From contig NW_021834724.1 in the NCBI RefSeq assembly GCF_006345805.1, forward strand, positions 1 through 26,741: a DNA stretch of 26,741 bases. Reading direction: 5' to 3'. Positions 1 through 26,741 of this stretch are shown piece after piece. The translations under genes were made by a program, and so were the position numbers. This DNA comes from Octopus sinensis. Its lineage: Eukaryota. Position 1 is the first letter of the stretch, and each line of letters opens with the position of its first letter. Under the pieces are notes generated by a model that was not told the origin of the DNA, did no database searches, and was given only the letters and a program-made list of their open reading frames with translations.

Positions 1-67
1 TCATGGGAGGGGGACATGTGGGGGGAGGGGCATGGAGGAAGGGGAGGAGGGGGAGGAGGAGGAGGAG
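1..67. repeat. G-rich low-complexity/(GGA)n tract
   Basis: Multiple G3-G6 runs and ggaggagga repeats. Confidence 0.8.
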
Positions 68-299
68 TCAGATTATCAAAGGAACAACAAATATAATATC
101 TTGTATAATACCTTAAATTATACTGAGATTAATTTTCTTCAGTATAAAAGGTTGAATTGTTAGCTATATCGGATAGAAGGGGTGAAAGTGCAGAACAACA
201 GATAGTTTAGAATTATGGGTGATTAATCAATTAATATCCAGTTTTAACTATTATTCAGTAATATTTTATGGGAAATATACATAGCAGCGTAATATATAA

Positions 300-645
300 T
301 TGTAAAGTATATTGAGCTTCTATAGAACGTGCAGCACATGTGGTTGTGGTAGAGTACAAAATGCAGTTGAGTATTATTGCTGAGTATGTAGAATAGAGTA
401 CTGTACAGTATGTCACATCATTGAGTATAGTAGAATATGTACTATAGTTGAGTATCTAAGACAGTTGAGTATTATTGTAGAGTATGCCACACAGTTGAGT
501 ATTGTAGAACATATAGAACAGTTGAGTATTGTAGAACATGTAGTTCAATTGAGCATTGTAGCAAACAGTTTAGTAAATGTAGAGTATGTAGTATATTTGA
601 GTATTATAGAGTGTGTAATACAGTTGAGTATTGTAGAGTGTATAC
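300..645. repeat. Degenerate ~27-bp minisatellite (consensus about cagttgagtattgtagagtatgtaNta)
   Basis: About 10 recurrences of (g/t)ttgagtatt(g/a)taga at 27-30 bp spacing; explains the QLSIVE repeats of ORF 465..719. Confidence 0.85.
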
Positions 646-899
646 TTATCCACTCAAACTCTAATACTTTTAAATTAGAAAGATTAGAGTTAAACACGTT
701 GCATCTGTATTATAGCTGAATCATTTGTGTAAAACAGTGGACAATGCTCACTTGAAAACATCTTCACCATATTCTTGAAGAAATTTAGATTTTTTTTTCT
801 AGGTACTGAAACTGCTATTAGGAAAATCTTCGAGAGAAATTTTCCAGCAAAGTCACAAATAACTACTAAGGCAGTCTTTAGCGATATTATTGATAACAC

Positions 900-1135
900 T
901 AATAATGGTGTCTAATTTAGGCATAAAGCTTACAATTTTTGAAGTGTTGGGTCTAGTTTTTAGAGTTGATACCATCAACTTCAATACTTGACCAACACAA
1001 AATTTTATTGACTCTGAAAGGATGAAAAGTAAACTTACTTGGAGTAACCTCAGAATGTAATAAGCCAGACAGAATAAACACTACAAAGCATTTCTGCCAA
1101 TGCTCTAACAATTTCACTAGCTTACTGCCGACACT
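900..1135 (-). mobile_element. tRNA-derived SINE, family B, decayed
   Basis: Similar to the 18643-18857 copy (ggcataaagc...gaaaggatgaaaagtaaa...ctcagaatgtaa...aagcatttc...aacaatttc). Confidence 0.7.
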
Positions 1136-1713
1136 TAAATACTTTTCACTGTTAACTTTTCACCAAGCAATTTTATTTGAGGATATAAAATAAATTATAA
1201 TAAGTAAGTTTGATATTGCTAGTATTTATTTTACATTCAGATGTTTTCGAATAGTTTATGTATCTTTTCAACTGGATTTGAAACTTATCTTGATAACTTG
1301 GTCAAATGTGGATCTTGCACAAGAAATTAACACAAATACAAATAAAAATGTTTGCAAAACAACTTTTGCCTAAGTAGTCAAACTGGTCGGAAATGTAGAA
1401 GTAGACCAAGAATGAGATGGTTATTACAATATTCACAGTTTTAGTTGTCATGCTTGGGAATCCAAAAGGAAAGTGTAATGATGGTTGCTCCTGATAGGAC
1501 CCTATGGAGAAAGTACTTGAGGATCCTCATGACCATCCCAATAGTAAGCAGAGAAAATGGATGAAAGGATGATATCTCAGAAAGAAGTACGTATACTGTC
1601 CAATACTCTTAAAGAACTTCTCAGATAAAAAAAAAATGGAAGATATGGAGAATGCTACAGTATAATAAATCAATTTACTAAAAAGAACGATAAAATAAAA
1701 TATCATTTCATAC

Positions 1714-1938
1714 CCTTTCATGACAGCACTAGCATTTGACCAACAACTGAGTGCAGCTTTGTATTGGCCATTTCTGAAGAGAAATGCTCCCATGTAGGTG
1801 TAAGGATAAACATGTTGATTATCATAATATCTCTTATCTGCATCAATGCTTTCTTGAAATAATGTCAGTGGAGGTGGTCTACCAGGAGATTGGGAAATTT
1901 CTTCAAGGTCACCCAAATTTCCAAGAGCCATTGGATAT
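1714..1938 (-). CDS. MEN1: Menin internal coding exon, 225 nt: [74 protein letters not shown](G)
   Basis: Core of ORF 1527..2156; matches human [52 protein letters not shown]...W. Acceptor ttttaatcatttgcAG, donor GTatga. The next exon (YNY..EDEEIYKEF-like) was not found in 1-1713. Confidence 0.97.
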
Positions 1939-2619
1939 CTGCAAATGATTAAAATTTTACAAAAAATGTAAACAAAACGCTGGTACATATTTTCAGTACA
2001 TAATTTTTTTTTTATAATAATAAAAGCAGCAACAAAAAGCATGAAAATGATAAATGTTGACACAAAATTAATTTTAACACCAATGTTTCCGATCCTATGG
2101 TTCTGAACACAGCTCTGCTTGGTCTCAAGTCTCTTTATAATTTGATGCACAACCATTCTCAGCCAATTTAGCTACAACACAAATGGCACATTTTTGGCCA
2201 AGTTGGTTGCAGTAATATGAGCCATGCACTTTACTTAAAATATACAATGCACTCAATGACAGCAGATAAACCATTTCTCATTCTCAATACATCTACATCT
2301 GTGTTTTCAATACCAGACTCTTATCTTGTCACAAGTTTGCTTTAATATTGCTGTTAACTTGAGGTATCTGAGTGCTACAACTTATGACCTGACATGTTGA
2401 GTTCTTACTCAAAACATCTTGCACTATATGTGTGTAACAGATGAGAACAGGAAAGAAGAAACAGCAGACAGACCCTTACCATTATAAAATAACGGAACTA
2501 ATAATCATTTTGAATGTGGATAAACTGAGAGAGAAAACAAATTCTCCTAAATGCTCAGGTAATCAACAATTTCTTTTAAGTATTAAGTTCAATACATTTA
2601 TGAAAACAAATAATTATAT

Positions 2620-2760
2620 TAAATCATTGATTGATTAAAATTGATCCTAGAATTGCACTGGTACTTATTTTATCAACTCTGAACAAATGAAAAACCAAAG
2701 TCAATACTTAAGATTTGAACTCAGGACATAAAAGTTTGGAATGCATTTTTTGCTTTGTTA
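2620..2760 (-). mobile_element. SINE family B fragment
   Basis: actggtacttattttatcaac...atgaaaaaccaaagtcaa...atttgaactcag. Confidence 0.65.
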
Positions 2761-3065
2761 CTATTGCATTTCTTCACATTAAGAATAATGATGATGATGA
2801 TGATGATGAAGATGATAATGATGATAGCAATGATCAAGATACATGAATTTATTTGCCACCAGGAACAATTCACTAATACAATAAAACAAGTACAAAAGTA
2901 TTACAAATACATGTGGGAATAAACAGTCATATAAAAGCGAGGGGGAAAAGATTATTATACAATAATAGAGACATTATACAATATTTTAAGCCATGTTAAA
3001 ATTTATTTTCCTTTTCAAATTACACAAAATTAAATATATTTCAACACAAATGATTAAAAGATATT

Positions 3066-4640
3066 TTAAGGAAAATAAACAGCCTCATCCTGAGTCAGAC
3101 CAAGACTCATGAAAAATCTGATCATCATCTTCCCCTTGAGTAATATCCTGGTACTGTATACTGCTTTTCTCCAAAAGTACCAGTGAGCAATTCTGGCATC
3201 AAAACAAGCAATGAAAAAGGATCTTACATCTGTTATTATTAAAGTAAGGATTTCTACATAGACCCCCAAAAGTATCTTTTCATAAACCACCAATCTTCTC
3301 TATGCGCCATATAGTTGAAGACCAACCTACAAATCTGCACTTACTCTTTTTAGAAATGACTTTTTTGTAGGTTACTTAAATCATCCATAAGTTCTTCATT
3401 TGTTATACAAGGAACTGTGAAAATCATGGCAGTGGGGGTCAGACTCTGTTTTGGATCTGCTTTCCTTCCTCTTAAGCTTGTTTTTGTTTTTGGAGCTCCA
3501 GCAGTTCACCAATCCTGTTCATTGTTCATCATCTCTTTGCAACATTGCAGGATGATACTGATGGGAATGGGTTCCACAGCTTGTTGGTTGTTGGCTTCTG
3601 GTACTGTGGACAAGGCAATTTCTTCTGGCTTCCCTCAGAGCTATGATCAGTAGAGCATTGACAAAAAATGCTTCTGTTATTTCTCATCAATTGTCACTGA
3701 TTATGCTGTTGTCTCTCTCCTCTGCTTTTCCGGTATCATGGGAAGTCCTCAAATAGACCTTTTTGCCTTACATATACAGCTTGGCTTTCTGCTTTGCATC
3801 ACAAGTCTCATAATCTTTCCTTCCTCACCTTCAATAGGGCACAGCTCTGGTATAATTCTATGATTTGGAGTAGGAGTCATTAAGACATATATGTCTAATA
3901 AGAACCCAGCCAACCACACACACCCAGTTATCTCAGCACTCATCAACTACCCATCCTGCATTACCAAGAATAAGCTAAAAGTCAACATCATTAGTATTCA
4001 TCATAAATGTTCTTGTATAGCATCAAGCCATGTATTGCAACACCAGAGTAAGGGAAGATGTAAACACACCAACTCAGTTTGTATTGTTGCTCTCTTTTCT
4101 GGTTCCAAAGGCCTTCTCCTAAATTGATAGAGGAGATATTGCTCCACACATCTGCCAAGACACCTCTCATTGTTTCTTTGATGACAAGAAGAAAATAGCA
4201 CAGCTACTTCTCTTGCTTTTGGATAAAGTACTCTGGCAAAAATGCACTCTACTTGATTACAAAACTTTGCCATGTAGATTTCATCTCAGCAAGTCGATTC
4301 ATATTCAAAATCTGCTTTGTAGTGCTGGCAAATGATAAACCGTTTTTTATCATCCCCTCCCTCCAGTTTGTTAATTGGGTAAAGCATGTAGTTGTGTGTG
4401 CATTCTTGTTGTTTGCCTTATCATTGAGAATATTAATGTCAAGGGAACAGCTTTCTATTTGAAAAGTGATTTGGGGTGGGGGGGGGAGTCTTGGGAAATG
4501 TTTATGCATTGCTGTTTGGTTTAAATTTGTTTCTTTAGTTAAATTTCTTTCTGTGGAGTTGCATTAAATTGAATTCCTTGGTTGATATTATCTCTGGTTA
4601 GTAGCCATCTTAGGTTGAATGTAAACACAAAATTTTTTTT
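3066..4640 (-). mobile_element. Decayed non-LTR retrotransposon remnant, L1/Tx1-like ORF1 region
   Basis: Stop-riddled overlapping ORFs. MRLVMQSRKPSCICKAK resembles the run-in to an ORF1 CCHC zinc knuckle. Related sequence near 7300-7400 and 17050-17150. Boundaries approximate. Confidence 0.5.
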
Positions 4641-4840
4641 TAAAAAGTTTAAAATGTCTAAAATTGACAAACCTTGCTTCTTTCCCGGTATGGGAGAGAT
4701 ATCCAGAAACATTCCAAAGGGCCCCTGAAGAAAATATTTAAAATGAAATGTTTGTTTTCTTCTGTTATGTTTGTTAAAAAAAAAAACACACACTAAATTC
4801 TGTAGAGCGATACGTCGCACATCTATTTCAAAAACAAAGA

Positions 4841-5375
4841 ATAATAATGGTTTCGAATTTTGGCAAAATGCCAGCAGTTTTAATGGGAGGGGGTTTATTG
4901 ATTGAACTGACCCCAGTGCTCAACTAATACTTATTTTATCGACCTTGAAAGAACAACAGGCAAAGTTGACACCGATGGGTTTGAACTCTGAATGTGAAGA
5001 ATCAAAAGAAATGTTGCTAAGTATTTTTTCTGAGTCAATAACAATTCTGCAAGTCCCCCACCTTCACACATAAAAAAAAAAATAATAATAATAATCCTTT
5101 CTACTATAGGCACAAGGCCTGAAAGTTTGGGGAACGGTGTTAGCTGAGATTACACTGACCCCAGTGCCTACTGGTACTTATTTCATTGACCCCAAAAGGA
5201 TGAAAAGCAAGTCAAACTCGGCAGAATTTGAACTCAGAATGTAAAGACAGACAAAATGCTACTAAACATTTTGTTTGAAGTGCTAATGATTTTGCCAGCT
5301 CACCACCTTCAGTCCCAGTACTTATTTTATGGACCTTAAAAGGCTGAAAAGCAAAGTCAGCCTCAGTGGGAAAGC
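4841..5375 (-). mobile_element. Tandem cluster of SINE family B copies (4841-5064, 5095-5309, partial 5310-5375)
   Basis: Repeated gaccccagtg...ggtacttattt...gaaaggatgaaaagcaaagtc...tttgaactc (reverse B-box) with (AAT)n tails. Confidence 0.85.
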
Positions 5376-5406
5376 AAGGAATATCACATGGCATTTCTTC
5401 CAACAT

Positions 5407-5408
<2 letters not shown>

Positions 5409-5489
<81 letters not shown>
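5409..5489. repeat. (AAT)n microsatellite
   Basis: About 26 units; source of the poly-Ile and poly-Leu ORFs. Confidence 0.98.
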
Positions 5490-6671
5490 ACAGTTGTCTT
5501 TGCCAAAAGGGCCTGTACATTCAGGTTATGGAGAGAGGTCAGTGGACTAGAGCTGTATCTCATATAAGTGTATAAAAATAAGGGCAGGTAAACAATGTTA
5601 TATAACACTGTGTAACAAAATATTTACTTGATCCTAAGCAATAATTGCTACTCCTTATAGCAAATGCTTAAAATGCATAGGAAATGGCTATAATTCTCTT
5701 CAAACTTTGTTCTTATTATCTAAGTAATGATATTTTAAACTTAACCTATTTTCCAGAGCATTTCAGATAGATTCAGGGCTGAGCAAGAGATAGAGAAATT
5801 TCTTGAACTTTCAAGAATTATCAAGAACTTTCCAATAATATAAATAATAATACAAATATAGGGACCTTAAGCTCACTAGTTCTGATTAGTTATAACTATC
5901 TTAGTACATAGGCTAGGCTGCATTTTACAGGGATGATGTGAAGAAGCTGAAATCATGTAGCAGATGCATTTTGATGTCTGTGAGAGCACATGTCTATTAA
6001 AACATGTGAGGCCTACAAGAATTTAACAAAAATGTGAAAGGGAACTATATTTGTGGTCTGATACATGAAAGTGATTTACTTTACAATTTCAAGTTTTGAG
6101 AAATCACTTCTCACATTTGAATAGCCTAAATATATTAGAGTTATTTTCCTGACCTTATGTCAAAGAAAATTTGCATATTTGCTTCTTTTCCTGGAGGAAA
6201 TAAATAAATTTCAAAATAGGATAAACCATGTAGATCGCAAAAGTAATGTCCAAAGGAAATATTAGCCACTTTATATACTTTTCCGATATAAACAATTAGC
6301 AAATAGCACTTACTACTCAGGAACAAAGTGTGTCACATAGTAAATATATTAAAACATCGGAAATTTTGATAAAATATATAAATAAATAAATGAATATATA
6401 AATACAAATATAAATAAAATAAAAAATCAAACACAAATAAAAACAGATAAAGCAACCCTTCCCTACACAGGTGAGAATCTATGATCAAAGTTGTGTCACA
6501 ATATTCCAGAACTCTGCCCACAGTTAACTCCTGGTACTGGACTCTGTTACATCTAAAGTGCTTGTCGTCATCTATTGTGTTGGATGAAATAAGAACTATT
6601 GCAAATGATAGAATAATGGTTTCCCATTTTGGCATGAGGCCAGCAATTTCAGAAGAGCATAAGTCAATTAC

Positions 6672-6829
6672 ATCAGCCCCAATGCTCAAATGGTACTCAT
6701 TTTATCAACTACAAAATGATGACAAGCAAAGTCAACCTCAGCAACATTTAAACTCACAATGTAAGAACAGACAAAATGGCACAAAGTATTTTACCTGGCA
6801 CAGTAACTATTCTGCCAGTTTGCTGCCTT
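6672..6829 (-). mobile_element. SINE family B, partial
   Basis: tggtactcattttatcaac...gcaaagtcaacctcagcaacatttaaactc...tctgccagtttgctgcct. Confidence 0.75.
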
Positions 6830-6839
6830 TGTAGATGAT

Positions 6840-7700
6840 AGAATATTGCCAGTCAATCATTTCAATGTCTTTTGAATTCTAGTCCTATTTTTACCTCAAC
6901 CAACACAACCATTCCCGTCTTCCTTTAGGTTCATTACATCTGCTGCCAAGATCTACATATTTCACGTAACCATCGATCTCAAGGGGATCTCACATTGATC
7001 CCCTTGTAGGGTCATGCATTACATTTGGCTTCATTTCTTTTCTTTTGTGTCTTTTTCTGTTTTATTTTATCTTCCACAATAGATTGCCAGTGTTCTCAAA
7101 CTTTCATTTGCTTACAATTATCACAACACAACATAATGAGCTTCTCAGCTACTTAGTCATTGAGGTCAAGGCAATTTTATCACACTTTCCTCTGAGATAC
7201 AAACAGTGGTACCCTAGAATTTTTAGAACTTCTGGGGTTTTCAGATGTTTTTATTGCCTCTGTTGTTGTCCACATTTCCCTCTTCTCTTTTCATTTCCAC
7301 TTCCTCCAAGCATCTTCAAGTATCCTTTACTGCTATGCTGGGCCTTCTGCTCTATACACCAAGTCTAACTGCTCTTTCTGCTCCTGCAACAGCGAATAAC
7401 TTTGTGGTCTTCAGAGTTCATCAAAATGTGATTATCCACATAAAGTTACAAATCACCTCTGCACTCACCACCAGCCTGAACTGTGCCACAAAAGTAATAC
7501 TAAGCCTTGGCTCAATGTCTGTACAAATGTCCCTGGCAGTGATCCTTCTATTTCACCCACCTTCATATTGTGACACATGTTTACAGGCAAGTGTGGAATA
7601 TTAACTCCCCTGTTGCCTTATCTTCTCCTTGATCTTAAAACCTTGGCACAAACTTCCTACATCAGACTACAGACAATAGAACACATATCATGTCTGTGTT
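6840..7700 (-). mobile_element. Second decayed L1/Tx1-like remnant
   Basis: Reverse strand reads VRLGV*SRRPS..KGYLK, resembling the motif in 3749-3946. Boundaries approximate. Confidence 0.4.
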
Positions 7701-8419
7701 TTCCAATTGTTTATTTGTGGACACTTTGAGTGGGGTTTTTTAAAAAAATATTCTGAAAGTAAAGAGGTACTGTTCTTTGTAACGTGTCGCTCCTTATTTT
7801 CTTTTCCCGATGCCAACCTATACCAAACAATTCCCTCTTATAGAAATGTTAGCAAAACTGTTGCTATTGTTATAAATACTATTAGAAATATCACTTTTCT
7901 CCTCAACTTGTTAGATTGTAAATGTTTGTCGTAGCTGCTTTTTCAAATATATTCACTTCCCTTGTTTCTTTGGGTTTTTTTTCTCTTGCCAAAATCTGTA
8001 ATTATTTTCAAAATTTGATCAAAATTTTTGGTGCACATCAACTACCACCATACATGTGACTAACACCTCTTACTGCTATTACTGAAGAAGAGAGCAACTA
8101 GTAAATAGGATTTTTCTTTTTTTTTTAAGCAACATAAATACTTAAACAATAGAGTGCTTTCAACATCTACAACAGGTGATGGACATCCCAACATTTCCAA
8201 ACCCATTTGTTTTCATTTGCTTTACATCTGTTTTTCTATGCTTGCATGGGTTGAATATGTTTTGGTGTTACTTTACAGCTAGCTGCCCTTTATGACACCA
8301 ATCCTCCACTGTTTTACCAGCAGGGAACTTCCTATTCTCTGTGTTTCTGAAACTATAAAGTGGCCAGACAATTTGTTGATAGGATCATACAAATGATGGT
8401 AGATGTATTCACGCAAGCA

Positions 8420-8657
8420 CACGCACACACACACATACACACACACACACACACACACGTACACACAACAGACTTGTTTCAATTTCTATCTACCAAAGCC
8501 ACTCAAAGCTTTGGTCAGACTGAAACCATAGCAGAAGACACTTGCCCAACACACCACTGTGTAGAACCTTGGGCAAGTGTTTTATGCTATTGCCCAAAAC
8601 CACTTAACCCAGAACCTACAAGGTTGGGAAGCAAACTTTTAAAACCAAATAGCCATA
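8420..8657 (-). mobile_element. tRNA-derived SINE family A (Octopus OR-type), 5' half
   Basis: tctaccaaa...ctttggtc...atagcagaagacacttgcccaa...ggttgggaagcaaactt, preceded by (CA)n. Confidence 0.8.
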
Positions 8658-9004
8658 ACAGCAAACAAAGTTAAATGCCTATGTTGTTGGAATAGTGCCA
8701 TGTTAGTGATAAGATATGACAAACTATTAACCTGTTTTTCACTAGTAGACCATCTAATTTATTCAATTACAGCTTGCAGTCTTTTATTGTGATACTTAAC
8801 TCACAAACAATTATTTATGAAGTAGAAAACAGAAAACAAAATGCAATGCATTACATACATGTCTACACTACAGAAAATATGTAAGCTTAGAATAGAACTG
8901 CAAAAATTTAACAATATTAAGGTTAAAAAAGAATGTGATAATGGAGCAGAAATGAGCCAGTTCAGATTTTTGCTTTGTTACATAAAAAAAAAAAAAAAGG
9001 ATTT

Positions 9005-9309
9005 AGTTTGCAAGATTCTTTATATGAGTTTGTGTTTTGAAGCATATTCTGTTATGTCTGGGGAGAGTGATTTTCTTTTTGTGCCTTATAATGTAAAACA
9101 CTCACCGGTAAAATTTCCACTTATTTCTTATTTCTATTTTCCTAAAATTTTCGTTGCGTCTTGCAACCTTTTCAATAGTTTTGACTATTGAAAAAGTTGC
9201 AAGATGCAATGAAAATTTTAGGAAAATAAGAAATAAGTGGAAATTTTACTGGTGAGTGTGTTACATTATAAGGCACAAAAAGAAAATGACTCTCCCTAGA
9301 CACAACAGC
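9005..9309. mobile_element. Foldback non-autonomous insertion, Penelope-like, with ~130-bp inverted arms (9049-9179 / 9184-9308)
   Basis: Near-perfect palindrome with a 4-nt loop (tttg); flanked by the direct repeat A10GGATTT (about 8989-9004 and 9310-9325). Confidence 0.75.
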
Positions 9310-10311
9310 AAAAAAAAAAGGATTTTACATTAAATATTTCCAGCAGAATAAATGTAAAGTTTGGTAGTTGTTTATGATTGTAGTAATCAGTTTTATGGTC
9401 AGATATGGCATCACTTTACTTTTGAATGTTGTATTTTGCTGAAGTATAATATTAATTCTACAGAGAGTGATTAGCTTCCATGATCCAAAGTACTGACTAA
9501 ATTACATGTAGTACCTCTAACTTTTATACAATAATTGCTGCTTCATAGAGTACCTTTTTACCTTTAGGAATCTTGTCATTGTTCAGAGAAATTCAGTTCA
9601 TAGGATTAGATTTTCTAATAAGAAATCCTCCTGTTTTTTTTTTTTATTGAAAATCAATTAATCCTGCACTTTCACCCAGGTGACACATCAAGCTTGTCTT
9701 TTCCAACAAGAATCTACTAAGTGTTAAATCTTTTAGATTGCAACTTTTTAGTAAAAGGTTGAGAAAGCAAAACATTCTTATTGTTTCGCTTGTGCCTACA
9801 GGCTTTCAGTTACTGAAATATTTTCATTAATCAAGTCTTTGAGAAAAGTTTTTAGTTCAAGCAAATTCTTGCTCACCAAACAGAGGCTCCCCCAGTGTGT
9901 TGCTTGATCCAAAAATAACTCCTTTACCAGCATGTAAAGAGAATAGAATCTATTTTAGGACTACTTGCCTCCACTAGCCCATGTGAGTAGCTATGTGACA
10001 ATCTCTCAATCTTTCCCTTATTGCTAGTTACAATGTACACACAGCAAATGCAAAACTCGAATTAGGAATCTCTTTGATGTTTTCTCAACATTATCATCTA
10101 CAATTTCACTGCTCTCTCTCTCTCTCTTTCTTTCCTGTTTGGAGATCATTTGTAGGAATATCATGTTCACCTTCCAACATTTGTGCACTTTCTTTATTAA
10201 TTTTATTCACATCTCAATTGTGGTTAATGTGCTTAAAGCATTATCACTTACAAATCATACAACTTGCTCTTTTTTTTCATTTCAGAACCTTCCAAAACTT
10301 CTTCAACTTTA

Positions 10312-10563
10312 CTTCTATTGGTTTCTTTTGCTGAACCACTAAGTTACGGGGATGTAAACACACCAACACCAACACAAACACACACATACACAGATATATA
10401 TATGAGAGGTTTCTTTCAGTTTCTGTCTACCAAATCTACTCGCAAAGTTTTGGTTGGCCCAAGGCTATAGTAGAAGACACTTGCCCAAAGTGCCACACAG
10501 TGAGACTGAACTCAGAACTATGTGGTTAGAAAGCAAACTTCTTGCCACACAGCCACACCTGCC
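10312..10563 (-). mobile_element. SINE family A, 3'-truncated
   Basis: Collinear with the 14290-14689 copy. Confidence 0.9.
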
Positions 10564-10605
10564 AACATTTGTTAATGTGAATGTTAAGGTAATTGTAAAT
10601 TTGTA

Positions 10606-10826
10606 TACTCTTTACTCTCTCTTTTATTTGTTTCAGTCATGTGACTGTGGCCATGCTGGAGCACCGCCTATAGTCAGGCAAATCGACCCCCACGACTTAT
10701 TCTTTGTAAGCCTAGTACTTATTCTATCGGTCTCTTTTGCTGAACTGCTAAGTTATGGGGACGCAAACACACCAGCATCGATAGTCAAGCGATGTTGGAG
10801 GGACAAACATGGACACACAAACATAT

Positions 10827-10873
<47 letters not shown>

Positions 10874-11039
10874 TATACGATGGGCTTCTTTCAGTTTACG
10901 TCTACCAAATCCACTCACAAGGCTTTGGTCGACCCAAGGCTATAGTAGAAGACACTTGCCCAAGGTGCCATGCAGTGGGACTGAATCTGGAACCATGTGG
11001 TTGGTAAGTAAGCTATTTACAACACAGCTACTCCTGTCC
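10606..11039 (-). mobile_element. SINE family A, full length
   Basis: tRNA-like head, ccttgggcaagtgtctt core, internal (TA)/(CA) tract and tactcttt-repeat tail. Confidence 0.93.
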
Positions 11040-11436
11040 AGTGACTCGCCACTCAAGAAAGGGTAAAATTTTATTTTTGTGTGTGCATGCATGTGTGTGA
11101 TTTTACAAAGGGTAGAGTCAGTTTTCTTAGTCACACATGATATCATGTGCAGTAGCTGTTTTGACAGAGTGTCACAATTTCGGTTGCTATAGTAGCAGCA
11201 CTTGTAGCTGTTGCCATGATACTGTTGGCCATTGAGGAACCATTGTATTTCCTCTGCACTTTGAATCGCTTTCTTCCATCATGAATACTATGTTGTCATT
11301 ATTGAAATCATTGCTTTATTTTTTTTAAATCTAGATTTTTCACGAAAAATTTTTCAAAGAAGCTGTGGCTCTATAGGGTCAACGTAAAAAGAAAATAAAA
11401 CTATGCCCTTATATTACTGATCAGTTCTACAAAATA

Positions 11437-11645
11437 TCATCATCATCGTCGTCACTGAACATCCATTTTTCAATCTGGCATGGGTCAGATGGTTTGGCAA
11501 GATGCAGTAAGCCAAGTTTCAGTGTCAGCTTTAGCATGTTCTCTAAGGTTTGAAGCCTTTCCCAATGGCAACCACCTTACAGTGCATACTGCATACTTCT
11601 TACATACCACCAGCACTCTTGAAGTTGCCAAGTAAGTTGCAAGAC
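11437..11645 (-). mobile_element. Decayed RTE-type 3' end/SINE family C with (CAT)n tail
   Basis: Reverse-complement similarity to 18302-18486. Confidence 0.6.
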
Positions 11646-11732
11646 TGAAAAAAGCAGGACAAAATGACAAAAGATTGGTGGTACTCACAGGGACACAAAA
11701 ATTCAGTGGTAATCAGAGTGAATGCAATAATA

Positions 11733-12972
11733 TTGGGTCATCCCATAAATAACGCAGTTTTTTCGATTGCATGAACTAAAAGTCAGAGGGGGACAGGATA
11801 AACTACCCACATCAACTTACTATAAAAGCAGGTAGTAATTTTACTTCATCCTTATTCTTAGTGCAAGTTTTTGAAGAATGCAGTTTGATTTTAACAGTTA
11901 TTTTTTCAAAACTGTAATGGAAGATACAAAGGAGCATAGTCAGCATATTTTGCTTCATGACTTCAATAAAGGCAACAATGCAATGGAAAGTGTGAGGAAT
12001 GTTAATGCAGTATATGGGGATCAGACAATAAGCATAAGCCAGTGTCAATAGTAGTTCCAGAAATTCCAAGCTGGAAACTACAGCCTAGAAGATGCACCTC
12101 ATCCTGGAAGATCTGTAGAGTTTGACGAGGACATCCTGCAAACCCTGGTGGAAAAAAATTCCATTGTAATTGTTGAGGAACTAGCAGAGAAGCTTGGATT
12201 TGGTCATTCAACCGTTCATCAACACCAGTGTGCCATCAGAAAAGTCAACAAATTGGGTCAATGCATTCCTCACAAACTTTCCGAGTCTAATTGTGTGCAG
12301 AGAGTGAATGTGTGTTCTTCCTTGCTGTCATGTCCCACGAATGAACCTTTTTTTTTGGGGGGGGGGGGAGACTGAATAGTGACTGGTGACAAGAAATGAG
12401 TTCTCTATAAAAATGTCAAGCACCAAAGACAGTGGGTAGGGAAAGGAAAAATACCAGGCTAAAGAAGGTCTTCACCCATGTAAGGTAATATGTTTGGTGA
12501 AATATGAAAGTTTTAGTCCACTTTGAACTTTTAAACCTAAACCAAATAACAAAGGAGACCTACTGTGAGTAGTTTGAGCAGCTAAGGTGTTCTTCCATCA
12601 GGATAATGCTCAACCTCACACAGCAAGGATGACATTCCAAAGGCTGGAGCAGTTTGAATGGGAAACGATGCCCCACCCACTATATTTGCTGGATATTGCC
12701 CCATCTGATTATCATTTATTCCACAATTTTCAAAATCATTTGGACAGAAAGATATGAACTCTGTAGATGAGGTCAGAACAATACAGAAGGAGTTTTTTTT
12801 TTTTTTGTCACAGACAAGTGAATTTTGGAAGAGGGGCCTTGCAAGTCTACCAGATGGAAGAGCATTGTAAAACGTGAAGGAGAGTATATTTTAGATTAAA
12901 AAAGAACTTTGTTTCTCTTAATTTTGAAAAATAAAAGTATAAAAAATATGTAATATTTATGGGGTGACCCAA
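11733..12972 (+). mobile_element. Mariner (Tc1/mariner) DNA transposon, 1240 bp, decayed
   Basis: TIRs ttgggtcatcccataaat / atttatggggtgacccaa; TA duplication at 11731-11732 and 12973-12974. Confidence 0.95.
11917..12899 (+). pseudogene. Mariner transposase pseudogene
   Basis: MEDTKEH...SLEDAPHPGRS...CIPHKL (WVPHEL motif)...IVTGDKK...HQDNAQPH...DIAPSDYHLF...GEYILD*; several stops and frameshifts, including T8G12 at 12349-12368. Confidence 0.93.
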
Positions 12973-13221
12973 TAATATTGATGATGGTGATGTTGATGGT
13001 GATGATGATGGTGGTAGTAGTGTGATGATGATGGCAATGCCAATGATAGTAGTAATGATGATGGTAGTGACGGTATTTTTTTAACATTGAGGCCATTTAT
13101 ATTTGCGTGCGTGTGTGTGTGTATGTGTGTGTGCGCGTGCATACGTATGTTGCATAAGGCTTTATAAAACACAGGGAAATATATCTACCAAGTAAAGCAG
13201 AAAAATTATACTATATATTAA

Positions 13222-13438
13222 CCCTTTAGCATTCAAATTGTTGTCAAATTAATACTTATTTATTCATATTGTTTTGAATTAATCATGCATTATTTTCCAG
13301 CTTTGAGATTTGGATGATGTGATTGTCTAGTTTTAGAACGACGTTGTAGGGTAGGTGTGAGAAGCTGGATATGGCTGGTTTGAACATAAAACAGGTAGAA
13401 TATTTGGGCCAAATATGGCCATTTTAGTTGCTAAACGA
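13222..13438. mobile_element. piggyBac-type MITE
   Basis: TTAA on both sides; ends ccctttagca / tgctaaacga (decayed); second copy at 22280-22495. Confidence 0.8.
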
Positions 13439-13632
13439 TTAAGATGAATTAAAAATGCTTTTTTAAATGATGCAAATAAGCAAATATATATATATATCTA
13501 TAGTGAGGGTATGAGAGGTATTGATATCTAGATGACCCAGACAAGAAAGTAAAATTCAAACACAGGAAAAGTGTAAGAACAGCAGAGAGAGGTTGAATAT
13601 TTACCCTTATAAGACAGAAAAAAGTTGCCTAT

Positions 13633-13704
13633 AGACCACTATGGGAGTTGAACCTGTTCCCCTCAGATACCAGCTGAGTGCTCAGCCATTAAGCTAAACA
13701 GCCC
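13633..13704 (-). pseudogene. tRNA-like sequence with Thr-type GGT anticodon; pseudogene or SINE head
   Basis: A-box tagcttaatgg, anticodon arm ctcag-ctggtat-ctgag, B-box ggttcaactcc, downstream T6-7; mismatched acceptor stem. Confidence 0.6.
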
Positions 13705-13770
13705 CTGACAATAATCACTATCAATTTTGATGCTAAATCATAGCTTTCCAAATGCGACATTTTTCATAAC

Positions 13771-13841
13771 GGACTGCTTAGCTTAGTGGTAGAGCACACA
13801 GCCAGTATCTGAGGGGTACAGGTTCAACTCCCGTAGCCTCC
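13771..13841 (+). pseudogene. tRNA-like sequence with Thr-type AGT anticodon; pseudogene or SINE head
   Basis: D arm gctt-agtggta-gagc, anticodon arm cacag-ccagtat-ctgag, T arm acagg-ttcaact-cccgt, T6 at 13852-13857. Confidence 0.65.
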
Positions 13842-13975
13842 TGCTGGCAACTTTTTTCCATCTTATAAGGGTAAATACCCACTCTTTCTCAGCTACTCTT
13901 ACAGTTATACTATGTTCAAAATTTACTTTCTTGTCTGTAAAATACCAAACACATTTGACACTTCCAAGATTTGTT

Positions 13976-14017
<42 letters not shown>

Positions 14018-14289
14018 AATATTCTATAATTACAAACACTGTGTGTTACTGTCTGGGAGATTCTTACGGCAGTAGAAAAGGAATTTTTAACTCCTATTTC
14101 TAAATTCGATATGTGGTGAAGCAATTACCTGACCCCTAATTATAATTATGTTTATAATTATAGAATATTTGTATAATTTTACCCATAAAGGTTATTTTAA
14201 TGTACTGATCTACTTGGTAAAATTATTAATTAATTGATTGATTAATTAATTAAATTAATTTTACCCTTTTATTATTAATTTGAAAATAT

Positions 14290-14689
14290 TACTCTTTTAC
14301 TTGTTTCAGTCATTTGACTGCAGCCATGCTGGAGCACCGCCTTTAGTCGAGGAAATCGACCCCGGAACTTATTCTTTGTAAGCCCAATACTTATTCTATC
14401 GGTCTCTTTTGCCGAACCGCTAAGTGACGGGGACGTAAACACACCAACATCGGTTGTCAAGCAATGTGAGGGAGACAAACACAGACACACAAACACACAC
14501 ACACATACATATATATACATATATACAACAGGCTTCTTTCAGTTTCCGTCTACCAAATCCACTCACAAGGCATTGGTTGGCCCGAGGCTATAGCAGAAGA
14601 CACTTGCCCAAGGTGCCACGCAGTGGGACTGAACCCAGTACCATGGGGTTGGTTAGCAAGCTACTTACCACACAGCCACTCCTGCGCCT
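14290..14689 (-). mobile_element. SINE family A, full length, CpG-retaining (young)
   Basis: Head aggcgcaggagtggctgtgtggtaag...gggttcagtccc (A/B boxes); tail gactgaaacaagtaaaagagta. Confidence 0.95.
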
Positions 14690-14944
14690 GTATATATATA
14701 TATATATACATTTAAAGAAAAGGAAATGGAGATAATGAAGTTAATTTGTTAATAATAAATAATTGTTGACTTCCTTATCTCTATTTTCTTTCCTTCTTTT
14801 AAATGGACATAAGCTATATGCTTAATATATACCTATTGCTTTTAAGGGAATTTCATCCCCAACAATACTAGGTATTGTACCAGTATTTCCTTGGATGCAA
14901 CCATCCCTTCACAAGGTTAACATATCCTCTAATTAATCAAATTT

Positions 14945-14956
14945 ATATATATATTT

Positions 14957-15020
<64 letters not shown>
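14945..15020. repeat. (TA)n microsatellite
   Basis: Direct reading. Confidence 0.97.
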
Positions 15021-15023
<3 letters not shown>

Positions 15024-15408
15024 GTATAAGATGGCTGGATAGATAGATAGATATAGAATGGCTGGGTTGATAGATATATACATACATCTTTATTTAATGC
15101 TTCTTTTCCATGCTAGCATCATTTACGTTGGTGTAAATACTGAGACAGGCTTTATATGGCAAGATGCACTTCTTGTCTGCAACCTTTACCTCTTTTACAA
15201 GGAAGACTCCTGAAGTGCAGATCTTGAGATGATTTGTTGACAAAGAAATGTCAATAAACTTTACTGGTTGCAGCCCCATCACAATGTCACTGCTTGTAGC
15301 TGGGAACCAAATGCTAATGCCAGCTCGGTAGTTTTGTAAACATTCACAAAAACATACATGCAAACACACGCACATATATATTCTGATAAGTATAGATACT
15401 TTTATATA

Positions 15409-15792
15409 TACTCTTTTACTTGTTTCAGTCATTTGACTGCGGCCATGCTGGAGCATCACCTTTAGTCGAGCAAATTGACCCCAGGACTTATTCTTTGTTA
15501 GCCTAGCACTTATTCTATCGGTCTCTTTTGCCAAACTGCTAAGTTACAGGGACGTAAACACACCAGCATCAGTTGTCGAGCGATGTTGGGGGAACAAACA
15601 CACAAACATAAATATATATACATATATACGACAGGCTTCTTTCAGTTTCCGTCTACCAAATCCACTCACAAGGCTTTGGTTGGCCTGAGGCTTTAGTAGA
15701 GAACACTTGACCAAGGTGCCACGCAGTGGGACTGAACCCAGAACCATGTGGTTGGTAAGCAAGCTACTTACCACACAGCCAATCCTGTGCCT
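15409..15792 (-). mobile_element. SINE family A, full length
   Basis: Collinear with 14290-14689. Confidence 0.95.
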
Positions 15793-16419
15793 ATGTATAA
15801 TTTAGTTATAGGATTCTCAAGAATCAAAGGACACCAAAATGGCTACATATGATCACACAGGGCTCACAATAAAATAAAACAACATTGAATATTGCAAGTG
15901 TTGGCAGGATTCAGGAAATATGCAAGTATCAAACCCAATTTCTAACTGTAGACCCCAACTCCCCAGTTGGTCCTTGGCACGGTGCAGGTATAAAAAGTAA
16001 ACACAAATGGCATATAAAATTTACAACAGCTGTTTTAGTTGCTAAATTTTAAATGCCATTTCTGTTTACTATTGATACACACACACATCTATATACACAC
16101 GCACATATATATATATAGACACATATATAGTCATGCATAAATATAGATATAGACCTATATATACACACACAAATGCATGTGTATATACATATGCATATAA
16201 ACACATAAATGGCGGTGCCCCAGCATGGCCACAGCTCAAGAGCTGAAACTGGAAAACATAAACATAATACACACACAATAGTCTTTGGTCAGCCCAGGCT
16301 ATAGAAGACACTTACCCAAGACATCACAGTGGGACTAATTTTGTGTGTATGTGTGTGTATACATATATACATGCACAAATTTAATTACATAAAATATAAA
16401 AGCAAAAACAAAATACAAG

Positions 16420-17235
16420 CAATCAATCAACACAAGTGGGAAGCCATCACAAAGTATGTTGGATGAGAGTCCTCCAAGACTCTGACCATCTTCCCAAAAA
16501 AAGTTTTCCCCATATCCTCTAGGCATTCCAATTTTAGATGAGACCATCAGCATTGGTTTTCATCAGTAACGTATTATCTGAGTGCCTTTTTAAGTCTGGC
16601 CCTATTTGCTCCTCCTCAGCACACCGTTTTCATATTCTAGCTTCATGCCTCAGTTTAAGTACTCGTTGGTGATTCACAAGACATCCAGAGATGGGGGTGT
16701 ACTCCTCTTTGCTGTTCTTACACTTCTTAGCTTTGAGCTTGTTTCCTTTCTTACATGCCTTTTTCCTCTTTGCTTTGCCTTTCATGATAGTTTTCCATTA
16801 CTCTGCCTAGTCTCTATTTATTCACCAACATTGGAAGACACTGGAATGGAACTTCTGAGCTAAGTTCTCTTGGCTTCCAAGTCATCAGCTCCTGACATCA
16901 AGGATGAGGTGAGATTTTCAACTACTCAAGAATCTGCAACCAGTTGTTCTCCAGAGAAAGCCATTTCTGATAGCTTATGGTCTTAGGATGGTCTCTACTA
17001 CTGTTTGTTTATCTCTCTCTCTCTCCCATCCTCTGCTTTTCTAGTTCCTCTAAGAAAAAGCCCTCCAGAAGCTCTTAATGCCCCACAACAGACTTTCAGC
17101 CTTATACCACTAGTCCAATTGCTCTTCTTTGTGGCCCCCACAATGGAATATTCTTGAATAGCTTTATTGTCATCAAGATTTGTCAAGATTTGCATGTCTA
17201 TACAGACCCCACAGTACCCAATGATGTTTCTCATT
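16420..17235 (-). mobile_element. Third decayed L1/Tx1-like remnant
   Basis: Reverse strand LGLVV*G*KSVVGH resembles RLVxxGRRP..GH; ggaagatg..tcaga near the 3' end is shared with the 3066-3150 region. Confidence 0.35.
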
Positions 17236-17299
17236 ACCTATACACACACAAGCTAACCATCCAGTATAAAAATATAATTATTGCATGAATTTGGATTAA

Positions 17300-18270
17300 A
17301 TTTGCCAATACAAAATAATGACCATTAGTGAACATTGTGATTGCAGTTTTCACCTGTTATTGTTGATTTTAACCTGATGTTGTCATGTTACTGTCAGCAG
17401 TCAATGTAGGTTGAATATAGATATTTGACAAGAGGTAGGTATTTTTACACATATTTACTAGATACCGATTTCTGGTCATTTATTTTCTGTATTCAACACA
17501 GAATTTGTGCTTCAATAGTCTCCATAACTTGGAAGTTGCACAACAAGCATCAGAAAGTATTCCAAGATATACTCTCATCTCCTCCATCGATGTAATGAAA
17601 AATGGTGTTGCCCTGTTAATGCATATACCTTGGGCTCATCATCCATCATGACAAACATTGCTTCAGGAAAAAGTTGAAGAAATACACAATGGGATAAGCT
17701 TCTTAGTTCAAAGGATCCACATCACTAATAAAAGCATCAATACAAGGATCAACAATATAATCAATTCACCCCGGTTCAAGATCAACTTTGTCTTCACTGC
17801 TCAACAAATTCAGGTATAAATTATCAATCAGAACCACTTAAGTTACTGATATGTACATATGACATTGAAATATCTCACTGATTACCTGTTCCAGGTCAAA
17901 GTTCTCTTATTAAATAATGAGACCAAATTCTAAATCACCACTTGAGGTATCCTACCATGAAACTCGCAAGTCAAAACATGGAAAGAATCCAAAAGAAATT
18001 CACTGAATGAAAAACAAATACAGATACATACAATGTTAACATGAAGTCTTTCAACAGGAAATTCTTTCCAAAATGAGGGTAAACTTCATTCTTTGCACAA
18101 AAGTGGGCTTAATTTCCATGGGGTTTTTTTCATTCCCAAACAACAAATCTTGAATTTTAGTTACATCTTGTTCAGGACTTAGCAACAGACACCCTGCTTT
18201 GCTTGATGTAGCACAGTGACCAAGGCTTCCTTTAACTTTCTGCAGAAATATGGAAACTTTGAACTGGCTT
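17300..18270 (+). mobile_element. Heavily decayed CR1/L2-like LINE reverse-transcriptase C-terminal region
   Basis: SIDVMKNGVA (cf. V.SGVPQG) near 17585-17612 and NMERIQKKFTE (cf. LERVQRRFTK) at about 17975-18007; no open frame. Confidence 0.5.
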
Positions 18271-18301
18271 GCTAGGTTTCTTTCTTTCTTTTTTTTTCAC
18301 C

Positions 18302-18486
18302 TGTGTCGGTGGCACATAAAATCACCCACTACACTCTCGGAGTGGTTGGCGTTAGGAAGGGCATCCAGCTGTAGAAACACTGCCAGATCTGACTGGCCTG
18401 GTGCAGCCTTCGGGCTCCCCAGACCCCAGTTGAACCGTCCAACCCATGCTAGCATGGAAAGCGGACGTTAAATGATGATGATGATA
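18302..18486 (+). mobile_element. RTE-type 3' end/SINE family C, young, 5'-truncated
   Basis: gtggttggcgttaggaagggcatccagc...aacccatgctagcatggaaagcggacgttaaa(tga)n; older relatives near 8210, 11437, 15092, 21320 and 21445. Confidence 0.8.
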
Positions 18487-18642
18487 ATTTTGAAAAACAA
18501 AGTTGTCATTTTCCTCCATACCTTTTCCTAGAAAACTCTTCAGGTAAAGAGACACTATCTTTTGTGATGTAACTTTTCCATGCCTCCCTCCTTTTCTGGA
18601 AATGACTAAAGTCTTTTTAGCAAATAGCACTACCAAAAGTAG

Positions 18643-18867
18643 TCCTTTCTACTATAGGCACAAGGCCTGATATTGTGGGGGAGGGGGCAAGTCAATTACA
18701 TCAACCTCAGTGCATAACTGGTGCTTAATTTATCAAACCTGAAAAGATGAAAGGCAAAGTTGACCTCAGCGGAATTTGAACTCAGAACGTCGTGATTGGT
18801 AAAATACTACTAAGCATTTCATCCAGCATGCTAACGACTCTGCCAACTCGCCGCCTTAGTAGTAGTA

Positions 18868-18902
<35 letters not shown>

Positions 18903-19629
18903 TTCTAATGCAAGCACAAGACCAGAAATTTTGGAGAAAGCAGATAAATCGCAATGTCATTATTTGATTGTTACTTTATTTTTTAATAATAATAATAATG
19001 ATTTCAAATTTTTCCACAAGGACAGCAATTTTAAAGGAGAGGATTCAACCCCAGTGTTCAACTGGTACTTATTTTATCAACCCCAAAAGGATGAAAGGTA
19101 AAGTCGACCTCGGTGGAATTTGAACTCAGAACATAACAATGGGCGAAATACCACTAAGCATTTCATCTGGCGTGCTAACAATTCTGCCAGCTTGCTGCAA
19201 TCTTTTCTGCTATAGACACAAGACCTGAAATTTTCGGGGAAAGGAGCCAGTTGATGTAATCAACCCCAGTGTTCAACTAGTACTTATTTCATTGACTCCA
19301 AAAGGATGAAAGACAAGTTAACCCCGGCAGAATTTGAACTAAAGATAGATGAAATGTTGTTAAGCATTTTGCCTGTTTTGCAAACAATTCTGCCAGCTTG
19401 ACGCCTTCTTAATAATAATAATAATTATAATTGTTTCTAAAATAGGTACAAAATCCAGGAATTCGGAGGAGAAGGAGCTAATCAATACCAGTACTTGATT
19501 CCTGTGCTAGACTGATACTTTATTTTATTGACCCTGAAAGAATGAAAGGTAAAACTGACCTTGTAAAAAGCCAGAACAAATACCATAAGGCATTTTCTTT
19601 GATAACCATTCTGCCAATCCACCACCCTT
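18643..19629 (-). mobile_element. Head-to-tail array of about five SINE family B copies (18643-18857, 18900-18975 partial, 18990-19198, 19201-19408, 19430-19629)
   Basis: Reverse-strand heads aggcggcgagttggcaga...gagttcaaattccgc with (ATT)n tails between copies. Confidence 0.92.
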
Positions 19630-19672
19630 AGCAATAACAACAATGACACCAACAACAACAAAATCAACTTAC

Positions 19673-19713
19673 TTTGATAAGTAACCCATGTCATGCAACA
19701 GCCAAAGTAGTGC
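19673..19713 (-). CDS. MEN1: Menin 41-nt coding exon: ALLWLLHDMGYLS(K)
   Basis: Matches human KLLWLLYDLGHLER. Polypyrimidine tract ttctattttttctgttttttgaAG, donor GTaagt. Phase 0 in, phase 2 out, which joins the two flanking exons in frame. Confidence 0.95.
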
Positions 19714-20202
19714 CTTCAAAAAACAGAAAAAATAGAACAAATTAGTGTGTTGAAAATGCTTTCACAACAATTCAAGACTTTACAAGGGATGATACTTTAA
19801 CATAGAAACAGAACTAATTAGATGTGATAACTAAATGAAGATGCCTTAAACAAGATACGAATTAAATATTAGATACACATACACTTTATATTGTATACTT
19901 GTATTATATATAAATAATAAGTACTTGTATTATAGATTACAAAGGATTTCAAACATAGAATAGAGAGGCATCATTCATTTAAGTAAGCCTGATTTACTAT
20001 CGCTTATATCAAATATTCTGTCTTAACATCCACTGCAGTTTTCATTATTCTCAACAATAATGATTTCCAGTATAAAGCAGAAGGCCAGATATTTTGGGTG
20101 GGGGAAGAAAATATCTTTCATCTTTTACTTGTTTCAGTCACTGGCTGGTGGCCATGCTGGGGCACTATCTTGCAGAGTTTTAGTCGAATAAATCATACCT
20201 AT

Positions 20203-20594
20203 ATTGTTGTATTTCGGAATGGTCATTTTGCTAGTTTAGCCAATAAAAACACACACACTATATATTTGGTGTTACTTTGCTTCGGCGTTACTTATTTTTT
20301 ACATTAATCTTAATCTTATTTTGGCCAGAGTTCTTTCGTCACACTCCTGTGACCGCATCAGTGGTCCTTTGCTTTCTTCTTTCTTATTTGTGTCTCTCCT
20401 TACTAACCGTCAGCCATTTTGTATTTCTATTGTATGTCTTCATTTGCGCATGCTTATATCTCTATGTGCGTCTATGTTTAGTCAGTGTGTGTGTGTGAGG
20501 GGGGATGTTTGTAATATTTGTATCTCCAGTTTATATACGTTTGTGTAATTTGTTTTTGCTTATTCTTATTTTGTACATGTGTTTACACTCACTA

Positions 20595-20626
<32 letters not shown>

Positions 20627-20861
20627 GTATATATGTATAACAATAATAATAGTAATAATAATAAAAAAATTTTTTTTTAATTTTAAAAAAAATGTATATA
20701 GTTATTTTACTTCCATTTGTTTATTTATCTGTGTATTTTATTTTATTATGTTTTCAGTTTTGTTCATATTGTAACCAGTTTATGGGGATCCTCTTCTGTC
20801 ATATGTTGTGGTGTGTGCTAGTGTTCCATTCCAGTTTCCTATTCAGGCTATATAAACGTAA
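20203..20861 (-). mobile_element. 659-bp retro-insertion with 13-bp target-site duplication, Penelope-like
   Basis: aaatcatacctat at 20190-20202 and 20862-20874; hammerhead-like motif inside. Confidence 0.8.
20323..20367 (-). ncRNA. Minimal type I hammerhead-ribozyme-like motif with variant core
   Basis: GGACCA CUGAUGC G GUCAC-aggagu-GUGAC GAAA GAAC UC^UGGCC. Confidence 0.6.
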
Positions 20862-21141
20862 AAATCATACCTATGTTTATTTTAAGTCAGGTATTTATAC
20901 TGTCAATCCCTTTTGTCAAACTACTAAGTTATGGGGGACATAAACTGACCACTGTGTGTTGTCAAGCAGTAGGGAACAGATACAAATGCAAAACACACAC
21001 ACACACACACATATATATATACAAAGGGTTTCTTTCAGCTTCCATCTACCAAATCCACACACAAGGTGTTAGTCAATCTGGAGCTCTAGTAAGACATTTG
21101 CTCCAGGCGCCACACAGCAGTATCAAACATGAAAGCATATT

Positions 21142-21760
21142 GTTGGGAAGCAAACTTCTTACGACACAGCCTCACCTGCACCTACGCAAGTATTGCTGTG
21201 TGGTTAAGATAGCCAGTTAAATTGATTCAAGTATGTAACTGGTTATTTTTTAAACTCTAAAATGTCTCCAGAGCAGAGGTGGAAGACTCTTTACCCATGG
21301 GTAAAATTTATATTGTCCAAACCATACCAGCATGAAAAATGGACATTAAAAATCATGATGACGATAATTTAATGATTTAAAATTGAAACAGTCCACTGTT
21401 GAAGGTTCTGGAAACACATGAAAATAACAACTTAGGTCTTAATATCATTATCATCATCATTTAATGCTCACTTTCCATGCTGGCATGGGTTAGACAGTTT
21501 GACTGAAACCGGTAAGCCAGGTGGCTGCACCAGGCTCCAGTCTGATTCGGCATAGTCTCTACAGCTGGATGCCCTTAGTAGTAATAATAATAATAATAAT
21601 AATCAACTTATCCTCTCCCTCAAAATTGCTCTGGAAGCATTCTGGAGTTAAAAAAATAACCAGTTACATACTTGAATCAATTCAACTGGTTATCTTAACC
21701 ACACAGCAATACTTGTGTAGGTGCAGGTGTGACTGTGTGGTAAGAAGCTTGCTTCCCAAC
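21142..21760. repeat. Local inverted duplication (21142-21275 / 21627-21760)
   Basis: About 134-bp arms covering a SINE A head and the adjacent sequence caagtattgctgtgtggttaagata...ccagagca. Confidence 0.9.
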
Positions 21761-22279
21761 CACTCCAAGAGTGTAATAGATGCTTTTTACATGTTACCAG
21801 TACCAGTACATGACACCAGCAACAACCACAACTACAATTTCACAGGTGCCATTTGAACACTAAAGGGTTAATGATTGAATTTTGTTTTTTTGTACTGAAA
21901 TATTTGTTGTAAGGAATATTATTTATTAATTAGCATATCACAGAATTGCTTCATGAAGAAGGTTCCCCCCACCACCACCACAGACCCAGGGCCAATGAGG
22001 CCCAGCAGCTCTTTAGTGGCTTATCTAAAAGAAGGTAACTCCCTACAAATCCGGCATCATAACTATTGGGGATAGTGGCACTTGTTGCACCAAACCAACA
22101 CAAGTTTGAAGGACAGCAGTGTGGAACTGGCTCTGCACAAACCATGCTTACCATAATACTGTTCATCATGCAGGTTATTCAGAAAACAAAGACACCAACA
22201 CAAACATCATGTGTTATCATATCCAATGGATATGACAAAACATTGATCTAAGGACAATGTGAAACTGTATCTTGCTTAG

Positions 22280-22495
22280 CCCCTTAGCATTCAGATTATT
22301 GTATCAAATGTAATGTCTACTTATTCACACAGTTTTACCTTAATTATACTCTATTTTGTAGTTTTGAGTTTTTGATGATGTGATTATCTATTTTGCAGAA
22401 CGACACTCTAGGGCAGGTGTAAGAGACCCAATCTGCCCTGTTTGGACATAAAGTATGTAGAACATTTCGGCCCTATATGGCCAGGATAAATGCTA
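22280..22495. mobile_element. piggyBac-type MITE, decayed second copy
   Basis: Collinear with 13222-13438. Confidence 0.75.
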
Positions 22496-22743
22496 TCAAT
22501 AGAGTAATTTAAATATGACATATCTATGAATTTATAAAATTAAAGATTTCATTAGTTTTCTTGACAAAGTGTCCCAACTGAGTTCTAATCTTTTTCTGTA
22601 ACTCCTTGATAGATTCTCCATAAAAACACATTCGGTAACAAATCACCAATAACTATATGTAAAAAAATGTGTGTGTGTGTGTGTGAGTGAGTGTAACCTT
22701 GACCCTGACCCTAACCCTCCACACACAAATACACACATATACG

Positions 22744-23138
22744 TATTCTTTTATTCTATAACTTGTTTCAGTCATTTGACTGTGGCCATGCTGGAGGACT
22801 ACCTTGAAGGGTTTTAGTTGAACAAGCTTACCCCAGGACTTATATTTTTAAGCCTAGCACTTATTCAACCAGTCTCTTGCACCGGACTGCTAGTTTAAAA
22901 GGACATAAACACACCAACACCAAGTGGTGATGGGGAGACAAACACAGATACAAAGACACACACAAATATATATACAACAGGTTTCTTTCAGTTTCCACCT
23001 AGCAAATCCACCCACAAGGCTTTGGTCAGTCCAAGGCTATAGTAGAAGACACTTGCTCAAGGTGCCATGCAGTGGGACTGAACCTGGGACCATGTGGTTG
23101 GGAAGCAAGCTTTTTACCACACATCCATGTCTATGCCT
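22744..23138 (-). mobile_element. SINE family A, full length
   Basis: Collinear with 14290-14689. Confidence 0.92.
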
Positions 23139-23314
23139 CCACACAGTGCCATATATACATATACACACACACACACACATGCACATCCATGTGCATACAT
23201 AACAAGCTAGATTTACATTCAGGTTGTAAATTGGTTCATAAGTACCCCTTAACCCTTGTTATCATATTACTATGCACACACACCTATTCAAGTATAAATA
23301 ATACAAATACACAC

Positions 23315-23319
<5 letters not shown>

Positions 23320-23377
<58 letters not shown>
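23320..23377. repeat. (TA)n microsatellite
   Basis: Direct reading. Confidence 0.97.
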
Positions 23378-23383
<6 letters not shown>

Positions 23384-23856
23384 CATACATACACACTCGT
23401 ATACATATAAATCTGCACACACACTTGCATATACATACATGTATGTGTGAGGACATGAGTCTATGCCTAGATATATACATTGATATTTATACCTCCATAG
23501 CAGTATGTGTAAGATGCCAGGGTTTTTTCCCCTCCCATTTTTTTTCATAAATTCCAAAGTCTGATGCTCCACCTTACTAACCCCATATACTTAATGAATT
23601 AGAATATAGCAGTCGACTCTAAGGGAGATAAATCTCCTTCAGTTAATGTTAAGCCAGTATGAATCTAAAATAAAGAAATAAAAATATAAACTAACAAAAT
23701 ATTTTAGTTTTACATTATTTTAAAAACAAACAATGTGCATGTGTGAAATTAAAAATATAAAATGACAATTTACCCATCACACCCTCTGTGCATGTGTGTG
23801 TGTGTGTGCACAGCATTATTCATGTGGCAAGTTTTCTACACCCTGATGCCCTTATA

Positions 23857-24420
23857 TCTATATATATAAAACTGTAGTTGTGTGAGTGTCTGTCCCCTTC
23901 GATTTAGATTCCTAACTACTCCCACATTTTGCGGTGCAGTTTAACCAAATTCGGGTATCTTATAGTCGTGATTCATATCGAGCCCGTCTGAGTATTAGCG
24001 CACGTCTACGATGAGTCTACGATTTTAAAAATAATTTAACATCATTTTTTATTCCATTTTAATGCATAATTTTTCGTGTGTCGATGGCGGTGGAGTTGGC
24101 GTCCATGGTCACACCTGCACCTGTTTGCTTCTCCCCTTCTTCCCTCCCTTGTGAAGCTGTGGAGGAGGGAGTGTAAAGAAATCAACGTCATAAAGCGTTG
24201 TCAAGGAGACCAGCGTTCTTTTAGAACAACGACTTCATGGCTTGAAGACACCAAAATAGAAAATGTCTACGATGAGTCAACGATTTAAAAAAAAATTTAC
24301 CATAATTTTTTTTCCACTTTTAATGCATTTTTTTTTGCTATTTTTTGGCTATAACTCTCTAAAAATGCTTATATAGTTATTTCCCTTACAAACCTGAGCA
24401 ACGCCGGGCGATACTGCTAG
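23857..24420 (+). mobile_element. Non-autonomous Helitron, 564 bp
   Basis: 5' TCTATATATATAAAA, 3' CTAG preceded by GC hairpin cctgagcaacgccggg, inserted between A and T without duplication; internal ~63-bp direct repeat (24004-24067 / 24265-24328). Confidence 0.9.
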
Positions 24421-24430
24421 TATATATATA

Positions 24431-25090
24431 ATTAAATAAGGGTAGAAATTGATATTAATCAATTAAAACCAGTGGCTTAACATATTTTAAAAAATCCAAA
24501 GATTAAAAATTGGTTCAACATACAAAATTTAGAGGACTGACCACTAAAAGTATATAAAACAATTTTTTTAATCTTCGGATTTTTTAAAATATGCTAAGCC
24601 ACTGGTTTTAATTGATTAATATCAATTTCTACCCTTATTTAATTTTAAATTAAAAAATGTTCTCTAACCGGTAAATTGACAGCTGTAGTTTATTAACTGC
24701 AGAGTAGTTTCTGATCTCAGCGCGCCAAAGTAAAGGCATTTGAAAGATACACCTAAATATAATTTGTAGAACTTTATACATGATGGATTTCGGTTAAACA
24801 TTCTGTATCTAGTTCTGGAAATTGTGTTTTGTAAACGACAGACTATGCTGTTGATCTTGCAGATGTTTGCGTGTTCATATACGTAAATATTAACAAGTGA
24901 AATCAATTGGTACGTAGGTAATCGTTTTTTATTTCGTATATTTTCATGTGTCTTGCTTATTTTTACACTTTGGATTTTTGCTGAGATTTTTCTTGAGAAC
25001 ACATTCTTCGTGGTAAATGGCGATTTGACATCTATGTCTAGCATAGAGGCTGTCCACTTTTAGCGGTCAGTCCTCTAAATTTTGTATATA
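24431..25090. mobile_element. Non-autonomous hammerhead-bearing element: ~540-bp monomer plus ~120-bp inverted partial copy
   Basis: 24431-24517 is inverted at 24556-24644; 24520-24551 is inverted at 25056-25088; (TA)n flanks. Confidence 0.75.
24843..24917 (+). ncRNA. Type I hammerhead-ribozyme-like motif with A6U core variant and long stem II
   Basis: CUAUG CUGUUGA [u cuug cag AUGUUUGCGUGU ucau AUACGUAAAUAU uaa caag u] GAAA UCAAUUGG UA^CGUAG. Confidence 0.65.
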
Positions 25091-25340
25091 TATATATATA
25101 TTTATAAATAAGGATAATATCAATATTTAAATATCGATATTATCAAGTGGCCAGCATGGGAATAAATACCATACAAAGGTAATAATTTTTTTACAACTAT
25201 AAATAAGGATATCTGAGAGACACCACCATGCCGAAATAGCAGTCAAAACCCTGACTCCAAAAACCACCTAAAATGTTCATATTGCACCATGAGATAAGAT
25301 AGAGGGACAAAATAAACTAGCAAAAAGATTTTACTGGATA

Positions 25341-25399
25341 ATTCAAGATCCTGGATTTCTAACTTTGCTTCAAATAAGCTCTGCCTTCATCAGTTTAAT
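25341..25399 (-). ncRNA. Type I hammerhead ribozyme motif, left arm
   Basis: AUUAAA CUGAUGA [aggc aga GCUU auuug AAGC aaa guua] GAAA UCCAGGA UC^UUGAAU; one stem I mismatch. Confidence 0.7.
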
Positions 25400-25738
25400 A
25401 TACCAGATGGGCACATAAATACAAATATATATATATACAGAACATACGTTATACTTACATATACGAACGTCCATACATACATATATATTCACGTATGTAC
25501 ACGGCCAGTCCAAATTGCCTGCCAACCACCCCATAGGTGCGATATGGTCAAAATAAACACCGCAGCGAATATAGAGACAAATTATATAAATTTATAAATA
25601 AGGATAATATCGATATTTAGGGCAATTTGGACTGGCCGTGTACATACGTGCATATTTATGTATGTATGGACGTTCGTATATGTAAGTATAACATATGTTC
25701 TGTATAGATATATTTGTATTTATGTGCCCATCTGGTAT

Positions 25739-25797
25739 ATTCAACTGACGAAAGCAGAGTTTATTTGAAGCAAAGCTAGAAATCCAGGATCTTGAAT
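25739..25797 (+). ncRNA. Type I hammerhead ribozyme motif, right arm
   Basis: AUUCAA CUGACGA [a agc aga guuu auuug aagc aaa gcu a] GAAA UCC A GGA UC^UUGAAU; perfect 6-bp stem I, canonical core, predicted cut after 25791. Confidence 0.75.
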
Positions 25798-26029
25798 TAT
25801 CCAGTAAAATCTTTTTGCTAGTTTATTTTGTCCCTCTATCTTATCTCATGGTGCGATATGAACATTTTAGGTGGTTTTTAGAGTCAGGGTTTTGACTGTT
25901 ATTTCGGCATGGTGGTGTCTCTCAGATACCCTTATTTATAGTTATATATATATATATATATATATATAATCAATTCTTTCCTGCTTGCATAGATCAGGCA
26001 AAAATTGTTGAGGTGAATTTTCCACAGCC

Positions 26030-26178
26030 AGATGCCCTCTCAGTTTCCATCTAATGAATCTACTCACAAGGCCTTGGCTGACCTGTGGATGACTATAGTA
26101 GAAGGCACTTGCCCAAGATGTCACGCAGTGAGACTGAACTTGAAACTACATGGTTAGGAAGCAAGTTTTTTCACTATG
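26030..26178 (-). mobile_element. SINE family A, 5' half
   Basis: ctcacaaggccttgg...ctatagtagaaggcacttgcccaag...gactgaac...tggttaggaagcaag. Confidence 0.85.
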
Positions 26179-26394
26179 TATGAATGAATTTGTGTGTGGA
26201 GAAAGAAGAATCCTAAATAAAATGTATGCCTCAATTTTGCAAGAACAAGCATGGTTTATGTCAAAATTAGGTTTTGTAAATTTAATATTTTCAGTACATT
26301 TCAATCAGTTTATGAAATATTTTTAACTAAATATATTCCTCCTGAAAATTTTATTTTTTATATTTTCTACAAGCAAGACAACAGAGAAGTTTAC

Positions 26395-26579
26395 CTGTTG
26401 TATAGAAGCCATTTCTGAACTGTCCATTGTTGAGTTGATGGATGGGTTGATGGCGGATACCATTGCAGCTACTTCCATATGTCGATTGCAAATAACTGGT
26501 TTACCATTTAAATACAGCCAATTCTTTTCAGCTATTCCATTGCTGATAGTTTGCCCTCTCTTATCTTCATTTCCTTTAC
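26395..26579 (-). CDS. MEN1: Menin internal coding exon, 185 nt: (G)KGNEDKRGQTISNGIAEKNWLYLNGKPVICNRHMEVAAMVSAINPSINSTMDSSEMASIQQ
   Basis: Manual translation aligns gap-free with human menin [62 protein letters not shown]. Acceptor ttgcactgcAG, donor GTaaac, ends in phase 0. Absent from the ORF track. Confidence 0.96.
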
Positions 26580-26741
26580 CTGCAGTGCAAAAGTAGTCAA
26601 GTTATTTGTATTTTTACAATTAATAAATGCTTTATTTGCATATTAAAAAAAAAGTATGAAGAAACATAAACTAAACCAATGTTACTAGAAGTAATCATAA
26701 AGTATTGCCCGAAATTGCGTTTACAACTATTAACAGTGATA

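Follow-up and report, generated by a model that had tools for sequence, protein, structure and literature searches.

Positions 24431 to 25090 of Octopus sinensis contig NW_021834724.1 hold a two-armed, head-to-head copy of a non-coding repeat of about 534 nt whose family carries a type I hammerhead motif. Target-primed reverse transcription, using the enzyme of a Penelope-like element and an RNA template longer than one unit (tandem or circular), is likely to have placed this copy in a (TA)n tract. The window analyzed here is the whole stretch of 26,741 nt. The 534-nt retrozyme-like repeat is a new family of a kind of element that is already known; judged by titles, none of the publications listed for octopus and hammerhead ribozyme describes such a repeat. 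The features of the locus are collected in Table 1.

Table 1. Features of the two-armed locus in the window; unit numbering runs on the plus strand, with h = position - 24551
Feature	Position	Strand	Description
Left flank, (TA)5	24421..24430	none	TA tail of the upstream abundant repeat; presumed target tract
Short arm	24431..24551	-	h505-536 (24551-24520), private junction variant (24519-24510), tail from h14 to ~h93 (24509-24431); 3′ end faces left into (TA)n
Long arm	24550..25090	+	Full ~534-nt unit, preceded by 7 nt that end the previous unit (gtatata)
Right flank, (TA)n	25091..25100	none	Common to the 3′ end of the neighboring element's tail
Type I hammerhead domain	24833..24927	+	96.3% of cells paired across the family; compensatory changes in helices I, II and III
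Distal helix I, 6 bp	24833-24838 with 24922-24927	+	AAACGA/UCGUUU; an internal loop separates it from proximal helix I
Proximal helix I	24843-24847 with 24913-24917	+	CUAUG/CGUAG in the window copy; CUAUG/CAUAG in the family
Core heptamer CUGUUGA	24848..24854	+	U at 24851 replaces A6 of the family
Helix II with long hairpin	24856-24897	+	CUUG/CAAG with a closing U-U mismatch; a hairpin of 12-13 bp lengthens the helix
GAAA, helix III and GUA site	24899..24913	+	GAAA 24899-24902; helix III 24902-24911; GUA 24910-24912
Predicted cleavage	between 24912 and 24913 (h361|362)	+	GUA, then cut

The locus and its repeat family

Both arms are copies of the same unit and point their 3′ ends outward into the flanking (TA)n. 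Across the inner junction, 24424-24509 and 24565-24650 form an inverted repeat of 86 nt that is 95% complementary. The long arm ends ...aaattttgtatata and then runs into (TA)n, which is a 3′ end of the h539 type (see below). The copy at 24431-25090 has the standard form of the family: its long arm stops at h539, and its short arm carries the tail. The initial annotation read the element from the minus strand, as a unit running from 25090, where it begins tatatacaaaatttagaggactgacc, to 24552, where it ends gattaaaaaaattgttttatatac. All the quoted strings are present, and the second is the reverse complement of 24550-24573, so the end had been placed 2 nt away from its true position. The string gattaaaaattggttcaacatacaaaatttagaggactgacc, in which end and start of the unit were said to be joined within the short inverted copy, was located on the plus strand at 24501-24542. 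In monomer coordinates, 24424-24509 corresponds to 441-526 and 24520-24551 to 4-35, both on the plus strand beside a full unit on the minus strand.

The family is interspersed. A first look at the 2.72 Gb genome returned 3404 candidates, and the 40 that were scored showed 89-93% identity; the long arm matches itself at 100% and other genomic copies at 89-93%. Genome-wide, exact matches number 183 for a 21-mer from the ribozyme and 442 for one located close to the unit's 3′ end, with no match for either reversed control. The excess of the 3′ 21-mer over the ribozyme 21-mer is consistent with 5′ truncation. Three samples of copies were drawn: 30 loci picked by similarity to the whole unit; 60 ribozyme-anchored loci among the first 100 listed matches of the ribozyme 21-mer, with places already sampled left out; and 79 3′-anchored loci (69 fetched and 10 from the earlier samples) that cover the first 100 listed matches of the 3′ 21-mer. 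Contigs of four runs, whose RNA origin is a guess, also include members of the family.

The unit has a GC content of 31% (0.313) and is without a conserved reading frame, the median length of the longest open frame in 50 other copies being about 80 aa. The stop-free minus-strand frame of 131 aa in the window is private to the window copy, and the idea that it codes for a protein was rejected.

The repeat immediately upstream (24265-24430, with a partial copy at 24004-24074) is very abundant and has a (TA)n tail, and the retrozyme-like element sits in that tail. Its depth in the run contigs, whose RNA origin is guessed, is 100-1000 times that of the retrozyme-like unit. These contigs have loose ends at 24430, where other copies of the upstream repeat continue as (TA)n and not into the retrozyme-like element. 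Elsewhere in the window, a tRNA-Thr(GGU)-like sequence (13632-13704, minus strand) and a weaker tRNA-like match (13776-13837, plus strand) lie about 70 nt apart and are possibly tRNA-derived repeats.

Copy ends and template length

The 79 loci of the 3′-anchored sample comprise 150 arms. Their 3′ ends fall at h539 in 72 arms, at the tail site in 65 and elsewhere in 13, so that two fixed sites, about 95 nt apart and both followed by (TA)n, hold 137 of the 150 ends. Those at h539 read ...TTTTGTATGTA and those at the tail site ...CCCTTATTTAATT. The tail is the start of the next unit, 86-99 nt long, and ends about 95 nt beyond h539. At least three TA repeats were present within 16 nt after 54 of the 72 h539 ends and 53 of the 65 tail ends, as against 15 of 158 control positions. 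The 5′ starts, in contrast to the 3′ ends, lie scattered across the unit, with arm length falling smoothly away from the 3′ end (median 161 nt, 150 arms). The variable 5′ ends combined with fixed 3′ ends are the footprint of target-primed reverse transcription. The initial annotation had suggested a circularly permuted element; free permutation of the copies is contradicted by the mapped 3′ ends, since these occupy two fixed sites and the variation is confined to the 5′ side.

Most loci are two-armed. There were 57 head-to-head pairs in the 79 loci, leaving 36 of the 150 arms unpaired. An h539 end was combined with a tail in 45 of the 57 pairs; two pairs were h539/h539, one was tail/tail and nine had an end of the other class. 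Exactly one arm is therefore tailed in 45 of 57 pairs, a regularity that we refer to as the one-tail rule. The 60 ribozyme-anchored loci contained 28 pairs, with 15 mixed, one tail/tail, no h539/h539 and 12 that included an end of the other class. The tail-less arm was the longer one in 35 of the 45 mixed pairs of the 3′-anchored sample. The 5′ starts of paired arms lay within 25 nt of each other in 20 of the 57 pairs, compared with a mean of 9.3 after shuffling, and none of 5000 shuffles reached 20. The inner junctions differ between loci, and no target-site duplications were recognized in 27 single arms. What looked like circular permutation is better described as a two-armed insertion of the Penelope type, with the inverted copy as its usual second arm.

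Several whole two-armed insertions occur in duplicate at 100% identity, 0.8-1.8 kb apart (L145, L173, L180 and L022/L028), as post-insertion segmental duplications. Rfam gave two sub-threshold matches to MIR6288 in the window. The match at 24463-24611 is simply the two inverted arms, and that at 9136-9227 is a separate, near-perfect hairpin of 92 nt. Reading the two-armed locus as a microRNA or as a plain palindrome was rejected because the inner junction varies between loci, and in annotation such loci should not be taken for microRNA hairpins.

The same ends bear on two readings that involve a DNA transposon. The inverted repeat of the window copy and the TA repeats on either side of it are what a cut-and-paste DNA transposon of the foldback or MITE type, with its long terminal inverted repeats, might leave. 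A cut-and-paste family would share one internal structure, whereas here the inner junction is different at each locus; the outer ends of the arms (h539 on one side, tail on the other) are unlike and form no terminal inverted repeat, the sampled copies do not have fixed ends of that kind on both sides, and 36 of the 150 arms are single. We consider this origin scarcely credible. A non-autonomous rolling-circle transposon of the Helitron or Helentron type, in which read-through replication produces copies longer than the unit, would fit both the existence of such copies and the AT-rich target sites. Helitrons have ends of the form 5′-TC ... CTRR-3′ with a subterminal hairpin. The 3′ ends of the octopus unit have the two sequences given above and not CTRR preceded by a hairpin. 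Furthermore, the variable end is the 5′ end in the sense of the ribozyme, with smooth decay of arm length, and Helitrons are not known for inverted second arms whose end types complement each other. Rolling-circle transposition is accordingly a highly improbable source of these copies.

Target-primed reverse transcription from an RNA longer than the unit is the reading that we prefer. Thirteen of the 150 arms exceed one unit (>540 nt), with two of these coming from a single locus that has been duplicated. No arm in any sample was longer than 998 nt, and arms of more than two units were not seen. The junction between unit end and unit start, ...TTTTGTATGTAAAACAATTTTTAATC..., is family-wide. Since nearly all copies have the same inherited sequence at this junction, it is template-encoded and was not made at insertion, and arms longer than the unit imply that templates of more than one unit, tandem or circular, existed. 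The part of the initial annotation that proposed a circular or tandem template is thereby retained as regards its length; a circle may have been involved but is not required. Among the 100 places listed for the ribozyme 21-mer, there were two same-strand pairs at a spacing of about 535 nt. Within one insertion, units or arms are 92.1% identical (median of 70 comparisons, post-insertion duplicates included), as against 89.1% between unrelated copies, and the family is too old for these values to discriminate a circle from a tandem.

A further feature of the 5′ starts is a pile-up at h362-380 (24913-24931), where 15 arms begin compared with three and two in the 19-nt bins on either side. Because one palindromic junction can contribute both of its halves, as it does for several of these arms, the pile-up represents about 12 independent events. 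Of 50 arms that reach h362-380, 13 end there. Relative to the predicted cut, the pile-up is 6-18 nt downstream, where the 3′ strand of helix I and a T6 run are located; no start falls exactly at h362. Possible causes are RNA 5′ ends made by the ribozyme, a stall at the fold or a template switch at the A/T run.

The hammerhead motif

The fold noted at 24843-24917 by the initial annotation is present as described, with stem I, the core, the helix II hairpin, GAAA and GUA all in place. The layout follows the order I-II-III, with helix I open. Two refinements are needed. A second, distal helix of 6 bp extends stem I, and the palindrome AUCAAUUGGU, which had been put forward as stem III, is unable to form a 5-bp stem with itself; it is better read as 3 bp of helix III with AAUU, a palindromic tetraloop, as the cap. 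In the family, helix III consists of A-U, C-G and then U-A or C-G, with AAUU as the loop.

Conservation was assessed in copies that had not been selected on the core. The core is CTGATGA in 30 of 36 and in 15 of 20 such copies, so that the family core is CUGAUGA. The remaining cores were CTGACGA (three), TTGATGA, ATGATGA and CTGATAT (one each) in the sample of 36, and CTAATGA (two), CTGATGG, CTGAAGA and CTGACGA (one each) in the sample of 20. GAAA is retained in 35/36 and 17/20 copies and GTA (cleavage triplet NUH) in 33/36 and 19/20; core, GAAA and GTA are all intact in 27/36 and 11/20.

Pairing was examined in an alignment of 82 copies and 30 pairs, 60 of the loci having been chosen on the core 21-mer. 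The two partners can pair in 96.3% of 2456 cells, compared with 23-52% when partners are slid by 1-3 columns. Changes on both sides of a pair were found in 33 cells, distributed over six pairs, where shuffling gave a mean of 13.2 and none of 500 shuffles reached 33; since the copies share ancestry, a single event may enter these counts many times, and they do not stand for independent changes. The most informative columns include pair 78-83 of helix III (UA 52, CG 23, UG 3, other 4), pair 17-88 of helix I (UA 71, UG 5, CG 3, other 3) and pair 41-55 of helix II (CG 64, UG 13, UA 3, other 2). Minimum-energy folding reproduced helices I and II in all three copies and helix III in one of three. 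The fold is thus kept across the family. A simple hammerhead descriptor matched a canonical copy and one of 3000 dinucleotide shuffles of a unit, and gave eight matches in 276,000 strand-bases of flanks. A covariance model built from the family ribozyme scores 121 bits at 24833-24927. The hammerhead motif of the family is beyond chance.

The Rfam hammerhead models gave no match at E<=10 in the window, in five loci with a canonical core or in a 121-nt search of one canonical copy. This is likely due to the hairpin of about 30 nt inside helix II together with the U-U closing pair. The usual G10.1-C11.1 pair at the base of helix II is absent, columns 26 and 72 both being T, and the U-U mismatch in its place suggests that the predicted ribozyme activity may be weak.

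The Rfam result would also suit a dispersed short satellite, or extrachromosomal circular DNA that re-integrated with no RNA step, in which the hammerhead look-alike is conserved but non-catalytic. No run on record as RNA contains the stretch, which would suit this reading too. On the other side, the break points of re-integrated circles should be random at either end, and the 3′ ends are instead fixed at two sites in 137 of 150 arms; in addition, three helices are kept by compensatory changes. We regard a purely DNA-based origin as very unlikely and retain an RNA intermediate.

The window copy differs from its family in the core. CTGTTGA occurred in none of the sampled copies, so the A6U change is private to the window copy, and each contig that covers 24851 reads A (contigs of four runs, RNA origin guessed). 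The family keeps the conserved core, but the window copy, with CUGUUGA, does not. In hammerhead ribozymes, core changes of the A6U type are generally inactivating, and the initial annotation took A6U to be probably so in this copy. The window copy would then be a dead, non-cleaving insertion.

The adjoining element at 25101-25953 is another head-to-head, two-armed repeat, with inverted arms at 25185-25435/25703-25953 (94%) and 25414-25519/25621-25726 (91%). It has a hammerhead-like motif of its own, with CUGAUGA at 25387-25393 (minus strand) and CUGACGA at 25745-25751 (plus strand), on which Rfam is silent. Both arms end ...CCTTATTTATAG. The minus arm seems to be about 100 nt longer (25101-25199), reaching a second ...CCTTATTTATAA followed by (TA)n, and the element appears to obey the one-tail rule. 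The 10-mer CCCTTATTTA, just before (TA)n, is common to the tail end of the family and to the arm ends of this neighbor (24632-24641, 24433-24442 on the minus strand and 25929-25938), and may be a common priming or recognition motif.

Probable insertion by Penelope-like machinery and comparison with known systems

The octopus genome offers candidate machinery. A GIY-YIG profile gave 5029 candidates, and 147 of the 150 that were scored were above the Pfam cut-off. Two ORFs, of 780 and 883 aa, carry RVT_1 together with a GIY-YIG domain at the C terminus, and many intact Penelope-like ORFs with RT and GIY-YIG are present. Seven of eight full-length Penelope-like loci (L121-L128) end ...TTTTTTAC(A/G)AA and then a TA repeat, 0.7-1.1 kb past the stop codon, so that a Penelope lineage associated with (TA)n, and with its endonuclease at the C terminus, is common in the octopus genome. 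When the unit was compared by BLAST with 30 GIY-YIG loci and the eight full-length loci (38 sampled from 5029 candidates), no convincing match was found. Weak matches of 60-70% to h55-115 look compositional. In the same 38 loci, our ribozyme covariance model (R1) detected microsatellite noise only, and the motif CCCTTATTTA was absent. No hammerhead was detected by Rfam at gathering score in the eight full-length loci. One of these, L124, has a canonical-looking hammerhead (CUGAUGAG...CGAAAC-AUAU-GUC) at sense coordinate ~1485, upstream of its RT/GIY-YIG ORF, as a descriptor match with no Rfam hit at gathering score.

The outcome of the partner search over 38 loci, along with 5′ truncation and a 3′ microsatellite, which are also typical of LINE-dependent elements, would be compatible with a SINE-like, non-autonomous element mobilized by a LINE. 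The microsatellite tail would guide priming, and the hammerhead-like motif would be incidental or have another role. However, the two-armed form is dominant (57 pairs in 79 loci), the one-tail rule is followed by 45 of 57 pairs and there are partial tandems with a template-encoded junction, all of them features listed for Penelope-like elements (PMC8557442). Type I hammerheads are, moreover, a published mark of Penelope pLTRs and of retrozymes. Mobilization by a LINE is therefore unlikely.

In the preferred scheme, which borrows a Penelope-like reverse transcriptase and endonuclease, a GIY-YIG cut in a (TA)n tract would create two ends, both of them (TA)n. Each end would anneal to one imperfect (UA)n-like tract of the RNA and prime cDNA synthesis; the candidate priming tracts are ...UUUUGUAUGUA, which lies at the unit end, and ...CCCUUAUUUAAUU, about 95 nt beyond it. 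A template switch or copy-back would then join the two cDNAs head to head. The ribozyme is predicted to reduce multimeric transcripts to single units, and it may do so as a dimer formed through the palindromic loop of helix III, and the unit RNA might be circularized, as in published retrozymes. Priming from two ends and the joining of the cDNAs would account for the choice of target, for both fixed 3′ sites, for the one-tail rule and for the near-symmetry that the arms often show. A stronger version can be advanced tentatively, as a possibility that we do not favor as a whole. The scars may record Penelope-type integration in which the two ends of one (TA)n break prime on different (UA)n-like tracts of a single RNA, about 95 nt apart, leaving exactly one tail at each insertion, and the pile-up at h362-380 may mean that ribozyme-cleaved, linear unit RNAs served as templates in vivo beside uncut or circular ones.

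Animal retrozymes and their link to Penelope have already been described, and the octopus family leaves that picture unchanged. It adds a family with a large unit and an atypical ribozyme that standard Rfam models miss. Hundreds of insertions under one rule (two arms, two fixed sites, (TA)n) also make a clean natural data set on the tandem and inverted insertions of Penelope-type RT/GIY-YIG enzymes.

In L1 twin priming, both ends of a break prime reverse transcription, and this gives an inverted 5′ part. The scheme proposed here is similar in both respects. It departs from twin priming in three ways: it has a fixed second priming site, its two arms frequently overlap in unit coordinates, and one of them is tailed.

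Animal retrozymes are described as non-coding repeats with type I hammerheads and a unit of 170-400 nt (PMC7229834). The octopus family resembles these metazoan non-LTR retrozymes, whose units are dispersed or in tandem (Cervera and de la Pena 2020, PMC7229834), in having a dispersed, non-coding, low-GC unit with one type I hammerhead each. It departs from the description given there in three ways: its unit is 534 nt long; its copies are mostly 5′-truncated fragments or two-armed insertions and not arrays; and its helix II has an extra hairpin of about 30 nt. A close parallel is the axolotl retrozyme ribozyme HHR_Amex2, for which the same source reports that a U-U mismatch sits at the base of helix II, that helix III has 2 bp and a tetraloop, and that cleavage is weak alone and better as a dimer (PMC7229834). 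In the octopus motif, too, helix III is short with a palindromic tetraloop, and the base of helix II has U-U. PMC7229834 contains neither the word octopus nor the word cephalopod.

Animal retrozymes are reported to derive from Penelope pLTRs, to which they are related by sequence in Xenopus (Li, Clavereau and Pollet 2026, bioRxiv 10.64898/2026.07.22.740005). As in that case, hammerhead repeats and abundant Penelope-like elements co-occur in one genome; unlike it, no relatedness between retrozyme and Penelope was found in the 38 octopus loci.

The insertions themselves are best compared with those of Penelope-like elements, which are described as showing strong 5′ truncation, partial tandems (pLTRs), an adjacent inverted and 5′-truncated copy, and a tail of 30-40 bp that is often at one end only (Craig et al. 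2021, PMC8557442). The mechanism that builds these tandem and inverted insertions is called open in that account (PMC8557442). Two differences are apparent: the octopus unit is without an ORF, and hence non-autonomous, and its tail is 86-99 nt long (compare PMC8557442). No sequence similarity was found between the unit and the 38 sampled Penelope-like loci. In other respects, the family matches the endonuclease-bearing Penelope-like insertions point by point, with 5′ truncation, partial tandems, an inverted truncated copy, a tail at one end and a (TA)n target (PMC8557442). The target preference for (TA)n is reported there for Naiads, a clade described as lacking canonical hammerheads (PMC8557442), whereas the (TA)n-targeting family of the octopus has a hammerhead in the canonical order.

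Follow-up and report, generated by a model that had tools for sequence, protein, structure and literature searches.

Layout of the locus

The stretch of Octopus sinensis DNA analysed here (26,741 nucleotides of contig NW_021834724.1, hereafter the window) carries two adjoining insertions of ORF-less repeat units near its right-hand end, which we refer to as family 1 and family 2. The family 1 insertion consists of a full unit, a partial second unit, and an inverted arm. The full unit of 490 nt (25093..25582), delimited by the repeat period and by the family copies, has its hammerhead-bearing RNA-sense strand on the minus strand. Its first part, 25093-25129, is found again at 25583-25619 (37 nt, 94.6% identity), where a 5'-truncated second unit is joined head-to-tail to the first on the same strand, in a pseudo-LTR-like arrangement. 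The inverted arm on the plus strand (25621..25946, 326 nt) is likewise 5'-truncated and matches 25192-25519 with 95.1% identity over 328 columns. An earlier note, made from the letters of this DNA, had described a 490-bp unit whose start recurs at its end, followed by an inverted copy of about 325 bp, and both features are borne out.

The two arms differ at their 3' ends. A tail of ~95 nt, defined by end distances and end clustering, lies between two preferred 3' ends and spans 25100..25194 on the minus strand; the inverted arm ends at the proximal site, site B, and lacks this tail. Site B lies 152 nt and the distal site A 247 nt past the predicted cut, both preceded by a CCTTATTTATA motif. 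Each end of the insertion is embedded in a (TA)n tract, one at site A (25085..25102), which also forms the end of the family 2 insertion, and one of thirteen TA repeats, (TA)13, at the end of the inverted arm (25943..25968).

Each arm contains one type I hammerhead. The hammerhead of the inverted arm (25732..25804, plus strand, core-proximal part 25739-25797) is backed by covariation, and its stem I extends past a 3x3 internal loop. Its predicted cut falls after C25791, the C17 of the plus arm and the very position that had been proposed beforehand. The hammerhead of the main unit (25341..25399, minus strand, predicted cut after 25347) has a single mismatch in stem I, and two of its stem IIa pairs are G-U. 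The locus holds only one family 1 hammerhead per strand, and the predicted fold of a read-through RNA is a long hairpin in which the entire hammerhead is paired. Because its two ribozymes face opposite ways and the predicted hairpin would bury the ribozyme, the window copy is probably inert: it would be unable to cleave as a dimer or to circularise, and is probably dead as a source of circles. A search of four window frames against Pfam gives no match, in agreement with the earlier reading that no credible ORF is present.

The remainder of the window contains further repeats. Inverted repeats that have no hammerhead match occur at 9049-9308, 13538-13937, and 21142-21760, with arms of 85, 167, and 134 nt, respectively. 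The last of these is built of the common SINE-like repeat of the window, a dispersed element with copies 75-90% alike, often beside microsatellites, that is found at ~10300-11050, 14290-14700, 15400-15800, 21000-21160, 22760-23150, and 26030-26170.

Fold and conservation of the family 1 hammerhead

The family 1 hammerhead is composed, in order, of a distal stem I, a 3x3 loop, a 6-bp stem I, a 3-bp stem IIa, a second 3x3 loop, a 4-bp stem IIb, and stem III. With a strict hammerhead descriptor, a single site is detected in the window, and each of 20 dinucleotide shuffles contains none. The proposed Rfam check returns a full-length match of Hammerhead_1 (RF00163) to exactly 25739-25797, at 24.2 bits and E=3e-4 in a 106-nt search; the score lies under the gathering score of 34, stem II is left unaligned, and a 2.7-kb scan yields no Rfam hammerhead match. 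As regards the closing of the core by stem I AUUCAA/UUGAAU in each arm, the core stands in both, and the left arm reads AUUAAA/UUGAAU with one mismatch.

Family copies support this fold. Across 73 distinct copies, 92.0% of 1,455 cells are paired, compared with 14-50% in slid controls. Two-sided changes occupy 51 cells, against 18.9±3.2 after shuffling (0/500), and the pairs that show two-sided change number only five, against 4.4 when shuffled. Since kinship among the copies inflates such counts, they reflect a handful of events. The compensatory states are A-U, C-G, and U-A in stem I, G-C and A-U in distal stem I, and U-A and A-U in stem IIb, whereas N7 and the base at the centre of stem III are free to vary. 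The core is intact in 65 of 84 copies, 63 of which also keep at least five of the six stem I pairs, in a set that was partly selected on the core. In 37 copies from an unbiased DNA search, CUGANGA is kept in 26, and nine of the other 11 carry U4C. Loss of the core and of stem I among the copies had been named in advance as the outcome that would speak against a ribozyme; both are conserved, and the suggested examination of stem covariation likewise came out in favour of the fold. Judged on these alignments, the window copy and its family have a type I hammerhead fold supported by compensatory changes.

The earlier note had also described an atypical A·A mismatch at 10.1/11.1, and here the copies give a different picture. 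The position 5' of stem II is occupied by A or C or is missing, G10.1 pairs with C or U, and an extra A before G12, directly in front of GAAA, is found in 82 of 84 copies. Since the 5' base varies while the A before GAAA does not, A·A is not a family-wide pair. It is better read as the extra nucleotide known from Penelope-like elements (PLEs), whose hammerhead consensus has an additional nucleotide after A9 followed by G10.1-C11.1 (PMC4209133), together with an invariant extra A before G12. The latter is a real oddity of the family 1 core.

Stem III is a near-palindrome, as had been seen, and pairs with itself as a duplex; the 1-nt loop assigned to it earlier cannot close. A monomer would consequently form at most three stem III pairs around CAG, whereas a dimer could form four plus four. 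The 9-mer of stem III is predicted to form a self-duplex of -7.6 kcal/mol and no hairpin on its own, and its inner C-G is kept in 71 of 73 copies, though impossible in a monomer. Dimer action has been described for PLE and amphibian hammerheads (PMC4209133, PMC7229834), and the conserved inner C-G and the self-duplexing 9-mer point to the same mode of action for family 1. The whole unit folds better than its shuffles (z=-4.2). Ribozyme activity may be low, as the hammerhead fold is not the predicted minimum (-6.9 versus -11.2 kcal/mol) and the extra A before G12 is off the published consensus.

Copies of the family 1 unit in the genome

Family 1 has 2,538 candidate places in its own 2.7-Gb genome, and the best 40, which were scored, have 86-94% identity. 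Searches with two exact core patterns return 314 and 350 matches, partly overlapping, and the reversed controls return zero. Twenty loci picked for their variant ribozymes lie without exception in homologous units, 72-88% identical and with the same ends, and none of the 20 has an ORF attached to the unit. More broadly, no RT/GIY-YIG ORF was found in or joined to a family 1 unit in the window frames and the loci examined, and 53 loci show no common flank beyond the unit. Contigs from sequencing runs labelled organisms A, B, and D match the unit, and those of three runs, presumably of RNA, and of one unlabelled run cover it piecewise, a result that speaks to its presence only.

Each non-coding unit carries one type I hammerhead. 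A head-to-tail junction is present in 41 of 109 loci, which exceed one unit. Few of the loci seen hold a complete dimer; one that does, L210, comprises 2.15 units with two hammerheads, both of them CCGA variants. A probable local duplication occurs at L191 (G000:C4:120714000-120723900), where two inverted insertions carry identical family 1 hammerheads that point the same way and are separated by 1,457 nt.

Two fixed 3' ends, one on each arm

Insertion ends were read on the ribozyme strand at 109 loci. Of the 149 outer 3' ends in the first run, site A accounts for 66 and site B for 57, and 26 lie elsewhere. Site A coincided with the query edge in this run, and the count was therefore repeated with a natural dimer as query. 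The dimer-query run places 62 of 138 ends at A, 39 at B, and 37 elsewhere, so that 101 lie at A or B where 12% are expected. Pile-ups at positions 47 and 226 in the dimer-query run were set aside as query edges. A (TA)4 lies within 16 nt of 34 of the 62 A ends and 28 of the 39 B ends, compared with 5.5% of random positions.

The two sites are distributed over the two arms in a near-strict manner. Among 42 two-armed insertions of the first run, 25 combine A with B, one has B on both arms, none has A on both, and 16 have an unassigned end; A+B is thus found in 25 of 26 classifiable inverted insertions. The 32 two-armed insertions of the dimer-query run, which served as a control, comprise 15 A+B, no A+A, and no B+B, and A+B thus makes up 15 of 15 classifiable cases there. 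The segment of ~95 nt that separates the sites constitutes a tail, present on one arm only. The arms vary in length, are 5'-truncated, and end at two different internal sites without a common terminus. Their 5' ends are scattered, with one of 142 within 6 nt of the cut where 3.8 are expected by chance, in a sample biased towards hammerhead-bearing loci; as the 5' ends do not gather there, the template appears to have been continuous across the cut. The flanks viewed contain no poly(A) tail and no clear target duplication, although a duplication within (TA)n could hide.

Sister segments within an insertion are discordant at ~10% of subfamily-diagnostic columns, compared with 26-37% between loci, and both arms therefore derive from one or near-identical templates. 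In the window, 4 of 43 diagnostic columns are discordant between the sister arms, against a median of 0.29 to other loci. Tandem and inverted sisters do not differ in this respect (10.1%, 59/584, versus 10.5%, 111/1058; p=0.87). A seemingly lower likeness of tandem sisters (closest relative in 1 of 24, against 19 of 33 for inverted ones) disappeared once columns were controlled and represents an alignment-end effect.

PLE insertions are described as tandem plus inverted copies (PMC8557442). In vitro, an anole PLE cleaves AT-rich DNA on both strands and begins reverse transcription at two internal sites, the spacing of which produces the tail (PMC11167929). The two-site, one-per-arm ends of family 1 match this tail signature of PLEs.

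A second family and further hammerhead groups

The family 2 insertion (24424-25088) abuts family 1 through the common (TA)n tract. Its architecture is that of family 1: family copies and ends define an ORF-less unit of ~530 nt on the plus strand (24556..25088), which forms the arm that stops at the proximal 3' end, and an inverted arm on the minus strand (24424..24551), which wraps the unit junction and ends at the distal 3' end. In the type I hammerhead of family 2 (24843..24917, plus strand), stem II has a U·U at its base and stem III is palindromic; the window copy of this hammerhead has lost core A6 and carries U at 24851. A 131-codon frame at 24664-25059 that looked faintly RT-like by eye has no Pfam match.

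Family 2 has 3,401 candidates, with 89-93% identity among the best 40, and has only a 12-nt end motif in common with family 1. Its stem III varies in a compensatory manner, as U-A in 16 and C-G in 6 of 22 rows, with 96.8% of cells paired in the 22 of 34 copies used, which are free of alignment gaps and truncation. The 3' ends fall at two sites ~95 nt apart in 38 of 41 cases, and 13 two-armed insertions include nine A+B, one B+B, and no A+A. The adjacency of the two families in the window is not typical: of 95 other family 1 loci, only 2 have family 2 sequence nearby.

A search with the stem III pattern of family 2 gives 186 matches, compared with none in the control; the matches come from a variety of further hammerhead types, whose stem II has G-C, U·U, or C·A at its base. 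Forty such loci (L241-L280) form, together with the two window families, nine sequence groups; no PLE ORF is joined to any of these groups in the 40 loci. Common to the hammerheads of L241-L280 are a stem I of 5-6 bp, a four-level stem II, a 3x3 loop, and a palindromic stem III. Rfam finds only a weak HH9 match in one sister family. Core variants of this kind would be missed by standard annotation, since they fall under the Rfam cut-off.

Penelope-like elements of the same genome

An autonomous element that shares sequence with family 1 was not found among the best 30-150 matches per search. Neither a GIY-YIG family search, 20 widened loci, and a second PLE family, nor 20 loci at variant family 1 hammerheads and 46 more, some of them overlapping, include a PLE ORF continuous with the unit. 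A few copies have PLE ORF fragments in their vicinity, which are 66-70% alike and vary in orientation. The fragment at L206, 46 nt from the unit, and others at L125, L173, L201, and L208 were judged chance neighbours.

One PLE family (L093, L281-L340) encodes RT with a C-terminal GIY-YIG and has 1,493 candidates, 99-100% identical among the best 40. We label it Neptune-type by the CxxC before the C-terminal GIY-YIG, following PMC8557442. It has a period of ~4.27 kb, a second reading frame upstream, and tandem as well as inverted copies. Its hammerhead-like motif combines a CCGA core and a palindromic stem III with a stem II that has U·U at its base; the Neptune-type locus has no Rfam hammerhead match. 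Copies end in (TA)n ~143 or 188 nt past the predicted cut, which gives a tail of ~45 nt; of 30 ends, 4 lie at 143 and 21 at 179-203, and 5 continue into a tandem copy, though a few junctions of the 179-203 class consist of microsatellite alone and might represent short ends. No nucleotide similarity to either window family was found. The Neptune-type PLE is the best candidate for the functional driver of the retrozyme units, a link drawn by analogy because nucleotide similarity to these units is lacking.

Other PLEs of this genome also bear hammerhead-like sequences. Another family (L131-L160, L195-L198), with 7,607 candidates at 95-97% amino-acid identity, has a hammerhead-like motif with CUGAUGC as its core, and its 3' ends fall at two sites in (TA)n that are ~55 nt apart. 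The PLE families represented by L091, L092, L044, L045, L096, and L107 have minimal hammerhead candidates of the U3-A8 type (UUGANAA) downstream of the ORF.

Comparison with known systems

Family 1 resembles the metazoan non-LTR retrozymes as described in PMC7229834 and bioRxiv 10.64898/2026.07.22.740005 in having no ORF, a type I hammerhead, units joined head to tail, a GC content below 50%, and PLEs in the same genome. Its length is within the range of 51-972 bp given in the 2026 survey (bioRxiv 10.64898/2026.07.22.740005), although at 490 nt it exceeds the mussel retrozyme units of 350-390 bp. A mismatch at the base of helix II has a precedent in the axolotl HHR_Amex2 (U·U). In contrast to these retrozymes, family 1 occurs mostly as dispersed insertions of one to two units with inverted arms and not as long arrays, and its two fixed 3' ends and (TA)n target are not part of the descriptions drawn on from those retrozyme papers.

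With the pLTR hammerheads of PLEs (PMC4209133, PMC8557442, PMC11167929), family 1 shares the partial tandem, the inverted 5'-truncated arm, the tail on one arm, an AT-rich or microsatellite target, the palindromic helix III, and the extra nucleotide after A9. It differs from the PLEs of these descriptions in the absence of an RT/GIY-YIG ORF and in its tail of ~95 nt, as against 30-40. PLE hammerheads are minimal, whereas that of family 1 has a full 6-bp stem I, an internal loop, a distal stem, and the extra A before G12. The Neptune-type PLE of the same genome shares with family 1 the mismatch at the stem II base, the CCGA variant, the palindromic stem III, two 3' ends, and (TA)n; it differs in encoding RT and GIY-YIG, in the identity of its copies, in its shorter tail, and in lacking nucleotide similarity. 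We found no octopus hammerhead or non-autonomous Penelope report matching these families in the literature as accessed, and repeat libraries or supplements may name them; cephalopods do not figure in the main text of PMC7229834.

Proposed origin and mobilisation of family 1

Taken as a whole, the ORF-less 490-nt family with its conserved type I hammerhead is most probably a non-LTR retrozyme, inserted in trans by the RT/GIY-YIG protein of a Penelope-like element, which would probably be of the Neptune type. We postulate that tandem copies are transcribed and that two hammerheads, paired through their palindromic stem III, cut out a unit-length RNA, which a host ligase would, with about even chances, circularise. 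The PLE protein would nick (TA)n on both strands and start cDNA synthesis 152 and 247 nt past the cut, at one site per nick. The product seen in the genome consists of 5'-truncated arms placed back to back, one per site, which often run beyond the ribozyme and beyond unit length; the window insertion is such a two-arm product. Against the Neptune-type assignment stands the tail, ~45 nt in that PLE and ~95 nt in family 1; published PLE tails measure 30-40 bp. The absence of a sequence-sharing autonomous element from the searches, the non-minimal hammerhead fold with its extra A, the core changes in 11 of 37 copies of the unbiased search, the inflated covariation counts, and the rarity of complete dimers also weigh against the proposed cycle. 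In Xenopus, in vitro cleavage failed for eight of nine retrozyme dimers (bioRxiv 10.64898/2026.07.22.740005), and insertion by the anole PLE could dispense with hammerhead cleavage (PMC11167929).

The earlier interpretation as a Penelope-like or retrozyme element in a partial-tandem plus inverted arrangement is supported by the multi-copy nature of the family, its conserved core and stems, its partial-tandem and inverted insertions, and the two fixed 3' ends. It had named the kind of element correctly; the two-end tail, the (TA)n target, and the adjoining second hammerhead family were not part of it.

A contending explanation, which we rate somewhat below an even chance, retains PLE-driven insertion and replaces the template by an uncut linear multimer transcribed from a few tandem master loci. 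The hammerhead would then act late, require protein, or serve in trimming, and no circle would form. Only the step of excision and circle formation is contested by this explanation, not the identity of the element. The single 5' end near the cut in 142, from the biased sample, agrees with a multimer in that the template continues across the cut, yet a circle would be continuous there as well. Unprocessed RNA is the main substrate of the anole PLE (PMC11167929); the atypical core and a hammerhead fold that is not of minimum energy agree with a late or assisted ribozyme. Conversely, full dimers are rare even though more than one unit is present at 41 of 109 loci, discordance is equally low for tandem and inverted sisters (10.1% versus 10.5%), and circles have been demonstrated for the mussel, coral, and axolotl retrozymes (PMC7229834). 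The genomic data fit a circle and an uncut multimer alike and cannot separate the two.

It is improbable that the unit is a solo pseudo-LTR or the 3' end of an autonomous PLE, with no retrozyme life of its own. Every insertion feature is indeed a PLE feature, Xenopus retrozymes are related to pLTRs (bioRxiv 10.64898/2026.07.22.740005), and about 110 loci of possibly thousands were examined. Nevertheless, in 41 of 109 loci the units meet head to tail at a single fixed junction without an intervening ORF, such ORF-less junctions recur in subfamilies 72-88% identical to the window copy, 53 loci have no shared flank past the unit, and the nearby PLE ORF fragments are 66-70% alike, in varied orientations. 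Less probable still, and very unlikely in our judgement, is the explanation of a LINE-mobilised SINE-like element, or of a DNA-level foldback, MITE, or satellite, in which the hammerhead match is incidental. The long inverted arms and the LINE fragments in examined loci would suit it, but the arms are variable and 5'-truncated and have two internal end sites without a common terminus, the flanks viewed have no poly(A) tail or clear target duplication, and the hammerhead shows compensatory changes. The A+B asymmetry of the ends largely refutes it.

As far as genomic sequence can tell, family 1 behaves as a non-autonomous element mobilised by PLEs and has the genome-testable properties of non-LTR retrozymes. 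Much more tentatively, and with doubt prevailing, we consider a wider radiation: at least nine ORF-less hammerhead groups whose RNA circles are copied by a dimer of the Neptune-type PLE, at two starts ~95 nt apart and one per nick. Recognition would depend on RNA structure and not on descent from the pLTR of the driver, and the non-standard core (the extra A before G12, or N·N at the base of stem II) would work only as a dimer or bound to protein.

Implications for animal retrozymes

Retrozymes of animals, including that of a mollusc, the mussel, have been described before (PMC7229834; review PMC6765202), and in vertebrates their tie to PLEs consists of co-occurrence and pLTR phylogeny, as presented in bioRxiv 10.64898/2026.07.22.740005. 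New here is the two-start-site tail of PLEs on ORF-less hammerhead elements, with a near-strict allocation of one site per arm, found independently in two unrelated families. A young, intact PLE with the same ribozyme variant and target makes the mobilising enzyme of animal retrozymes testable in an existing in vitro assay. If the tentative radiation copied by a Neptune-type dimer were true, it would constitute direct evidence of which enzyme moves animal retrozymes, and how.
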